From assembly GCA_022769665.1 (NCBI GenBank), contig JALEIR010000066.1, positions 3,723 to 67,722 of the forward strand: a DNA stretch of 64,000 nucleotides, read 5' to 3'. How positions within the stretch are numbered: the first letter of the stretch is position 1; each line of letters starts with the position of its first letter. A program made the translations under genes and the position numbers. A model generated the notes under the pieces. The model made no database searches. It had not been told where the DNA came from and saw only the letters and a program-made list of their open reading frames with translations. Positions 1 through 64,000 of this stretch are shown one piece after another. Source of the stretch: Lachnospiraceae bacterium. Lineage in GTDB: Bacteria; Bacillota; Clostridia; Lachnospirales; Lachnospiraceae.

Positions 1-1
1 T

Positions 2-238
2 TTTTCGGGACAGATTATTCCTCTTCCGTTTTTCCCGGAAAGAATACAGAGGATTTTAGAACTGAATCCTTTTGCATCCATGGGAAATGTACCGTTTCGA
101 ATATACAGCGGAAATCTTGAAGGGCAGGAGATGAACAAGGCAATCGTGATACAGATTCTTTGGCTGATTGCTTTGATAGGCTTGGGTAAACTGATAGGAG
201 CAAGGGGTGAAAGAAGGGCAATCGTACAAGGTGGTTGA
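2..238 (+). CDS. ABC-2 family (DUF990-like) permease, C-terminal fragment (5' truncated by window)
   Basis: Own translation from nt 2 gives FSGQIIPLPFFPERIQRILELNPFASMGNVPFRIYSG...AIVQGG*, the typical C-terminus of paired DUF990-type permeases. A second permease follows. Confidence 0.8.
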   Translation, partial: FSGQIIPLPFFPERIQRILELNPFASMGNVPFRIYSGNLEGQEMNKAIVIQILWLIALIGLGKLIGARGERRAIVQGG

Positions 239-322
239 CAATGCGGCAGAGCATCGCGATGCTTGTCTTTTTGATAATGATAAACTGCTGTAAAAGGCGG
301 AGAGAGGAGAAAAATTCATAAC

Positions 323-1123
323 ATGAAAAAACAGAAAGTCTGTGGACTTAAACTATATTTACATTATTTGTCCATAATATGCAGAAGTGCCATGCAGTAT
401 AAGGCATCTTTTTTACTGATGGCAATAGGACAGTTTTTGGTATCATTCAGTGTGTTTTTGGGTGTTTATTTTATGTTTCAGAGGTTTTCCAACGTGAAAG
501 GCTTTACCTACAGCGAGGTGTTGTTGTGCTTTTCTGTTATGCTCATGGAGTTTTCTCTGGCTGAAATCTGGGCAAGAGGATTTGATACTTTTCCCTCTAT
601 GATAAGACAGGGAACCTTTGACCGTGTGCTGTTACGTCCCAGAAGCGAAGTACTGCAGGTGCTTGGGAGCAAATTTGAATTGGTCAGAATCGGGAAAGTC
701 TTACAGGCTGTTGTTATGTTTGTGTACGGTATGATTCATGTGGATGTACAGTGGACAGCAGCAAAGGCGTTGACAGTTGTATTTATGCTGATTGGAGGAA
801 CCGGGTTATTTACAGGTCTGTTTATGATCTATGCAGCGCTAAGTTTCTTTACCTTAGACGGATTGGAATTCATGAATCTGTTTACGGACGGAGCAAGAGA
901 ATATGGCAAATATCCTTTCGGAGTATATGGTAAAAGGATGCTTCAGCTGACGACTTTTGTGATTCCCTATGCGTTGGTACAGCATTATCCTTTACTGTAT
1001 ATTTTGGACAGGAGGGATAATCCGGTATACATATTCGTTCCGCTGATGGCTCTTTGGTTTTTGATCCCTTCATATGCACTGTGGCGTTATGGAGTGAGAA
1101 AGTACAAATCCAGCGGATCATGA
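323..1123 (+). CDS. ABC-2 family transporter permease (DUF990-like)
   Basis: 266 aa, multiple hydrophobic segments, motifs GTFDRVLLRP and GKYPFGVY. Confidence 0.85.
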   Translation: MKKQKVCGLKLYLHYLSIICRSAMQYKASFLLMAIGQFLVSFSVFLGVYFMFQRFSNVKGFTYSEVLLCFSVMLMEFSLAEIWARGFDTFPSMIRQGTFDRVLLRPRSEVLQVLGSKFELVRIGKVLQAVVMFVYGMIHVDVQWTAAKALTVVFMLIGGTGLFTGLFMIYAALSFFTLDGLEFMNLFTDGAREYGKYPFGVYGKRMLQLTTFVIPYALVQHYPLLYILDRRDNPVYIFVPLMALWFLIPSYALWRYGVRKYKSSGS

Positions 1124-1197
1124 TTTTTTAAGAAAATCAGATTCGGTTTTGGTAAAAACAGATAAAAACAGGAAACCGAAATTGTGAAAATAGTTTC

Positions 1198-1226
1198 TTG
1201 TACGAAAATAAGTACAATGTTATAAT
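1198..1226 (+). promoter_or_regulatory. sigma-A promoter of the TetR-galactosidase operon
   Basis: TTGTAC (1198-1203)-N17-TATAAT (1221-1226) with extended -10 TG. Confidence 0.7.
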
Positions 1227-1263
1227 AGAGGAAACCAAAAATATAAAAAGGGTTTCCTCTATT
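1224..1263. promoter_or_regulatory. 13-bp inverted repeat, candidate TetR operator
   Basis: AATAGAGGAAACC (1224-1236) / GGTTTCCTCTATT (1251-1263) overlaps the -10/+1 region upstream of the TetR gene. Confidence 0.55.
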
Positions 1264-1339
1264 TTTAATTTCGGTACGGAAATTTTAAGATGAATGAAAT
1301 GAAAGAATATTGCCTGGGGAGGGAAGGAATAAGCGGAAG

Positions 1340-1900
1340 ATGGAATTAAAGGAAATGATTTTGGAAGGCACACTGGAAGTATTTAACAGAAAAGGAATCA
1401 AATTTACTATGGACGATATTGCGAAAGCGCTTAATATCAGTAAGAAGACTATATACACGGTTTTTGATGATAAAGAGAGCTTGTTTATGGCTATGGTGGA
1501 TTACCTGTTTGATTCCATTAAAGAGAGCGAGAAACAAGTCCTTTTGGATGAAAGCCTGAATACACAGGAAAAAATCAGAAAAATTTTGGGGGTTATGCCG
1601 GAGAGCTATAAAAATGTGGATTTCAGGCAGCTCTATATGCTGAGGGATAAATATCCTGCCATTTATGAAAGAGTGGAAGAAAGGCTTGAAACCGGCTGGG
1701 AAAGTACGATTGCGCTGTTGGAACAGGGAATACGGGAAGGCGTTATACGAAAGGTAAATATATCTATTGTTAAAATGATGTTGGAAGCATCCTTGGAACA
1801 GTTTTTTCAAAGGGATATTCTAATCAGAAATGATATGAGGTATACGGATGCATTGGATGAGGTGGTTCATGTAATTATGGACGGAATCACAGCAAGATAA
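1340..1900 (+). CDS. TetR/AcrR family transcriptional regulator
   Basis: N-terminal HTH FNRKGIKFTMDDIAKALNISKKTIY. ATG at 1340 chosen over the upstream start at 1310. Confidence 0.9.
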   Translation: MELKEMILEGTLEVFNRKGIKFTMDDIAKALNISKKTIYTVFDDKESLFMAMVDYLFDSIKESEKQVLLDESLNTQEKIRKILGVMPESYKNVDFRQLYMLRDKYPAIYERVEERLETGWESTIALLEQGIREGVIRKVNISIVKMMLEASLEQFFQRDILIRNDMRYTDALDEVVHVIMDGITAR

Positions 1901-1924
1901 TGATGGAAAGGGAAAGAGCCGAAA

Positions 1925-4432
1925 ATGAACAGAATTTATTTAAATGAAGGTTGGAAGTTTACAAGTGAATTTTCAGAGGAATTACTGAAGGCCGATTGTA
2001 AAGAAAATGAAATGACAGGTGTCAGGATACCTCACACGGTGAAAGAGACCCCTTTTTCCTATTTTGATGAGTCGGAATATCAGATGGTGAGCGGTTATCG
2101 TCGTATCCTTTCAATACCGGAAGAATGGCGGGGTAAAAAGCTATTGCTCACCTTTGAAGGAGTTGCCCATGACAGCGTTGTATATTGCAACGGTAAAACG
2201 GTGGCAGAACACCATTGCGGTTATACGGCTTTTACGGCAGACATAACATCTGCAGTTCATTACGGACAGGAAAATGTTCTGGTTGTAAAAGTGGACAGTA
2301 GAGAGTCTTTGAATGTGCCACCCTTCGGTTTCGTGATTGATTACATGACATACGGAGGAATTTATCGGGATGTGTATCTGGACGTGAAGGAGCCGCGTTA
2401 CATGAAGGATGCTTTTCATTATTGTCGATTCGATGAAAACAGTATTTTTCATGGAACTGAAAGTGTGTCGGATTTCACACTGGTTTCGGAATATGAGATA
2501 AGTGTAGACTGTCAGGATAAGGAGTCTTTTCTGAAACTGTATTTGAGAGATTCAAATAAAGAGGAGGTATTGCTTGGGGAGAAGACGGTGCAAAAGGTTT
2601 CGGAATTTTCGGTAAGTGATACGGAAGAAGAAAAAAATGCAAGGACAGTAAAGGTTGTGTTGCAGACCACGCCGGATGAGGTTATGCTTTGGGACACGGA
2701 ACATCCCGTGCTTTACACGTTGATTACGCGTCTTTATGCGGGAGAAGCGTTGTTGGATGAAAGGCAGGTCCCCTTTGGATTCCGAAAGGCAGAATTTCGG
2801 CAGGATGGATTTTATCTGAATGAATGTAAGGTAAAGTTACGTGGCTTAAACAGACATCAGAGCTATCCTTATGTGGGATATGCTATGCCGAAGTCTATGC
2901 AGAAACTGGATGCTGATATTTTAAAGAAAGAACTTGGGGTAAATGCGGTTCGTACTTCACATTATCCCCAGAGCCACTACTTTTTGCAGGAATGTGATGA
3001 AATTGGGCTTCTTGTATTCACGGAAATTCCGGGCTGGCAGCATATCGGAGATGAAGACTGGAAAGAACAGGCAATCCGAAATACGGAGGATATGGTGAAG
3101 CAGTACCGAAATCATCCCTCCATTGTACTTTGGGGAGTCAGAATCAATGAGTCTCAGGATGATGATGCATTTTACGAAAGAACCAATGACGCAGCACATC
3201 GCCTTGATCCTTCCAGACAGACAGGTGGCGTCAGAGCAAACAAAAAAAGCAGTCTGTTGGAGGATGTATACACCTATAATGATTTCGTGCACGACGGCAG
3301 TAACAAAGGCTGTGAGCCGAAGAAAAAGGTGACTTCAGACAGAAAGAAGGGATATCTGGTTAGCGAATATAACGGACATATGTATCCCACAAAGTCCTTT
3401 GATTCTGAGGAACACAGAAGAGAGCATGCGATACGTCATGCGACGGTTTTAAATGCCATCGGCGGAGAAGAGGATATTGCCGGCAGTTTTGGATGGTGTA
3501 TGTTTGATTATAACACTCACAAGGATTTTGGAAGCGGTGACCGAATCTGTTATCACGGTGTTACGGATATGTTCAGAAATCCTAAGGAAGCGGCATATGT
3601 TTATGCCTGCCAACAGGAAAAAGAGATTGTTCTTGAAACCGGTTCCTCCATGGATATTGGCGAACATCCGGGATGTAACAGAGGCACTGTCTGGATGTAT
3701 ACAAATGCGGAAAGCGTGAGGGTATACAAGAATGACAGATTTTTAAAAGAATACTTTTGCAGTGAGTCTCCGTTCAAATATTTAAAACATGGTCCGATTG
3801 CAATGGATGATTTTCTGGGAAAGGTGCTTTCGGAAGAAGAGCATTTTAAACCGGGACAAGAAAAAGCATTGAAAGAAATTCTGAATTGGGTAGCTTTGTA
3901 TGGATTGAATCATTTTACTCCAAGGATATACCTGATTGTTCTGAAACTGGTTCTGGTCTATCATATGAAGCCTTCGCAGGTGGTAGACCTTTACACAAAA
4001 TATATCGGTGATTGGGGCGGAACTTCAACAGTATACCGTTTTGAAGCGATACGAAGCGGAAACGTTGTAAAGAAAATCATCAAAGAGCCGATGAGGGAGA
4101 TAAGTCTGTTGTGCATCCCCGACCATTCCGTGCTGGTGGAAGAGAATTCTTATGATGTGGCATTGGTTCGTATTAAGGCTGTGGATCAGAACGGAAATAT
4201 ACTTACCTTCTTCAACGAGCCGATACAGCTTGAGACGGATGGCGATATTGAACTGGTAGGTCCCGATTGTATTTCTCTAAAAGGAGGCATGGGAGGTACC
4301 TATGTAAAGAGCCGGGGAAAGAACGGGAAGGGCTTCTTAAGAATAAAGAGTAATCGGACAGAAACGTATTGCATTGATTTTAAGGTGTCTTTGTGGGATA
4401 AGGAGGAACAAAAAAATGAAATTGACGGTTAA
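1925..4432 (+). CDS. GH2 beta-galactosidase
   Basis: GH2 motifs: LRGLNRHQ, RTSHYP, acid/base INES, nucleophile region SEYNGH. Confidence 0.9.
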   Translation: MNRIYLNEGWKFTSEFSEELLKADCKENEMTGVRIPHTVKETPFSYFDESEYQMVSGYRRILSIPEEWRGKKLLLTFEGVAHDSVVYCNGKTVAEHHCGYTAFTADITSAVHYGQENVLVVKVDSRESLNVPPFGFVIDYMTYGGIYRDVYLDVKEPRYMKDAFHYCRFDENSIFHGTESVSDFTLVSEYEISVDCQDKESFLKLYLRDSNKEEVLLGEKTVQKVSEFSVSDTEEEKNARTVKVVLQTTPDEVMLWDTEHPVLYTLITRLYAGEALLDERQVPFGFRKAEFRQDGFYLNECKVKLRGLNRHQSYPYVGYAMPKSMQKLDADILKKELGVNAVRTSHYPQSHYFLQECDEIGLLVFTEIPGWQHIGDEDWKEQAIRNTEDMVKQYRNHPSIVLWGVRINESQDDDAFYERTNDAAHRLDPSRQTGGVRANKKSSLLEDVYTYNDFVHDGSNKGCEPKKKVTSDRKKGYLVSEYNGHMYPTKSFDSEEHRREHAIRHATVLNAIGGEEDIAGSFGWCMFDYNTHKDFGSGDRICYHGVTDMFRNPKEAAYVYACQQEKEIVLETGSSMDIGEHPGCNRGTVWMYTNAESVRVYKNDRFLKEYFCSESPFKYLKHGPIAMDDFLGKVLSEEEHFKPGQEKALKEILNWVALYGLNHFTPRIYLIVLKLVLVYHMKPSQVVDLYTKYIGDWGGTSTVYRFEAIRSGNVVKKIIKEPMREISLLCIPDHSVLVEENSYDVALVRIKAVDQNGNILTFFNEPIQLETDGDIELVGPDCISLKGGMGGTYVKSRGKNGKGFLRIKSNRTETYCIDFKVSLWDKEEQKNEIDG

Positions 4433-5819
4433 GGAGAAGGTTTCATACGGTTTGGGAGCCGTTGGCAAGGATATGGTCTACATGCTTTCGGCAAGTTATA
4501 TTTTGTATTATTATCAGGATCTTTTGGGTGTGAAAGCCTATGTTATGGGAATTATTCTGCTTGCGGCAAGAGTGTTTGATGCCTTTAACGATCCCATCAT
4601 GGGTGTTTTGGTTGCGAAGACAAAAACCAAGTGGGGGAAGTTCCGCCCATGGCTTCTCATCGGAACGATTCTGAACGCTGTTGTACTTTATTTTATGTTT
4701 GCGGCGCCGCCTGCTTTGGATGGAGCCGGACTGGCTGCTTATGCGGCAATCTTTTATGTGTTGTGGGGAGTTACCTATACTATGATGGATATCCCTTACT
4801 GGTCCATGATTCCGGCCTTTACCGAGGGTGGTAAGGAGAGAGAGGGACTTTCCACTTTGGCGCGTTCCTGCGCGGGAGTCGGTTCCGCCTTAATCATTAT
4901 TTTGACAATGAAATGTGTCCCTGCACTGGGTAGGCTGTTTGGCGGTGATTTCATTTCCGAAAATGATGCGGAAAGGTATGGTTTTCAGTATTTCTCTCTG
5001 ATTATTGCTGTTTTGTTTGTGATATTTATCACAATCTGCTGTTGGAATATCAAAGAAAAATCAACCGTAAATGTTGAGGCTCCTTCCGTCGGTCAAATGT
5101 TTAAGACACTGCTTCAAAATGATCAGGCAATGACAGTGGTAATTGCCATTGTATTGATTAATTGCTCTATTTATATTACGTCTAATTTGGTGATTTATTT
5201 CTTTAAGTATGATTTCGGCGGGGCAGGATGGAACAACAGTTATGTTCTGTTTAACACCTTTGGCGGTGGAGTACAGATATTGGCCATGATGATCTTATAT
5301 CCGTTGCTACGCAAGGCTTTCAGTACAATTAACGTATTTTATCTGAGTCTGTTCGGAGCGGTTTTAGGATATGCCACTTTACTTATTTTGGCATTTACCA
5401 ATATGTCTAATGTATTTTTATTGTTTATTCCGGGCTTTTTCATATTTGCCGCAAACGGAATTCTTTCTGTGTTAACGACTGTTTTCCTGGCCAATACGGT
5501 GGATTACGGAGAATTGAAAAATAACAGGCGAGACGAGAGCGTGATATTTTCCATGCAGACTTTTGTGGTAAAGCTTGCTTCCGGTGTGGCTGCGCTGATA
5601 GCATCTGTATGTCTGTCTGTTTTCAATCTGAACAACGATACGGAAGCTGTTGTGGAACATGTGGCAAGCAGCAGTGTAATCGGACTGAGAATGACTATGA
5701 CAGTCATTCCCATGATTGGGTTGTTTATTGCAGCTGCTTATTTCAAGAAAAAGTTTTTACTGACTGAGGAAAAGGTTGAGGAGATTGCAGGGCAGCTAAA
5801 AGAAAGAAGAGAAGCATAA
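4416..5819 (+). CDS. Glycoside-pentoside-hexuronide:cation symporter (MelB-like)
   Basis: RBS AGGAGG then ATG at 4416. Motifs RVFDAFNDPIMG, KWGKFRPW, DIPYWSM, RRDES; about 12 TM segments. Confidence 0.9.
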   Translation: MKLTVKEKVSYGLGAVGKDMVYMLSASYILYYYQDLLGVKAYVMGIILLAARVFDAFNDPIMGVLVAKTKTKWGKFRPWLLIGTILNAVVLYFMFAAPPALDGAGLAAYAAIFYVLWGVTYTMMDIPYWSMIPAFTEGGKEREGLSTLARSCAGVGSALIIILTMKCVPALGRLFGGDFISENDAERYGFQYFSLIIAVLFVIFITICCWNIKEKSTVNVEAPSVGQMFKTLLQNDQAMTVVIAIVLINCSIYITSNLVIYFFKYDFGGAGWNNSYVLFNTFGGGVQILAMMILYPLLRKAFSTINVFYLSLFGAVLGYATLLILAFTNMSNVFLLFIPGFFIFAANGILSVLTTVFLANTVDYGELKNNRRDESVIFSMQTFVVKLASGVAALIASVCLSVFNLNNDTEAVVEHVASSSVIGLRMTMTVIPMIGLFIAAAYFKKKFLLTEEKVEEIAGQLKERREA

Positions 5820-5832
5820 ATAGTGTGGAAAG

Positions 5833-8232
5833 GTGTTTTGTATGATTACGGAGAATCAAGGTGTTTTTTCATTGAGTACGGAGCATACCTCCTATCTGTT
5901 CGAAATCATGGAGACAGGTCATCCGGAGCATCTGTATTACGGAAGAAAGATTCATTTTAAGGATGTGGAGGCTTTGCGGGAAAAGTATGCGTTTATAACC
6001 GGAAATACTGTCTGGTATGATGATGCGCATAAAAATCTGACCTTGGAAAATGTATGTCTGGAAATGTCCTCCTATGGAAAAGGTGACATCAGAGAGCCTT
6101 TTTTGGAAGTGATTCATTCGGACGGTAGTTTTACATCAGACTTTTTATATGAATCCTTTTGCATTACGGAGGAAAAAGAAGCATACAGGACATTGCCGGG
6201 GTCCTACAGTGAAGACGGACATGTGGAGCATCTATGCGTAAGATTCAGAGATAAAGGCTACCGTCTTGTTTTGGAATTGCATTATTATGTATATCCTGAA
6301 TGTGATGTAATTACGAGAAGTGCAAAGCTGTTCAATGAAAGTGAGGAAACAGTAACTCTGAAACGGATGATGAGTTTACAGCTTGATTTTCCCACATCAG
6401 ATTTTGTGTTTAGCTCCTTTGGTGGAGGTTGGGCCAGAGAGATGAAACGGACGGATGTATTTCTTCAGTCCGGAAAACATGTTAACGCTTCCTATACGGG
6501 AACTTCCTCCGGCAGGTCAAATCCCTTTGTGATGCTTTCCAAAGAGCATACTACAGAGGACGCGGGAGAATGTTACGGATTGAATTTAATCTACAGCGGG
6601 AATCATTATGAAGCAGCTGAGGTCAATGCTTTCGGAAAAACCAGAGTGATTGCAGGTATGAATCCACAGTCTTTTGCCTGGGTGTTAAAGGCCGGAGAGA
6701 GTTTTGAGGCTCCTGAAGCCGTGATGACCTTTTCCTGTGACGGGTTTAACGGTATGAGCAAAAACATGCATCAATTTGTCAGAGAACATATTGTGAGGGG
6801 TGAATGGAAAAAGAAAATACGCCCGGTACTTTTAAACAGTTGGGAAGCCGCATATTTTGATATTGACGAGAAGAAACTGTTGCGACTGGCGAAGGCGGGG
6901 AAGGATGTTGGAATTGAGCTGTTTGTCATGGATGACGGTTGGTTCGGCGAACGAACGGATGACAGCAAGGCACTGGGGGACTGGCAGGTAAATGAAAAGA
7001 AACTGCCCCAAGGCTTAAAAGGGCTTTGCAATAAGGTGAAGGCACTGGGATTGGATTTTGGTATCTGGGTGGAACCGGAGATGGTGAATGTACAGAGCAA
7101 TCTGTATCGGAAGCATCCGGAATGGGTAATGGAAATACCGGGTATGCAGCATTCGGAAGGACGAAATCAGCGGATTTTGGATTTGTGCAATCCGGAGGTG
7201 CAGGAATTTATCATTGATGAAATGACAAAGGTTTTTTCCTCCGCAGAAATATCTTATGTAAAATGGGATATGAATCGGAACTTTTCGGATGTTTATTCAA
7301 AATATCTGGAGACGAATCAACAGGGAGAAGTTTTTCACCGTTATGTGTGCGGTCTTTACCGATGCATGAAAGAACTGACAGAGCGCTTTCCGAAGATTTT
7401 GTTTGAGGGATGCAGTGCCGGAGGAAATCGCTTTGACTTGGGAATACTTTGTTATTTCCCTCAAATATGGGCAAGCGATAATACGGATGCATTGTGCAGG
7501 GCAGAGATACAGAACGGTTACAGTTACGGCTATCCCATGTCGACGGTAAGCGCTCATGTTTCATCCTGTCCCAACCATCAAACCCTGCGAATAACGCCTA
7601 TCGAGACAAGGTTTCATGTAGCTGCTTTCGGAATTTGCGGTTATGAATGTAATCTATGCGATATGAAGAAGGAAGAACTGGCGGCTGTAAAAGCGCAGAT
7701 AGAGTTGTATAAGCAGTGGAGAGAGGTATTGCAGTTCGGTGATTTTTACCGGGGAAGAAGCTTTGCCGGAGAGTGTGGCTACGGGTATCATTCGACAATC
7801 GGCATCAGCACGGAAAACACTATGGAATGGACCTGTGTCGCGCCGGACAAAAAGAGAGCCGTAGGTATGTTGCTGCAAAAGCTTGTCATTCCAAACAATC
7901 CTTATGCTTGCTATCAGGCAAAGGGACTCTTGGAGGACAGTCTTTATCATTTTTATAATCGAAGTCTGAAATATAATATCAAGAGCTTCGGAGATCTTGT
8001 GAATACGGTGTCCCCGGTTCACATCAGGCAGGAATCCCTGACCCAGGAAATTGTGGCTAAATTTGTGAAAATGGAAGGAGAGACGGAGGATTGTACGGTT
8101 TACGGAGATGAATTGATGTATCACGGAGTTAAGCTGAAACAAGCCTTTGCGGGTACAGGTTACAATGAAGAAGTTAGATTTTATCAGGATTTCGGATCCA
8201 GAATGTATTTTATGGAAAAGGAGGATACTTGA
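5833..8232 (+). CDS. GH36 alpha-galactosidase
   Basis: Motifs LNSWEA, MDDGWFG, KWDMNR, SDNTD. Start is 5833 (GTG) or 5842 (ATG). Confidence 0.92.
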   Translation: MFCMITENQGVFSLSTEHTSYLFEIMETGHPEHLYYGRKIHFKDVEALREKYAFITGNTVWYDDAHKNLTLENVCLEMSSYGKGDIREPFLEVIHSDGSFTSDFLYESFCITEEKEAYRTLPGSYSEDGHVEHLCVRFRDKGYRLVLELHYYVYPECDVITRSAKLFNESEETVTLKRMMSLQLDFPTSDFVFSSFGGGWAREMKRTDVFLQSGKHVNASYTGTSSGRSNPFVMLSKEHTTEDAGECYGLNLIYSGNHYEAAEVNAFGKTRVIAGMNPQSFAWVLKAGESFEAPEAVMTFSCDGFNGMSKNMHQFVREHIVRGEWKKKIRPVLLNSWEAAYFDIDEKKLLRLAKAGKDVGIELFVMDDGWFGERTDDSKALGDWQVNEKKLPQGLKGLCNKVKALGLDFGIWVEPEMVNVQSNLYRKHPEWVMEIPGMQHSEGRNQRILDLCNPEVQEFIIDEMTKVFSSAEISYVKWDMNRNFSDVYSKYLETNQQGEVFHRYVCGLYRCMKELTERFPKILFEGCSAGGNRFDLGILCYFPQIWASDNTDALCRAEIQNGYSYGYPMSTVSAHVSSCPNHQTLRITPIETRFHVAAFGICGYECNLCDMKKEELAAVKAQIELYKQWREVLQFGDFYRGRSFAGECGYGYHSTIGISTENTMEWTCVAPDKKRAVGMLLQKLVIPNNPYACYQAKGLLEDSLYHFYNRSLKYNIKSFGDLVNTVSPVHIRQESLTQEIVAKFVKMEGETEDCTVYGDELMYHGVKLKQAFAGTGYNEEVRFYQDFGSRMYFMEKEDT

Positions 8233-8273
8233 CAGAATATATCCGATACAAGTATGATACAACTCTGAGACAT
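8229..8273 (+). promoter_or_regulatory. Promoter of the two-component operon with 11-bp-period direct repeats
   Basis: TTGACA (8229-8234)-N18-TATGAT (8253-8258). GATACAA at 8245 and 8256, GAGACAT at 8267. Confidence 0.55.
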
Positions 8274-8310
8274 ATTTAAAAGAGAGAGAATATGTCAAAG
8301 AGGTGCGGAT

Positions 8311-8967
8311 ATGATGAAAATATTGATTGCAGAGGATGAAGAGCCTATTGCAAATCTGATAAAAATGAATTTGCGCAGAGCGGGATATGATTGTATCTGG
8401 GCAGCTGACGGTGAAAAAGCGGCGGATTTGATGGACAGTGAACATTTTGACCTTGTACTGCTGGATATTATGCTCCCCGGTATCGACGGTTATGAACTGA
8501 TGGAGTATGCCAGGACTTTGGAACTCCCGGTTATCTTTTTGACCGCTCTTGGAAGTACGGAAAACAAAGTGAAGGGCTTGAAGATGGGAGCGGATGACTA
8601 CCTGACCAAGCCCTTTGAAATTGTTGAGCTTCTTGCACGTGTGGAAGCAGTGCTTCGGAGATATCATAAGACGGAAGTGACCGTGGAAGTGTTTGACGTG
8701 GTGATTGATACAGCCTCCAGATCTGTAACAAGAGAAGGAAACGAGATTCCCCTGACGATGAAAGAGTTTGATTTGCTGCTTCTTCTTGCAAGAAACCGTA
8801 ACATTGCACTTTACCGGGAAACGATTTATGAGGCGGTATGGGGAGGCGAATACATGGGGCAAAGCAGAACGGTGGATTTACACATTCAGAGATTGAAGAA
8901 AAAATTGGGCTGGGATAAGGAGATATCTGCAGTATACAAAGTGGGTTACCGGCTGGAGATGGAATAG
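8311..8967 (+). CDS. OmpR-family response regulator
   Basis: Receiver domain (AEDE, LLDIMLP, GADDYLTKPF) plus winged helix (RTVDLHIQRLKKK). Confidence 0.95.
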   Translation: MMKILIAEDEEPIANLIKMNLRRAGYDCIWAADGEKAADLMDSEHFDLVLLDIMLPGIDGYELMEYARTLELPVIFLTALGSTENKVKGLKMGADDYLTKPFEIVELLARVEAVLRRYHKTEVTVEVFDVVIDTASRSVTREGNEIPLTMKEFDLLLLLARNRNIALYRETIYEAVWGGEYMGQSRTVDLHIQRLKKKLGWDKEISAVYKVGYRLEME

Positions 8968-8980
8968 GGCGGAGGATAGG

Positions 8981-10411
8981 ATGAAATTTGCAGATAAGCT
9001 TTTTCTTGCCACAACTGCATTGCTGACAGCTATTTTTACGGTTTTTGGTATGTGGATGCTGTCCTCGAATTTTACAAGATTATTGGAAAGAGAAGTGGAA
9101 CGGTGCAACAGTGCAAGCAGAATGTTCCACTTCCTGTTTGAGACGGGATATCAGTCTGCAGAGGAATTCGGGCAGGATTATGCTTTGTATAGAACTTTGG
9201 ACAGTATAACGGAAAGTGTGGAAAGAGACGGAAGTTATTGTTTTGTCCTAAAGGAAGACGGAAGCTGGATGTACGGAAAAAGCTATATGGATGAAAAAAA
9301 TCTTAACGAAGCGGCGAGTGAACTGGCAACGGCATTGAATGAAGAAAATGCTTGTGCGTATGTAATCCGGAAGAATGAGAAAGGGTTTTATCTGTTGACC
9401 GCATGTATGGCAAAAGCAGGGTCACCGGTGATTCTTGGCATTTGCAGTGAATTGACGGATATATATGAAATCAGGCAGGATTTGTTGACGCAGTATCGCA
9501 TGGCTCTTGTTTTCCTGCTTTTGCTGGGAGGTGTATGTATTTATGTGTTATCCAGATATATTACCAGACCTATAAGCCGTCTCGGAAGAACAGCAAAACG
9601 GATTGCGGACGGAGATTATGAACTCAGAAGCGGAAAAAGCGGTACGGATGAAATAGGGCTTCTGGCGCAGGATTTTGACCGGATGGCGGATAGGCTGGTG
9701 GAACAGATGGAAGAAAAGACGTTGGAGGCAAAGCAGAAAGAGGATTTTACTGCGGCTTTTGCCCATGAATTGAAAACACCTTTAACATCTATCATCGGCT
9801 ATGCGGATATGATGAACACCATGAAAATGAGCGAAAATGAGAGAGCAGAAGCAACTTACTATATTTACAGTCAGGGAAAACGTTTGGAAAGTCTTTCACA
9901 CAAGCTTTTGGATTTGGTCAGCATGGACAAGAATCCGGTTATCCTGAAACCTGTTCAGACTAAGGAACTGGAGGAGATGATAAGAGCAACGGTACGTCCT
10001 GTTTGGGAAGAAATAAGCTTACACGGAAAGGTGGAGATGGATAAGGGGATTATCTGCGGGGATCGTGACCTATTACTTTCTTTATTCTTTAATCTTTTGG
10101 ACAATGCCAGGAAGGCTATGGATAAGGGTGAAAAAGGGTTTATTCTTTTGAAAGGAACATCATTGATCGACGGGGGGTATGAGGTCAAGGTGGTGGACAA
10201 TGGCAGGGGTATTCCCAAAGAAGATATCAATCGTATAACAGAAGCGTTTTATATGGTAGACAAGTCCCGTTCCCGAAGGGAAGGCGGCGCGGGAATCGGT
10301 ATGGCACTATGTCAAAAAATCATTAAACTTCACAATGCTACATTACAAATAGACAGCAGATTGGGAGAGGGAACAGTTATGAAGGTTGTATTCCCAAAGA
10401 AAGAGAATTGA
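8981..10411 (+). CDS. HAMP-domain sensor histidine kinase
   Basis: Two TM segments, HAMP domain, H-box AHELKTPL, N-box NLLDNA, G boxes DNGRGI and GAGIG. Confidence 0.95.
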   Translation: MKFADKLFLATTALLTAIFTVFGMWMLSSNFTRLLEREVERCNSASRMFHFLFETGYQSAEEFGQDYALYRTLDSITESVERDGSYCFVLKEDGSWMYGKSYMDEKNLNEAASELATALNEENACAYVIRKNEKGFYLLTACMAKAGSPVILGICSELTDIYEIRQDLLTQYRMALVFLLLLGGVCIYVLSRYITRPISRLGRTAKRIADGDYELRSGKSGTDEIGLLAQDFDRMADRLVEQMEEKTLEAKQKEDFTAAFAHELKTPLTSIIGYADMMNTMKMSENERAEATYYIYSQGKRLESLSHKLLDLVSMDKNPVILKPVQTKELEEMIRATVRPVWEEISLHGKVEMDKGIICGDRDLLLSLFFNLLDNARKAMDKGEKGFILLKGTSLIDGGYEVKVVDNGRGIPKEDINRITEAFYMVDKSRSRREGGAGIGMALCQKIIKLHNATLQIDSRLGEGTVMKVVFPKKEN

Positions 10412-11497
10412 ATGACTCAGGTAAAGAATAAAAAGAACAAAAATGAAGACAGGCGGTCTCAAGGTACCATCAAGCGGTATTGCTTTGGAGCAATTGTACT
10501 TGTTGTTTTGATAAGTACTGCTTTTCTTGTACCACGGCTGTTATTGGAATTACAGGATAATCTCAGATGCGGTAAGATAGTACTGACTGAGGCGGAAGAG
10601 ATGGATATCACTTCTTTCAACACCGGCTATGAAAAAAATTTATATAAAAGGTTGTTTCGGTTCGCAAAGGAACTTGATGAGGGACAGCAGTTTTATGTAG
10701 GTTCTCAGGAGGTTGAAGATACCGAGGAAATTGAGGATTTTCTAAAGTCGGAAAATGGATTATATCAGGATAAATTCTGGATGTGGCTTGATATTGGAAT
10801 AGTGCCGGATGATGTACTGATATATCTGCTTCGGCAGTGCAGACAATATGTAATTTATGGGGACGATTTTTCTGACGGTATGAATTTCCTTTTGTGGTAT
10901 GTGGAATTGGGAGAGGAAGGGCAGACGATTTTAAAACTGTTGATAGATGCGGAAACGGGTGATTTTTACGGTATCTGTCTGGAGGAATCAGAGGATGCTC
11001 TGGCCCGGAGGGGATATACAGTTACAACAGGGGAATACAATCTGGAAGATTGCTTTCAAATGCAGACTGACGGTGATATGCTAGATTTGTGGTTTACATT
11101 TGCCTATTATTACGGAGGCCTGAAGGAATCTGAGATATTTCAAAACGCAGAAAAATACGGATATGATATCTATGCATCGGAAGGTGAAATTTATGCTTTA
11201 GATGCATATATAGAGACACCTTATAACAGTATAAACAGCGATTTTGATTATGAGAAGATTGGAAAGGTCTTGGAACAGTTAAAATGGGAGCTGAGCGAAG
11301 ACCGTAATAGAATAGACTTTTTGTTTCCTTACGGTAGGAACGGAGAAATGGAAGACGGGAACATTTCGGAATTACGCTTTAGTCTGGAAGCAGATTGGGC
11401 TGCTACAATGAAAGATAAGAACAAATATTATAAATTAAAAACTTTTCTTGCGGGATTCCCGGAAATATATGAACGGATTCCGGAGTTTTCGGAATAG
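10412..11497 (+). CDS. Hypothetical acidic protein with single N-terminal membrane anchor
   Basis: 361-aa ORF abutting the kinase stop. Basic N-terminus, hydrophobic stretch, then an acidic domain I do not recognise. Confidence 0.7.
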   Translation: MTQVKNKKNKNEDRRSQGTIKRYCFGAIVLVVLISTAFLVPRLLLELQDNLRCGKIVLTEAEEMDITSFNTGYEKNLYKRLFRFAKELDEGQQFYVGSQEVEDTEEIEDFLKSENGLYQDKFWMWLDIGIVPDDVLIYLLRQCRQYVIYGDDFSDGMNFLLWYVELGEEGQTILKLLIDAETGDFYGICLEESEDALARRGYTVTTGEYNLEDCFQMQTDGDMLDLWFTFAYYYGGLKESEIFQNAEKYGYDIYASEGEIYALDAYIETPYNSINSDFDYEKIGKVLEQLKWELSEDRNRIDFLFPYGRNGEMEDGNISELRFSLEADWAATMKDKNKYYKLKTFLAGFPEIYERIPEFSE

Positions 11498-11544
11498 TTT
11501 TGCTCCTGTACCGATATATTTTAGAAAACGGTACAGGGGTTTTT

Positions 11545-12963
11545 ATGTCTTTGGAGGATTGGATTCAAAAAATCGATAATCTGGTTTGGGGACCCTGGCT
11601 GCTGGTACTTCTTCTCGGAACAGGTATTTATCTGACGGTTCGGCTTCGATTCTTAAGCGTGAGAAACCTGAAATATGCCATGAAATGTGTCCTGGGTTCG
11701 GATAAGGATGAGACGCGGAATGAATATGAGCTTTCTGCCACCGAAAACTACAAAAAGAATAAATCCGGAAAGGTGTCATCTTTTTCGTCACTGACGACGG
11801 AACTTGCCGCAACAATAGGAACCGGTAATATTGTAGGGGTATCAACTGCGATGGTTTTGGGTGGTCCGGGTGCACTATTCTGGATGGTGGTGTCCGGCAT
11901 TTTCGGGATGGCAACAAAACTGGTGGAGAGTACCCTGGCTGTAAAATACAGGGGAAAAAACGAAAAGGGTCAGACAGCCGGCGGACCCATGTATGTCATG
12001 GAAAAAGCTTTTCCAAATAGAAAGATAGGTCATTTCCTGGCAGTCAGTTTTGCGGTGTTTGCAGTGTTTGCCTCTTTCGGTATGGGAAATATGACTCAGG
12101 CAAACTCTATTGCAGATGCGTTGGATGTTACATTTCGGGTTTCAAAAGCAAATAGTGGACTGATTTTTACTGTTCTGACAATTCTGGTTGTGTTGGGCGG
12201 TATTGGTTTTATCGGTAAATTTACACAGCTTCTTGTGCCGTTAATGGGTATTATATACATGGCGGGAACAATAACTGTGATATTATTTCATTGGAAAAAT
12301 ATTCCAATGGCGATGGGAGGAATTATGACTGCAGCCTTTTCTCCTAAAGCGGTGTCAGGGGGCTTGTTCGGACATTTGACAACTTCTGCCATGGATGCCT
12401 TAAGATGGGGAATATCCCGAGGTATCTTTTCCAATGAAGCAGGTCTTGGAGCTGCCGGAATTTCAGCGGCGGCAGCGGATACCGATGATTACATTAAGCA
12501 GGGATATATCAGTATGACGGGAGTTTTTCTTGATACAATTGTCATATGTACGGCTACCGGGTTGGCGCTTGCATCTTCGGGAGTACTTGGCGCTTTGGAT
12601 GAATCGGGAAAACCTTTGACGGGAACAGCGCTTACTTTGAAGGCATTTCATACAGTACTGGGAGATTTTGGAGAATGCTTTATCGCCATCTGTATTGTGT
12701 TATTTGCCTTTGCAACCATTATCGCATGGGCTTATCAGGGTGAGAGAGCCTTTGAATTTCTGATGAGGGGAAAAGTAAAATATAATTTGTTTTATCGTTT
12801 GTTATATGGATTTGTTGCGTTTGTAGGTTGCGTCTGTCCGCTACAGATGGTTTGGAATCTGTCGGACATTTGCAATGGGTTGATGGCAATACCAAATTTA
12901 ATCTGTGTTCTGGTGTTGTCCGAAGAAATTTGTAAAGAGATTACAGCGAGAGAATATAGATGA
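11545..12963 (+). CDS. Alanine/glycine:cation symporter (AGCS) family
   Basis: Motifs ATIGTGNIVGV, GGPGALFWM, GGPMY, FSNEAGLG. Confidence 0.92.
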   Translation: MSLEDWIQKIDNLVWGPWLLVLLLGTGIYLTVRLRFLSVRNLKYAMKCVLGSDKDETRNEYELSATENYKKNKSGKVSSFSSLTTELAATIGTGNIVGVSTAMVLGGPGALFWMVVSGIFGMATKLVESTLAVKYRGKNEKGQTAGGPMYVMEKAFPNRKIGHFLAVSFAVFAVFASFGMGNMTQANSIADALDVTFRVSKANSGLIFTVLTILVVLGGIGFIGKFTQLLVPLMGIIYMAGTITVILFHWKNIPMAMGGIMTAAFSPKAVSGGLFGHLTTSAMDALRWGISRGIFSNEAGLGAAGISAAAADTDDYIKQGYISMTGVFLDTIVICTATGLALASSGVLGALDESGKPLTGTALTLKAFHTVLGDFGECFIAICIVLFAFATIIAWAYQGERAFEFLMRGKVKYNLFYRLLYGFVAFVGCVCPLQMVWNLSDICNGLMAIPNLICVLVLSEEICKEITAREYR

Positions 12964-13189
12964 AAAAAGCCGGGAAAGCATAGTTTTAAAAGTAAAAAAA
13001 GTTGTTGAATAGGAAAAAACATGCTATGATTATTGGCGCAGGCATTTTTGGCTGCGCTGTTTTTGTGTGAAATATTCAGAAAAATCTGACGTATGCCGGT
13101 TGACGTATGAAAGACAACATTTGAATGTGGATAGTAGAATAAAAACGAATGTACACGAGGAAAGATTATAACGGAGAAAGGAAAGAAAT

Positions 13190-14428
13190 ATGTCAAAAAC
13201 AATTGAAAATTTTTTAAGGTATGCAAAAATAGACACGCAATCCAGTGAAACCACAGGTACGACGCCCAGTACGCGAAAACAACATGTGCTGGCAAAGTTA
13301 CTGGTAGAGGAGTTGAAGGCTGTGGGAGCATCGGAGATCACGTATGATGAGGAACACTGTTATGTGTATGCTTCGATTCCTGCAACTTCCGGTTGCGAGG
13401 ATGCAGCGGTTTTGGGATTTATAGCACATATGGACACTTCTCCTGCAGTGACTGACACAAATGTTAAACCACGTATAGTCGAAAATTATGATGGTAAGGA
13501 TATTGTACTGAATGAAACGGAGAATATTGTATTTCGGGTAGAGGATTTCCCTGAGGTATTAAAATTAAAGGGGAAGGATTTGATTGTCACTGACGGAACC
13601 ACATTGTTGGGTGCGGATGATAAGGCCGGTATTGCGGAAATCATGACAATGGCAGAATACTTGTTGAAGCATCCTGAAGTCAGACACGGGAAGATACGCA
13701 TTGGTTTTACTCCTGATGAGGAAATCGGTGCGGGAGCAGATTATTTTGATGTTTCGCTTTTCGGAGCGGATTTTGCCTATACCGTGGATGGCGGAGAGCT
13801 GGGGGAGCTTGAAGATGAGACCTTTAATGCTGCATCCGGTAAGCTGATTATACACGGACGCAGTGTACATCCCGGAAGTGCTAAGGGAAAGATGATCAAT
13901 TCTATTCTGGTGGCTCAGGAATTCCAGACACTTTTACCTGTATTTCAGAACCCAATGTATACAGAAGGATATGAGGGATTTTTTCACCTTGACGGTATTT
14001 CCGGAAATGTTGAAGAAACTGTTGCTGAATATATTATCAGAGATCATGACAGAAATTTGTTTGAACAGAAGAAAAAGATGTTTTTACAGTGCGCCGATTT
14101 CCTGAACCTGAAATATGGGGAAGGTACGGTTATTGCTGAGGTGAAGGATTCCTACTATAACATGAAGGAAGTCTTAAAGCCCCATGCGCATCTCATGGAG
14201 AATGCTTCCCTGGCATTGCGGGAGCTTGGCGCAGAACCGGTGATTTCTCCTGTCAGAGGAGGAACCGACGGCGCAAGGCTGTCTTACATGGGACTGCCAT
14301 GTCCGAATCTCTGTACCGGCGGTGCCAACTATCACAGTCGCTTTGAGTATGCATGTGTTCAGTCCATGGAAACGGTGACGGAGCTTTTGATTAAGCTTTC
14401 AGGAATGTATGCGGATTTTAGAAAATAA
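13190..14428 (+). CDS. pepT: Peptidase T (tripeptidase)
   Basis: Motifs [26 protein letters not shown]. Confidence 0.95.
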
Positions 14429-14488
14429 ATATATAATTCGCGTAAAGCAGATGTACAACTTGAACGATATTTAGAAAGGTAATATTAA

Positions 14489-15937
14489 ATGCTTAACAAC
14501 TTCACTTTAGAGAAAATAGATATAAATGCTCCAATCCCTGAAGAGGAAACCAAGCGGCAGTTTTACTTTATGGCAAAAGCAAAGAAGCACGTAGAAGCGC
14601 TTGCGGAGAAATTAGGACATGTTCCCACCTGCTGCGTCACCACTTTCGGCTGTCAGATGAATGCAAGAGATTCCGAAAAACTTGTAGGAATTCTGGAAAA
14701 TGTAGGATATGAGATTATTGACAGCGAAAAGGCTGATTTCGTCATTTTCAACACCTGTACCGTCAGGGATAATGCAAATCAACGTGTATACGGACGGTTG
14801 GGAGAATTAAACGGCTATAAGAGACGTAATCCTCATATGAAGATTGCCCTTTGCGGATGTATGATGCAGGAGCCTGCTGTCATTGAGAAAATCAAGAAAA
14901 GCTATGGCTTTGTGGATCTGATTTTCGGCACACATAATATATTCAAATTTGCAGAGCTGTTGTGTGCTTCCTTCGAGACAGAGGGGATGCTCATTGATAT
15001 CTGGAAGGATACGGATAAAATCGTGGAAGATTTGCCTGTTGAGCGAAAGTATTCTTTTAAGTCCGGTATTAATATCATGTTCGGATGTAATAATTTCTGC
15101 AGCTATTGTATAGTCCCGTATGTGCGGGGACGGGAGAGAAGCAGAGAGCCGAAGGACATTATTCGGGAGATTGAGACGTTGGTTGCTGATGGCGTGGTGG
15201 AAATTATGTTGCTGGGCCAGAACGTAAACTCCTATGGAAAGAATCTGGAAGAGCCTGTCACCTTTGCACAACTTCTTCGGGAGGTGGAAAAGATTGAGGG
15301 ATTACAGAGAATCAGGTTTATGACCTCACATCCCAAGGATTTGTCCGATGAACTGATTCAGGTAATGAAAGAGTCCAAAAAGATATGCAGACATCTGCAT
15401 CTGCCCCTGCAATCCGGTTCCACAGAGATTTTAACACGAATGAACAGACGATATACCAAGGAGCAATATGTGGATCTTGCCATGAAAATAAGAAGGGAAA
15501 TCCCCGATATTGCCATCACCACAGATATTATTGTCGGATTTCCGGGAGAAACCTCGGAGGACCTTGAGGAAACCATTGATGTTGTGAAAACAGTTAAGTT
15601 TGACAATGCCTTTACTTTTATTTATTCCAAGCGTACCGGAACTCCTGCCGCTGCCATGGAAAATCAGGTACCTGAAGAGCAGGTGAAGGAAGGCTTTGAC
15701 AGACTGTTAAAGGTGGTACAGGAAACTGCCAGAGAACAGGTGGCAAAATATCAGGGTAAGGTAATGGATGCGTTGATTGAAGAAGTCAACGACAGCGACA
15801 ATACAAAAGTGACGGGAAGACTTTCCAACAATACCGTCGTTCATGTGCCCGGGGATGCCTCCATGATTGGTAAAATCGTACCGGTTTCGCTGGATGAATG
15901 TCACGGATTTTACTACATTGGGCATGTAGTGGAGTAA
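14489..15937 (+). CDS. miaB: tRNA N6-isopentenyl-A37 methylthiotransferase
   Basis: GCQMN, NTCTVR, radical-SAM CNNFCSYC, C-terminal TRAM domain. Confidence 0.95.
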   Translation: MLNNFTLEKIDINAPIPEEETKRQFYFMAKAKKHVEALAEKLGHVPTCCVTTFGCQMNARDSEKLVGILENVGYEIIDSEKADFVIFNTCTVRDNANQRVYGRLGELNGYKRRNPHMKIALCGCMMQEPAVIEKIKKSYGFVDLIFGTHNIFKFAELLCASFETEGMLIDIWKDTDKIVEDLPVERKYSFKSGINIMFGCNNFCSYCIVPYVRGRERSREPKDIIREIETLVADGVVEIMLLGQNVNSYGKNLEEPVTFAQLLREVEKIEGLQRIRFMTSHPKDLSDELIQVMKESKKICRHLHLPLQSGSTEILTRMNRRYTKEQYVDLAMKIRREIPDIAITTDIIVGFPGETSEDLEETIDVVKTVKFDNAFTFIYSKRTGTPAAAMENQVPEEQVKEGFDRLLKVVQETAREQVAKYQGKVMDALIEEVNDSDNTKVTGRLSNNTVVHVPGDASMIGKIVPVSLDECHGFYYIGHVVE

Positions 15938-15998
15938 GGATGGAGATAGTATACAGAAAAGCATTCGGGAAATGCATGTTAAAAAGGAAATATAAATC

Positions 15999-17792
15999 AT
16001 GACTAAAGCTCTCAAAACTACTTTTCAACATATTGAGGCAGCACCGGGACAACGAATTTTGGTAATCAGTGATATTCATGGACATTTCAATCATCTTGTT
16101 CAGCTTCTTCGAAAGATGGAGTACAACGGGGATGATATACTTGTAATTGTCGGTGATTTGGTAGATAAGGGGCCGGAGAGTCTTCGGGTGGTTCAGTATG
16201 TCATGGATTTGTGCAGACAGCATCCTGTCTATGTTTCCGCCGGAAATGTGGATATGGGTAGACTTTGGATGATTGAAGATGATTCACAGGAAGAAGCGGA
16301 AAGCTTTATCAGTTTTTTGAAATGGAATCAGGAATACTGGGGGAGTAGCTTCTGTCAGGAAATGCTTGCAGATATAGGTATCGGCCTTCATCAACTGACG
16401 GCTGAAAATGTTTTGGAATATAAACGACAGCTGAGAAGTCATTTTCAGGTAGAACTTGAATTCCTGAGGAGTCGTCCTACTATCTTGACAGCAGGTAAAT
16501 ATTTGTTTGTACATGGTGGTGTGCCTACGGATGATATAGGGAAACTGGAAGGAACAGATGCAAAAGCATATCTGAAAAATGATAATTTCCTGAATCAGGG
16601 ATATCAATTTCAAAATTACACTGTGTTAACAGGGCATTGGCCTACCTGCCTTTACCGGAATGAATATGAGGATGTGAGTCCTTTGTTTGACAAAGAGAAA
16701 GGGATTATCTGTATTGATGGCGGTTGTGGATTGAAGTCTTCCGGTCAGCTGAACGGAATCATTCTTCCGGATTGCAGGGCAAATATGGAGGAAATTTATT
16801 GGACAAGCTATGATAAATATCCCGTAGTAAAAGCGCTGGATAAGCAGGAAGATAAACCTGCATCTTTACATATTCAGTATTTTGACAGTCAGGTTGAAAT
16901 TCTAAATTGTCAGAAAGAAGATACAGAACCCCAGGGTACAGAAACACAGAGTACAGAACCCCAGGATAGTAAGACTCCGGATAGAGAAAAAAAGGATACG
17001 GAAATCCGGGAAAAAATTTGTACAATCAGGCATTTGTCAACGGGGAAAATTCTGGAGGCACCCAGGAAATGGATTTCCAATTGGGGCAATCAGGAATTTC
17101 ACTGTGATGACTATTGTGATGCGGTTTTGCAGGTTGAACCGGGAGAAATGCTGTCGGTTTTATTTGAGGCAGGGGCGAAACGTTATGTGAAAAGTCGCGG
17201 AAGAATTGGCTGGTATTATGGAGAAGCAGAACCAGTCAGCACAAAACTGCAGCTTGTGAAAGGGGCACCCCAAGGCGGGAATTGGCGCAGGGAGCGGGAA
17301 CTTGCAGTATACAGATTGTTAGATGAACTAGGACTTGTATATGAAAGAATTGACCATGATGAAGCCAACACCATGGAGGCATGTCAGGCAGTAGACGAGG
17401 TGCTGGATGCGGTTATCTGTAAAAATCTGTTCCTTTGTAATCAGCAGAGGACAAAATTTTATCTGTTGATGATGCCGGAGGGGAAAAAATTTAAAACGAA
17501 AGAATTGTCCAAACAGATTAACAGTGCCAGACTTTCATTTGCGGAAGCCATGTATATGGAGGAGTTCCTTCATATCACTCCCGGTTCTGTCAGTGTCATG
17601 GGTCTGATGAATGATAAGAATAACCGGGTACAGCTTCTGATTGATAAGGATGTACTAAAGGGAGAACGGTTTGGCTGTCATCCCTGTATGAATACCTCGA
17701 GCATAAGAATGAGCCTGAAGGATTTGCGGTATAAGTTCCTGCCTGCTGTAAGCCATGAACCTGTATTTGTAGAACTGAATGGCGGGGATTAG
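15999..17792 (+). CDS. Calcineurin-like metallophosphoesterase fused to a PrdX/YbaK-type aminoacyl-tRNA editing domain
   Basis: N-terminal DIHG, GDLVDKG, GNxD, HGG, GHWP and IDGGCG. C-terminal CKNLFL, LSFA, TPGSVS and HPCMNTSS of the ProXp-ala/PrdX family. No stop between the two. Confidence 0.8.
   Translation: MTKALKTTFQHIEAAPGQRILVISDIHGHFNHLVQLLRKMEYNGDDILVIVGDLVDKGPESLRVVQYVMDLCRQHPVYVSAGNVDMGRLWMIEDDSQEEAESFISFLKWNQEYWGSSFCQEMLADIGIGLHQLTAENVLEYKRQLRSHFQVELEFLRSRPTILTAGKYLFVHGGVPTDDIGKLEGTDAKAYLKNDNFLNQGYQFQNYTVLTGHWPTCLYRNEYEDVSPLFDKEKGIICIDGGCGLKSSGQLNGIILPDCRANMEEIYWTSYDKYPVVKALDKQEDKPASLHIQYFDSQVEILNCQKEDTEPQGTETQSTEPQDSKTPDREKKDTEIREKICTIRHLSTGKILEAPRKWISNWGNQEFHCDDYCDAVLQVEPGEMLSVLFEAGAKRYVKSRGRIGWYYGEAEPVSTKLQLVKGAPQGGNWRRERELAVYRLLDELGLVYERIDHDEANTMEACQAVDEVLDAVICKNLFLCNQQRTKFYLLMMPEGKKFKTKELSKQINSARLSFAEAMYMEEFLHITPGSVSVMGLMNDKNNRVQLLIDKDVLKGERFGCHPCMNTSSIRMSLKDLRYKFLPAVSHEPVFVELNGGD
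16920..17009 (+). repeat. Degenerate 15-bp in-frame tandem repeat (6 units)
   Basis: GATACAGAACCCCAG/GGTACAGAAACACAG/AGTACAGAACCCCAG/GATAGTAAGACTCCG/GATAGAGAAAAAAAG/GATACGGAAATCCGG, encoding DTEPQ GTETQ STEPQ DSKTP DREKK DTEIR. Confidence 0.7.
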
Positions 17793-17974
17793 TGAGAAAA
17801 ATCTGCTATATGTGCCGTCTGCGAAATGGGGAATAAAGGAAAATCAGCCGGGGAACTGTCAAATTGTAAAAAAGAATTGCAATTGTGTCAAAATAGGAAT
17901 ATGATAAAATCCGTGTCGTCCTATAGAAATGTGAGCCGATACGGATTTTGAATTTACTTATGAGGAGAATCAAA

Positions 17975-19630
17975 ATGGACAAGTTAAAACCAAAGCTTTT
18001 TTCGGTGATGAAGACCTACACGAAAGAGCAGTTTATCAAGGATGTGATTGCGGGAATTATCGTTGCAATCATTGCACTGCCTCTTTCCATTGCGCTGGCA
18101 ATTGCGTCCGGTGTCGGACCTGAAGCCGGTATTTACACTGCAATTATTGCAGGATTCTTTGTGGCATTTCTGGGCGGAAGCCGAGTACAGATTGCAGGAC
18201 CCACAGCAGCTTTTGCCACAATTGTTGCCGGTATTGTGGCAAAGGACGGAGTGGAAGGCCTGATGGTTGCAACCATTATGGCAGGTTTGTTTCTGATACT
18301 GATGGGCTTCTTGAGATTCGGAAATCTACTGAAGTTTATTCCCTATACCATCACTACAGGATTTACCGCAGGTATTGCGGTTACTCTGTTTATCGGTCAA
18401 ATTAAGGATTTTGGGGGTATTATTTATCAAAACGGCGAGAACCCCATTGAAACGCTGGAGAAGGTTGAAGCTCTTATTACAAATATAACAACAATTAACT
18501 GGCAGGCTGTCGCTATAGGAGCCCTTGCGCTGGCAATTCTGATTATCTGGCCCAAGTTTTTTAAGAAGATTCCCGGCTCACTGATTGCGGTAGTGGTTAC
18601 CGCTGCAATTGTAGAATTGTGTAAGCTGGATGTGAACACAATAGGCAAAGCCTTTACCAACATTCAGGCGGGTTTTCCGAAGCTGACATTGAGCGCCTCT
18701 GTACTTTCCTTCGATATGATTCGTTCTCAGCTTTCCAATGCGGTTACCATAGCATTGCTTGCGGGCATTGAATCTCTGCTTTCGGCGGTTGTTGCGGACA
18801 GTATGATAGGTTCCAAACATCGTCCTAATATGGAACTGATCGCACAGGGTGTTGCAAATATCGGTTCTGCGTGCTTTGGAGGTATCCCTGCAACGGGAGC
18901 CATTGCCAGAACTGCCGCAAATATTAAAAACGGCGGACGTACACCAATTTCCGGAATTGTACATTCCGTGACACTGCTTTTGGTTGTGGTATTTTTAATG
19001 CCTCTTGCAAAGCTGATTCCCATGCCTTGCATTGCGGCTATTCTGTTTCAGGTGGCTTACAATATGAGCGGCTGGCGTAATTTTGTGAAGCTTTGCAAAT
19101 CCTCTCCCAAAAGCGATATTCTGGTACTTGCAACAACCTTCCTTCTGACGGTTATCTTTGATCTTGTAGTGGCCATTGAAGTAGGAATTGTACTGGCTGC
19201 CATTCTGTTTATGAAGAGAATGAGTGATGTTACGGAGGTATCGGGCTGGAAGTACATTGATGATGAAAACGATCCGGAAAGCATAGAGCTGATGGCTGTT
19301 CCCGCTCATACTTGTGTATATGAAATTTCAGGCCCCATGTTCTTTGCTGCGGCAGAGAAGATTTTGAATATTTCCATCAAGGAAGATACAAAGGTACTTG
19401 TCATCCGTATGCGAAGTGTAAATGCCATAGATGCTACGGCGATGAGGAATCTGGAACAGCTCGTTGAAGACTGTGAAAAGAAAAATGTAAAGGTGGTTCT
19501 TTCCCATGTGAATGAGCAGCCTATGAAGGTAATGGAAAAGGCAGGACTGGTAGAACGGGTGGGAAAAGATAATTTCTGCAGCCATATTGAGGAAGCGTTA
19601 AAACGTGCTGAAGATATTCAGAGAAAATAA
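17975..19630 (+). CDS. SulP family inorganic anion transporter with STAS domain
   Basis: Motifs GPTAAF, ESLLSAVVAD, TGAIARTAAN; C-terminal GPMFFAAA and IDATA. RBS GAGGAG before ATG 17975. Confidence 0.93.
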   Translation: MDKLKPKLFSVMKTYTKEQFIKDVIAGIIVAIIALPLSIALAIASGVGPEAGIYTAIIAGFFVAFLGGSRVQIAGPTAAFATIVAGIVAKDGVEGLMVATIMAGLFLILMGFLRFGNLLKFIPYTITTGFTAGIAVTLFIGQIKDFGGIIYQNGENPIETLEKVEALITNITTINWQAVAIGALALAILIIWPKFFKKIPGSLIAVVVTAAIVELCKLDVNTIGKAFTNIQAGFPKLTLSASVLSFDMIRSQLSNAVTIALLAGIESLLSAVVADSMIGSKHRPNMELIAQGVANIGSACFGGIPATGAIARTAANIKNGGRTPISGIVHSVTLLLVVVFLMPLAKLIPMPCIAAILFQVAYNMSGWRNFVKLCKSSPKSDILVLATTFLLTVIFDLVVAIEVGIVLAAILFMKRMSDVTEVSGWKYIDDENDPESIELMAVPAHTCVYEISGPMFFAAAEKILNISIKEDTKVLVIRMRSVNAIDATAMRNLEQLVEDCEKKNVKVVLSHVNEQPMKVMEKAGLVERVGKDNFCSHIEEALKRAEDIQRK

Positions 19631-19725
19631 AAGTATGGACGTACGAGAGATTTTCGTAAGTTTGATATATGAGGTACTCACGAGAGCTCGAAAGATTTAC
19701 AAATACAATATTTTGTGGTAAGATT

Positions 19726-19762
19726 AAGGCAAATGCGCAATTCATTGTGCGTTTGCCTTTTT
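19726..19762 (+). terminator. Intrinsic terminator-like hairpin after sulP
   Basis: AAGGCAAATGCGCAA-TTCA-TTGTGCGTTTGCCTT followed by TTT. Confidence 0.65.
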
Positions 19763-19820
19763 AGTGATTCGTATATTTGAACCGATAAAGAGAAGCGTTA
19801 GAACAGGAGCGTTAACGAAG

Positions 19821-22499
19821 ATGGCGGAACAGCAGATTGCGGTGGAAGATCTGACCCCCATGATGCAACAATACATGGAGACCAAAAAACAATATCAGGA
19901 TTGTATCCTTTTTTATCGTCTGGGAGATTTTTATGAAATGTTCTTTGATGATGCCCTGACAGCATCAAAAGAGTTGGAAATTACCCTGACGGGGAAGGCC
20001 TGCGGGTTAGAGGAAAGAGCCCCCATGTGCGGAATTCCTTATCATGCTGTCGAAGGATATTTGACCAAGTTAGTCAGCAAGGGATATAAAGTTGCAATTT
20101 GTGAGCAGATGGAAGATCCAAAACTGGCAAAGGGTCTGGTAAAAAGGGAAGTCATTCGAATCGTGACTCCGGGAACCAACTTAAATGTACAGTCTCTGGA
20201 AGAATCTAAAAATAATTTTTTGATGTGCATTACGTATACCCCCACTAAAATAGGAATATCCGTTGCTGATGTTACAACAGGAGATTACTATTTGACAGAG
20301 GTGGAGGATTTAAAGAAGCTGAATGATGAGCTTATGAAATATGAGCCCTCAGAAATTGTATGTAATGAAGCTTTTCTGGTGAGCGGATTTGATGTAGATA
20401 ACCTGAAGACCAAATATCATATCTCTGTTAACGCACTGGAACCTCATATTTTTGATGACGAGGGATGTAAACGTATATTACTGCGTCATTTTAAGGTAAA
20501 TACATTAATCGGCTTGGGAATAGAGGATTTTCCCGTAGGTATGATTGCAGCCGGAGCCTTGCTTCAGTATCTTTATGATACTCAAAAGACGGATTTGGCT
20601 CATTTTACACATATTTACCCGTATCTTACAAACAAATATATGTTGTTGGACAGTGCTACAAGGAGAAATCTGGAGCTTGCGGAAACGCTTAGGGACAAGC
20701 AGAAAAGAGGCTCTCTTCTCTGGGTGCTGGATAAAACAAAAACTGCCATGGGCGGAAGGCTTCTTCGAAGCATGTTGGAGCAGCCTCTGATTGATAAGGC
20801 AGAGATGGAGAAGCGACTGGATGCTATTGAAGAATTGTGTAAGGACAGTGTTTCCAGAGATGAGATAAGGGAATATTTAAATCCGATATACGATTTGGAA
20901 AGGCTGTTGAGTAAGGTGACTTATAAAACGGCAAACCCAAGAGATTTTATTGCATTTCGCAATTCCCTGGAGATGCTTCCTGCCATCAAAAAGGTTCTCA
21001 AAGCCTTTGAAAAGGAAGAACTGACATCCATTGAGAAGGAGATTGACGGACTTGAGGATATTTATCAGTTGATTCTGAATTCCATTGAGGAAGAACCTCC
21101 CATTACGATTCGTGAGGGAGGGATGATAAAGGATGGTTTTGATGAGACGATTGATATGCTCAGGAGAGCAAAGCACGACGGGAAAAAGTGGCTTGCTGAG
21201 CTGGAAGAGCAGGATCGTGAGAGAACAGGCATCAAGAATCTTCGTATCAAGTATAATAAAGTCTTCGGATATTACTTTGAGGTGACCAATTCATATAAGG
21301 ATTTAGTGCCGGATGATTACATCCGGAAGCAGACACTGGCTAACGCAGAGAGATATACCACACCACGTTTGAAAGAGTTGGAGGACACAATATTAAATGC
21401 GGAAGATAAGCTGACAACGCTGGAATATGATCTTTTCTGCAAAATCCGGGAATCTATTGCAATGGAGCTTGAGCGTATTCAGCGTACGGCGAAAGCAATT
21501 GCAAGATTGGACGTATATGCCTCTCTCTCTCTGGTCTCGGAAAGAAATCATTATGTGCGTCCGAAGCTGAATGAAAAAGGCGTCATCGACATAAAGGATG
21601 GGCGGCATCCGGTTGTAGAGCAGATGATTAACAACGATATGTTTATTGCAAATGATACCTATCTGGACAACGGAAGCCATTGTATCAGTATCATCACAGG
21701 CCCCAATATGGCTGGTAAATCTACGTATATGAGGCAGACTGCCCTGATTGTGCTCATGGCGCAGGTAGGCTGCTTCGTGCCGGCGAAGAGCGCAAATATT
21801 GGTATTGTAGACAGAATTTTTACGAGAGTCGGTGCTTCCGATGATCTGGCCAGCGGACAATCTACCTTTATGGTAGAAATGAATGAGGTGGCAAATATTT
21901 TACGGAATGCCACATCAAACAGCTTGTTGATTCTGGACGAAATCGGACGCGGAACTTCTACCTTCGATGGATTGAGTATTGCCTGGGCTGTGATTGAACA
22001 TATCAGCAATCGTAAGCTTTTGGGAGCTAAGACATTGTTTGCAACCCATTATCATGAGTTAACCGAACTGGAAGGTAAGATGAGTAATGTAAACAATTAT
22101 TGCATTGCAGTGAAGGAATGCGGGGACGATATTGTATTCTTAAGAAAAATAATCAAGGGTGGAGCGGACAGGAGTTACGGTATTCAGGTTGCCAAGCTGG
22201 CCGGAGTCCCCGACATGGTTATCGACAGGGCAAAGGAGATTGTGGAGCAGCTCACCGACAATGATATTACGGAAAAGATTCAAAGTATCGCGGTGGATGT
22301 GAAGGGAGATAGCAAAGCGAAAAAGCAGCCGAAGCTGGACGAAGTGGATTTGGCACAGATGTCTCTGTTTGACACTGTGACGGATGAAGATGTGTTGAAA
22401 GAACTGATGGAGGTTGAAGTAAACACTATGTCTCCCCTGGATGCATTAAATACGCTTTACAGGCTGCAGAATAAGCTGAAGAACCGCTGGCAGGGATGA
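19821..22499 (+). CDS. mutS: DNA mismatch repair protein MutS
   Basis: TPMMQQY, FYRLGDFYE, GPNMAGKST, DEIGRGT, THYHEL. Confidence 0.97.
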   Translation: MAEQQIAVEDLTPMMQQYMETKKQYQDCILFYRLGDFYEMFFDDALTASKELEITLTGKACGLEERAPMCGIPYHAVEGYLTKLVSKGYKVAICEQMEDPKLAKGLVKREVIRIVTPGTNLNVQSLEESKNNFLMCITYTPTKIGISVADVTTGDYYLTEVEDLKKLNDELMKYEPSEIVCNEAFLVSGFDVDNLKTKYHISVNALEPHIFDDEGCKRILLRHFKVNTLIGLGIEDFPVGMIAAGALLQYLYDTQKTDLAHFTHIYPYLTNKYMLLDSATRRNLELAETLRDKQKRGSLLWVLDKTKTAMGGRLLRSMLEQPLIDKAEMEKRLDAIEELCKDSVSRDEIREYLNPIYDLERLLSKVTYKTANPRDFIAFRNSLEMLPAIKKVLKAFEKEELTSIEKEIDGLEDIYQLILNSIEEEPPITIREGGMIKDGFDETIDMLRRAKHDGKKWLAELEEQDRERTGIKNLRIKYNKVFGYYFEVTNSYKDLVPDDYIRKQTLANAERYTTPRLKELEDTILNAEDKLTTLEYDLFCKIRESIAMELERIQRTAKAIARLDVYASLSLVSERNHYVRPKLNEKGVIDIKDGRHPVVEQMINNDMFIANDTYLDNGSHCISIITGPNMAGKSTYMRQTALIVLMAQVGCFVPAKSANIGIVDRIFTRVGASDDLASGQSTFMVEMNEVANILRNATSNSLLILDEIGRGTSTFDGLSIAWAVIEHISNRKLLGAKTLFATHYHELTELEGKMSNVNNYCIAVKECGDDIVFLRKIIKGGADRSYGIQVAKLAGVPDMVIDRAKEIVEQLTDNDITEKIQSIAVDVKGDSKAKKQPKLDEVDLAQMSLFDTVTDEDVLKELMEVEVNTMSPLDALNTLYRLQNKLKNRWQG

Positions 22500-22577
22500 A
22501 AGACTCCTGACGGAATAAGTTGTAATGACGGGAAAATTTTTGAGTGGATAAAAGCGGGAATTTAGAAAGGATTTCAG

Positions 22578-24581
22578 ATGGCACAGATACATATCCTGGA
22601 TTCTGAGACAATCGATAAGATAGCGGCAGGGGAAGTGGTGGAACGTCCCTCCAGTGTGGTAAAAGAACTGGTAGAAAATGCTATTGATGCGGGAGCAACT
22701 GCGATTACCGTTGAAGCAAAAGAAGGCGGCATAGAGTTTATAAGAGTGACGGATAATGGCTGCGGTATGGAGAGAAAACAGCTTCGAACGGCATTTTTAC
22801 GCCATGCAACCAGCAAAATTGAAAATGCAGAAGATCTGATGCGGATTTCCAGCCTGGGTTTTAGAGGAGAAGCATTATCCAGTATTGCAGCGGTAGCAAA
22901 AGTGGAGGTTATCACAAAAACTGCTGACAGTGTGACGGGGAGCAGAATTTTGCTGGAAGGCGGGAGAGAAATCAGTTTTGATGAGGTTGGAGCTCCCGAC
23001 GGAACTACATTTTTAATGAGAAATCTCTTTTACAATACCCCCGTCAGACGTAAATTCTTAAAGCAGCCTGCAACAGAAGGCAGCTATATAGCTGATTTAA
23101 TGGAGCATCTTGCTCTATCCAGACCGGATATCTCATTTAAACTGGTCATGGGTAACCAGATGAAGTTTCACACATCCGGAAATGGAGACCTCCGGGAAGT
23201 AATTTATCGGATTTACGGACGGGATGTTGCAAATCAACTTGTACCGATTCAAACGGAACAGGACGGGATTAAGATAGAAGGCTATCTTGGGAAACCGGTT
23301 CAGGTACGTTCCAACAGAAATTTTGAGATTTATTTTATCAACGGAAGATTCATCCGAAGCAACATTGTTTCCAGAGCAGTGGAAGAAGGCTATAAAGAAT
23401 ATCTGATGCAGCATAAATTTCCGTTTTGTGTGCTGCATATCACCATGGATACAAACCGGGTGGATGTCAATGTACATCCTACAAAGATGGATGTACGTTT
23501 TACCAATGCCATGGGCTTCAGCGCTTATCTTTGCGGTTCAGTGAAGTATGCACTGAAACATCATGAAATGATACCGGAAGCATTACTCTCTGATGAAAGG
23601 GAGCAAAAGGCGGAGGAAAGACAGGAGAAAATACAGCGCGAGAAAGAAAAAACGCCGGAACCTTTTGAACGAAAAAGGAGTGTCGCCTATCGTGTTGAAG
23701 AAGAGACCAGGTATGAAGCGCAGCGTACCAAAATGCAGGAATTTATTCAAAATCCTGTATGGACAAGGGTAAAAGGTAATGAAGAATCGATTCATACAGA
23801 GGAAGAAGCTCCTAAAATGCAACAAAATCAGTCAATATCGGAAGATATCGAGACATTCTTTACAGAGACCTCGGAGTTCCGAAAAATGCCTGATAAGCAT
23901 CAGACAGCTGAGATAACATCCTACAGTGAACCCGAACAGAAAGAGGCGGAAAATACTCAACTTAATCTTTTTGAGGAGAAGCTTCTCACGGAGGACAATC
24001 GTTCTAGATTTCGAATTATCGGACAGGTATTTGAAACATACTGGCTGATTGAATTTGAAAACAAACTTTTGATGATAGATCAGCATGCAGCACATGAAAA
24101 GGTTAATTATGAGCGACTGATGAAACAGTTTCACGAAAAAAATGTGGTATCCCAGTCACTGATGCCTCCGGTAGTTGTCAGCCTGTCTGCCCGTGAAGAA
24201 TCCGTATTAAATGAAAATATGGAAGTGTTTTCCGAATTGGGATTTGAAATAGAAAGCTTCGGAGGCAGCGAATATGCTCTGAGAAGTGTTCCGGCTGATT
24301 TGTACGGCTGTGAGGAAAAGGAAATGTTTTTGGAAGTGCTGGATCAGCTTGCAGAAGGGGGAAACTTTGGCGGAATCCGTGTCGTTGAAGAGAAAATTGC
24401 TTCCATGTCATGCAAAGCGGCGGTTAAAGGAAATAATTGCTTAAGTCTGCAGGAAGCGGAAGCTTTGATTGATGAACTGCTTACTTTGGAGAATCCATAT
24501 AATTGTCCGCATGGAAGACCGACTATTGTTACCATGACAAAGGCGGAGATGGATAAAAAGTTCAAGAGAATCGTCAATTAA
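22578..24581 (+). CDS. mutL: DNA mismatch repair endonuclease MutL
   Basis: IAAGEVVERP, GFRGEAL, DQHAAHE, CPHGRP. Confidence 0.97.
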   Translation: MAQIHILDSETIDKIAAGEVVERPSSVVKELVENAIDAGATAITVEAKEGGIEFIRVTDNGCGMERKQLRTAFLRHATSKIENAEDLMRISSLGFRGEALSSIAAVAKVEVITKTADSVTGSRILLEGGREISFDEVGAPDGTTFLMRNLFYNTPVRRKFLKQPATEGSYIADLMEHLALSRPDISFKLVMGNQMKFHTSGNGDLREVIYRIYGRDVANQLVPIQTEQDGIKIEGYLGKPVQVRSNRNFEIYFINGRFIRSNIVSRAVEEGYKEYLMQHKFPFCVLHITMDTNRVDVNVHPTKMDVRFTNAMGFSAYLCGSVKYALKHHEMIPEALLSDEREQKAEERQEKIQREKEKTPEPFERKRSVAYRVEEETRYEAQRTKMQEFIQNPVWTRVKGNEESIHTEEEAPKMQQNQSISEDIETFFTETSEFRKMPDKHQTAEITSYSEPEQKEAENTQLNLFEEKLLTEDNRSRFRIIGQVFETYWLIEFENKLLMIDQHAAHEKVNYERLMKQFHEKNVVSQSLMPPVVVSLSAREESVLNENMEVFSELGFEIESFGGSEYALRSVPADLYGCEEKEMFLEVLDQLAEGGNFGGIRVVEEKIASMSCKAAVKGNNCLSLQEAEALIDELLTLENPYNCPHGRPTIVTMTKAEMDKKFKRIVN

Positions 24582-24614
24582 TCATCCTTTAAATGAAGGG
24601 AGGTGCTCAGATTA

Positions 24615-25616
24615 ATGAATGTTTTATTTGAAAAAAATGAAAATGAGCGTCGTCCCATGATTGTACTTACGGGACCTACGGCTGTCGGTAAAACAAAACT
24701 TTCCATCGCGTTGGCGAAAGCTGTTGACGGTGAGATTATCTCAGCGGATTCCATGCAGGTCTACCGCTATATGGATATCGGTTCCGCAAAAATCACACCG
24801 GGAGAAATGGAGGGAGTACCTCATCATTTAATCGATATTTTGGAGCCTTGGGAGTCCTTCAATGTGGTCATTTTTAAGGAAAAATGTGAGGAGGCTTTAA
24901 AGGGAATCTATGAGCGTGGGCATATACCCATTGTGACCGGCGGAACAGGATTTTATATTCAGGCACTTTTGAGGGACATTGATTTTACGGAGAATGAGGA
25001 AAATACGGAATACAGGGAATACTTGGAAAAACTGGCAGCCGATAAGGGAGCGGAGTATCTGCATGAAATGCTTTTGAAGGTTGACCCTGCTTCAGCAGAA
25101 GCAATTCATGCAAACAATGTTAAACGTACAATCAGAGCGCTGGAATTTTTCAAACAGACAGGAGAACAGATTTCTAAACATAATGAGCAGGAAAAGGAAA
25201 AGACAAGTGTTTATAATTCCTGCTATTTTGTACTGAATGATGAGCGTGAAAAACTTTATGCACGTATTGAACAGCGTATAGACGAAATGTTGCAAGCAGG
25301 GCTTGTTGAAGAAGTTCGGTCTCTGAAAAAAATGGGATGCGAAAAAGGGATGGTTTCCATGCAGGGGCTGGGGTATAAAGAGCTTTTAGCCTGGCTGGAC
25401 GGGGAGTGCACCTATGAACAGGCAGTGGAGATTCTGAAACGTGATACAAGGCACTTTGCAAAACGTCAGCTGACCTGGTTCCGCAGAGAAAAAGATGTAA
25501 TTTGGGTCAACAAAAATGATTTTCATTATGATGAAGATAAAATATTGGAATTTATGCTTAATGAGTTGAAAAACAGAAAAATTGTAAAAAACGGAATGGA
25601 GCAAGGATTAAGATGA
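24615..25616 (+). CDS. miaA: tRNA dimethylallyltransferase
   Basis: GPTAVGKT, SADSMQVY, GGTGFY, RHFAKRQLTWF. Confidence 0.96.
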   Translation: MNVLFEKNENERRPMIVLTGPTAVGKTKLSIALAKAVDGEIISADSMQVYRYMDIGSAKITPGEMEGVPHHLIDILEPWESFNVVIFKEKCEEALKGIYERGHIPIVTGGTGFYIQALLRDIDFTENEENTEYREYLEKLAADKGAEYLHEMLLKVDPASAEAIHANNVKRTIRALEFFKQTGEQISKHNEQEKEKTSVYNSCYFVLNDEREKLYARIEQRIDEMLQAGLVEEVRSLKKMGCEKGMVSMQGLGYKELLAWLDGECTYEQAVEILKRDTRHFAKRQLTWFRREKDVIWVNKNDFHYDEDKILEFMLNELKNRKIVKNGMEQGLR

Positions 25617-26019
25617 AGCCATCAATTTATTTCTTTTCCGGTCCCTGCGGATGCGGAAAGTCAACATTGGCTGACGCATATGCAAGAAAGCTTATATTTG
25701 ATGGGGTAAGAAATCAGGTTTATGTCATTCACGGCGATGACTTTATGAACGGATTTATCAAGACGGAAGAATACGAAGCACAGTTGTATTATGTTGTGTT
25801 GACAGCTTCGGAAGAAACATTAAAGCAGAAGATTGCAGACCGGGGGATATTGAAATAACCGAACGCTCCCTGTTCCCGAAAAATGAGCTGGATCATATGC
25901 CGGAAAATCAGGGGCATCTTTTTGAGAATACCTGGATGACGGTGGAACAGGAGTTGTCAGAACTGGATATAAATCGCTTTTTAGTAGGAAAGGAACAGGA
26001 GGAAGGCGTCAGCCGATAA
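25613..26019 (+). pseudogene. Frameshifted P-loop kinase/AAA-like gene remnant
   Basis: Walker A GPCGCGKST. Frame 1 stops at 25858, but a -1 shift in the G5 run (25842-25846) continues as RGD-IEITERSLFPKNELDHMPENQGHLFENTWMTVEQE...* to 26019. Confidence 0.65.
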
Positions 26020-26023
26020 TGAA

Positions 26024-27322
26024 ATGAGTGAATTGAAGGAAATGTATGCCCGCATGGGGATAAAACAGGAAGTGTATGAGTACGGAAAAGCAGTTTTGGA
26101 AAAACTGGAATCCCGGTTCCGGGAAATTGATCAAAATGCGGAATACAATCAGCTTAAGGTTGTTAGGGCTATGCAGGAATGTCGGGTCAGTGAGGCATGT
26201 CTGCTTGGAACAACCGGATACGGCTATAATGATTTGGGCAGAGATACTCTGGAACAGGTTTACGCAGAGGTATTTCATACGGAGGATGCTCTGGTACGCC
26301 CCCAGATTACCTGTGGAACACACGCTCTTGCGCTGGCATTGATGAGTAATCTGCGTCCGGGAGATGAGCTCCTGTCTCCTGTGGGAAAGCCATATGATAC
26401 GCTTGAGGAGGTAATCGGGATCAGGCCTTCCAAAGGCTCTCTTGCAGAGTACGGAATTACTTACAGGCAGGTTGATTTACTTGAGGATGGAAATTTTGAC
26501 TATGAGAATATTAAAAAGGCAATTAATCCTAAAACAAAACTTGTAACAATTCAGCGTTCCAAGGGCTATCAGACCAGACCTACACTGTCGGTGAAACGCA
26601 TAGGAGAATTAATATCTTTTATAAAGGGTATTAAATCGGATGTCATCTGCATGGTGGACAACTGTTACGGTGAATTTGTGGAAATTACAGAACCAAGTGA
26701 TGTGGGCGCAGATATGGTAGTGGGGTCTCTGATTAAAAATCCCGGCGGAGGACTGGCGCCTATTGGCGGATATATTGCAGGAAAGAAGGATTGTGTCGAG
26801 AATGCCGCATTTCGGCTGACCTCTCCCGGGCTTGGCAAGGAGGTGGGCGCATCTCTTGGCGTTTTGAAGGATTTCTATCAGGGACTTTTTCTTGCGCCGA
26901 CAGTGACCGCATCTGCATTGAAGGGTGCTGTGTTTGCTGCTAATTTGTATGAACCGCTGGGATATGCAGTGGTGCCGAACAGCACTGAAAGCAGACACGA
27001 CATTATTCAGGCTATCACTTTCGGTACACCTGAAGGAGTCATTGCTTTTTGCCAGGGAATTCAGGCTGCAGCCTCTGTTGACAGTCATGTGACACCGGAG
27101 CCATGGGATATGCCCGGATATGATTCGAAGGTAATTATGGCGGCAGGTGCTTTCGTATCGGGGTCCTCCATCGAACTTTCGGCAGACGGTCCGATAAAGC
27201 CTCCGTATGCCGTATATTTTCAGGGCGGGCTTACCTGGCAGCATGCAAAGTTTGGAATTTTAAAATCTCTTCAGGCAATTGTCGATAAAGGGTTGGTGGA
27301 TCCGAAAAGACTGAAACTGTAG
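26024..27322 (+). CDS. Methionine gamma-lyase family / aluminium-resistance protein (YnbB-like)
   Basis: TGYGYNDLGRD, RPQITCGTHA, DNCYGEF, GSLIKNPGGG. Confidence 0.92.
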   Translation: MSELKEMYARMGIKQEVYEYGKAVLEKLESRFREIDQNAEYNQLKVVRAMQECRVSEACLLGTTGYGYNDLGRDTLEQVYAEVFHTEDALVRPQITCGTHALALALMSNLRPGDELLSPVGKPYDTLEEVIGIRPSKGSLAEYGITYRQVDLLEDGNFDYENIKKAINPKTKLVTIQRSKGYQTRPTLSVKRIGELISFIKGIKSDVICMVDNCYGEFVEITEPSDVGADMVVGSLIKNPGGGLAPIGGYIAGKKDCVENAAFRLTSPGLGKEVGASLGVLKDFYQGLFLAPTVTASALKGAVFAANLYEPLGYAVVPNSTESRHDIIQAITFGTPEGVIAFCQGIQAAASVDSHVTPEPWDMPGYDSKVIMAAGAFVSGSSIELSADGPIKPPYAVYFQGGLTWQHAKFGILKSLQAIVDKGLVDPKRLKL

Positions 27323-27466
27323 CATATCGTCGAAAAAGATAAAAATTAATTCTTTGATTTTTGTGTACAGCCCTTTGATTTTGTGGTACTATATAAAGAC
27401 GTATGGAACGTATTTACCAAGGGTGGAAAAACTGCCTGGAATACTAAGGAAAGATGAGGAGTAATC

Positions 27467-27706
27467 TTGAAAAAAAGTAGTTGGTTGCCGGTTCTGCTTG
27501 TATTGGTGGGCTTTGTAATCGGCGGATTTATCGGTTCTTATTTTGAAGGCAGTTTCTTAAATTATGGGAAAGCTTTTGGATTGAGTTCACCTATTGTACT
27601 GGATATGGGATTTTTTGTCCTGACCTTCGGCCTGACAATCAACATAACCATTGCAAGTGTTATCGGTGTAGTACTGGCGCTGGTTGTCTATCGTTTCATC
27701 CGTTAG
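27467..27706 (+). CDS. Small membrane protein (DUF4321-like)
   Basis: TTG start with GAGGAG RBS. Hydrophobic 79 aa with LDMGFFVLTFGLTINITIAS; typical position upstream of radC. Confidence 0.75.
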   Translation: MKKSSWLPVLLVLVGFVIGGFIGSYFEGSFLNYGKAFGLSSPIVLDMGFFVLTFGLTINITIASVIGVVLALVVYRFIR

Positions 27707-27751
27707 TTGTGTAAATTCATGATGTGTCGGAGAAGGTAGAAGGAGACACAC

Positions 27752-28450
27752 GTGAAAAAAAGGACTACCGAAATTGTTCAGGAACTTCCATATGAGAGAT
27801 TTCTGCGCTTTGGCCCCGAAAATCTGACGGAAGCCGAACTGTTGGCAATCATCATCCGAACGGGTACAAAGGAAAGCAGTGCTCTGCAACTTGCCGAACG
27901 GGTTTTACAGTTGACCCGATATCCGAAAGAAGGTCTGCTGGGGCTACATGATTTGACGTTGGAAGAACTGAAAAGTGTCAAAGGTATCGGTGAAGTAAAA
28001 GCAATAAAACTGAAATGTATTGCCGAACTTTCCAAAAGAATCAGCACAGCGTCCGCCAGCGAAGGAATCTGTTTTCAGACATCAGCTCAGGTGGCAGCCT
28101 GTTATATGGAACAGCTCAGACATCGTGCCACGGAATGTGTGATTTTATTATGCCTTGATACAAAATGCAGGCTTATCCGTGAAACAAAGCTGTCAGAGGG
28201 AAGTGTGAGAATGTCTCTGATATCACCGAGAGAGATTTTTTTGGAGGCATTTGAGGCAAAAGCGGTTAATATTCTGCTGATTCACAATCATCCCAGCGGA
28301 GACCCAACTCCCAGCGCAAGCGATATAAAACTGACAGATATTGTCAGGGAGATGGGTGATAAAATGGGCATACCATTGTTGGATCATATCATTATAGGAG
28401 ATAATATTTATATCAGTTTCAAGGAGAAATTCTGGCTCCTGAACAAGTGA
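27752..28450 (+). CDS. radC: RadC/JAB-domain protein
   Basis: HhH motif KGIGEVKA and JAB motif HNHPSGDPTPSASD. Confidence 0.93.
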   Translation: MKKRTTEIVQELPYERFLRFGPENLTEAELLAIIIRTGTKESSALQLAERVLQLTRYPKEGLLGLHDLTLEELKSVKGIGEVKAIKLKCIAELSKRISTASASEGICFQTSAQVAACYMEQLRHRATECVILLCLDTKCRLIRETKLSEGSVRMSLISPREIFLEAFEAKAVNILLIHNHPSGDPTPSASDIKLTDIVREMGDKMGIPLLDHIIIGDNIYISFKEKFWLLNK

Positions 28451-28485
28451 TTTTCATTATTTACGATTAGAAAGGGGTTGTCATT

Positions 28486-29496
28486 TTGGCAAACAATGCA
28501 TTTGGTATCGACCTTGGTACAAACAACATCAAAATTTACAGCAGGAGTGATGACAGTATTCTTATTGAAAAGAATATGATTGCCATTGAAAACAAAAATA
28601 CTCTGTTTGCTTACGGGGATTCTGCATTTGAAATGTATGAGAAAGCACCCGGAAATATTCATATTTCTTATCCGCTTTCAAACGGCGTTATTGCAGACAT
28701 AAAGAATATGGAAACTCTAGTGCGTTATTTTATCAATGATTTGCAGAAAGGGAATACAAAACCTGCAGATTTCTTTATTGCTGTTCCGACAGATGTAACA
28801 GAGGTTGAAAAGAGGGCATTTTACGACCTTATAAAGGATGCCGGGGTAAAGGCCAGGAAAATTATGGTTGTAGAAAAGGCTGTGGCAGACGGACTCGGTC
28901 AGGATATTGACGTGAAGAATTCCCAGGGTGTGCTGGTGGTGAACGTTGGATATGAAACCACTGAAATCTCCATCCTGTCCCTGGGCGGAATCGTATTAAG
29001 CCGATTGATAAAGACAGGGGGTCAAAAGTTCGATGAGGCAATCAAAAATGCCGTTAGAAGAGAATTCAGTCTGATAATCGGTGGCAAAACAGCAGAGACT
29101 GTTAAGATTTCCTTAAATGAGCTGGAAGAGGACGGAAGAGGCGCCATTGTTTACGGGCGCGATATCGTAACAGGTCTTCCGGTGGAGAGAGAAATTCCCA
29201 CAAAACTGGTGGATGAATGTTTGGAAGAGCATTTCAATACAATCGTCGACAATGTTAAGGTTATTCTGGAGCGAACCCCGCCGGAACTTGCGGCTGATAT
29301 TTATCGTCATGGTATCTATCTGACAGGTGGCGCATCTCAGGTAAGTCATCTGGCTGAGAGAATGGCTTCCGGTACGGGCCTGAAGGTAAATGTATCGGAA
29401 AATCCTACAACAAGTGTAGTTTTGGGACTTGCTAAAATTATCAAGGACGATAACTATAAATCCGTAGCTTATGCAATTGAAGGGATGAGTAAATGA
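28486..29496 (+). CDS. mreB: Rod shape-determining actin-like protein
   Basis: GIDLGT, GGQKFDEAI, LTGGAS; lies upstream of mreC and mreD. Confidence 0.9.
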   Translation: MANNAFGIDLGTNNIKIYSRSDDSILIEKNMIAIENKNTLFAYGDSAFEMYEKAPGNIHISYPLSNGVIADIKNMETLVRYFINDLQKGNTKPADFFIAVPTDVTEVEKRAFYDLIKDAGVKARKIMVVEKAVADGLGQDIDVKNSQGVLVVNVGYETTEISILSLGGIVLSRLIKTGGQKFDEAIKNAVRREFSLIIGGKTAETVKISLNELEEDGRGAIVYGRDIVTGLPVEREIPTKLVDECLEEHFNTIVDNVKVILERTPPELAADIYRHGIYLTGGASQVSHLAERMASGTGLKVNVSENPTTSVVLGLAKIIKDDNYKSVAYAIEGMSK

Positions 29497-30365
29497 GCCC
29501 AGTAATAAAACGGAAAGGGGAGAGTTTTACTTTGCCGAGTAAATATCTCCTCTTAATTTTGACAATTCTCTGTACTATGCTGATGTTGGTAACCTTTGGT
29601 ACGGATGTATTTAACAAACCATTAAATTCTGTCGTGGGATATGTGATTGTACCTTTTCAACAGGGTATCGGCAAGGTCGGCGGATGGCTTTCCAACCGTT
29701 CGGAAGAGTTGATACAAATTCGTACTCTTTTGGATGAAAATGCAAAATTGAAAGAAGAAGTTGCCAGACTGACTGAGGAGAATACGCTGCTGCAGCAGGA
29801 TAAATATGAATTAAATAATCTTCGTGAACTGATGGAACTGAGCGAACAGTACGGAGAGTATAATAAAGTAGGTGCCAGAATCATTGCCAGAGATTCCGGT
29901 AACTGGTATTCCTCTTTTATCATTGACAAAGGAAGCAATTCCGGTTTTTCTGTAGATATGAATGTGATTGCGGGCGGCGGACTTGTAGGAAGAATAACAT
30001 CCGTCGGGCCGAATTGGTCAAGGGTGACGTCTATTATTTCTGACAACAGCAATGTAAGCGGTATGACCCTTGCAACGGAAAATAACTTGATTGTATCCGG
30101 TGACCTGAAGTTAATGGCGGAAAACTGTATTACCTTTTCTCAACTTGTTGACAGCCAGAATCTTGTTGCGGAGGGAGATAAGGTTGTAACCTCAAACATC
30201 AGTGATAAATTTTTGCCGAATATTTTAATCGGATATATCAGTTCTATTGATATTGATGCAAATAATCTGACTAAATCAGGGCGGATTACTCCTGCGGTGG
30301 ACTTTGAACATCTGGAGGAGGTTCTTGTCATCACGGATATGAAACAGACTGTGTCAGAAGAATAA
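29493..30365 (+). CDS. mreC: Rod shape-determining protein MreC
   Basis: TM plus coiled coil, IIDKGS, GGLVGRI, VVTSN. Confidence 0.92.
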   Translation: MSPVIKRKGESFTLPSKYLLLILTILCTMLMLVTFGTDVFNKPLNSVVGYVIVPFQQGIGKVGGWLSNRSEELIQIRTLLDENAKLKEEVARLTEENTLLQQDKYELNNLRELMELSEQYGEYNKVGARIIARDSGNWYSSFIIDKGSNSGFSVDMNVIAGGGLVGRITSVGPNWSRVTSIISDNSNVSGMTLATENNLIVSGDLKLMAENCITFSQLVDSQNLVAEGDKVVTSNISDKFLPNILIGYISSIDIDANNLTKSGRITPAVDFEHLEEVLVITDMKQTVSEE

Positions 30366-30377
30366 CCGGGAGGACTT

Positions 30378-30896
30378 ATGCTCAGAAAATTTGTGGTAGC
30401 GATATTTATCATTGTGAGTTTTGTATTGCAGTGCAGTGTGTTCGGAAATTTTGCCCTTGCAGGAATCATTCCGAACCTCATGATTATTTTGACATCTTCC
30501 TTCGGGTTTATGCGGGGGGAGAAGGAAGGTTTGATTATCGGATTTTGCTGTGGCCTTTTGAGTGATATTTGTTTTGGCGGATTCTTGGGGTTTTATGCAC
30601 TGGTTTTGATGTACATAGGTTTTTTAAACGGTAAATTCAGTCGTATTTTTTATCCGGAGGATATCAAACTGCCTATTGCATTAATTATAACCAGTGATTT
30701 ATCCTACGGCATTATCTGCTATATGCTTATGTTCATGCTTCGGGGAAGATTTCAATTTGGATATTATTTTATGCATATCATTTTACCGGAAGCATTGTAT
30801 ACCATTGTTGTTACTATGTTCTTGTATCCTCTGATTTTGAAGGTGAACGAGAAACTGGAGGCCCACGAGAAAAGGAGAGCTCAGAAATTTGTTTGA
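30378..30896 (+). CDS. mreD: Rod shape-determining protein MreD
   Basis: Hydrophobic 172 aa (IIPNL, GLLSD); position in the operon. Confidence 0.9.
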   Translation: MLRKFVVAIFIIVSFVLQCSVFGNFALAGIIPNLMIILTSSFGFMRGEKEGLIIGFCCGLLSDICFGGFLGFYALVLMYIGFLNGKFSRIFYPEDIKLPIALIITSDLSYGIICYMLMFMLRGRFQFGYYFMHIILPEALYTIVVTMFLYPLILKVNEKLEAHEKRRAQKFV

Positions 30897-33774
30897 TGAA
30901 TTGAGAGATAAAATCATAAGTTTTTTTACCAGCAGATTGACGTTGTTTACTTTGGTTTTTCTTGTTTTAGTAGGAATTCTGATTTACCGGTGCTTTGATT
31001 TGCAGATTGTACACGGAGAAGAATATCTGGAAAATTTTGTGCTTCAAATCGAAAAAACAAGAGATATTTCCAGTACCAGAGGAAATATCTACGACAGAAA
31101 CGGAAATGTTCTGGCATATAATGAGCTGGCATATTCTGTGAAAATCGAGGATGTCTTTGAATCAGGCAGCAAAAAAAATACAAATTTGAATGCAACCATT
31201 ATGAAATTGATTGATATGATTGAACAAAATGGGGATCATGTCATTTCCGATTTTAAAATTGTGGTAAACGAAGACGGTGAGTTTGCATTTAATGTGGAAG
31301 GGACAAGCCTATTAAGATTTTTGGCAGATGTGTACGGTAAGAAGACAATCAGTGAATTGGATGATGAAATGAGAGCATCCACTGCCAGAGAAATCATGGA
31401 GTATCTCAGCAGAAGTTCTTTGTTTGCCATTGGAGAATACGAAGACCCTGATAACAAAAAAAGCAAATTCATTCCGGGTAAAGGGTATAGCAATGAAGAA
31501 TGGCTGAAACTGGTAACGATTCGATATGCGATGAATTTGACATCCTACCGAAAATATATCGGAACGACAGTCGCAACTGATGTCAGTGAAAAAACTGTTG
31601 CGGTAATTATGGAAAATACCGAAGAACTACCCGGCGTAACCATTGTTGAAGATACGGTGAGAAAGTATGTGGACAGCAAGTATTTTGCGCATGTTTTAGG
31701 ATATGTAGGAAAAATTTCTTCGGATGAATTGACAGAACTCAATGAAGAGTTGGCAAATCAGGGAAAAGGGACTGATGTTTATAATATCAATGCTGTCGTC
31801 GGTAAAAGCGGAATTGAATCCTATATGGAAACCACATTGCAGGGCGTAAAAGGTTACGAAAAGGTAATCGTTGACAATACGGGCAAGGTGATTTCCATCG
31901 AAGAACGACAGGAAGCCCAGGCGGGCAAAGATGTTTATTTAACCATTGATATGGAATATACAAAGGCTGCCTATAACATTCTTGAACAGTCGCTTGCCGG
32001 TCTGGTATCAAGTAAAATAATCAATGCAAAGGAATACAAGGCAACGGAAGGTTCCGGAAGCGCAGACATCAAAATCCCGATTTATGATGTTTATTTTGCA
32101 ATGTTCAATAATTCTATTATCGATATAAAACATCTTGCGTCAGAGGATGCGGGGGAGGTTGAGAGCGAGGTATATCAGGCCTATCTGGGCTATAAAGAAA
32201 AAGTTTATGAGAAACTGATGTATGAATTGAAAGAAGGAAAAACTCCCTATAAAATGCTTTCGAAGGAATATCAGGTTTATCAGAGCAATATTGTAAAGCT
32301 TCTGAATTCAAACGGAGTCATTATATCGGAAGCGGTTGATGCCAATGATGCAACCCAGATTGCATGGGCAACGGACGAAGTCATCAGCCTGAATGAATAT
32401 TTGAAATATTGTATCGCACAGAATTGGATTGATGTCAGTAAGCTGGATATCGACGAAAAGTATTCTGATTCGGAAGAGATATATGAAAAGGTATTGGATT
32501 ATATCATTGCTGTGATAGACAAGAATACGGAGTTCCAGAAACGATTTTACAAATATATGCTGCTGTCGGATGTGATTTCCGGAAAGCAGGTCTGCAAAAT
32601 CCTTTGCGAGCAGAAACTGATAGAAATTCCGGTGGAGGATGAAATTGCGCTTTATAACGGAAAGCTCAACGCATATCAGTTTATGAAAAACAGGATAGAC
32701 AGCATAGACATAACTCCGGCTCAACTTGCATTAGATCCATGTAATGCATCTGTGGTAATTACAGATGTGAATACGGGAGATGTGATTGCCATGGTAACTT
32801 ATCCCGGATATGACAACAACAAGATGGCAAATTCCATTGATGCGGAATACTACGCAAAGCTGACGACTGACAAGTCACAGCCTCAGCTTAATTTTGCAAC
32901 ACAATATAAAGCAGCTCCCGGTTCAACATTCAAAATGGTTTCGGCTACAGCGGGACTGATGGAGGGGGTAATTTCTTTAAAAGGTACTATAAATTGTACC
33001 GGTACCTTTACCCAGATTACTCCATCCCCAAGATGCTGGCGCAGAATAGGTCACGGAAATGAGAATGTAACAACTGCTATTCGGGATTCCTGTAACTTCT
33101 TTTTTTACAATGTTGGATATATGCTTTCAACCAGAGATGGCAGTTACAATGAGACAGCAGGGTTGAATACACTTTATGAATACGCGGACTTGTACGGATT
33201 GTCTGAAAAGTCCGGAGTGGAAATAACGGAATATTCTCCTGAAGTGTCAAATGAAGACCCTGTTCGTTCTGCTATCGGCCAGGGATCCAACAGCTATACT
33301 ACCGTTGGGCTTGCAAGATATGTGACGGCTGTGGCCAACAGCGGTACCTGCTATAATCTGACATTGCTTGACAAAGTGACAGATTCCCAGGGAAATGTAA
33401 TTCAGGAATTTGAACCCGTTGTGAGAAATGTCATTGATATGCCATCTGAATATTGGAATGCCATTCATTCAGGTATGAGACAGGTTGTTCAGAATAAAAC
33501 ATATTTTAATGACCTGGCTGTTGCTGTCGCGGGTAAAACAGGAACAGCAGAGCAGACATCATCAAGACCTAGCCATGCATTGTTTGTATGCTATGCACCC
33601 TATGAAAATCCGGAAATTGCCTGTGTTACCAGAATTCCTTTTGGCTATTCTTCAGATTATGCAGCTCAGGCAACAAAGAAAATAATTGAGTATTATTACG
33701 GGCTTGTTGAGGAAGAAGATTTGTTTACCGGCGAAGCTTATGAGCCGGACGGCGGAATTTCGAATGAGATGTAA
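30889..33774 (+). CDS. mrdA: Class B penicillin-binding protein 2
   Basis: TRGNIYDRNG, catalytic STFK, SCN, KTGT. Large insertion in the dimerisation domain. Confidence 0.9.
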   Translation: MFDELRDKIISFFTSRLTLFTLVFLVLVGILIYRCFDLQIVHGEEYLENFVLQIEKTRDISSTRGNIYDRNGNVLAYNELAYSVKIEDVFESGSKKNTNLNATIMKLIDMIEQNGDHVISDFKIVVNEDGEFAFNVEGTSLLRFLADVYGKKTISELDDEMRASTAREIMEYLSRSSLFAIGEYEDPDNKKSKFIPGKGYSNEEWLKLVTIRYAMNLTSYRKYIGTTVATDVSEKTVAVIMENTEELPGVTIVEDTVRKYVDSKYFAHVLGYVGKISSDELTELNEELANQGKGTDVYNINAVVGKSGIESYMETTLQGVKGYEKVIVDNTGKVISIEERQEAQAGKDVYLTIDMEYTKAAYNILEQSLAGLVSSKIINAKEYKATEGSGSADIKIPIYDVYFAMFNNSIIDIKHLASEDAGEVESEVYQAYLGYKEKVYEKLMYELKEGKTPYKMLSKEYQVYQSNIVKLLNSNGVIISEAVDANDATQIAWATDEVISLNEYLKYCIAQNWIDVSKLDIDEKYSDSEEIYEKVLDYIIAVIDKNTEFQKRFYKYMLLSDVISGKQVCKILCEQKLIEIPVEDEIALYNGKLNAYQFMKNRIDSIDITPAQLALDPCNASVVITDVNTGDVIAMVTYPGYDNNKMANSIDAEYYAKLTTDKSQPQLNFATQYKAAPGSTFKMVSATAGLMEGVISLKGTINCTGTFTQITPSPRCWRRIGHGNENVTTAIRDSCNFFFYNVGYMLSTRDGSYNETAGLNTLYEYADLYGLSEKSGVEITEYSPEVSNEDPVRSAIGQGSNSYTTVGLARYVTAVANSGTCYNLTLLDKVTDSQGNVIQEFEPVVRNVIDMPSEYWNAIHSGMRQVVQNKTYFNDLAVAVAGKTGTAEQTSSRPSHALFVCYAPYENPEIACVTRIPFGYSSDYAAQATKKIIEYYYGLVEEEDLFTGEAYEPDGGISNEM

Positions 33775-33785
33775 ACGGAAAGAGT

Positions 33786-34469
33786 GTGACAGAGTATATG
33801 AAGGATTGTGTTTTGATAAAAAGTTTTCCAAACGGGATTGCCTTACATTTGGACGAAGAAGTCCCTTTTGAAGAAATTTTACAGGAAATTGCATATAAAT
33901 TTTCAGAGGCCAGAAATTTCTTCGGGAATGCAACGATGGCTTTATCCATTGAGGACCGAAGAGTATCGGGAGCGGAAGAAATCAGAATTATTAATACTAT
34001 CAAAAAAAACAGTAATCTTAACATTGCCTGCATTGTCGGAAAGGATGAAGTTACGAACAAAAGCTTTATCAAAGCATTGGCACATATGGAAAAAAAGTTA
34101 TCCGGCGGTGAGGATGGACAGTTTTTTAAAGGTAGCTTAAAAAATAAGGAAGTACTGGAAACGGATAACAGCATCATCATATTGGGCGATGTATATCCGG
34201 GCAGTGCAGTTATAAGCGCAAAAAATATAATTGTTCTGGGAGGTTTGTACGGAGAGGCTTATGCCGGAGGAAACGGCAGACGGGATTCTTTTGTGGCAGC
34301 GCTTGAAATGGAGCCGGAGAGACTTAAAATCGGCGATTTCAAATATAAAACAAATACGAAACAATCGAAATGGGGGATACGCCCTAAGGTACAACCGAAA
34401 ATTGCATATGTGAAAAACGAAAAGATAGTTCTTGAAATGCTTACAAAAGATTTGCTGAGCACATTCTGA
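33786..34469 (+). CDS. minC: Septum site-determining protein MinC
   Basis: IIILGDVYPG, NIIVLGGLYGEAYAG. Confidence 0.9.
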   Translation: MTEYMKDCVLIKSFPNGIALHLDEEVPFEEILQEIAYKFSEARNFFGNATMALSIEDRRVSGAEEIRIINTIKKNSNLNIACIVGKDEVTNKSFIKALAHMEKKLSGGEDGQFFKGSLKNKEVLETDNSIIILGDVYPGSAVISAKNIIVLGGLYGEAYAGGNGRRDSFVAALEMEPERLKIGDFKYKTNTKQSKWGIRPKVQPKIAYVKNEKIVLEMLTKDLLSTF

Positions 34470-34521
34470 ATCTTCATTCGTTTGCTTGGCTGGACGACAA
34501 AAAAATGTTGGAGGAAACAAA

Positions 34522-35343
34522 ATGGAAAATCAATTTTCCCGGGAGCAGAAAAGCTCCGAAGTAATTGTCGTCACATCAGGTAAAGGCGGTGTGGGAAAGA
34601 CCACCACATCTGCAAATGTCGGAACGGGTCTTGCAAAGCTTGGTAAGAAAGTATGTCTGATTGATACAGACATAGGTCTCAGAAATCTTGATGTTGTGAT
34701 GGGACTGGAAAATCGGATTGTCTATAATCTGGTAGATGTTGTGGAAGGTAATTGTCGTGTTAAACAGGCGCTGATTCGGGACAAAAGACATCCCGGATTA
34801 TATCTGATGCCTTCCGCACAAACCAGAGACAAGTCCGCTGTATCTCCCGGACAGATGGTGAAGGTAATTGACCATTTAAAAGAACAGTTTGACTATATTA
34901 TACTGGATTGTCCCGCAGGAATAGAACAGGGATTTCAGAATGCAATTGCCGGAGCAGACAGAGCTTTGGTTGTCACTACTCCGGAAGTGTCTGCAATCAG
35001 AGATGCGGATAGGATTATCGGACTGTTAGAAGCAAACGGCTTTAAGCAGATGGATTTGATCATTAACAGGCTGAGAATGGATATGGTAAAGAGAGGAGAT
35101 ATGATGTCGGCTCAGGATGTAGTCGATATTCTTGCCATCCCATTAATCGGAATTATTCCGGATGATGAAAATGTGGTGATTGCGACCAATCAGGGAGAAC
35201 CGCTGGTGGGCAGCGACAGCCCGGCCGGACAGGCTTACGCCAATGTGGTGCAACGGGTGGAAGGCCGCGAGGTTCCCTTTTTAAATTTCGAAAAGGGTAT
35301 TTCTTTTTGGACCAAGGTAACCGGAATATTTCATAAAATGTAG
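34522..35343 (+). CDS. minD: Septum site-determining ATPase MinD
   Basis: SGKGGVGKTT, DIGLRNLD, DCPAGIE, SAIRDADR. Confidence 0.96.
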   Translation: MENQFSREQKSSEVIVVTSGKGGVGKTTTSANVGTGLAKLGKKVCLIDTDIGLRNLDVVMGLENRIVYNLVDVVEGNCRVKQALIRDKRHPGLYLMPSAQTRDKSAVSPGQMVKVIDHLKEQFDYIILDCPAGIEQGFQNAIAGADRALVVTTPEVSAIRDADRIIGLLEANGFKQMDLIINRLRMDMVKRGDMMSAQDVVDILAIPLIGIIPDDENVVIATNQGEPLVGSDSPAGQAYANVVQRVEGREVPFLNFEKGISFWTKVTGIFHKM

Positions 35344-35360
35344 AGGAGCCTGATATTATT

Positions 35361-35654
35361 ATGAGAAATTTTTTTCGAAGAAAAAGCTCCTGCCAGATTG
35401 CCAAGGACAGATTGAAAATTTTGTTGATTTCAGACAGAGTGAATTGTTCTCCGGAGATGATGGAGCTGATAAAAAATGATATTGCAAAGGTAATATCAAA
35501 GTATATGAAAATAGATGCTGACAATATGGAAATTCAGATAAATACAAAAGGAAGCAAGACGGGCAGAAGCGTAAAACCCAGTTTATGGGCCAATATTCCG
35601 ATTGTAGATGTGACAATGTCGGAACAAAAGAATCAGGAGACAATCAAATTGTAG
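35361..35654 (+). CDS. minE: Cell division topological specificity factor MinE
   Basis: AKDRLKILLISDR, ANIPI. Confidence 0.9.
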   Translation: MRNFFRRKSSCQIAKDRLKILLISDRVNCSPEMMELIKNDIAKVISKYMKIDADNMEIQINTKGSKTGRSVKPSLWANIPIVDVTMSEQKNQETIKL

Positions 35655-35717
35655 CATAATTGTTACATAAAAAACTTTCTGATTACAGGCTGCATGAGCA
35701 GCAGAATGAGAGATAAG

Positions 35718-36827
35718 ATGTTTACAAAGTTTAAAATACGAGATTATGACTTTAAGTTAATCATTATGATACTGATGCTCGCACTAATCGGTGTCATGGT
35801 AATCGGAAGCGCAGAACCGGCACTCCAGACCAGACAGCTGGCTGGAGTGGTAGCCGGAGCTGCGTTAATGATTATTATTTCTTTTTTTAATTATTCATGG
35901 ATTATCAAACTGAATTGGTTAATGTATATATTGAATCTTGTACTGCTCCTGGCAGTAAAATTTCTGGGAGATGAGGGCGGCGGCGCGCAACGTTGGCTGG
36001 AATTTGGCGGTCTTCGTTTTCAACCGTCAGAAACTGCGAAAATATTGTTGATTTTATTCTTTGCACAGTTTATTATGAAGTATAGAGAAAAATTAAATAC
36101 TGTACGGATTATCGGAAGCTGTATCGGCTTGATAGCGGTACCGTGGTATTTAATTTACAAGCAGCCTGATTTATCTACCAGCATTGTAGTGATCGTGATT
36201 TTCTGCATCATTTTATTTGCAGGCGGTATCAGTTGGAAGGTTGTTGTGGGAGCTCTTGCTGTGGCTATACCTGCAGTTGCCCTGCTTGTTACTCTTGCAC
36301 TCCAGCCTGACAGTAATATATTAAAAGGCTTCCAGGTTGATCGTATTCTGGGATTTATCAATCCGGAAGAATATGCAGATACCACTGCTTATCAGCAGAT
36401 AAATTCCGTCACGGCAATTGCTTCCGGACAACTTGACGGAAAAGGATATAAAAATAATGAAATTACATCCGTAAAGAACGGAAATTTTATTTCAGAGGCA
36501 CAGACAGACTTCATTTTTGCTGTTATCGGCGAAGAATTTGGATTTAAAGGCAGTATTACTGTTATTATCTTGTTGTTCGGAATATCATTGGAATGTATTT
36601 CTGTTGCGAGAAAGGCAAAGGACCTGGCCGGGACAATTATTGCGGCCGGTATGGGAGGTTTGGTTGCCTTTCAGGGATTTTTTAATATCGGTGTTGCAAC
36701 ATTTATATTACCGAACACAGGGCTGCCGCTTCCATTTGTCAGCTATGGACTGACCTCACTGATGAGCCTTTTTATGGGAATGGGGTTTGTGTTGAATATT
36801 AGGCTTCAGGCAAAAAAATCGAAATAG
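35718..36827 (+). CDS. rodA: SEDS family protein RodA/FtsW
   Basis: GAQRW, FQPSE, QPDL, QTDFIF, LPFVSYG. Start is 35718 or 35694. Confidence 0.88.
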   Translation: MFTKFKIRDYDFKLIIMILMLALIGVMVIGSAEPALQTRQLAGVVAGAALMIIISFFNYSWIIKLNWLMYILNLVLLLAVKFLGDEGGGAQRWLEFGGLRFQPSETAKILLILFFAQFIMKYREKLNTVRIIGSCIGLIAVPWYLIYKQPDLSTSIVVIVIFCIILFAGGISWKVVVGALAVAIPAVALLVTLALQPDSNILKGFQVDRILGFINPEEYADTTAYQQINSVTAIASGQLDGKGYKNNEITSVKNGNFISEAQTDFIFAVIGEEFGFKGSITVIILLFGISLECISVARKAKDLAGTIIAAGMGGLVAFQGFFNIGVATFILPNTGLPLPFVSYGLTSLMSLFMGMGFVLNIRLQAKKSK

Positions 36828-36843
36828 AGAGAGGGTATAAACT

Positions 36844-37239
36844 ATGAACATTGCATTGATTGCACATGATTCAAAAAAGAAACTGATGCAAAATTTTTGT
36901 GTCGCTTACAGGGGGATTTTAAGTAAGAACGAATTGTATGCTACAGGTACAACAGGACGTTTGATTGAAGAAGTTACAAACTTAAACATTCATAAATTTC
37001 TGGCGGGTCATCTGGGTGGAGAACAGCAGATTGGTGCGCAAATAGAACACAATCAGATAGATTTGGTTATATTTCTCCGCGATCCGTTGGCACCTAAGAT
37101 GCATGAACCGGATGTCAATAATGTGATGAGACTTTGCGACATGCACAATATACCGCTTGCAACGAATCTTGCCAGCGCGGAACTGTTAATCAAGTCCCTT
37201 GACAGAGGAGATTTAGAGTGGCGTGAAATGTACAAATAA
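36844..37239 (+). CDS. mgsA: Methylglyoxal synthase
   Basis: IALIAHD, ATGTTG, HEPDV, PLATN. Confidence 0.93.
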   Translation: MNIALIAHDSKKKLMQNFCVAYRGILSKNELYATGTTGRLIEEVTNLNIHKFLAGHLGGEQQIGAQIEHNQIDLVIFLRDPLAPKMHEPDVNNVMRLCDMHNIPLATNLASAELLIKSLDRGDLEWREMYK

Positions 37240-38212
37240 AAGACGTGTGACTGCCTATATCTGTATTTTAACGATAATGCTGACATTCCTGACAGGATGT
37301 GGGGGATTGTCTTATGACATGGCTTACAGTACAGATTCGGATATCAGCAGCTTTAATGTAATTTCCAGCAGAGATACAAGAACAGCAACTCCTTTTGCGA
37401 CGAATCTGTGTGTAGTAAAGGATGATGTGACGGATGGCACCACGGCTGACATGAGCCAGGCAACAGCAGCCGTCTTTTTTGCATTGAATGAAAACGAAGT
37501 CATATATGCCAAGAATGCACATGAAGTTTTAAATCCCGCGAGTCTGACCAAAGTTATGACAGCTTTGGTTGCTTTGAAATACGGAAGTCTGAATCAACAG
37601 CTTACAGCTACCAATACTGTGAATATAACGGAATCGGGAGCACAGCTTTGCGGGCTGAAAACAGGTGATACCATGACTTTGGACCAGGCACTGCGAATTT
37701 TGTTGATTTATTCTGCGAATGATGTTGCCATGCTGATTGCCGAAGGGGTCGGCGGTACGGTGGAACATTTTGTAGAGATGATGAATGAGGAAGCCAAAAA
37801 CATAGGTGCCACAAATACAAATTTTGCCAATCCTCACGGGCTGACGGATCCAAATCATTATACAACGGCATATGATTTATATTTGATTTTTAATGAAGCC
37901 ATGAAATATGAAACGTTCAATGAAATCATTCAGATGAACGGATATCAGACTGTCTATTATGATAAGAGCGGTAAAGAAAAGAAATTTGACAAATTGACAA
38001 CAAATTTGTTTATTCAGGGGCGATACAGCGCACCGGACAATGTTACGGTAATTGGTGGCAAAACCGGTACAACAAACGCTGCCGGGCATTGTCTGATGCT
38101 TCTTTCCAGAGATGTGCAGGGAGCCCCTTACATATTGATTGTGATGGGTGAACCTTCAACGGATGAACTGTATAACAGTGTCGTTGAACTGTTGGATGAG
38201 ATTAATAATTAG
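37223..38212 (+). CDS. D-alanyl-D-alanine carboxypeptidase (S11), lipoprotein
   Basis: Lipobox LTGC, SLTK, SAN, KTG, NPHGL. Confidence 0.92.
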   Translation: MKCTNKRRVTAYICILTIMLTFLTGCGGLSYDMAYSTDSDISSFNVISSRDTRTATPFATNLCVVKDDVTDGTTADMSQATAAVFFALNENEVIYAKNAHEVLNPASLTKVMTALVALKYGSLNQQLTATNTVNITESGAQLCGLKTGDTMTLDQALRILLIYSANDVAMLIAEGVGGTVEHFVEMMNEEAKNIGATNTNFANPHGLTDPNHYTTAYDLYLIFNEAMKYETFNEIIQMNGYQTVYYDKSGKEKKFDKLTTNLFIQGRYSAPDNVTVIGGKTGTTNAAGHCLMLLSRDVQGAPYILIVMGEPSTDELYNSVVELLDEINN

Positions 38213-38288
38213 AGGTTGTTTTTTAAGACCGAATATCTTATAATTAAGATACAGGTAATACAATAACATTACTACAGGAGGGTTTCCA

Positions 38289-38708
38289 ATGGTTCAGTTG
38301 ATTGTAGGAAAAAAGGGTAAAGGCAAGACAAAACAGTTATTGGATAAGGTAAACAGCGAAATAAAGGAAATTTCGGGTAATATTGTGTATCTTGACAAGA
38401 GTACAAAGCATATGTATGAACTGAATAATAAAGTTCGCCTTATTGATGTATCTCAGTTTATGTTTGAAAACAGCAGTGAATTTCTCGGTTTTGTCTGTGG
38501 CATTATTTCTCAGGATCATGATTTACAGCAAATGTATTTTGACAGTTTTTTAAAAATCGCATGTCTGGAAGGAAAAGATATTTCAGATACAGTTGAGAAA
38601 CTGGAAAAAATCAGTAAAATGTTTGAAGTTGATTTTGTCTTAAGTGTTTCCATGGATGAATCAGAGTTGCCCGCAGGCATGAAGGAAAAGGTAATTATAT
38701 CCCTGTAG
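38289..38708 (+). CDS. Conserved hypothetical protein with N-terminal P-loop-like motif
   Basis: GKKGKGKT near the N-terminus; strong RBS GGAGG. Confidence 0.8.
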   Translation: MVQLIVGKKGKGKTKQLLDKVNSEIKEISGNIVYLDKSTKHMYELNNKVRLIDVSQFMFENSSEFLGFVCGIISQDHDLQQMYFDSFLKIACLEGKDISDTVEKLEKISKMFEVDFVLSVSMDESELPAGMKEKVIISL

Positions 38709-38743
38709 GAATATTGTATAAATGTTATCGTAAAGAAAGTAAC

Positions 38744-38770
38744 AAAAGCCTCGGTAATTCCGGGGCTTTT
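38744..38770. terminator. Intrinsic terminator
   Basis: AAAAGCCTCGG-TAATT-CCGGGGCTTTT. Confidence 0.75.
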
Positions 38771-38787
38771 GTATAGAGGCAGAAAAT

Positions 38788-40182
38788 TTGGCTGGAAAAA
38801 GTAAAATCAAAAAATACAGAAAACCTTTGAATCTGAATATCGGTATGATTATCTTCGGCGTCATATTTATCTACGTCGTTGTTTGTGTTATCATGTATTT
38901 TCAGACCAGCCATATTGTCCGTTATGAAGTAAAAGAGGGCTCTTTGACGGCAAATAATACATACAGAGGAGTCATAATAAGAGATGAGACCGTAGTATAC
39001 AGTCAATCGGCAGGATATGCAAATTATTATGCACGGGAAGGTGAAAGAGTCGCAAAAAATGCTCTGGTCTATATTGTGGATGAAACAGGACGCTTCAGCG
39101 AGGACCTTGAGGCTGCCGCAATGGGGGAAAACAGCCTGACAGAAAGGGAACTGACGGAATTCAGAGATGAAATTATTAATTTTGTACATGAGTTTGACAG
39201 TGCAAATTATGATAATACTTACGATATAAAATATTCTCTTAAGAATACCGTATTGAAGCTTGCAAACAAAAGTATGCTGGAGAATATCAGCAGCTTGAGC
39301 GGGACATCCGGTGTAAATATCAACTATTTTTATGCACCTGCCACCGGAATTGTGTCATATTGGACGGACGGATATGAGGAGCTGACGGCTCAGGATGTAA
39401 CGTCCGATGTGTTTGAAAATAAAAATAAGTATGAAAAAAAACAGATGCTGAATAATTCACTGATGGCTTCCGGTGATGCAGCCTATAAAATTTGTACCAG
39501 CGAAAATTGGTCTTTGGTTATACCTGTTGAGGCTGCAAGAGGAGCACAGCTTGTGGAGGAAGGTTATATTAAAGTTCGTTTTTTGAAGAATCAGTATGAA
39601 TCCTGGGCAGAAGTAAAGCTTCTGACAAATGCTGACGGAAATACTTATCTAAAACTGGATTTTAACAATTCCATGATTACATTTATCAATGACAGATTCA
39701 TTGATGTGGAATTGATTGTGGAGGATGAAACAGGATTAAAGATTCCGGTATCCTCTATTGTACAGAAAGAATTTTTCCTGATTCCTGAGAGTTTTGTAAT
39801 TCCGGGAGGAAATAATGGCGGTGAAAGTATTATGCGACAGTGCTATCTGGAAGATGGCACAATTTCAAGTGAAATAATTGAAGTAGAAGTATATAATTTT
39901 GACAGTGAATCAAAAGAATATTATCTTGACAGCACGTTCCTGAATGCAGGAGATGTTCTGTATAAACTGGACGGTCAGGAAACATATACCGTCAGCAAGA
40001 GAGCTTCCTTGACAGGTGTTTATAATATGAATAAGGGTTATGCGGATTTTAAACAGATTATCATACTGTATCAGAATGACGAGTATGCAATCGTAAAATC
40101 TAATACGAAATACGGACTGAATGTTTACGATTATATTGTTTTGAATGCCGAATCTGTCAGCGATGACCAGTTTATCAATTAG
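38788..40182 (+). CDS. Membrane-anchored HlyD-like adaptor-domain protein
   Basis: N-terminal TM, EGERV motif and APATGIVS hairpin-barrel motif; lies upstream of yggS-sepF. Confidence 0.7.
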   Translation: MAGKSKIKKYRKPLNLNIGMIIFGVIFIYVVVCVIMYFQTSHIVRYEVKEGSLTANNTYRGVIIRDETVVYSQSAGYANYYAREGERVAKNALVYIVDETGRFSEDLEAAAMGENSLTERELTEFRDEIINFVHEFDSANYDNTYDIKYSLKNTVLKLANKSMLENISSLSGTSGVNINYFYAPATGIVSYWTDGYEELTAQDVTSDVFENKNKYEKKQMLNNSLMASGDAAYKICTSENWSLVIPVEAARGAQLVEEGYIKVRFLKNQYESWAEVKLLTNADGNTYLKLDFNNSMITFINDRFIDVELIVEDETGLKIPVSSIVQKEFFLIPESFVIPGGNNGGESIMRQCYLEDGTISSEIIEVEVYNFDSESKEYYLDSTFLNAGDVLYKLDGQETYTVSKRASLTGVYNMNKGYADFKQIIILYQNDEYAIVKSNTKYGLNVYDYIVLNAESVSDDQFIN

Positions 40183-40202
40183 AAAAGGACGGGTGACAGA
40201 AA

Positions 40203-40913
40203 ATGATTGGTGAAAATCTGGAATCGGTTAAAAAGAATATTGAAATGAATTGCAAAATAGCCGGAAGAGACTTCAAGGATGTAACATTGATAGCGGTCAG
40301 TAAAACAAAGCCGATTGAAATGCTGAGAGAAGCATACAAGGCCGGAGCCAGAGATTTCGGAGAAAATAAGGTACAGGAACTGATGGACAAGATTCCTGAG
40401 ATGCCGGAAGATATCCGCTGGCATATGATTGGTCATTTGCAAAGAAATAAAGTAAAGTACATTGTGGGTAAAGTTTATATGATTCACAGTGTGGACTCTT
40501 TAAAACTTGCAGAAGAAATCAGCAAAGAAGCAGTCAAAAAACAGGTAATGGTCAAAATATTGATTGAGGTAAATGTTGCAGAAGAAGAAAGCAAATTCGG
40601 AGTAAAGGTTTCGGATACGGCAGTGCTTGCGGAAGAAATCGCCAAGCTTCCGGGAATCAGCGTGGAAGGGCTTATGACGATTGCTCCTTTTGTTGACAAT
40701 CCGGAAAAAAATCGCCTGTATTTTCAAAAATTGAAACAATTGTCTGTTGACATAAAAGAAAAAAACATTGATAATGTTAATATGAATGTTCTATCTATGG
40801 GGATGACAGGTGATTACTCTGTCGCAGTACAGGAGGGAGCAACCTGTGTGCGTGTTGGAACCGGCATTTTCGGTGAAAGGGATTACACCAAGCATCAGCC
40901 CGAAAATTTGTAG
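40203..40913 (+). CDS. yggS: PLP-binding protein YggS
   Basis: AVSKTK, FGENKVQE, WHMIGHLQRNK, SMGMTGD. Confidence 0.95.
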   Translation: MIGENLESVKKNIEMNCKIAGRDFKDVTLIAVSKTKPIEMLREAYKAGARDFGENKVQELMDKIPEMPEDIRWHMIGHLQRNKVKYIVGKVYMIHSVDSLKLAEEISKEAVKKQVMVKILIEVNVAEEESKFGVKVSDTAVLAEEIAKLPGISVEGLMTIAPFVDNPEKNRLYFQKLKQLSVDIKEKNIDNVNMNVLSMGMTGDYSVAVQEGATCVRVGTGIFGERDYTKHQPENL

Positions 40914-40938
40914 GGCAGCGGAAAGGCATGGAATATAT

Positions 40939-41466
40939 ATGGGAGTAATGGACAAGTTTTTAAATTACATGAAGCTAAACGGTGAAGAAGACGACGAATA
41001 TTTTGATGATGATTATCTGGATGAAGATGAAGAAGTAGAGGTGCCTTCAAGCAGGAAATCTCAGTTACAAAAAACAAGGGAAGAAGAACCTGAAGAAAGA
41101 CCGATTAAAAAACAGCCTGTTGCGGGAGGTAATAAGATTACTCCGATAAAGCAGACTTCTCAAAGAAGAACTGCGGGTGGCTCAGGCATGGAAGTTTGTG
41201 TAATAAAGCCTACCTCCGTTGAGGATGCGAGAGAAATTACGGAAACACTTTTGGCAAATCGCACGGTTGTGCTGAATCTGGAAGGCCTGGATGTGGATAT
41301 AGCGCAAAGAATAATTGATTTTACGAGCGGTTCCTGTTTCGCAATTTCAGGAAATCTTCAGAAGATTTCGCACTATATCTTTATTATTACACCTGCCAGT
41401 GTGGATGTTTCAGGTGATTTTCAGGATATTTTCGGAGGCTCCTTTGAGATGCCGCTTAATAATTAG
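40939..41466 (+). CDS. sepF: Cell division protein SepF
   Basis: MDKFLNYMKL N-terminus; AQRIIDFTSG. Confidence 0.93.
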   Translation: MGVMDKFLNYMKLNGEEDDEYFDDDYLDEDEEVEVPSSRKSQLQKTREEEPEERPIKKQPVAGGNKITPIKQTSQRRTAGGSGMEVCVIKPTSVEDAREITETLLANRTVVLNLEGLDVDIAQRIIDFTSGSCFAISGNLQKISHYIFIITPASVDVSGDFQDIFGGSFEMPLNN

Positions 41467-41519
41467 CTAAACGTGAGAGTCTGCCTTGCGGGCTCTCAAA
41501 TTTGTTAAGGAGAAAAGGT

Positions 41520-42629
41520 ATGTCAGAAAGATTACCTATTTTGTATAATAAAAAACCCTGTTATGATATTGTTTTTACCAAATCTTTTGATGAACTATGG
41601 GATGAACTAAATAATCTTGGGTGTGAGAAGAGAAGAATCTGCATAGTAACAGATTCAAAAGTTGATGAGCTTTACGGTGATTGTGTTTTTAAGTTGTTGG
41701 ATGGGAAGTGCCTGAAAACAGTGAAATACGCTTTCCCAAACGGTGAAGAAAATAAAAATCTGGATACTGTAAAAGAAATATATAAATTTCTGATAGAGGA
41801 AGGTTTTGACAGAAAAGATATGCTTTTGGCTCTTGGTGGCGGAGTTGTAGGAGATACAACAGGATATGTAGCCGCTACATATCTCAGAGGTATAGATTTT
41901 GTACAGGTTCCGACGACTTTGCTTTCCCAGGCCGACAGCAGTATCGGAGGGAAGACCGGAGTTGATTTCGACGGTTATAAAAACATGGTTGGGGCTTTTA
42001 AGATGCCAAGGCTTGTATACATGAACCTGGATGTGCTAAGGACCTTGGATGACAGGCAGTTTTTCTCAGGCTTCGGTGAAGTGATGAAGCACGGGTTGAT
42101 AAAGGATTCCATGTTTTATGAATGGTTGATTGAGAATATGTATGAAATTTGTGAGCGTGATCTGGATGTGCTTCAAGAGATGCTAATCAGAAGCTGTACC
42201 GTTAAAAAGCTTGTGGTGGAAAAAGATCCGACGGAGCAGGGGGAAAGAGCTCTTTTGAATTTTGGACATACTGTAGGTCACGCTATAGAAAAAGCAAAAA
42301 ATTTTGAACTCTTTCATGGTGAGTGTGTTGCGCTGGGAGCTGTTGCTGCAGCCTATATTTCGTGGAAGAGAGAAATGATTTCCATGGAGGAATATTACGA
42401 AATCAGAGATATGTTCGTACCTTTCTGTTTACCGATTTCGGTAGATGATATTGATCCGGAGGAAATACTTCGCCTGACGAAATCCGATAAAAAGATGGAG
42501 TCCGGGAAAATTAAATTTGTATTGTTGAAGAAAATAGGAAAAGCGGTTATTGACAACACGGTGACTGACGAAGAAATTCTGGCGGCAATCAACGAAATAA
42601 ATTTCAGTGAAGAGGATGCACATGCGTAA
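41520..42629 (+). CDS. aroB: 3-dehydroquinate synthase
   Basis: GGGVVGD, PTTLL, DSSIGGKT, LNFGHT, HGECV. Confidence 0.95.
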   Translation: MSERLPILYNKKPCYDIVFTKSFDELWDELNNLGCEKRRICIVTDSKVDELYGDCVFKLLDGKCLKTVKYAFPNGEENKNLDTVKEIYKFLIEEGFDRKDMLLALGGGVVGDTTGYVAATYLRGIDFVQVPTTLLSQADSSIGGKTGVDFDGYKNMVGAFKMPRLVYMNLDVLRTLDDRQFFSGFGEVMKHGLIKDSMFYEWLIENMYEICERDLDVLQEMLIRSCTVKKLVVEKDPTEQGERALLNFGHTVGHAIEKAKNFELFHGECVALGAVAAAYISWKREMISMEEYYEIRDMFVPFCLPISVDDIDPEEILRLTKSDKKMESGKIKFVLLKKIGKAVIDNTVTDEEILAAINEINFSEEDAHA

Positions 42630-43146
42630 AAGAGGTTTCATGCTGTTAATTGATGTATTCATCACAGTGCTTTTGCTTGCGGTGGATCAGTTTACAAAAT
42701 ATCTTGCAATTAAGTATTTGAAAGATGCACCATCCGTGGTATTAATTGACGGAGTATTGGAGTTGAGCTATTTGGAAAACAGAGGTTCTGCTTTCGGAAT
42801 GCTGCAGAACCAAAAATTTTTTATCCTGTTTGTAGGATTTGTGTTCCTGGCAGTAATATTGTTTTTCCTTTTTAAATTGCCGGAAGATAAAAAATATACT
42901 GTGGTGCATATCTGCCTGGCTGCAATTATTGCAGGTGGAATCGGCAACATGATTGACCGTTTCCGGTTTGATTTTGTTGTGGATTTTATTTATTTTGTTT
43001 TGATTCATTTTCCCGTTTTCAACTTTGCGGATTGTTGTATTGTTGTAGCGGTTGTTGTTTTATTTATTATGTTTCTCTTTGTTTACAAGGAAAAAGATTT
43101 GGAATTTTTAAGCTTCAAACAAAATAAATATCGAGAAGTAAAGTAA
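42622..43146 (+). CDS. lspA: Lipoprotein signal peptidase
   Basis: NRGSAFG, GNMIDR, VVDF, FNFAD. Confidence 0.93.
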   Translation: MRKRGFMLLIDVFITVLLLAVDQFTKYLAIKYLKDAPSVVLIDGVLELSYLENRGSAFGMLQNQKFFILFVGFVFLAVILFFLFKLPEDKKYTVVHICLAAIIAGGIGNMIDRFRFDFVVDFIYFVLIHFPVFNFADCCIVVAVVVLFIMFLFVYKEKDLEFLSFKQNKYREVK

Positions 43147-43159
43147 CGAAGGAAAATGT

Positions 43160-44074
43160 ATGGATTTGTTTCGGTTTGAAATAACAGAAGAAATGGAAGA
43201 TGAGAGAATCGATAAGTGTCTTACGATGCTTATCGATTCTTTATCACGCTCTTTTATACAAAAACTGATTAAAGATGATAAGGTAAAGGTAAACGGAGCT
43301 TCTGTTAAGGGCAGTTATCATGTGAAAACGGATGACATTATTGAGTTCTTTCTGCCGGAAGCCGTAGAACCGGATATCGAACCGGAGAATATTCCTCTTG
43401 ATATACTTTATGAAGATAAAGATGTCATTGTTGTAAATAAACCGAAAGGTATGGTGGTGCATCCTGCGGCAGGTCATTACAGCGGAACTTTGGTTAATGC
43501 TCTTATGTTTCACTGCGGAAAAGAACTGTCCGGTATTAACGGATGTATGCGCCCGGGAATTGTTCATCGTATTGATATGAATACCACGGGTTCCGTTATT
43601 GTTTGTAAAAACGACCGTGCTCATAACTGCATTGCTGAGCAGCTGAAGGAGCATTCTGTAATCAGGCGTTATCACGCCATATGTTACGGTGTATTGAATG
43701 ATGAGGAATACGTGATCGATAAACCTATCGGAAGACACCCGACAGAAAGAAAGAAAATGGCTGTAAATGAAAAAAATGGGAAAAGGGCAGTTACGCATAT
43801 TAAGGTCCTAAAACGGTTCAGGGAATATACATATATTGAATGCGCCCTGGAGACAGGAAGGACTCACCAGATTCGCGTTCATATGGCAAGTATCGGTCAT
43901 CCTCTTTTGGGGGATGACGTCTACTCGGGCATAAAATGTCCTTTTAAACTGCAAGGCCAGACTCTTCATGCTAAGACGCTGGGATTTCGACATCCCGTTA
44001 CCGGAGAATATATTGAAACGGACGCACCGTTGCCGGAATATTTTCAACATTTACTTAAAATATTAGAAAGTTGA
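43160..44074 (+). CDS. RluA/RluD family pseudouridine synthase
   Basis: S4 domain, NKPKGMVVHP, HRID, TGRTHQIRVH. Confidence 0.95.
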   Translation: MDLFRFEITEEMEDERIDKCLTMLIDSLSRSFIQKLIKDDKVKVNGASVKGSYHVKTDDIIEFFLPEAVEPDIEPENIPLDILYEDKDVIVVNKPKGMVVHPAAGHYSGTLVNALMFHCGKELSGINGCMRPGIVHRIDMNTTGSVIVCKNDRAHNCIAEQLKEHSVIRRYHAICYGVLNDEEYVIDKPIGRHPTERKKMAVNEKNGKRAVTHIKVLKRFREYTYIECALETGRTHQIRVHMASIGHPLLGDDVYSGIKCPFKLQGQTLHAKTLGFRHPVTGEYIETDAPLPEYFQHLLKILES

Positions 44075-44187
44075 ATTTGAAATTAGTTTTAGTTGTCTAA
44101 AACTTAAAAAAGGTGTATAATATAATCAGATAAAAGCATAAATTCCCTGAAAAAGCTTTTATACTTTACGGGAAAGAGGTAGACAAT

Positions 44188-44814
44188 ATGAATACAGTGA
44201 TTACAATTGGAAGACAGTTCGGATCGGCCGGCAGGGAAATCGGTGAAAAGGTAGCAGAGTACTTTGGAATTAAGTGTTATGATAAGGAACTTTTAAGCAG
44301 AGCCGCAAAAGAGAGCGGTTTTTGCGAAGAGATGATTCAGAATCATGATGAACGCCCTACAAATTCCTTCTTATACAATCTGGTAATGGATACATATTCA
44401 TTTGGCTACAATGCTTCATCTTTAGTTGATATGCCTATCAGTCACAAGGTTTTTCTGGCTCAGTTTGACACAATTAAAAAGATAGCAGAAGAAGGTCCCT
44501 GTGTAATTGTAGGACGTTGTGCGGACTATGCGTTGGCGGATTATACGAATGTTGTTAATTTGTTTATTTTCGGAAACGAAGAGACAAAGATTAAACGAAT
44601 TATGGAAAGATATAATCTGACTGAGGCGAAGGCTAAAGATATGATTATCAAAAAAGATAAACAGCGCCAGAGTTATTATAACTACTATTCCTCCAAAAAG
44701 TGGGGACGTGCAGACAGCTATGACCTATGTATAAACAGCAGCATCCTTGGTATTGAGGGTACAGTGAAGCTGATTATTCAATATATTGAAGATTTTGAAA
44801 AGAAAAATGCATAA
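44188..44814 (+). CDS. Cytidylate kinase-like family protein
   Basis: ITIGRQFGSAG, IVGRCAD, YDLCINS. Confidence 0.9.
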   Translation: MNTVITIGRQFGSAGREIGEKVAEYFGIKCYDKELLSRAAKESGFCEEMIQNHDERPTNSFLYNLVMDTYSFGYNASSLVDMPISHKVFLAQFDTIKKIAEEGPCVIVGRCADYALADYTNVVNLFIFGNEETKIKRIMERYNLTEAKAKDMIIKKDKQRQSYYNYYSSKKWGRADSYDLCINSSILGIEGTVKLIIQYIEDFEKKNA

Positions 44815-44855
44815 AGCTATTGACATTTAAAGGCACCTCATGCTATTATACTACA

Positions 44856-44935
44856 GTATGCCGCATGACTCGGTAGAAGTGTGTCCAACAATAAGAAGGA
44901 TACCACCAAAGTCAGCGAGTAATATGAGCAAAGTT
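44856..44935 (+). ncRNA. Probable ribosomal protein L21 leader
   Basis: Between the promoter (TTGACA 44820-44825, TG-c-TATTAT 44841-44849) and rplU. Nested stems TGACT/AGTCA (44866-44870/44910-44914) and GTGTCC/GGATAC. The position matches the Firmicute L21 leader; no Rfam scan was run. Confidence 0.55.
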
Positions 44936-44977
44936 TGTATAGGCAAGCTTGATACTCATGAATAGGAGGTGCCTTTT

Positions 44978-45283
44978 ATGTACGCAATTATTGCAACAGG
45001 CGGAAAGCAGTACAAGGTTTCTGAAGGCGATATCATCAAGGTTGAGAAGCTGGATGCAGAAGCAGGTGCTACTGTTACTTTTGACCAGGTAATTGCAGTT
45101 AGTGACGGAACCCTGAAGGTTGGAGCAGATGTTGAGAATGCATCCGTTGCAGCTACCGTTATGGAGCAGGGAAGAGGTAAGAAGGTTATTGTATATAAGT
45201 ACAAGAGAAAAACCGGATACCACAAAAAGAACGGTCACAGACAAGCATACACTCAGGTTAAGATTGACAAGATTAACGCATAA
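44978..45283 (+). CDS. rplU: 50S ribosomal protein L21
   Basis: [12 protein letters not shown] ... GHRQAYT. Confidence 0.98.
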
Positions 45284-45615
45284 TGACAACTGTGGTGATT
45301 TGTAAAGATCGGAACGGTTCCTACAGAGGATTTCACTGTATGGGACATGCAGAGTACGCAAAAAAGGGAAAACCTGATATTGTTTGTGCAGCAATTTCGG
45401 CATTAACTATCGGTACGATTAATTCCCTGGAGGAATTGGCAGGAGAAAAGCTTCAAATCTCTCAAAATGAAGAAACGGGCTTTTTGAGTTGCAACTTTGA
45501 GAGTACTTTGCAGGAAAAGTCGTCTTTTCTGATGGATTCCATGGTGTTTTCTTTGGAAAATATCAGCAAAGAATACGGCGAAAAGTATTTGCAAGTAAAA
45601 TTCGAGGAGGTGTAG
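45283..45615 (+). CDS. prp: Ribosomal-processing cysteine protease Prp (YsxB)
   Basis: GHA and DIVCAAIS motifs; lies between rplU and rpmA. Confidence 0.93.
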   Translation: MTTVVICKDRNGSYRGFHCMGHAEYAKKGKPDIVCAAISALTIGTINSLEELAGEKLQISQNEETGFLSCNFESTLQEKSSFLMDSMVFSLENISKEYGEKYLQVKFEEV

Positions 45616-45618
45616 ACC

Positions 45619-45903
45619 ATGATGAATATGAACCTTCAATTTTTCGCTCATAAAAAGGGAGTAGGTTCTACCAAGAACGGTAGAGATTCCGAGTCCAAGA
45701 GATTAGGTGCGAAGAGAGCTGACGGACAGTTCGTAAAGGCTGGAAACATTCTTTACAGACAGCGCGGAACCAAGATTCATCCCGGTGTAAACGTTGGAAT
45801 CGGCGGAGACGATACCCTGTTTGCCCTGGTTGACGGTGTTCTTCGTTTCGAGAGAAAGGGAAGAGACAAGAAGCAGGCTTCTGTTTACCCTGTAGAACAG
45901 TAA
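45619..45903 (+). CDS. rpmA: 50S ribosomal protein L27
   Basis: [19 protein letters not shown], including the Prp-cleaved leader. Confidence 0.98.
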
Positions 45904-45914
45904 TCCGAGTTCAG

Positions 45915-47262
<1,348 letters not shown>

Positions 47263-47289
47263 TTTTGATTTATTTCAGGAGAAAATATC

Positions 47290-47580
47290 ATGACAAGTAA
47301 ACAGAGAGCTTATTTAAAAAGCCTTGCAAGCAATCTGGATCCGATTTTTCAGGTTGGAAAATCCAGTCTGACACCGGAATTAACAGAAGCAATCGGTGAG
47401 TCTTTTAACAAAAATGAACTGATTAAGGTTGCAGTACTAAAAAACTGCGTGGATGATCCAAGAGAAATTGCGCAGATGGTGGCTGAGAGAACTCATTCAC
47501 AAGTGGTTCAGGTTATAGGTAAAAAATTTGTTCTTTACAAGCCGGACAAAGAAAAACCGAAGATTGAACTGCCTAAATAA
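47290..47580 (+). CDS. yhbY: RNA-binding protein YhbY
   Basis: KQRAYLKSLA, ELIKV, QVIG. Confidence 0.93.
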   Translation: MTSKQRAYLKSLASNLDPIFQVGKSSLTPELTEAIGESFNKNELIKVAVLKNCVDDPREIAQMVAERTHSQVVQVIGKKFVLYKPDKEKPKIELPK

Positions 47581-47599
47581 GTAAAAGGAGTTTCCCGGT

Positions 47600-48205
47600 A
47601 TGTGTAAAATCGGAATTATGGGAGGAACCTTTAACCCAATTCATATAGGACATCTTTTGCTTGCCGAATGTGCTATGGAGGAAGCAGGTTTGGAAGAGGT
47701 ATGGCTGATACCGGCGGGATATCCCTATCAAAAATCCAAAGATAATATCTTGCCGGGGTCAGAAAGGCTTTATATGGCAGAACTTGCAATCCGTGGGAAC
47801 AGTAAAATGCGGTGTCTCGACTTGGAAATTAATCGGAAAGGCTTCACATATACCTATGAGACATTGGAGGAATTGAAATATTTATATCCCAATTGTGAAT
47901 TCTATTTTATTATGGGAGCCGATTGCCTTAATTCACTGGGAAGTTGGAAAAAGCCTGATATTATTTTACAGAACAGTACCGTGATTGCAGCAGTCAGAGA
48001 TGATGTATCTATGAACGAGATGGAAGAAAAAAAGAATGAATTGGTCCGATTGTTTGGTGGAGAAATTATATTAGTTCCCTTTATACGAATGTCAATCTCT
48101 TCCTCGGAAATCAGAAAACGTATTGCGGAGAATAAAAGCATTCGATATTTAGTGCCGGATGATGTGAAAGATTATATAGAGAAAAAGGGTTTTTATCGTG
48201 GATAG
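47600..48205 (+). CDS. nadD: Nicotinate-nucleotide adenylyltransferase
   Basis: GGTFNPIHIGH, MGAD, ISSSEIR. Confidence 0.95.
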   Translation: MCKIGIMGGTFNPIHIGHLLLAECAMEEAGLEEVWLIPAGYPYQKSKDNILPGSERLYMAELAIRGNSKMRCLDLEINRKGFTYTYETLEELKYLYPNCEFYFIMGADCLNSLGSWKKPDIILQNSTVIAAVRDDVSMNEMEEKKNELVRLFGGEIILVPFIRMSISSSEIRKRIAENKSIRYLVPDDVKDYIEKKGFYRG

Positions 48206-48806
48206 TGCAAAAGAGATCAGAAAGCTCAGGAAAAAAATTGAAAAGGTCCAGGACGCGAAGAGGTTTGAGCATACTTTGGGTGTGGAATATACTGCCGCTG
48301 CTCTTGCCATGTGCTACGGAGCCTCGGTTGAGGATGCACGTCTGGCCGGGCTTTTACACGACTGTGCGAAATGTTTGACTGATGAAAAAAGACTTTCAAT
48401 TTGTAAAAAAAATGATATCCCTGTGACAGAAATTGAAATGAGAAATCCTTTTTTGCTACATGCAAAAGTGGGGGCATTTCTTGCGAAGGAAAAGTACGGT
48501 GTGGGAAAACAGGATATTCTAAATGCTATTCTATATCACACAACCGGTCATGAGAACATGAGCCTCTTGGAAAAAATTATTTTTGTGGCTGATTACATTG
48601 AACCCGGAAGAAAACAGGCTCCAAATCTTCTTGAAATAAGAAAGCTTGCTTTTCAAAATCTGGACAATGCCATGCTGCAAATTTTGGAAGATACGTTGAA
48701 ATATCTTCAAAGCGGTGGTGGAGAGACGGATCCCATGACAGAAATCACCTGGCGTTATTATAAAGAAAAAAGGGAAGAAGAACGGAGGGTATATGGAAAA
48801 CAATAA
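48198..48806 (+). CDS. yqeK: HD-domain Ap4A hydrolase YqeK
   Basis: RFEHT, LLHDCAK, LHA, HTTG, ADYIEPGR. Confidence 0.93.
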   Translation: MDSAKEIRKLRKKIEKVQDAKRFEHTLGVEYTAAALAMCYGASVEDARLAGLLHDCAKCLTDEKRLSICKKNDIPVTEIEMRNPFLLHAKVGAFLAKEKYGVGKQDILNAILYHTTGHENMSLLEKIIFVADYIEPGRKQAPNLLEIRKLAFQNLDNAMLQILEDTLKYLQSGGGETDPMTEITWRYYKEKREEERRVYGKQ

Positions 48807-49152
48807 ATCTTTTGAAATGGCAAAACTTGCAATCGAAGCCCTTGAAGACAAGAAGGCTGAAGATATTCGCATGATAGATATCAGCGAAGTATCTGTCATA
48901 GCGGATTATTTTATTATAGCCGGAGGAAGCAACAGGAGCCAGATTCAGGCTCTTTGTGATAATGTTGAAGAAAAGCTGGGAAGAGCGGGGTTGCCGGTAA
49001 AACAGATTGAAGGATATGATACCGCAAACTGGGTGCTTCTTGATTTTGGAGATATTATTGTGCACATTTTCGATAAAGAAAACAGATTGTTATATGATTT
49101 GGAAAGAATCTGGAGAGACGGTAAACAGATTGAATTAAAGGATATCGAATAA
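48793..49152 (+). CDS. rsfS: Ribosome silencing factor
   Basis: EDKKAEDI, WVLLDFGDIIVHIF, YDLERIW. Confidence 0.95.
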   Translation: MENNKSFEMAKLAIEALEDKKAEDIRMIDISEVSVIADYFIIAGGSNRSQIQALCDNVEEKLGRAGLPVKQIEGYDTANWVLLDFGDIIVHIFDKENRLLYDLERIWRDGKQIELKDIE

Positions 49153-49161
49153 ACGAGACAT

Positions 49162-49203
49162 AAAAGGAAGCCCCAACATGATTTGTTGCGGCTTCCTTTT
49201 TTT
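49162..49203. terminator. Bidirectional intrinsic terminator
   Basis: AAAAGGAAGCC ... GGCTTCCTTTT between convergent rsfS and the DUF378 gene. Confidence 0.8.
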
Positions 49204-49210
49204 CAGACAT

Positions 49211-49417
49211 TTAGTCTTGGCTGCCCAGGTGCATGTAGAAGCTGATAAGGTATAATCCGCAGATACCGACGATTGCATATATGATTCTGGAAAGCCAGGA
49301 CATATCTCCGAAGAGAAAGGCTACCAAATCAAAGCGGAAAATACCGATTAACAACCAATTGATTGCACCGATAATCACAAGTGTGAGGGCAGTACCGTCC
49401 AGATATTTATTTCCCAT
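49211..49417 (-). CDS. DUF378 domain small membrane protein
   Basis: IIGAINWLLIG ... RIIYAIVGICG. Confidence 0.9.
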   Translation of the reverse strand: MGNKYLDGTALTLVIIGAINWLLIGIFRFDLVAFLFGDMSWLSRIIYAIVGICGLYLISFYMHLGSQD

Positions 49418-49617
49418 AGTTACCTCTCATTCTGCACGGTTTTATGGAACCGGCTGTATTACTATCTGTAAATTCTTGATTTTTATTCACATTTTTCAAA
49501 GAAAATTTTATTTATTTATTGACAAAAAAATGGGTGTAGCGTATGATTGAAAAATGATAATTATACTTGTATACAATTATCATGAGGTACAGAATAAGTA
49601 TCAAAGGAGGAAATTTT

Positions 49618-50778
49618 ATGAAAAGATTTAACAAAGTAGTAAGTGTTGTCGTAGCTTCTGCAATGGTAATGGCTATGGCAGGATGTGGTTCCGATGCAAA
49701 CAACGGTTCCGCAGATACTTATAAGATTGGTGGTATCGGACCTACCACCGGAGGCGCAGCTGCATACGGACTTGCAGTACAGAATGCAGCACAGCTTGCT
49801 GTTGATGAGATTAATGCAGCAGGCGGAGTAAACGGCTATAAGCTGGAGTTGAATTTCCAGGATGACGAACTGGACGCTGAGAAATCTGTCAATGCTTATA
49901 ACACTTTGAAGGACTGGGGCGCACAGATTATTCTGGGATCAGTTACCAGTGGCTGTTGTATAGCCGTAACAGACAAGACGAAGGCGGACAATATGTTCCA
50001 GTTGACTCCTTCCGGTTCCGCTGTGGCATGCACACAATATGAAAATAATTTCCGTGTCTGCTTCTCAGACCCTGCTCAGGGTGCTGCATCGGCACAGTAT
50101 ATCGGTGAGAATGGGCTTGCTTCCAAAGTTGCTATTATCTATGACAGCTCTGATACCTATTCTACAGGTATTTATGAGAGTTTTGTAAACGGAGCTGCAA
50201 GCCAGCCTTTTGAAATTGTTACTGAGGAAGCATTTACTGCTGACAGCAAGACTGACTTTTCCGTGCAGCTTCAGAAAGCTCAGGACGCAGGTGCAGATTT
50301 GGTCTTCCTTCCTATTTATTATCAGGAGGCTTCTTTGATTCTGACTCAGGCAAACGGTATGGGATATGCACCTAAGTTCTTTGGTGTGGACGGTATGGAT
50401 GGTATTCTGACCGGTGTTGATAACTTTGACAAGAGCCTTGCCGAAGGCGTTATGTTGTTGACTCCTTTTGCAGCAGATGCGACAGATGATTTGACTGTTA
50501 AATTTGTTACTTCTTACCAGGAAAAATTCGGTGAGATTCCTAACCAGTTTGCAGCAGATGCTTATGACGGGGTTTATGCTCTGAAAGCAGCTCTTGAAAA
50601 GAGCGGTGTAAAACCTTCTGACAGCGTATCCGATATTTGCGAAGGCCTGAAGGCGGCTTTCGTAGAAATCTCCATAGATGGACTGACAGGAGCCGGAATT
50701 GTATGGGATGCGGCAGGAGAACCTAATAAGGCGCCCAAGGCAGTAATCATTGAGAACGGTGCATATAAGGCAATGTAA
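49618..50778 (+). CDS. Branched-chain amino acid ABC transporter substrate-binding lipoprotein (LivJ/K-like)
   Basis: Lipobox MAGC, GPTTGGAAAYG, AADAYD. RBS GGAGG before ATG 49618. Confidence 0.93.
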   Translation: MKRFNKVVSVVVASAMVMAMAGCGSDANNGSADTYKIGGIGPTTGGAAAYGLAVQNAAQLAVDEINAAGGVNGYKLELNFQDDELDAEKSVNAYNTLKDWGAQIILGSVTSGCCIAVTDKTKADNMFQLTPSGSAVACTQYENNFRVCFSDPAQGAASAQYIGENGLASKVAIIYDSSDTYSTGIYESFVNGAASQPFEIVTEEAFTADSKTDFSVQLQKAQDAGADLVFLPIYYQEASLILTQANGMGYAPKFFGVDGMDGILTGVDNFDKSLAEGVMLLTPFAADATDDLTVKFVTSYQEKFGEIPNQFAADAYDGVYALKAALEKSGVKPSDSVSDICEGLKAAFVEISIDGLTGAGIVWDAAGEPNKAPKAVIIENGAYKAM

Positions 50779-50794
50779 TTTTGTGTAACCAACG

Positions 50795-50828
50795 GGGGTT
50801 GCCATACAAGGCAGCCCCTGAATTTTTT
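50795..50828 (+). terminator. Stem-loop after the substrate-binding protein gene
   Basis: GGGGTTGCC-ATACAA-GGCAGCCCC followed by a T-rich tract. Confidence 0.65.
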
Positions 50829-50956
50829 AAGGACAACAGATGATTTTAAGAGTCTGCATCCTTCGAATACAGAGTCTTAAAGTTATTTGTTGCCCCAATA
50901 AAGCGCTTCTGATATAATATACGCGAGCAGAAAACCAAGCAGCTATGGAGGTATTT

Positions 50957-51841
50957 ATGAGTTTTATTAAATATTTGATAAGCGGAATCAGTTTGGGAAG
51001 TGTGTACGCATTGATTGCATTGGGCTATACCATGGTATACGGTATTGCAAAGATGCTGAATTTTGCACACGGCGATGTCATTATGATTGGAGCTTTTACT
51101 ACATATACCATATGCAGTACAATGGGGCTTCCCCCGGCAGTAGGCGTTCTTGCGGCAGTTGTACTTTGCACTCTGTTGGGAATGGGAATCGAAAAAGTTG
51201 CATATAAACCTTTAAGAAAAGCTTCTTCACCTCTTGCTGTTTTGATTACGGCAATCGGAGTAAGTTACCTTTTACAAAATGTGGCGTTACTGATTTTCGG
51301 TGCAAATACAAAAGCTTTTGCATCCGTAGTTTCTTTCCCCGCCGTTGAATTTGCAGACGGTGCCATCTCCATCACAGGAGAAACAATTGTTACAATTTTA
51401 TCTTGTATTGTGATAATGATTTGCCTTATGGTGTTTATCAAGAAGACAAAAGCAGGTCAGGCTATGCTGGCAGTTTCCGAAGATAAAGGTGCTGCACAGC
51501 TTATGGGCATTAATGTCAATGGTACAATTGCATTGACTTTTGCCATCGGCTCCGCTCTTGCAGCAATTGCCGGTGTATTACTCTGTTCGGCATATCCTTC
51601 GTTAAATCCTTACACAGGTTCAATGCCAGGTATAAAGGCATTCGTAGCTGCTGTATTTGGCGGAATCGGTTCCATTCCCGGTGCCTTTATAGGAGGCGTG
51701 TTGCTTGGAATTATTGAGATATTTGCCAAAGCCTACATTTCGTCTCAGGTTGCAGATGCAATCGTATTTGCTGTATTAATTATTGTACTGTTAATTAAAC
51801 CTACCGGCATTTTGGGCAAGAATATACAGGAAAAGGTTTAA
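50957..51841 (+). CDS. livH: BCAA ABC permease
   Basis: GSVYALIALGYT, NFAHG, GGIGS. Confidence 0.93.
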   Translation: MSFIKYLISGISLGSVYALIALGYTMVYGIAKMLNFAHGDVIMIGAFTTYTICSTMGLPPAVGVLAAVVLCTLLGMGIEKVAYKPLRKASSPLAVLITAIGVSYLLQNVALLIFGANTKAFASVVSFPAVEFADGAISITGETIVTILSCIVIMICLMVFIKKTKAGQAMLAVSEDKGAAQLMGINVNGTIALTFAIGSALAAIAGVLLCSAYPSLNPYTGSMPGIKAFVAAVFGGIGSIPGAFIGGVLLGIIEIFAKAYISSQVADAIVFAVLIIVLLIKPTGILGKNIQEKV

Positions 51842-51849
51842 GGAATGAG

Positions 51850-52953
51850 GTGAATAAGATGAAGGCAGATTTTATGAAAAAATTAAAGAGTAATAAAACG
51901 CTGAGAAGTAATCTCATTACCTTTGGGATGGTTATTCTGGCATATGTGATTATGGAGATTCTGATGGCTGCCGGATTGCTGTCAAACCTGTTAAAGGGTA
52001 TGTTGGTTCCGCTATGTGTTTATGCCATTCTGGCTGTTTCCTTAAATCTAACGGTCGGTATCTTGGGAGAGCTTAGTTTGGGACATGCGGGATTTATGTG
52101 TGTTGGTGCTTTCTCCAGTGCTTTCTTTTCAAAATGTATGCAGGAGGCCATTCCGATTGCCGGAGTGCGTTTTATATTGGCAATTCTGATCGGCGCTCTG
52201 TGCGCAGGTGTGTTTGGAATATTAATCGGAATTCCTGTTTTAAGACTAAAGGGAGATTACCTCGCAATTGTAACACTGGCATTTGGAGAAATAATTAAAA
52301 ATCTTGTGAATATTTTGTACATAGGAATCGACGAGAACGGTTTTCACTTTTCAACAAAGAGTTCCCTTGATTTAAATCTGTCGGAAAACGGTAAAATCAT
52401 TATACAGGGTGCTCAGGGAATTACAGGCACACCGAATGATTCCAATTTTACAGTAGGTATTCTATTACTTTTAATTACCTTAATAATTGTGTTGAATCTG
52501 ATTCATTCCAGAGACGGCCGTGCTATTATGGCAATTCGTGATAATACAATCGCAGCGGAATCAGTAGGTATCAATATTACCAAATATAAGTTGATGGCAT
52601 TCTCTATTTCCGCGGCATTGGCAGGAGTCGCAGGCGTACTTTATGCCCATAATCTATCTACGTTGACTGCGTTGCCTAAAAATTTCGGATACAATATGTC
52701 TATAATGATTTTAGTTTTTGTGGTATTGGGAGGAATCGGAAATATCCGTGGCTCTGTAATTGCTGCAGTTGTTCTGACATTGCTTCCGGAATTACTGAGA
52801 GGCTTGAACGACTACAGAATGTTGATATATGCTATTGTTTTGATTGTGATGATGCTCTTTAACTGGGCACCGGTATGTATCGGTTGGCGTGAAAAAATCA
52901 AATATAAAATGAAAAGCAGAAAGACTGTGAAGAACAGCGGAAAGGAGGCTTAA
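51850..52953 (+). CDS. livM: BCAA ABC permease
   Basis: SLGHAGF, LRLKGDYLAIVTLAFGE, AIRDN. Confidence 0.93.
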   Translation: MNKMKADFMKKLKSNKTLRSNLITFGMVILAYVIMEILMAAGLLSNLLKGMLVPLCVYAILAVSLNLTVGILGELSLGHAGFMCVGAFSSAFFSKCMQEAIPIAGVRFILAILIGALCAGVFGILIGIPVLRLKGDYLAIVTLAFGEIIKNLVNILYIGIDENGFHFSTKSSLDLNLSENGKIIIQGAQGITGTPNDSNFTVGILLLLITLIIVLNLIHSRDGRAIMAIRDNTIAAESVGINITKYKLMAFSISAALAGVAGVLYAHNLSTLTALPKNFGYNMSIMILVFVVLGGIGNIRGSVIAAVVLTLLPELLRGLNDYRMLIYAIVLIVMMLFNWAPVCIGWREKIKYKMKSRKTVKNSGKEA

Positions 52954-52956
52954 GTC

Positions 52957-53715
52957 ATGGCTTTATTGGAAGTAAGAAACTTAGGCATTTCTTTTGGCGG
53001 ATTACGGGCAGTAGATGATTTTAGTGTTAATATTGAAAAAGGATGTTTATATGGACTGATTGGACCTAACGGAGCAGGAAAAACGACCGTATTCAATCTT
53101 CTTACAGGAGTATATAAACCCAGTGAAGGAATTATTTCTTTGGACGGTAAAGATATCACGGGTAAGAAAACCATTGAAATTAACAAAGCAGGAATTGCCC
53201 GGACGTTCCAGAATATCAGACTTTTCAAAGAGTTGACTGTTGCAGAGAATGTGAAGGTCGGACTTCATAATCATTTAAAATACAATACTTTGGAGGGGAT
53301 ATTGCGTCTTCCCGGATATCGCACCGTTGAGAAACAGATGCAGGAACAGGCAATGGAACTTTTAAAAGTATTTGATTTGGACGATGAAGCAGATATATTG
53401 GCCGCTAATCTTCCTTACGGAAAACAGCGTAAGCTTGAAATTGCCAGAGCGCTTGCAACGAAACCAAAGCTTTTGCTTTTGGATGAACCTGCTGCAGGAA
53501 TGAATCCAAACGAAACACAGGAGCTTATGGAAACAATACATTTTGTCAGAGAGAATTTTGACATGACGATTTTATTGATTGAACATGATATGCGCCTTGT
53601 CAGCGGTATATGTGAAGAGCTTACTGTATTAAATTTCGGTCGTATGCTCTGCCAGGGTAAAACTGCGGATGTACTGAACAATCCGGAGGTTATCAAAGCA
53701 TATTTGGGTGAGTAA
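52957..53715 (+). CDS. livG: BCAA ABC ATPase
   Basis: GPNGAGKTT, RTFQNIRLF, LLDEPAAG, IEHD. Confidence 0.95.
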   Translation: MALLEVRNLGISFGGLRAVDDFSVNIEKGCLYGLIGPNGAGKTTVFNLLTGVYKPSEGIISLDGKDITGKKTIEINKAGIARTFQNIRLFKELTVAENVKVGLHNHLKYNTLEGILRLPGYRTVEKQMQEQAMELLKVFDLDDEADILAANLPYGKQRKLEIARALATKPKLLLLDEPAAGMNPNETQELMETIHFVRENFDMTILLIEHDMRLVSGICEELTVLNFGRMLCQGKTADVLNNPEVIKAYLGE

Positions 53716-53727
53716 GGAGAAAATGAT

Positions 53728-54438
53728 ATGTCGATGCTGGAAGTGAAGGATTTAAAGGTATATTACGGAATGATTCAGGCAATCAAAGGCGTATCTTTCC
53801 ATGTAGATGAAGGTGAGGTAATTGCACTAATCGGTGCAAACGGTGCAGGAAAAACAACAATTCTGCACACGATATCAGGACTGCTGACACCGAAAGAAGG
53901 TACTGTAACCTTCGAAGGTACGGATATTGTGAAAATACCGGGGCATAAAATTGTATCCATGGGTATGGCACATGTACCCGAAGGAAGACGTGTTTTTGCC
54001 CAACTCTCCGTACTGCAAAATCTGAAAATGGGGGCATATACAAGAAAGGATAAAGCAGAAACAGCACAGACTTTAAAAACTGTCTTTCAACGTTTCCCCA
54101 GATTGGAAGAGCGACAGAACCAGATGGCCGGAACGCTTAGCGTAGGAGAACAACAGATGCTTGCCATGGGAAGAGCACTCATGTCTCATCCTAAGATTAT
54201 TCTGATGGATGAACCCTCCATGGGACTTTCACCTATATTTGTAAATGAAATTTTTGATATTATAAAAGAAGTTAGCAATAGCGGTACGACAGTACTTCTT
54301 GTTGAACAAAATGCCAAAAAAGCGCTTTCTATTGCCGACAGAGCATATGTATTAGAGACCGGTAAAATTGTGCTGGAGGGAAAAGCACAGGATTTGCTGA
54401 ACAATGATTCCATTAAAAAAGCATATTTGGGCGAGTAG
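53728..54438 (+). CDS. livF: BCAA ABC ATPase (signature motif variant LSVGE)
   Basis: GANGAGKTT, VPEGRRVF, MDEPSMG, VEQN. Confidence 0.93.
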   Translation: MSMLEVKDLKVYYGMIQAIKGVSFHVDEGEVIALIGANGAGKTTILHTISGLLTPKEGTVTFEGTDIVKIPGHKIVSMGMAHVPEGRRVFAQLSVLQNLKMGAYTRKDKAETAQTLKTVFQRFPRLEERQNQMAGTLSVGEQQMLAMGRALMSHPKIILMDEPSMGLSPIFVNEIFDIIKEVSNSGTTVLLVEQNAKKALSIADRAYVLETGKIVLEGKAQDLLNNDSIKKAYLGE

Positions 54439-54478
54439 AATATTCACTGCTGCCCCATGGAAAAGGTGGATAGATAAG

Positions 54479-55096
54479 ATGAAAAATATTGTAATTACAA
54501 TTGCTAGACAATACGGAAGCGGCGGCAAAACCATCGGGGAAATGCTTGCTGAAAGGTTAAATGTTCATTTTTACAATAAGGAGCTGATGAAACTGGCAAG
54601 TGAGGACAGCGGAATCAGTGAAGCACTGTTTGTAAATGCTGACGAAAGATCCAAGGGCAGTTGGCGTTTTGGTACACCTAATGTCTATACAGGAGAACTG
54701 ATTCCGCCCGAAAGTGATGACTTTACATCACCGGATAACCTTTTTAACTATCAGGCAAAGGTAATTAAGCGTCTGGCAGAAGAGCAGTCATGTGTTATTG
54801 TCGGAAGATGTGCAGATTTTGTACTGAAAGACTATGACAATGTTTTGAGTGTATTTGTACATGCTCCTCATGATTTTTGTATGGAACAGGCAGCAAAGAA
54901 GCACAGCATGAGCCAGAAGGAACTTGAAAAGTTTATTTTAAAGACCGATAAATTCAGGGCAGAATATTATAAATACCACACAGGACGAGAATGGACAGAC
55001 GCAAGAAATTATGATTTATGTCTTGACAGTTCCAAGTTAGGATTTGAGCGTTGTGTGGATGAAATTATCGCATATATGAACGTTAGATTTAAATAA
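54479..55096 (+). CDS. Cytidylate kinase-like family protein (second paralog)
   Basis: ITIARQYGSGG, IVGRCAD, YDLCLDS. Confidence 0.9.
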   Translation: MKNIVITIARQYGSGGKTIGEMLAERLNVHFYNKELMKLASEDSGISEALFVNADERSKGSWRFGTPNVYTGELIPPESDDFTSPDNLFNYQAKVIKRLAEEQSCVIVGRCADFVLKDYDNVLSVFVHAPHDFCMEQAAKKHSMSQKELEKFILKTDKFRAEYYKYHTGREWTDARNYDLCLDSSKLGFERCVDEIIAYMNVRFK

Positions 55097-55105
55097 ATTT
55101 AAAAG

Positions 55106-55141
55106 AAATAAACGTATGGAAAAACCATACGTTTATTTTTG
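55106..55141. terminator. Bidirectional intrinsic terminator
   Basis: Perfect 14-bp IR AAATAAACGTATGG-AAAAA-CCATACGTTTATTT. Confidence 0.85.
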
Positions 55142-55145
55142 TTTT

Positions 55146-55180
55146 GTACAGAATCACTTCTATTTAGTACAGAATCACTT
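55146..55180. repeat. 14-bp perfect direct repeat, 21-bp period
   Basis: GTACAGAATCACTT at 55146-55159 and 55167-55180. Confidence 0.85.
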
Positions 55181-55798
55181 TTATCGGAAAAACCTAAGTA
55201 CACCGTAAACTTTACCAAGAATCTGACAATTATCAACTATTATGGGATCCATAGTATCATTTTCCGGCTGGAGGCGGATGTGACCGTTCTCTTTATAAAA
55301 AGTCTTTACAGTCGCCGAATCATCAATCAGAGCCACTACAATTTCACCGTTGTTTGCTGTATTGCAGGAATTAACAAACAAGCGGTCACCGTTTAAGATA
55401 CCGGCATTAATCATTGATTCCCCTCGTACATTTAAAATAAAGGATTCGCCCTTTGGAACAACATCAGCCGGTACAGGAAAATACTCCTGAATATTTTCTT
55501 CGGCTAAAATAGGTTGTCCCGCAGCAACATTACCGATAACGGGAATACTTACCATCTCTGTACGTACCATCTGAAAGCTGTCGTCACAGATTTCAATAGC
55601 TCTTGGCTTAGTAGGATCACGGCGAATATAACCGTTCTTTTCCAGTGTTTCCAGGTGAGAGTGAACTGAAGAAGTAGATTTTAAGTTTACTGTCTCACAG
55701 ATTTCGCGAACTGTAGGTGGATAACCTTTCTTTAATATTTCATCTTTGATATAGTCAAGAATTTCCTGCTGTTTTTGCGTAATTTTACCGAATCCCAT
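55181..55798 (-). CDS. lexA: SOS repressor LexA
   Basis: [14 protein letters not shown], cleavage site VAAG, GESM, catalytic K in ATVK. Confidence 0.97.
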
Positions 55799-55850
55799 AC
55801 GGTTACCTCCTTTATATAAATTGAGTTTAGCATAAATAATTGGAAAAAGC

Positions 55851-55945
55851 AAACATATATTCCAAAAATATGTTCGATTTTTGTTGACAAACATTTGTTC
55901 GCATAATATAATTCAAATATAGAACAAATGTTCCGAACAAAAATC
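55851..55945. promoter_or_regulatory. lexA/yneA divergent promoter with SOS boxes
   Basis: Perfect GAAC-AAAT-GTTC at 55922-55933 and AAAC-ATTT-GTTC at 55889-55900. TTGACA (55884-55889)-N17-TATAAT (55907-55912). Confidence 0.85.
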
Positions 55946-55970
55946 GAACAATCCGAAAGGACGTAATTAT

Positions 55971-56363
55971 ATGAAAGAGCAGAAGAGTATTTATGAAATG
56001 AATGACAGGGAATTAAGAAGCTATAAACGCATACTGCGTCTTCGGAGAGAACGCAGACAAAAGACAATTAGATTTTGTGTAACGGTTATCGCAACATTTT
56101 GTATGATACTGGTACTTGCAGCTTCTTACGGAACAATCAAGTCAAATGCAAATTCCGGATTTAAATATTATACAAAGGTTACTGTTAAAGCCGGGGAAAG
56201 CCTTTGGGATATAGCAGATGAATACATTGACTATGATGTATATGAGAGCAAAAACAGTTATATTGCAGAAGTTAAGAGGATGAACCATCTGGAAGACAGT
56301 GATGACATTATGGCAGGACAGACTCTGATTGTACCTTATTATTCTACTGAATATGTTTACTAA
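55971..56363 (+). CDS. yneA: SOS-induced cell division suppressor, LysM domain
   Basis: TM segment plus LysM domain (VKAGESLWDIA ... GQTLIVP); divergent from lexA. Confidence 0.85.
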   Translation: MKEQKSIYEMNDRELRSYKRILRLRRERRQKTIRFCVTVIATFCMILVLAASYGTIKSNANSGFKYYTKVTVKAGESLWDIADEYIDYDVYESKNSYIAEVKRMNHLEDSDDIMAGQTLIVPYYSTEYVY

Positions 56364-56386
56364 TATACAATAATGTTTTTATTATG

Positions 56387-57457
56387 CTATTTGTCATCAT
56401 ATTTTTCACGAAGATGAACAGCATTTGCCGCACGACGTCGACGCTCATCCTCCTGAGCTGCATAATGTTTTCTTGTAGTATTTACATCCTTATGTCCGAG
56501 TACGTCTGCAACAAGATAGATATCCCCGGTTTCCCGATATAGTGAAGTACCGTATGTACTTCTCAACTTATGTGGAGTAATTTTTTTAAGTGTTGTCACT
56601 CTTGAAGCATATTTCTTTACAAGATTTTCAACGGACCGTACGGACAATCTTCGATTCTGAAGCGATAAAAAAAACGCATTCTCATGGCCTTCAGCTGCGA
56701 TGATATGTTTACGTTCATCCAGGTAATCCAGGAGAGCCATTTCTACTTCATCACCAAAATAGATAACAGCCTCGTAGCCTCCTTTTCGACGTATTTTAAT
56801 ACCGTTAACATCAAAATTAATGTCCTGAATATCAAGTCCGACACATTCCGATACACGAATACCGGTTCCCAAAAGTAATGTTAGTAAAGCCACATCTCTG
56901 ATTTTTGTTTTTTTATGATATTCCAGTTCTTTTTTCGTAAGCTTTGTACCGTCTTCCACCTGGTCCAGAAGAATTGCAACTTCATTTGGTTCCAAACGAA
57001 TAATTTCTTTTTCATGCTTTTTAGGCATTGGAACAAGTGATGCAGGGTTATTTTTTATCATTTCTCCTTGAAAGAAATAATTATACATACTGCGAAGAGC
57101 AGCCAGTTTCCGTTCCTTTCCGCGTTCATCGTTTGTGATTTCTTTACCGTCTTTTTCATATAGTGAAAGATATTCCAAGTATTCTTCAATATCTCCGCGT
57201 GTAAGATTTTCTAAAATATCTATTGAAAAATCTTTTATTTCCTGTTTGGCATATATAGGATTATTCTCATGTATATACTCAAAAAAAAGCCTTAAATCAT
57301 AGGCATAAGCGAGGCGGGTACGTGAAGATGTATATTCTTCAATTCCTCGAAAAAAGTTTTTACAGAAAGAGGGCAGAGTTTCAAGAACTGCTCGCATTTT
57401 TAATATATTTTGTTTATTTTGTTCATCATGATAATTATTTGGATTCATTACTGCCAT
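56387..57457 (-). CDS. Tyrosine recombinase (XerC/XerS-like)
   Basis: Catalytic set intact: GIRVSE, RKGG, HKLR, LGH, HY. Confidence 0.9.
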   Translation of the reverse strand: MAVMNPNNYHDEQNKQNILKMRAVLETLPSFCKNFFRGIEEYTSSRTRLAYAYDLRLFFEYIHENNPIYAKQEIKDFSIDILENLTRGDIEEYLEYLSLYEKDGKEITNDERGKERKLAALRSMYNYFFQGEMIKNNPASLVPMPKKHEKEIIRLEPNEVAILLDQVEDGTKLTKKELEYHKKTKIRDVALLTLLLGTGIRVSECVGLDIQDINFDVNGIKIRRKGGYEAVIYFGDEVEMALLDYLDERKHIIAAEGHENAFFLSLQNRRLSVRSVENLVKKYASRVTTLKKITPHKLRSTYGTSLYRETGDIYLVADVLGHKDVNTTRKHYAAQEDERRRRAANAVHLREKYDDK

Positions 57458-58175
57458 AAACAGAATTCCAACCTTTCATATTGCTGTTTACAATCGCGGT
57501 AAACATTCGTTCTTTCACTCCTGGATTTTCCAGATTCAAGTCTCGCAGCAGATTTTTTACATATTCACGTTTGGTATGTCCGTCTGCAGGACAAGGACTT
57601 TTCACAACAGGAACCTGATATTTATTAACAAAACCGATGACATCGGCTTCATTCATGTATATCAAAGGTCGTATTACAGTAAGACCGGTTCTGTCCAAAT
57701 AGGTAACCGGATTAAAAGTATGAAAACGACCTTCAAAAATGAGAGACATGAGCATGGTTTCGACAACATCGTCTTTATGATGGGCATAAGCTACTTTATT
57801 ACAGCCGGCATCTTTTATAGCTTGATTAAGAGCACCTTTTCTCATCTTAGCACATAAAGAACAGGGATTTTCTTCTTTTCGCTGTTCAAAGACAATTTGT
57901 GCAATATCGGTTTTGACAATAGTATATTCCACATCAAGATTTTTACAAAGCTCTATGATTTTTTGAAGATTCAAATTATCAAAACCTAAATCAACTGTTA
58001 CAGCATGAATGTCAAAATGTTTTGGATAAAACCTTTTCAATCCATGTAAGGCATACAATAATGTAAGACTGTCTTTTCCACCTGATATTCCTATAGCAAT
58101 CCGGTCGCCATCATCAATCATATGATAATCATCAATGGCTTTACGAACATAACTTAAAACTTGTTGAAGTTTCAT
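57435..58175 (-). CDS. ttcA: TtcA-like PP-loop tRNA thiolation protein
   Basis: SGGKDS, CSLC, HHKDD, IRPL. Confidence 0.85.
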   Translation of the reverse strand: MKLQQVLSYVRKAIDDYHMIDDGDRIAIGISGGKDSLTLLYALHGLKRFYPKHFDIHAVTVDLGFDNLNLQKIIELCKNLDVEYTIVKTDIAQIVFEQRKEENPCSLCAKMRKGALNQAIKDAGCNKVAYAHHKDDVVETMLMSLIFEGRFHTFNPVTYLDRTGLTVIRPLIYMNEADVIGFVNKYQVPVVKSPCPADGHTKREYVKNLLRDLNLENPGVKERMFTAIVNSNMKGWNSVYGSNESK

Positions 58176-58396
58176 AAATCCTCTTTTCCGGGAAGTAAAA
58201 ATTTCTTTAAGTACCCCAAAATGATATATATATTTTAGCTTTTTTATACTTCAAAGACAATAGGGAATTATAATTAGGGCATAATGAAAAATGTAGCATT
58301 TTATTTGGAAAAATTCATAGCCGAGACTTGTTATATCGAATTATTAATAGTATTATGATTAATATAAGAATTCATTTAAAGGAAGAGGAAACTTTC

Positions 58397-59779
58397 ATGA
58401 AATTAAAAATCAACAATAAATATTTTCGGTGGGGGCTTACAGCATTTCTTGTAATTGCAGCAGGAATTATATTTTATTATTTTATGTTTCACAGTTCTAA
58501 TATAAAAGCAGGTTTCAACATGATCATTGACATCCTGATGCCGGTTGTAGTCGGGATGGCAATTGCTTATTTACTGACACCTGTACTAAATTTTATAGAA
58601 CGTAAGCTTTTGCAGCCTTTTTGCGATAAATGTAAAATAAAGAAGTCGAAAAAAAGGAACAGCATAGTCAGAGGATTCGGAATCCTTATTACGGCATTTT
58701 TATTTATTGCATTGATTTATATTTTGTTCTACATGTTGATATCTCAAATTGTTCCCAGTGTTCAAAGCATTATTTCAAATTTTGATAAATATACGGCTAA
58801 CATTACAAAAATATTAAATAAAATACTGGAGGACAATCCGGAGGCTGGTTCTTATCTGATAAAAACAGTAAATAAATACTCCGATGAATTGGAGCAATGG
58901 TTTACAGATATTCTTCCCAATACAGTTGAATTAATTAAGACAGTATCATTAAGTGTTATTAATGTTTTTGGATTCCTCTGGGATTTTGTAATTGGATTTA
59001 TTATTTCCATATATGTATTGGCAAGTAAAGAAAAGTTTGCCGGACAGGCAAAAAAGATATCTTATGCAATATTTGAACAGGATACGGCGAACAATGTTAT
59101 TAAGAATTTTCGCTTTACACATCAAACCTTTATCGGCTTCCTCGGCGGCAAAATTATGGATTCCATAATAATCGGTTTATTATGTTTTATCGGCACAACT
59201 ATTATGGGGACGCCATATGCTGCACTGGTAAGTGTTATCATTGGTGTGACAAATATCATACCGTTTTTTGGACCTTTCCTCGGCGGTGTACCTTGCGCTT
59301 TTTTGGTATTTGTGGTAGATCCTTTACATCCTTTAAACTGTGTTTACTTTATTCTTTTTGTCATAATACTTCAACAATTTGACGGAAATATTCTTGGACC
59401 AAAAATTTTGGGTAATTCCACAGGCCTTACAGGATTCTGGGTTATTTTTTCTATTACTTTTTTCGGAGGCTTATTCGGAGTTTTGGGAATGATAATCGGT
59501 GTCCCGATTTTTGCTGTTATATATGCTGCAATCCGTTCAGCAATAAATACATTACTTAAAAAGAAAAAGTTGCCTACGGACGGAAAACAATATGAGGAAG
59601 TCGATTATGTGGATGAAGAAGGAAATTTCCACAAAAAAGAAATTTCTGAAAACATTAAAAACAGTTCAAATAAGAAAAGGGAAACAGTAAAAACTTCTGT
59701 TACTTCTGAAGAAACAGAAACCGTTTCCGAGCTTGGAAAGGAAAAAGCAGATGAGATTTCTGGTTCAGAGAGTAAATAA
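58397..59779 (+). CDS. AI-2E family transporter
   Basis: NIIPFFGP, QQFDGNILGPKILG, GMIIGVP. Confidence 0.92.
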   Translation: MKLKINNKYFRWGLTAFLVIAAGIIFYYFMFHSSNIKAGFNMIIDILMPVVVGMAIAYLLTPVLNFIERKLLQPFCDKCKIKKSKKRNSIVRGFGILITAFLFIALIYILFYMLISQIVPSVQSIISNFDKYTANITKILNKILEDNPEAGSYLIKTVNKYSDELEQWFTDILPNTVELIKTVSLSVINVFGFLWDFVIGFIISIYVLASKEKFAGQAKKISYAIFEQDTANNVIKNFRFTHQTFIGFLGGKIMDSIIIGLLCFIGTTIMGTPYAALVSVIIGVTNIIPFFGPFLGGVPCAFLVFVVDPLHPLNCVYFILFVIILQQFDGNILGPKILGNSTGLTGFWVIFSITFFGGLFGVLGMIIGVPIFAVIYAAIRSAINTLLKKKKLPTDGKQYEEVDYVDEEGNFHKKEISENIKNSSNKKRETVKTSVTSEETETVSELGKEKADEISGSESK

Positions 59780-60203
59780 GGCAAGTGTGGAGGTTGATGG
59801 CGAAATCATCGGAAAAATAGAAAAAGGATTTCTTGTTTTTATTGGAATTTCCGAAACAGATGATAGGATTATTGCCGACAAAATGGTAAAAAAGCTGATA
59901 GGGCTCCGTATCTTTGATGACGAAAATGATAAAATTAATCTTGACTTAAAATCTGTAGGAGGGCAATTACTGCTTATCTCGCAATTTACATTATATGCTG
60001 ATTGTAAAAAAGGTAACAGACCATCTTTTGTAAATGCAGGCGCGCCGGAAATGGCCAATGCAATATATCAGTATATTATTGAACAATGCAGAAAAGAAAT
60101 TCCGATAGTAGAAGAGGGAAAATTTGGAGCTGACATGAAGGTTTCTTTACAAAATGACGGTCCTTTTACAATTATACTTGATTCTTCAGAAATTTGTCAT
60201 TAA
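59751..60203 (+). CDS. dtd: D-aminoacyl-tRNA deacylase
   Basis: VQRV, ISQFTL, NDGPFT. Confidence 0.95.
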   Translation: MRFLVQRVNKASVEVDGEIIGKIEKGFLVFIGISETDDRIIADKMVKKLIGLRIFDDENDKINLDLKSVGGQLLLISQFTLYADCKKGNRPSFVNAGAPEMANAIYQYIIEQCRKEIPIVEEGKFGADMKVSLQNDGPFTIILDSSEICH

Positions 60204-60347
60204 TCGTGCAATTTTTCTGATATTAAGAAAGGTTATTAAGGCAAAACTGTAGTTTAATGTGCATGAAATGTATGGTAAATTAAATATACATAGTAGAAAA
60301 CCTATTATGTGTATATAAAGAAGATACAAACGAAGGGAGATAGTTTT

Positions 60348-61793
60348 ATGGGTCAAATTATTGCATGTATTGTAGGAGTAGTTGTTCTGTTGTTAGTTCT
60401 CATCTTTATGACAGGTTACGTTAAAGCATCACCGGATACAGCGATTATCATTTCAGGATTAAGAAAAAATCCTAAAGTTTTAATTGGTAAAGCCGGGGTA
60501 AAAATTCCTTTTCTTGAGAGAAAGGATGAACTGAACCTGCAATTGATACCGATAGATGTTAAGACATCCAATGCAGTTCCGACAGCGGATTATATAAATA
60601 TCAATGTTGACGCTACCGTAAATGTCAAAATAAGCGATAATGAAGAGAGACTTAAGCTGGCAGCACAGAATTTTCTGAATAAAAATGCCGAATATATCGG
60701 TAGAGTAGCAAGAGAGGTGCTGGAAGGCAATGTACGTGAAATAGTAGGTAAAATGGCATTGGAAGAAATGGTTTCCGATCGTCAGAAATTTGCCCTATTG
60801 GTAAAGGAAAATGCAGAACCTGATTTGGCAGCAATGGGTCTTGATATAATCAGTTTCAATGTACAGAATTTTGTTGACGGAAACGGTGTTATAGAAAATC
60901 TGGGCGTAGATAATATTGTAAAAATCCAGAAAAATGCAGCTATATCACGTGCAGAAAGCGAAAAAGAAATTGCAAAAGCCCAAGCACATGCAAAACGGGA
61001 AGCAAATGAAGCGGAAGTTAATGCTGAGTCTGAAATAGCTAAGAAACAAAATGAATTGGCTATTCAGAAGGCTGAATTAAAACGTGAGGCTGATATTAAG
61101 CAGGCAGAAGCTGATGCTGCATATAAGATTCAGGAAGAAGAGCAACGTAAGACTGTTGAAATAACAACCGCAAATGCTAATATTGCTAAGCAGGAGAAAG
61201 AAATTCTGTTAAAACAGCGTGAAGCTGAAGTTATGGAACAGGCTCTGGATGCACAAGTAAAGAAAAAGGCAGAAGCAGATAAATTTGCAAAACAGCAACA
61301 AGCTGATGCACAGTTGTATGAGCGTCAGCGCGAAGCAGAGGCAAAGAAATTTGAGACCGAAAAAGAAGCTGAAGCAATGAAAGCTCAAGCTGAAGCTAAA
61401 AAGTTTACTATGGAACAGGAAGCTGAGGGTATTCGTACAAGAGGTCTTGCTGAAGCTGAGGCAATCCGGGCAAAAGCTGTTGCAGAAGCTGAAGGTATTG
61501 AGAAAAAAGCTGAAGCTATGGCTAAGATGGGTGAGGCAGCTGTTCTGGAAATGTACTTTAAAGCATTGCCTGAGGTGGTCAAAAATGCAGCTGAGCCACT
61601 TACCGGCGTAGACAGAATTACTATGTATGGCGACGGAAACTCTTCAAAGTTAATGAAAGATATCATGGGAACCGTAGTTCAGGTAACAGATGGTTTAAAA
61701 GAATCTACCGGCGTAGATTTACAAGCTGTACTTTCCGGATTCTTGGCCGGAAAAGTAGCAACTACTGATAAAAAACCTAAGGTGGAGGAATAA
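60348..61793 (+). CDS. Flotillin/SPFH domain protein
   Basis: TM segment, SPFH domain (LEGNVREIVG), long EA-rich coiled coil. Confidence 0.92.
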   Translation: MGQIIACIVGVVVLLLVLIFMTGYVKASPDTAIIISGLRKNPKVLIGKAGVKIPFLERKDELNLQLIPIDVKTSNAVPTADYININVDATVNVKISDNEERLKLAAQNFLNKNAEYIGRVAREVLEGNVREIVGKMALEEMVSDRQKFALLVKENAEPDLAAMGLDIISFNVQNFVDGNGVIENLGVDNIVKIQKNAAISRAESEKEIAKAQAHAKREANEAEVNAESEIAKKQNELAIQKAELKREADIKQAEADAAYKIQEEEQRKTVEITTANANIAKQEKEILLKQREAEVMEQALDAQVKKKAEADKFAKQQQADAQLYERQREAEAKKFETEKEAEAMKAQAEAKKFTMEQEAEGIRTRGLAEAEAIRAKAVAEAEGIEKKAEAMAKMGEAAVLEMYFKALPEVVKNAAEPLTGVDRITMYGDGNSSKLMKDIMGTVVQVTDGLKESTGVDLQAVLSGFLAGKVATTDKKPKVEE

Positions 61794-61794
61794 A

Positions 61795-61971
61795 ATGGCA
61801 AAAGATAGATTTGAAAAAGTATATTCGCAGGGAACAATGAATGTAACAGAAATTTGGGTAGATAAAGAAACCGGTGTAAACTATATGTTTCATGCAAGTG
61901 GTTATGCCGGTGGATTAACACCATTACTTGACAGAGACGGAAAACCTGTTATTTCAACAGTTATCAGTTAG
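61795..61971 (+). CDS. Small protein, DUF6440-like (not in ORF track)
   Basis: Own translation: MAKDRFEKVYSQGTMNVTEIWVDKETGVNYMFHASGYAGGLTPLLDRDGKPVISTVIS*. RBS GGAGG lies in the end of the flotillin gene. Confidence 0.75.
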   Translation: MAKDRFEKVYSQGTMNVTEIWVDKETGVNYMFHASGYAGGLTPLLDRDGKPVISTVIS

Positions 61972-62005
61972 GCTGATAATTACTGTTAATAATATTTATA
62001 GGTAA

Positions 62006-62050
62006 GACAAAAAGCCCTCGGGTATTTTATGATCCATTGGGCTTTTTGTC
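62006..62050. terminator. Terminator-like inverted repeat at the chromosome/element junction
   Basis: GACAAAAAGCCC (62006-62017) / GGGCTTTTTGTC (62039-62050). Confidence 0.7.
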
Positions 62051-62845
62051 ATCATTTAAAGAATCATCTGAAGCATACAGGCATTCAGGGCCAACTATTC
62101 GTTAAAGGATTTCTTTATCGAACGTCGAGCAAGCGTCCAGTGGACGGTGCGCAGACCGTCGAGAGAGAGTGCAAGCGGCGTTGCCACAGACAGAAAGCTG
62201 AACCGCTCTTCCAAAGTGGAATGAGAGAGCGGGGAAGTAGAAGAAAGCAACGCCGAAGGCGCGAACGAACAGAGTTGATAAAAAGGCGGAATTCACTTCC
62301 GTCTTTTTTGTTATCAACTGTTTGATAAAGCCAACTTTAACGGGCGGACAGCCCTTGAATAGTTTGGCGACTAGGACAGGGGAACAGGTTGGGAGGCGGA
62401 TGCGTAGCGCTTCTGAACCCCTTTAGGGGTGCCTTCCACGGCGGAGCAGAGCCGACCTTCCGGAAGGGGCGGCGGGGGATAAACCGAAAGGGGGAACTCC
62501 CCCTGTGGCAAGATAACCAGATTGGGACATCTGGTATATCTTGTATAGCAGACCAAAAAAACCGAGTAACATATGCGCCCAGCGCGGATGTGTACGAAGT
62601 ACTTGGGGAGCGGCGAAAAATCCCCCCGCGCCCCCCTGCCGCACTGAAACGGTTGAGCTACGCTGCATTCAGCGCTCCTCATCCGATACGCGCTTCATGC
62701 GTTGCCAAGCGGTTGGGCAGATTCAATGCGGTTGTGAGGGGAAGCACTGGCTATCCAGATGGCAGGAAAGCTGAATTGCTGGTAAGCAGGAAGCGCTGAC
62801 AACTGGTCCCCTTCGGGTGTGGAGCTGTGGCTCACTGATTGTGGC

Positions 62846-62973
62846 AAGATATACATCTACATACAGTTGGAAAAAAGTGAGCCAAACATTTGTTTGATGC
62901 AAATCGCACTGACTTCCTTTTCTACTTCGTATGAGAAGATAGACATCTACATACAGTTGGAAAAAAATGAGCC
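62846..62973. repeat. 38-bp imperfect direct repeat x2, 90-bp period
   Basis: AAGATATACATCTACATACAGTTGGAAAAAAGTGAGCC (62846-62883) versus AAGATAGACATCTACATACAGTTGGAAAAAAATGAGCC (62936-62973), 2 mismatches. Confidence 0.9.
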
Positions 62974-63411
62974 TCCTAAAACAACAAGAAAACATACAAA
63001 AAGTATTTATGACGCTTGGCGTCTGTGCAAGGAACTTTCGCGGCATATCCTCACCGCAAGGACAGCGGCTCCGGTATTCCACGATTCCCTTGACAAACAC
63101 CACAGAGGAGCTACGCCGTCTTCGCCGACGGAAGCAAAAAAAAAGCTCGCTTCCTTCGCCTCATCCAGCATAGCACCACTGGCGCTCTGTGAGGATGGCA
63201 GTGCCTGAGAGATGGCACTGGTTAAGGGGTGCTAAAAGCGCACCCCCTAACATCCCCCGCTTGCCTCTGGAAGCAAAAAAAGAAACAAAATTTACACACA
63301 CATGGTTATGTAAATTCGCAGAAATTTGCATAGATATGTATGTGTAATTTTTTGCTTTCAAACGGGCAGAAAAGGGGAACTTTTCCTGTGCGGGGATGGA
63401 GCCCTCCGCAG

Positions 63412-63441
63412 GAGCCCCTCGGGAGAGCCCCTCGGGAGAGC
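63412..63441. repeat. 13-bp tandem repeat
   Basis: GAGCCCCTCGGGA x2 plus GAGC. Confidence 0.85.
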
Positions 63442-63494
63442 GAGCGTATATGGGGGAACTTTCCCCATATACATAGCTCGTATATTACTTTGGG
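63441..63494. other. Candidate oriT inverted repeat upstream of the relaxase
   Basis: CGAGC-GTATATGGGG-GAACTTT-CCCCATATAC-ATA-GCTCG followed by TATATTACTTTGGG, about 110 bp upstream of the relaxase ATG. Confidence 0.45.
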
Positions 63495-63605
63495 AAAACA
63501 GCAACCACCTTTTTCTGTGAATTGAGCATATGAACATAGGCGCGGAGCAAAAAAACAACGCGCGTTGTTCTAACTGGGCTATTCACAAAAAGGAGGAAAA
63601 CAAAA

Positions 63606-64000
63606 ATGAAATGCAATGTACAGAACGGACACGGAACGGCAGGACACAACAACAGGACAGACTACTCAAGCATCACTGCGGAGCACATCGACGCCGAGAG
63701 GACGAAGTACAACGTGACCTTCGTTGACAAGGACGAGCGGGCGGAGTTTGTCGCATGCTTTGACGCTTCCTGCAAGGAGTACGAAAAGTACTGCAGGAAG
63801 AAAGGTTACAAGGACAGAGCAAAGACAGCGGAGGAAATGTATGAGGAGAAGGTAACCAAACACCACAAGAAAGACGGAAGTGAGTATCTGGTGGACAGGT
63901 ACATGCACGAGAGCATTTTTCAGTTCGGGAATGCGGCAGACCTGCCAGCGGAATACCTGTCCGAAGAACAGCGGGAAAAAATAACGAAGGTGTATGAAGC
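63606..64000 (+). CDS. MOBV (Mob/Pre) relaxase / plasmid recombination protein, N-terminal part (3' truncated; not in ORF track)
   Basis: RBS AAGGAGG at 63590-63596. Own translation MKCNVQNGHGTAGHNNRTDYSSITAEHIDAERTKYNVTF...MHESIFQFGN... contains H-N-x-R and ID-x-x-RT-x-x-N, the MOBV motif I pattern. Open to the window end. Confidence 0.75.
   Translation, partial: MKCNVQNGHGTAGHNNRTDYSSITAEHIDAERTKYNVTFVDKDERAEFVACFDASCKEYEKYCRKKGYKDRAKTAEEMYEEKVTKHHKKDGSEYLVDRYMHESIFQFGNAADLPAEYLSEEQREKITKVYE

Follow-up and report, generated by a model that had tools for sequence, protein, structure and literature searches.

As a rule, a free-standing ProXp-ala protein has one domain. A plant protein with a C-terminal domain and protozoan ProRS fusions are the exceptions known, and they are informative on tRNA binding and complex formation. 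In the Arabidopsis ProXp-ala At1g44835, the appended C-terminal domain gives dimerization and tighter tRNA binding (PMC9425024). In trypanosomatids, ProXp-ala/YbaK-like domains are fused to ProRS (PMC11286415). ProXp-ala contacts its tRNA at the acceptor stem and at A76. In the Caulobacter enzyme, a nearly universal lysine residue (K45) is in contact with A76 and makes room for the CCA end, and R80 reads G72 of the C1:G72 pair in tRNAPro (PMC10164551). In the protein described here, a whole second enzyme, as predicted, is attached to a ProXp-ala domain and has been retained through long divergence. Our literature searches found no description of this architecture, in which Metallophos and tRNA_edit domains are combined. 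It is present in the databases under automatic names only.

The protein is encoded in a 64,000-nucleotide window (the whole stretch of DNA analyzed) from a Lachnospiraceae draft MAG of 93 contigs. All features given below lie on the plus strand of this window. The translation shows a single ORF of 597 residues at positions 15999–17792 (stop codon included), in one frame and free of internal stops. The first-pass annotation had read it as a metallophosphoesterase (MPE) joined in frame to a PrdX domain, and this reading was confirmed. Metallophos (PF00149) scores 66.7 bits over residues 19–216 (cut-off 21.5; E 4.8e-18), and tRNA_edit (PF04073) scores 77.7 bits over residues 453–577 (cut-off 25.5; E 1.1e-21). 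Full-length homologues carry both Pfam domains.

A Shine–Dalgarno-like AAAGGAA, read from the sequence, is located at 15983–15989, 10 nt ahead of the ATG. The gap of 61 nt between the miaB stop codon and the fusion gene contains this site, and a scan of the gap found no terminator-like site. The order at the locus is miaB, the fusion gene, a SulP/STAS permease gene, and mutS. This had been taken for a tRNA-modification and mismatch-repair neighborhood. miaB is indeed upstream and mutS is nearby, but the SulP/STAS gene intervenes, and the order is kept only in the four closest relatives. The fused genes of seven more distant relatives are located elsewhere and have no miaB/mutS context. Because the arrangement is restricted to the closest relatives, we discarded it as a clue to function. 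Membership of a defense system was also rejected; PADLOC gave no match for the fusion or for a parent protein.

In a genome that is a 93-contig draft, such an ORF could come from a stop codon lost privately, from a frameshift, or from chimeric assembly of this one MAG. The distribution of the architecture speaks against this. A homologue search gave 699 matches, of which the 120 listed proteins (518–640 aa, 52–99 % identity; sources ENA, Logan, NCBI, and JGI) all carry both PF00149 and PF04073. The same uninterrupted architecture is present in more than 100 clusters at 90 % identity, from independent assemblies, and one atlas cluster with it has 382 members. Five other genomes of the same genus have fused copies, as do MAGs labelled Blautia, Acetatifactor, or Lachnospiraceae. 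With fused homologues across clusters and genomes, a stop codon lost in this MAG alone or an assembly chimera is ruled out, and we regard the chance of any such artifact as negligible. The fusion is thus confirmed as real and conserved in one gut Lachnospiraceae lineage. The annotation had also raised the prospect that the architecture was already common and characterized. It is common within this one lineage, but no paper on it was found. When one genome each from 300 other genera was searched, the fusion occurred in G000 only, among the matches listed.

Each half has a stand-alone parent family. The first consists of proteins of ~370 aa (360–400 aa) in which an MPE is followed by an SH3-like module; these match residues 1–410 at 31–55 % identity. 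The second is stand-alone PrdX of ~185 aa, which matches residues 417–593. We aligned 11 stand-alone PrdX proteins and the C-termini of the parent MPEs with the fusion, which places the junction at residues ~412–416 (17232–17246). Met1 of stand-alone PrdX aligns to T415 and directly abuts the parent tail that follows GWYxG. As judged from this alignment, the junction is seamless, with two genes placed end to end and nearly no linker. The fusion would have formed when a ~185-aa ProXp-ala/PrdX gene was joined end to end onto the 3′ end of a ~370-aa MPE–SH3 gene. The donor PrdX would have been a stand-alone Ala-tRNAPro deacylase common in Lachnospiraceae, and the MPE–SH3 protein an accessory one.

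In a tree that comes from a quick search and has many unresolved forks, all 14 fused editing domains group as a single clade (SH-aLRT 96) within a set of 81 stand-alone sequences. This topology indicates that the fusion arose once, within the stand-alone Lachnospiraceae PrdX radiation, and that it is confined to one lineage. A second match of the PrdX clade is absent from five fused genomes, and the same-genus genomes with stand-alone PrdX have no cognate MPE. A genome carries either the fused or the stand-alone PrdX, not both. A split form, with the cognate MPE beside a stand-alone PrdX, was not found in ~80 stand-alone loci. Only two unrelated MPEs (23–26 % identity) lie near a stand-alone PrdX.

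The C-terminal third of the protein (residues 415–597, 17241–17789) is predicted to be a complete ProXp-ala/PrdX-type trans-editing domain. Its completeness, which the first reading of the sequence had already suggested, is borne out by comparison with solved structures. A phmmer search of the PDB matched 1vki (E 1.4e-18), the Caulobacter ProXp-ala 5vxb (E 4.2e-15), and human ProX 8huz (8.2e-10). Foldseek gave TM scores of 0.91 for 1vki and 0.89 for 1vjf, versus 0.74 for YbaK (1dbx), and the NCBIfam YbaK_EbsC model scored 16–19 bits against a cut-off of 153. By phmmer and Foldseek, the domain is therefore nearer to the solved ProXp-ala structures than to YbaK or ProX. It is 55–72 % identical to stand-alone Lachnospiraceae PrdX.

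Alignment with 5vxb identifies K475 (17421–17423), in the motif CKNLFL, as the equivalent of Caulobacter K45, and R511 (17529–17531), in the motif RLSF, as the equivalent of R80. Both residues are invariant across the fused and stand-alone forms. The position equivalent to K50 is occupied by C480 and is variable (Cys or Arg in the fused family; Cys, Thr, or Arg in stand-alone forms). K50 makes a minor contact with the acceptor stem and is not strictly conserved in the superfamily (PMC10164551), so Cys480 is not disqualifying. A C560-H-P-C563 block (17676–17687) is conserved in this PrdX clade. Throughout the fused family G559 to C563 do not vary, nor do the His, Pro, and Cys in stand-alone PrdX.

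The genomic setting agrees with an editing role. The ProRS of this genome scores as type I, with 624 bits (cut-off 437). The genome has no type II ProRS, and none of its ProRS proteins contains a tRNA_edit domain. All three tRNAPro genes (3/3) have C1:G72 and A73. Because an INS-less type I ProRS is found together with C1:G72/A73 tRNAPro, the most likely target of the editing half is Ala-tRNAPro. The C-terminal half would hydrolyze the Ala-tRNAPro produced by this synthetase, with R511 reading the C1:G72/A73 acceptor stem and K475 positioning A76. Another candidate Ala-specific editor, similar to Thermus ProX (2cx5/2z0k), is encoded in the same genome. With this protein present, the fused domain is not necessarily the sole Ala-tRNAPro deacylase.

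Upstream of the junction, residues ~263–412 (16785–17234) correspond to the all-beta module of the parent MPE, which includes a putative SH3-like barrel. The module is conserved in the ~370-aa stand-alone parents, with the signature GDxLSV...VKKxGxxGWYxG. A possibly SH3-like segment had been suggested here from the letters alone, and the structural comparison supports it. A separate model of residues 262–419 (pLDDT 87) was searched with VIA-align, and all of the top 50 matches were SH3 folds (Z 8.0–9.7, rmsd 1.5–1.8 Å over 54–57 of ~58 residues). In addition, the atlas annotates SH3_2 (Pfam) in 56 % of the members of one parent cluster. Foldseek gave nothing significant for this module (E 0.06 or worse), and no Pfam SH3 model matches the fusion protein. 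The SH3-like assignment is thus a supported one that rests on VIA-align and the atlas annotation. A low-complexity insertion rich in T, E, P, Q, and K interrupts the module at residues ~305–339 (16911–17015). It is predicted to be disordered (pLDDT < 50 for residues 308–336), it varies between close relatives, and it is missing in most fused relatives and in the parents. We considered this TEPQ-rich stretch as an inter-gene linker and rejected it, since it lies inside the beta module and the parents do not have it.

Residues 1 to ~262 (15999–16784) are predicted to form the catalytic domain of a PPP-type binuclear metallophosphoesterase, from Pfam, Foldseek, and weak family matches. The five motifs of the metal site were assigned by alignment. 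Motif I is S24-D-I-H-G-H29 (16068–16085), with D25 and H27 as metal ligands. None of S24, D25, H27, G28, and H29 varies in the fused family, and D25 and H27 are also invariant in the parents. Motif II is G52-D-L-V-D-K-G58 (16152–16172), with D53 as the bridging ligand. All fused proteins keep G52, D53, K57, and G58, and all parents keep G52, D53, and G58. Motif III is G82-N-V-D85 (16242–16253), in which the asparagine ligand is kept and a valine replaces the general-acid histidine. Motif IV, V171-H-G-G174 (16509–16520, ligand H172), and motif V, G212-H-W-P215 (16632–16643, ligand H213), are invariant in the fused proteins and in the parents. The six ligands D25, H27, D53, N83, H172, and H213 are invariant in all 25 fused and 29 parent-family sequences. 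The model has a helical insert at residues ~85–160, between motifs III and IV (helices H83–157).

The first-pass annotation had noted GNxD in place of GNH, and the substitution proves to be a property of the whole family. G82, N83, and V84 are invariant among 25 fused homologues. In 28 stand-alone parent proteins the motif reads GN(V/I/N/S/C/T)(D/E), and histidine is never found there. The general-acid histidine of GNH(D/E) is thus missing from motif III in the fusion and throughout the parent family. The active MPEs YfcE (GNCD) and LpxH (GNRD) likewise have no histidine at this position, which argues for a different chemistry and not for inactivity. The MPE half is probably an active hydrolase. 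Because the histidine is lacking family-wide, its target is more likely to be a phosphodiester or phosphoanhydride that has a good leaving group (a nucleotide-type substrate) than a phosphoprotein monoester. The same leaning can be drawn from the ApaH/PrpE/Pnkp-like N-terminus, from the ApaH-like helical insert, and from the NUDIX fusion and the HAD fusion found among parent-family members. The substrate itself is a guess, since the parent MPE has no recurring gene neighborhood. The stand-alone loci inspected shared no recurring neighbors, and the genes beside the MPE were varied (PfkB/DUF305; methyltransferase/ABC transporter; PTS/nucleotidyltransferase; MetH/MTHFR; ThrRS/OAD-beta).

Dinucleoside polyphosphates such as Ap4A, and aminoacyl-adenylates, are side products of aminoacyl-tRNA synthetases. 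In a reading that takes up the first-pass annotation, the MPE would hydrolyze such compounds, so that one protein would clear two kinds of synthetase error product. At the N-terminus, NCBIfam gives weak matches to ApaH, PrpA/B, PrpE, and Pnkp, the best being ApaH (E 2.1e-13) and PrpE. The PDB matches of the MPE half include a putative Ap4A hydrolase as well as ApaH. The helical insert that follows motif III is similar to the ApaH cap, and one parent-family member is fused to NUDIX. However, the ApaH equivalog level is not reached (NF001204, 50.2 bits against 176; TIGR00668, 30.8 against 222.85), and the alignment to the ApaH model covers only the first ~75–80 residues. ApaH retains the GNH histidine, which is never present in this MPE family, so its loss is no pointer to Ap4A in particular. 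The usual Ap4A hydrolase of Firmicutes is YqeK, which this genome already encodes, and same-genus genomes manage without this MPE. We judge this reading improbable. Orthology with ApaH, PrpE, PrpA/B, or Pnkp was rejected, as all scores are far under the equivalog cut-offs.

The structural matches raise another candidate substrate. The ProXp-ala domain may dock the acceptor stem and CCA end and present the 3′ end to the MPE, which may remove a 2′,3′-cyclic phosphate or 3′-phosphate left by a ribonuclease. End healing and editing would then be joined in one protein. The Foldseek matches of the MPE half (E 1.5e-8 to 2.8e-7) include lambda phosphatase (1g5b), the Clostridium thermocellum Pnkp phosphatase (4j6o), 2qjc, and ApaH (9ojd), and the first two rank among the nearest structures. 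Pnkp phosphatase and lambda phosphatase act as 2′,3′-cyclic phosphodiesterases and 3′-phosphatases on nucleic-acid ends. Together with these two structures, the weak Pnkp match points the same way, and loss of the general-acid histidine suits the chemistry of a diesterase better than that of a monoesterase. RNA-binding modules often have an SH3-like fold, and the contacts of ProXp-ala with the acceptor stem and A76 would fit. Against this, the stand-alone parents have no tRNA-binding domain and no RNA-repair genes (Hen1, RtcB, or a ligase, for example) as neighbors. Protein phosphatases and ApaH are as similar to the MPE half as Pnkp is. A phosphoesterase directed at tRNA ends is in our view quite unlikely.

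How the two halves relate is the most speculative part of the proposal. The fusion might persist because tethering lends the phosphoesterase the affinity of the editing domain for tRNA acceptor ends, or simply because it keeps co-expression at 1:1. This analysis found no direct evidence that the halves are chemically coupled. The link first put forward for this gene, between deacylation and a phosphatase or Ap4A hydrolase activity, is pure inference, and nothing here supports it specifically. In the boldest reading, two chemistries would act on one substrate, the tRNA acceptor end. ProXp-ala would dock tRNAPro and remove a wrong amino acid, and the MPE would then remove a 2′,3′-cyclic or 3′-phosphate from the same end, or else clear the aminoacyl-adenylate or Np4N that the same ProRS error yields. 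We hold this to be unlikely.

It is possible, though in our estimate doubtful, that the fusion is neutral. An intervening stop and spacer would have been lost, the halves would work independently (one on Ala-tRNAPro, the other on an unrelated small molecule), and the arrangement would persist because re-splitting is unlikely. The same PrdX clade is sporadically fused to HemD, a 2-hydroxyacid dehydrogenase, and GH95. These partners are functionally unrelated, which weakens a Rosetta-stone argument here. The parent MPE is accessory, has no recurring context, and was not found in the same-genus genomes with stand-alone PrdX. The two halves meet with hardly any linker, the junction shows no further adaptation, and synteny is not conserved. 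On the other side, the other PrdX fusions are mere singletons or tiny clusters, whereas this one persists down to ~50 % identity and across the more than 100 clusters, with the catalytic residues of both halves invariant. No re-split form was seen next to any stand-alone PrdX. The full-length model (pLDDT 82, pTM 0.80) hints, through its pTM, at a defined arrangement between the domains. On balance we lean towards a genuine, single-origin, lineage-restricted fusion of PrdX with an MPE–SH3 protein, in which the editing half would do the ordinary ProXp-ala job and the MPE is probably active, more likely on a nucleotide-type substrate.

Free versions of both halves in sister genomes provide a natural experiment on whether tethering alters editing or directs the phosphoesterase to tRNA. 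The fusion also gives a handle on the uncharacterized ~370-aa MPE–SH3 family of gut Firmicutes. Should each half turn out to work on its own, the fusion would warn against Rosetta-stone arguments where small editing domains fuse promiscuously. If the two-chemistry reading were true, the protein would be an undescribed trans-acting counterpart of combined pre- and post-transfer editing, or of editing joined to end healing.

Compared with lambda phosphatase (1g5b), ApaH (2dfj/9ojd), PrpE, and Pnkp (4j6o), the MPE half shares the five-motif binuclear metal site, significant sequence similarity over motifs I–III, and an ApaH-like helical insertion. It differs in having GNVD for GNH family-wide and an additional SH3-like C-terminal module. 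The ~370-aa Bacillota MPE–SH3 proteins (P0123, P0147, and P0155 among them) are direct homologues of residues 1–412, with the same motifs and the same beta/SH3 module, and have no editing domain. They are named automatically as ‘metallophosphoesterase’ or ‘putative Ser/Thr protein phosphatase’ and are themselves uncharacterized, so they offer no functional anchor.

The editing half has the same fold (TM 0.89–0.91) and belongs to the same Pfam family as Caulobacter crescentus ProXp-ala (5vxb/1vjf) and Agrobacterium Atu3699 (1vki). The equivalents of K45 and R80 are common to both, and the genomic logic, an INS-less ProRS with C1:G72/A73 tRNAPro, is alike. In contrast to the free bacterial ProXp-ala of ~170 aa, the domain here makes up the C-terminal third of a chain of 597 aa. 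It is only 28–29 % identical to the solved bacterial enzymes and has a cysteine at the K50 equivalent. Plant ProXp-ala and the trypanosomatid ProRS fusions are precedents for a ProXp-ala domain with a lineage-specific appended module. The plant appendage is small, helical, non-catalytic, and C-terminal. The appendage in the present fusion, unlike that of the plant protein, is N-terminal, comprises ~415 residues with a predicted enzyme and an SH3-like module, and has free-living homologues.

The fusion gene is one uninterrupted reading frame of 597 codons (window 15999-17792, + strand), and a Shine-Dalgarno-like AAAGGAA lies 10 nt upstream of its ATG on the same strand. Pfam assigns residues 19-216 to a calcineurin-like phosphoesterase domain and residues 453-577 to an aminoacyl-tRNA editing domain, each scoring well over the gathering threshold. 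Both domains are thus present in one frame, as the first-pass annotation had read them. The NCBIfam matches to ApaH, PrpA/B, PrpE and Pnkp were all N-terminal and sub-threshold, and those to ProRS and YbaK were weak.

Searching 5.8 billion proteins with a word index gave 699 matches to the fusion. Each of the 120 listed measures 518-640 aa and has both Pfam domains; they align over essentially the whole length at 52-99% identity; they come from ENA, Logan, NCBI and JGI. The same uninterrupted gene is found in five other genomes of the same GTDB genus (G014, G002, G009, G011 and G005). This recurrence across many proteins, sources and genomes rules out both a stop-codon loss private to this genome and a chimeric assembly, and an artefact of either kind is close to inconceivable. 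The records that carry names are MAGs filed under Blautia sp., Acetatifactor sp. or Lachnospiraceae bacterium. The fused family forms a 382-member cluster in the ESM Atlas, automatically named "YbaK/EbsC family protein", and collapses to one representative, P0073, when 1.84 billion 50%-identity representatives are scanned exhaustively with HMMER.

Two classes of shorter protein were recovered with HMMER. The first is a large family of metallophosphoesterases (MPE) of ~360-400 aa with 31-55% identity to residues 1 to ~410. The second comprises stand-alone editing proteins (PrdX) of ~180-190 aa with 48-68% identity to residues 417-593. In an alignment with 28 parent MPEs, the beta-rich region downstream of the catalytic domain is conserved and forms the native C-terminus of the parent family. 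Met1 of stand-alone PrdX (11 aligned) falls on T415, immediately past the parent GWYxG tail, so the fusion gene is two complete genes joined end-to-end with almost no linker.

The AlphaFold2 model of the full-length protein (25-sequence alignment) has a mean pLDDT of 82 and a pTM of 0.80. In Foldseek, its C-terminal third resembles ProXp-ala-type structures (1vki, TM 0.91; Caulobacter 1vjf, 0.89; human ProX 8huz). Residues 262-419, modelled separately (pLDDT 87), gave no significant Foldseek match. The top 50 matches of this model in an all-against-representatives VIA-align search are all SH3 domains, with Z of 8.0-9.7 and rmsd of ~1.5-1.8 Å over nearly complete domains. Independently of the model, 56% of the members of an ESM Atlas cluster from the parent family have Pfam SH3_2. 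The short segment called SH3-like in the first-pass annotation is, in the alignment with the parents, the native C-terminus of the parent MPE. A T/E/P/Q-rich stretch (residues ~305-339; window 16911-17015) is an insertion within this beta module; it is disordered in the AlphaFold2 model and missing from most relatives. Alignments A1 and A2 identify the loop it occupies, which lies between "VE(L/I)L" and "RHxSxG", as a site where low-complexity insertions are concentrated. At the equivalent position P0025 has an E/K/G-rich repeat of ~50 aa, the stand-alone parent P0126 has another kind of insertion, and the P0003 site belongs to the same hotspot; P0093 and P0102 have an insertion at the PrdX junction instead.

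We built a quick maximum-likelihood tree from 95 editing domains, in which many deeper forks are unresolved. The 14 fused domains group together in one clade (SH-aLRT 96) that lies within the stand-alone Lachnospiraceae sequences. We also surveyed 300 other genera of the family, at one genome per genus. Stand-alone PrdX occurs in about half of these genomes and stand-alone parent MPE in at least six, always at different loci where both co-occur; the fusion is absent among the matches listed for this survey. Within the genus, the fused gene and a stand-alone PrdX occur in different genomes, and the cognate MPE was not found in those with the stand-alone form. In one sub-lineage, therefore, the fusion took over from free PrdX and added an accessory MPE. 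It is a real, conserved and lineage-restricted protein that arose once, joining a complete ProXp-ala to a complete MPE with its SH3 module and keeping both catalytic machineries.

PrdX and fusion genes also occur in records that bear the names Bacteroides, Prevotella, Bacteroidaceae or Muribaculaceae (loci L016, L059, L066, L068; protein P0036). In the tree these genes fall within the Lachnospiraceae sequences, and the records are probably mis-binned or mislabelled MAG contigs rather than cases of inter-phylum transfer.

Other fusions of either parent are all singletons or very small clusters. The PrdX clade is also sporadically joined to enzymes unrelated to it, namely HemD, 2-hydroxyacid dehydrogenase and GH95 (fucosidase) (P0180, P0182, P0225, P0191, P0216, P0269). 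Some of these may be gene-calling artefacts; gene calls of the HemD fusion, in a Roseburia sp. CAG:380 cluster, range from 156 to 687 aa. Rare parent MPEs (1-5 members per 90% cluster) carry an N-terminal NUDIX or HAD phosphatase domain or a C-terminal GNAT (Acetyltransf_3) domain (P0192, P0257, P0141), and the NUDIX and HAD domains point tentatively to a role in the metabolism of nucleotides or phosphate esters.

K45 and R80 of Caulobacter ProXp-ala align with K475 and R511 of the fusion, which are invariant in the fused and stand-alone alignments. K45 is needed for A76/CCA accommodation; R80 probably reads G72, and R80A lowers deacylation about 117-fold (PMC10164551). The K50 equivalent is Cys480, a position not strictly conserved across the superfamily (PMC10164551). 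The sole ProRS of the genome is type I and lacks the INS editing domain (TIGR00408, 624 bits vs a cut-off of 437); neither a type II ProRS nor a tRNA_edit domain inside any ProRS was found in the genome. ProXp-ala is expected alongside an INS-less ProRS of this kind (PMC3973320). C1:G72 and A73 are present in all three of the tRNAPro genes found. The C-terminal half is thus predicted to deacylate Ala-tRNAPro. The genome also encodes two further free-standing INS-superfamily editors, three with the fusion. One is a true YbaK (L012; G000:C21, ORF 1462-1947, minus strand; Cys-tRNAPro deacylase model, 178 bits vs 153). The other, L011 (G000:C36, ORF 1435-1923, minus strand), is Thermus-ProX-like, with 2cx5/2z0k as best PDB match, and closest to the Thermus/Aeropyrum "ProX" (2cx5, 1wdv). 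With these free editors, Ala-tRNAPro clearance is possibly redundant.

In the phosphoesterase half, D25, H27, D53, N83, H172 and H213 do not vary across the fused family or the parents. Every fused protein has Val in place of the His of GNH(D/E), and the parents never have His there, which makes its absence an old family trait and not decay after fusion. The MPEs YfcE (GNCD) and LpxH (GNRD) also lack this His and act as diesterases or pyrophosphatases, and we therefore lean towards a nucleotide-type substrate; the N-terminal half is predicted to be a phosphodiesterase or pyrophosphatase-type hydrolase. Foldseek matches of this half include lambda phosphatase and the phosphatase domain of Pnkp, together with E. 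coli ApaH and an ApaH-like protein from a trypanosome. Healing of tRNA ends by the fusion is improbable. Clearance of Ap4A or adenylate by the MPE half is similarly doubtful; the cell is already equipped with the usual Firmicute Ap4A hydrolase, a YqeK-type HD-domain protein (window 48249-48713, G000:C34:51971-52435, + strand; TIGR00488, 149.8 bits vs a cut-off of 70).

The gene lies 61 nt downstream of miaB and is followed by a SulP-family permease with a STAS domain (window 17948-19630, + strand) and mutS. The closest relatives (L018, L004, L002, L026) share this order, permease included, and fused genes at 50-60% identity have other contexts. The miaB/mutS neighbourhood proposed as a functional clue accordingly does not hold; no recurring neighbours of stand-alone parent MPE genes were found and PADLOC gave no match, so context offers no such clue. 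At L109:3431-6678 (G221:C74), a parent MPE (429-aa ORF) lies directly downstream of a threonyl-tRNA synthetase gene, an arrangement absent at four other annotated parent-MPE loci. At L094:8049-10028 (Butyrivibrio sp. X503, NZ_RAIQ01000001.1), another metallophosphoesterase, with only 26% identity to that of the window, is encoded ~775 nt downstream of a stand-alone PrdX and in the same orientation. This proximity may be coincidence or an independent association.

Any coupling between the two halves is speculative, and a neutral fusion, while not our favored reading, is a serious minority possibility. Free versions of both halves exist in sister genomes and provide a natural experiment. Nothing so far shows the fusion to be mechanistically novel. 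Our literature search found no published description of this architecture, for which databases give only automatically assigned names, "metallophosphoesterase" and "YbaK/EbsC family protein" among them. Plant ProXp-ala (PMC9425024) likewise has a catalytic domain with an appended module, whereas the appendage of the fusion is itself a predicted enzyme.

Follow-up and report, generated by a model that had tools for sequence, protein, structure and literature searches.

A predicted dif-like fold in the non-coding body of a relaxase-only element at the replication terminus of a Lachnospiraceae bacterium

Immediately 5′ of a gene for a Mob_Pre/MobV relaxase, in the 64,000-nucleotide stretch of DNA that was analysed (the window), is an ORF-poor, GC-rich stretch (62108–63605), and the question it raises is what such densely folded DNA does in front of a relaxase. 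A preliminary description, which placed the locus at 62090–63600, had found no credible coding sequence there, and this assessment stands: the longest ORFs are 98–136 aa, lie in overlapping frames and have no match in Pfam or PHROGs, which rules out a decayed coding sequence. The jump in GC content that it had noted is equally apparent, from 0.36–0.38 up to position 62000 to 0.48–0.57 across 62000–62900 against a background of about 0.35, as is the dense structure. When minimum free energies (MFE) computed with DNA parameters were compared with those of dinucleotide shuffles on both strands, z-scores were −7.7 (+ strand) and −5.9 (− strand) for 62090–62370, −4.7 (+) and −3.3 (−) for 62480–62830, −3.3 (+) and −4.0 (−) for 63130–63290, −5.0 (+) and −5.5 (−) for 63270–63370, and −4.3 (+) and −5.8 (−) for 63370–63600; 62371–62480 and 62830–63000 were each without significance alone against such shuffles. 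The structured segments (z about −3 to −8) thus fold better than shuffled sequence, and three host coding controls gave −1.7 to +0.8 in the same MFE test. Searches for known RNAs and associated genes were negative: Rfam 15 over 61500–64000 at E ≤ 1 returned only miRNA-like matches, on an AT-rich inverted repeat discussed below, covariance models for group II intron RNAs and IS605/IS110-type guide RNAs (Rfam 15) had no match, and no tRNA or tmRNA gene and no RT, TnpA/B or IS110 gene was found at the locus.

What could not be seen in the preliminary description is that this DNA forms the body of an element without an integrase, here called A, sitting in what its sequence context identifies as the chromosomal dif of the host, a pig-gut Lachnospiraceae-type bacterium. 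Element A is 2.75 kb long and consists of one gene, mobV, and a non-coding remainder, of which 62108–63605 is the cis-acting body within the window. The 5′ part of mobV occupies 63606–64000 (+ strand) and the full gene (402 aa) continues on contig C49 past a 12-nt assembly gap; contig C34 terminates in the MobV N-terminus and C49 in its C-terminus, on which basis they were joined, and both the entire 402-aa protein (P0001) and the joined contigs were recovered from metagenomes. The protein matches Mob_Pre (PF01076) at 44.7 bits (cut-off 25.5), in agreement with the relaxase originally proposed, and carries an HxxR-like GHNNR motif and IHFDEATPHMH (HxDExxPHxH), read across the two contig ends; its score against the NCBIfam MobV equivalog, 23.8 bits, is below the threshold of 100. 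mobV being the sole gene, A encodes no integrase, and neither a Rep gene nor a recognisable dso or sso was found in it. Distant MobV homologues (about 30% identity) occur in ordinary integrase-bearing elements, none of them at dif, and a back-translated search of GTDB genomes for MobV relatives found none.

The final host feature before the insertion site is a terminator hairpin (62008–62049, + strand), read from the sequence after a DUF6440 gene (61795–61971), which is unaltered in empty-site contigs. Beyond it lies the attL core AACTATTCGTTAAAG (62093–62107, + strand), which is the left dif arm of the host and also the 5′ strand of the closing helix of a predicted folded module; element-specific DNA begins directly after this arm, at 62108, so that the earlier left boundary of 62090 was nearly exact. 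Species representatives of the genus are too diverged and non-syntenic for an empty-site search, and same-species metagenome contigs were used instead. The empty site in these contigs reads AACTATTCGTTAAAG-TTGT-CTTTTGCGCATAGTT. The 15-mer AACTATTCGTTAAAG is repeated after mobV, one dif arm standing as a direct repeat on either side of A, and the intact 34-mer is also located there, an intact dif having been regenerated at that end. Between the same DUF6440 and NUDIX genes, metagenome contigs contain an empty site, A without its relative B, A together with B, B alone, or a further relative, C, alone, and empty and occupied alleles are present within one sequencing run. Several other identities are ruled out by this arrangement and by the gene content, including a transposon bounded by terminal inverted repeats (what look like such repeats are the arms of the host dif), two elements in tandem with like orientation (A and B are mutually inverted), a group II intron (each end has a copy of the core, and there is neither a reverse transcriptase nor an Rfam match), and an IS200/IS605 or IS110 element with a guide RNA (there is no transposase). 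A likeness of the joined arms to an E. coli-type dif was dropped once the true arrangement became clear. Contig L028 has a 30-nt terminal overlap and the junction ...CCAGCCAA-ACTATTCGTTAAAG-GATTTC..., as predicted for attP, and could represent A either as a circle or as a tandem array; its 13-nt length difference is attributable to a 13-nt tandem repeat, GAGCCCCTCGGGA (63411–63437, + strand), whose copy number varies between samples and at which a 13-nt indel is seen among metagenome contigs.

The site itself, at the replication terminus, is palindromic over 34 bp (15-4-15, which can also be read as 11-6-11). It is single-copy per genome in 13 of 151 genera, reversed-pattern controls giving zero, and the GC skew of the host, about +0.2 over 67 kb and then −0.1 to −0.19 over 85 kb, switches at the junction, where the strand bias of ORFs likewise inverts (16367:2093 aa to the left of the site versus 1852:20813 to the right); in two further genera the 34-bp site is also found at the GC-skew switch. 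A gene for a XerS-like tyrosine recombinase of 356 aa (56390–57457, − strand), the sole tyrosine recombinase found in its own genome (one tblastn match), lies 4.6 kb from the site, and orthologues lie 2.7–3.4 kb from it in three other genomes. Single copy, conservation across genera, the skew switch and the lone XerS-like gene together argue that the palindrome is the chromosomal dif of the host and that A is an IMEX, and the recombinase, whose gene is linked to the site (2.7–5 kb, four genomes), is the putative catalyst of its integration. The best NCBIfam match of the recombinase is XerS, at 196 bits, short of the equivalog cut-off of 267 bits, and from its sequence the host recombinase and its site are a related single-recombinase system and not XerS proper. 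No description of dif or of a single XerS-like system was found in the literature on Lachnospiraceae.

Element A has three gene-less relatives, B, C and D, of 1.1–1.5 kb, in which either dif arm may be occupied. No ORF of A (mobV aside), B, C or D matches Pfam or PHROGs, and none of the four elements has an Rfam match at the gathering score. Between the A-type and B-type cores there are 3 differences in 15 positions, and either core reproduces one host dif arm exactly. These relatives bear on whether MobV, the only protein that A encodes, might itself be the integrase: this HUH enzyme (a ‘plasmid recombination enzyme’) would insert the strand into the dif arm as a pseudo-nick, with the module as recognition structure, and would likewise give direct repeats of the nick region. 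Site-specific integration is known to be catalysed by some relaxases, such as TrwC. However, B, C and D, which have no relaxase, occur as sole insertions in other strains and in a different genus, the differing A and B cores each reproduce one arm of the host site, the target is a host Xer site with a xer gene close by, and the core is unlike a GTGTG-type MOBV nick, and integration by MobV is accordingly regarded as very improbable.

All four elements have in common a module of about 420 nt, which holds the best-supported structured domain of the non-coding DNA. In the predicted fold of A (62108–62367, + strand; MFE fold, covariation and z of −7.7) a domain of about 270 nt is closed by pairing between the proximal dif arm and an inverted copy distal to it, and contains a helix P2 (62113–62123 paired with 62320–62330, + strand) and internal hairpins at 62134–62146 and 62274–62318 (+ strand). 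The distal copy (+ strand) is composed of CTTTAACG (62335–62342), a 15-nt bulged hairpin (62343–62357) and AATAGTT (62358–62364), and the inverted dif-like copies are about 200 nt apart. In A, B and D, the centre of the distal copy corresponds to the first 3–4 nt of the dif centre; in C, the dif centre is matched by the proximal copy and not the distal one. The MFE structure of each element is the same closed fold, with 59 consensus pairs of which 25 are compensated (RNAalifold and pair counts, A–D), three of the compensatory changes following the A-type versus B-type dif arm and 16 compensated pairs being located in the internal helices 5, 7 and 8, which are not dif-like. Paired cells amount to 95.7%, versus 83% in shuffles (0 of 500 reach the observed value) and about 42% when the structure is slid, and this covariation represents about three lineages, since there are four members only, and the modules of two of them, A and C, are 82% alike. 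The first of the closed multibranch domains in the preliminary description is therefore real and subject to compensatory change, a check confined to this domain because all other copies of A are about 99% identical. Among wobble pairs, G.T outnumbers A.C by 11 to 1, which favours the + (mobV-sense) strand of the window as the folding one. Next to the closed domain is a family-conserved motif (ATGCGTAGNNCTTCTGAACCC...GCGGAGCAGA...CTTYCGG; 62379–62466, + strand, aligned in A–D) with a small covarying hairpin, which is 89–96% identical between A and B where the flanks have diverged, and is a candidate for a shared oriT or another site for a trans-acting factor. A covariance model (R1) recovered only known family members, with no new ones in 400 other genera of the bacterial family or in 47 loci, and scans for the motif pattern among GTDB representatives and JGI metagenomes found only element D, four other metagenome matches being chance matches inside genes.

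A second structured feature, a 69-nt hairpin at 63027–63095 (− strand), is a homologue of hairpins located 5′ of leading-region genes in conjugative plasmids and is of the Frpo/ssi-like single-strand type, which has been described upstream of leading-region methylase genes (PMC7736820). It matches 3151 plasmid records; its context was examined in F, IncFIA, pBCJ2315, pBTU, Lelliottia and Cryobacterium. In F and thousands of plasmids, homologous hairpins lie about 100–140 nt upstream of the first leading-region clusters (ssDNA methylase, antirestriction), and the orientation toward the downstream genes in A is the same. A conserved mismatched core and covarying stems are common to the hairpin of A and its plasmid homologues, and the minus strand is the more stable in 12 of 12 homologues. 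As a single-strand signal, the hairpin is common to Proteobacteria, Actinobacteria and Firmicutes. Homology to the characterised F Frpo1 and Frpo2 does not extend beyond the 11-mer GAATACCGGAG, and the hairpin sequence was absent from a full-text search of papers and from the supplements of PMC11541004. When the two arms were examined on either strand for promoter boxes, TTGAC(A) at the base of the hairpin was the sole match, with no canonical −35 or −10 boxes located in the stem and no clear −10. From the earlier reading of the locus as a composite cis locus, a cis-acting body that includes a Frpo/ssi-type hairpin can be retained, but the best-supported domain appears to be a folded attP and not an oriT or sso. 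The module favours the + strand and the hairpin the − strand, and both therefore cannot act on one transferred strand.

This conflict would be removed by a double-stranded attP, through which a circle integrates via the proximal dif-like site in the style of VGJphi, LME-1 or the gonococcal genetic island (GGI). The adjacent conserved ~400 nt would then be protein-bound accessory DNA, like the accessory arms of cer and psi, and the inverted arm copy would bind protein as a second site instead of pairing. Such an attP would account equally for the junctions and the circular contig, the proximal site is by itself an arm-spacer-arm palindrome, and partial mimicry of dif has precedents among single-recombinase IMEXs such as LME-1 (PMC9765430). 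However, it leaves unexplained the compensated pairs in the non-dif-like helices 5, 7 and 8 and the excess of G.T over A.C pairs, and the 15–17-nt insert that splits the distal arm would ruin a duplex binding site, whereas in the fold it bulges neatly. Taken together, these points make a double-stranded attP an unlikely reading, if the most credible of the alternatives.

The two strand preferences could also be reconciled by a role of the module (62093–62470), and perhaps of other domains, as RNA. The fold favours the mobV-sense strand and tolerates G.U pairs, and the opposite-strand Frpo/ssi-like hairpin would yield RNA of exactly that sense; by one route, the module would form the 3′ part of an early transcript that starts at a minus-strand hairpin promoter and runs through mobV and across the circle junction. 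Inside the domain of A and C, however, a terminator-like hairpin with a T-run (62286–62309) precedes the closing helix's 3′ half, which argues against an RNA role and is neutral with respect to ssDNA. Furthermore, the module has no Rfam family match even at E ≤ 1, no promoter was found 5′ of it in the integrated state, and we know of no RNA cofactor for tyrosine recombinases, so that an RNA role is considered improbable, more so than a double-stranded attP.

The remainder of the body is rich in repeats, as the preliminary description had also observed. The palindrome GGGGGAACTCCCCC is followed by TGTGGCAAGATA, which is present twice, and by an inverted repeat with a 13-bp stem (62486–62543, + strand; repeat search), and two similar palindromes are found at 63369–63390 and 63446–63472; the three, of the GGGGAAC(T)TTCCCC type, are candidate binding sites for a protein or the relaxase. 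Two 38-nt direct repeats (62846–62883 and 62936–62973, + strand), 95% identical and spaced 90 nt start to start, are iteron-like or operator-like. On both arms of the AT-rich inverted repeat (63268–63360; z −5.0/−5.5) is the motif GTGTGT(A)AATTTT, which we take to resemble the pMV158 nick region; a similar GTATAGTAATGTGTGTTAAATTTT is carried by element C, and the inverted repeat is a candidate MobV oriT/nick region, the ‘nick-like sites’ reported earlier being motif resemblances. A perfect palindrome, AACAACGCGCGTTGTT (63554–63569), situated 21 nt 5′ of the mobV ribosome-binding site (63590–63596), is probably an operator or terminator, and the remaining repeats together with the AT-rich inverted repeat probably constitute oriT and control sites.

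The reading that we prefer is that A is an IMEX at dif that mimics dif by folding and integrates as ssDNA via the host XerS-like recombinase, and as a whole this account is given a probability slightly above one half (roughly 0.55). Element A would move as single-stranded DNA, MobV nicking at an oriT that is probably the AT-rich inverted repeat (63268–63360) and a helper conjugative element providing the transfer machinery. The mobV-sense strand would then fold, its inverted dif-like copies pairing into a restored dif-like duplex whose centre stays unpaired, as in CTXphi attP(+), so that A seems to use the recombinase of its host by becoming a copy of dif. The XerS-like recombinase would swap one strand pair with dif and replication would complete the integration. 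The Frpo/ssi-like hairpin (63027–63095) may draw RNA polymerase to the ssDNA, either for priming or to transcribe early in the direction of mobV, and the other repeats and palindromes may serve as relaxosome or regulatory sites. Within this model, the 11:1 wobble bias is the sole hint of integration as ssDNA.

To our knowledge, folding into a dif copy has so far been known from cholera-type filamentous phages, and A, if the account is correct, would be the first example of a CTXphi-type mechanism outside phages and outside Proteobacteria. The elements would also bring to light, in the major gut family Lachnospiraceae, a dif not described before that works with one XerS-like recombinase, and they serve as pointers to both. 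Capture of the dimer-resolution machinery by folded ssDNA would then be a general route for conjugated DNA, beyond vibrio phages, and elements may lose all genes, or all but a relaxase, yet integrate site-specifically. A broader proposal, that gut Lachnospiraceae harbour a minimal Xer-exploiting family of relaxase-only or gene-less elements that are conjugated as single strands and integrate via a folded dif mimic, is put forward tentatively, as somewhat less probable than the account of A itself. Passengers of 1–3 kb at the terminus escape integrase-based searches for mobile elements.

In its gene content, A resembles MOBV plasmids of the pMV158 type, which have a single Mob_Pre relaxase with structured non-coding DNA in front, but in contrast to rolling-circle MOBV plasmids it has no Rep and is integrated at dif instead of replicating. 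The MOBV Salmonella plasmid NZ_CP130098 (2569 bp) has the same hairpin upstream of mobV, although its orientation to mobV is inverted in A. This hairpin is homologous to the leading-region hairpins (Frpo/ssi) of F, ColIb-P9 and pESBL and has the same gene-ward orientation, but its carrier here is a Firmicute MOBV element of 2.75 kb, whose attP module prefers the other strand. The host system is similar to XerS/difSL of streptococci and lactococci in having a single 356-aa recombinase encoded near a terminus dif with quasi-symmetric A/T-rich arms of the TTTnnCGAA type, and differs from it in the score of the recombinase (196 bits against a cut-off of 267), in the distance of the gene from dif (2.7–5 kb rather than adjacent) and in the site, a 34-bp palindrome of other sequence than the 31-bp difSL. 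Like LME-1 and the gonococcal genetic island, A has an att site that is a partial dif mimic and on insertion exposes a hitherto unrecognised long-armed dif served by one recombinase; in LME-1 of Legionella (XerL/dif), as here, a modified dif is found on one side of the element and an intact dif on the other (PMC9765430). LME-1 and the island span tens of kb, hold many genes and are assumed to recombine in duplex form, whereas the A family measures 1.1–2.75 kb and has a structured module.

The closest parallel is with CTXphi, for which pairing of two inverted attP sites in ssDNA provides a precedent (PMC5357621). Both are without an integrase, reside at dif and use a Xer recombinase of the host (presumed for A). 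A single strand of each carries two dif-like copies in inverted orientation, separated by 90 nt in CTXphi and about 200 nt in A, whose pairing can give a duplex resembling dif but with a non-homologous centre (for A, in silico only). In each case one arm matches dif exactly, and one side of the insertion retains an intact, regenerated dif. They differ in that the host of A is a Firmicute with one XerS-like recombinase and not XerC/XerD, that the loop between the copies in A is a conserved multi-hairpin domain with a bulged hairpin in the distal arm copy, and that the relatives B, C and D are entirely gene-less. Since A has no phage genes and no PHROG match, and its sole gene is instead a conjugative MobV relaxase, it would work like a CTXphi-type IMEX but outside the phage group.

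The non-coding stretch at 62090-63600 belongs to a 2.75-kb mobile element, here designated A, which is inserted in what sequence features identify as the dif site (chromosome dimer-resolution site) of its host. In the preliminary description this stretch had been singled out as a GC-rich, densely structured locus without a credible coding sequence, and that observation is confirmed. GC content rises from ∼0.36 to 0.48-0.57 at 62000-62900, the open reading frames of 62090-63600 overlap one another and are short (≤136 aa), with zero matches in Pfam and PHROGs, and most sub-stretches fold far below dinucleotide shuffles in energy (z of -7.7 at 62090-62370 and -3.3 to -5.8 at four other sub-stretches, versus -1.7 to +0.8 for host coding controls). 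The reported repeats are likewise real, and comprise two direct repeats of 38 nt, three related GGGGAAC..CCCC palindromes, two occurrences of TGTGGCAAGATA and a 93-nt AT-rich inverted repeat (63268-63360). A 13-nt tandem repeat, GAGCCCCTCGGGA (63411-63437), is present in two versus three copies between metagenome samples, and a further palindrome precedes the ribosome-binding site of mobV. The relaxase placed downstream was also found, the frame open from 63606 encoding the N-terminus of a Mob_Pre protein.

The source genome (2.69 Mb, 93 contigs, 98% complete) is interrupted within mobV. Contig C34, which carries the window at 3723-67722, ends 43 nt past it, and the minus-strand end of a second contig, C49, encodes the last 249 aa of a MobV relaxase, starting IHFDEATPHMH; just 12 nt are absent between them. 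A database protein (P0001, 402 aa, 99% identical) spans the two ends with only four additional residues, and intact joined mobV is present in unchanged context on metagenome contigs. Other metagenome assemblies break at a 72-nt motif common to A and a neighboring element, B, such that contigs start ∼1200 nt upstream of mobV. AACTATTCGTTAAAG, found at the left border of A (62093-62107), recurs 32 nt past the mobV stop codon in the joined sequence, where TTGT and CTTTTGCGCATAGTT come next; CTTTTGCGCATAGTT is found again 1.1 kb farther, at the border with the C49 NUDIX gene. In many metagenomes, contigs of the same species contain the empty site, GGGCC-AACTATTCGTTAAAG-TTGT-CTTTTGCGCATAGTT-TGATG, and several occupied states of this DUF6440-NUDIX locus, namely B (1.1 kb) alone, C (a distinct 1.52-kb non-coding insert), A followed directly by the intact 34-bp palindrome and NUDIX, and A plus B as in the source genome. 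These states and the repeated arms define A as 2.75 kb, made up of 1.5 kb of non-coding DNA and mobV. A is flanked by direct repeats of the left arm of the host palindrome, and B, in the opposite orientation, by direct repeats of the right arm. One sequencing run contains both the left junction of the occupied site and the site in its empty form, and A is nearly unchanged in at least 20 gut runs from pig or sheep. A 2776-nt Logan contig consists of the entire element with ends overlapping by 30 nt, and its junction (...GCGCGAAAACCAGCCAA-ACTATTCGTTAAAG-GATTTCTTTATCG...) would be either the attP predicted for an excised circle or that of a tandem copy.

The intact 34-bp site is located at C49:84122-84155, and a copy of its left arm at 62093-62107 of the window. 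It conforms to the palindromic pattern AACTATTCG(T/C)NAAAG-TTGT-CTTTNNCGAATAGTT and can also be read as an 11-6-11 arrangement, TATTCGTTAAA|GTTGTC|TTTTGCG(C/A)ATA. Along the joined contigs, GC skew runs at +0.1 to +0.28 over 67 kb and then at -0.09 to -0.19 over 85 kb, and the coding strand of long open reading frames switches at the element (plus:minus, 16367:2093 aa to its left and 1852:20813 aa to its right). With up to three mismatches, the 34-mer occurs as exactly a single copy in 13 of 151 genera of the family and never as two, its reversed control has no occurrence in the 151, and in two of the 13 genera the position of the 34-mer coincides exactly with the switch in skew and gene strand. 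A tyrosine recombinase gene at 56390-57457 (minus strand; 356 aa) has XerS as its best family match at 196 bits, below the cut-off; such a gene lies 2.7-5 kb from the 34-mer in all four genomes examined, and tblastn indicated that its product is the sole tyrosine recombinase in the 98% complete source genome. The features of the site agree with those published as typical of dif and of Xer systems with a single recombinase (PMC5357621; PMC9765430), and the lone recombinase with its linked palindrome looks like an undescribed Lachnospiraceae dif/Xer variant.

Four elements, A, B, C and D, carry unrelated cargo and have in common their first ∼420 nt, a module measured from the 'AAAG|' side of the 15-nt core, the arm that is duplicated by insertion. 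D (1.33 kb) comes from Lachnospiraceae bacterium UBA5895, where it occupies the homologous palindrome with AACTATGCGCAAAAG on either side. When folded independently, each module adopts the same closed domain as its minimum free energy structure. In the predicted fold the core is base-paired to an inverted copy located distally (P1a and P1b), which is interrupted by a bulged hairpin of 15-17 nt and in A consists of CTTTAACG (62335-62342) and AATAGTT (62358-62364); an internal loop separates P1a/P1b from helix P2 (62113-62123 with 62320-62330), and hairpins at 62134-62146 and 62274-62318 lie within the domain. RNAalifold yields 59 pairs from the four-sequence alignment, in which 95.7% of cells are paired versus 83.1% in column shuffles (0/500 as high) and 36-44% when the partners are slid. 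Both sides have changed in 25 pairs, as counted among four members representing about three independent lineages, and three compensated positions are exactly those at which cores of the A/C type (TCGTT) and of the B/D type (GCGCA) differ. A motif of 70-90 nt past the fold (62379-62466; 89-96% identity between A and B) forms a small hairpin that in D gains one more, compensated pair. At 62470-63600, beyond the module, all other copies of A are ∼99% identical, too similar for covariation to be seen. Cells that are not Watson-Crick include 11 G.T versus 1 A.C, so the fold appears to be selected on the core-to-element strand, which in A is the mobV sense strand. Action of the module as an RNA is improbable, and no sigma-70-like promoter is conspicuous in the non-coding stretch.

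Read as its reverse complement, the distal copy is dif-like as well, and its center agrees with that of the host over the initial 3-4 nt in A (GTTGGC versus GTTGTC), B and D, whereas the proximal center does not; C is the exception to the distal match. In CTXphi attP(+), two inverted dif-like copies pair within one strand, one arm being identical to dif and the center non-homologous (PMC5357621), a description that fits the module in its paired inverted copies, dif-identical arm and non-homologous center. By analogy, it is proposed that the mobV-sense single strand of A folds into a dif mimic, that the XerS-like recombinase would catalyze a single strand exchange between it and dif at TTAAA^G, and that replication would then finish integration; beyond dif insertion and the conserved fold, these steps are ones that we infer. 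Recombination of attP as a duplex, with the help of accessory DNA, is a rather unlikely alternative to this folded-strand route.

None of the four elements contains an integrase gene, and they therefore fit the definition of IMEXs (integrative mobile elements exploiting Xer). Insertion by the relaxase, which A encodes and the gene-less B, C and D do not, is very doubtful. B (C49:82998-84121, outside the window) has a promoter-like TTGACC...TGATATACT followed ∼100 nt on by an intrinsic terminator, AAGCCCAAGGACATCCAAGGGCTTTTTT, possibly delimiting a small RNA, as well as a GC-rich stretch dense in hairpins, the palindrome GTTCGAACGTTCGAAC and CAAAT/CAAAC repeats. C has one plausible reading frame of 77 aa (L047:7246-7479, minus strand), with no Pfam or PHROG match. 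In D, iteron-like words of the (AT)GTACCACC type occur more than 10 times, in either orientation (L051:4130-4480), a pattern suggestive of an origin or of an array bound by a trans factor from a helper replicon. GTGTGT(A)AATTTT is found on each arm of the inverted repeat at 63268-63360, and C contains GTATAGTAATGTGTGTTAAATTTT preceded by a GC hairpin. Both resemble the nick region of the pMV158 type, and on this ground 63268-63360 is taken as the candidate oriT of A; in C, which has no relaxase gene, the GC hairpin and GTATAGTAATGTGTGTTAAATTTT look like an oriT of the MOBV type.

When the region was compared with plasmids by BLAST, matches were obtained in unannotated DNA of Burkholderia, Salmonella and Lelliottia plasmids, and a query limited to the hairpin at 63027-63095 matched 3151 plasmid records, chiefly conjugative IncF-type. 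In the F plasmid the hairpin precedes the leading-region DNA methylase gene by ∼140 nt, and in an IncFIA plasmid, pBCJ2315, pBTU and a Lelliottia plasmid it lies before genes for methylase, antirestriction or ParB-nuclease proteins or before small leading-region genes, in constant orientation to them; in a Cryobacterium (Actinobacteria) plasmid it adjoins MobC-relaxase genes. Its homologues have invariant core loops and covarying outer and apical stems, and in 12/12 of them the minus strand has the greater stability, which conflicts with the mobV-sense preference of the module. Frpo/ssi hairpins that precede methylase genes of this kind have been described as single-strand promoters and as primer sites (PMC7736820; PMC9849209; PMC11541004). 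The hairpin is filed as Frpo/ssi-like; it is distinct in sequence from F Frpo1 and Frpo2, with only an 11-mer in common, and canonical -35/-10 boxes were not located in it. The F copy (L064:4010-4026; record 54009-54025) is separate from Frpo1 and Frpo2 (L064 13549-14012 and 8161-8645; 89% alike), yet has GAATACCGGAG in common with them, and could represent a third single-strand signal of F, so far unlisted. In same-genus genomes the hairpin occurs in other contexts, each copy ∼0.8 kb from a CI-repressor-like HTH gene (L020:364-428 in G007; L018:3127-3191 and L019:3167-3232, 16 kb apart on G022:C16), and the two same-orientation copies on the latter contig perhaps mark another mobile element.

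Literature searches did not find an IMEX with a relaxase as its sole gene or without any gene, a CTXphi-like inverted dif pair beyond filamentous phages and Proteobacteria, or a Lachnospiraceae version of this dif and XerS-like recombinase. A 2.6-kb Salmonella plasmid family annotated with mobV alone and 1.6 kb of non-coding DNA (NZ_CP130098, 2569 bp) carries the same hairpin, but its orientation to mobV is the inverse of that in A. Taken separately, each of the three kinds of feature (IMEX, Frpo/ssi hairpin and MOBV relaxase) is already known.
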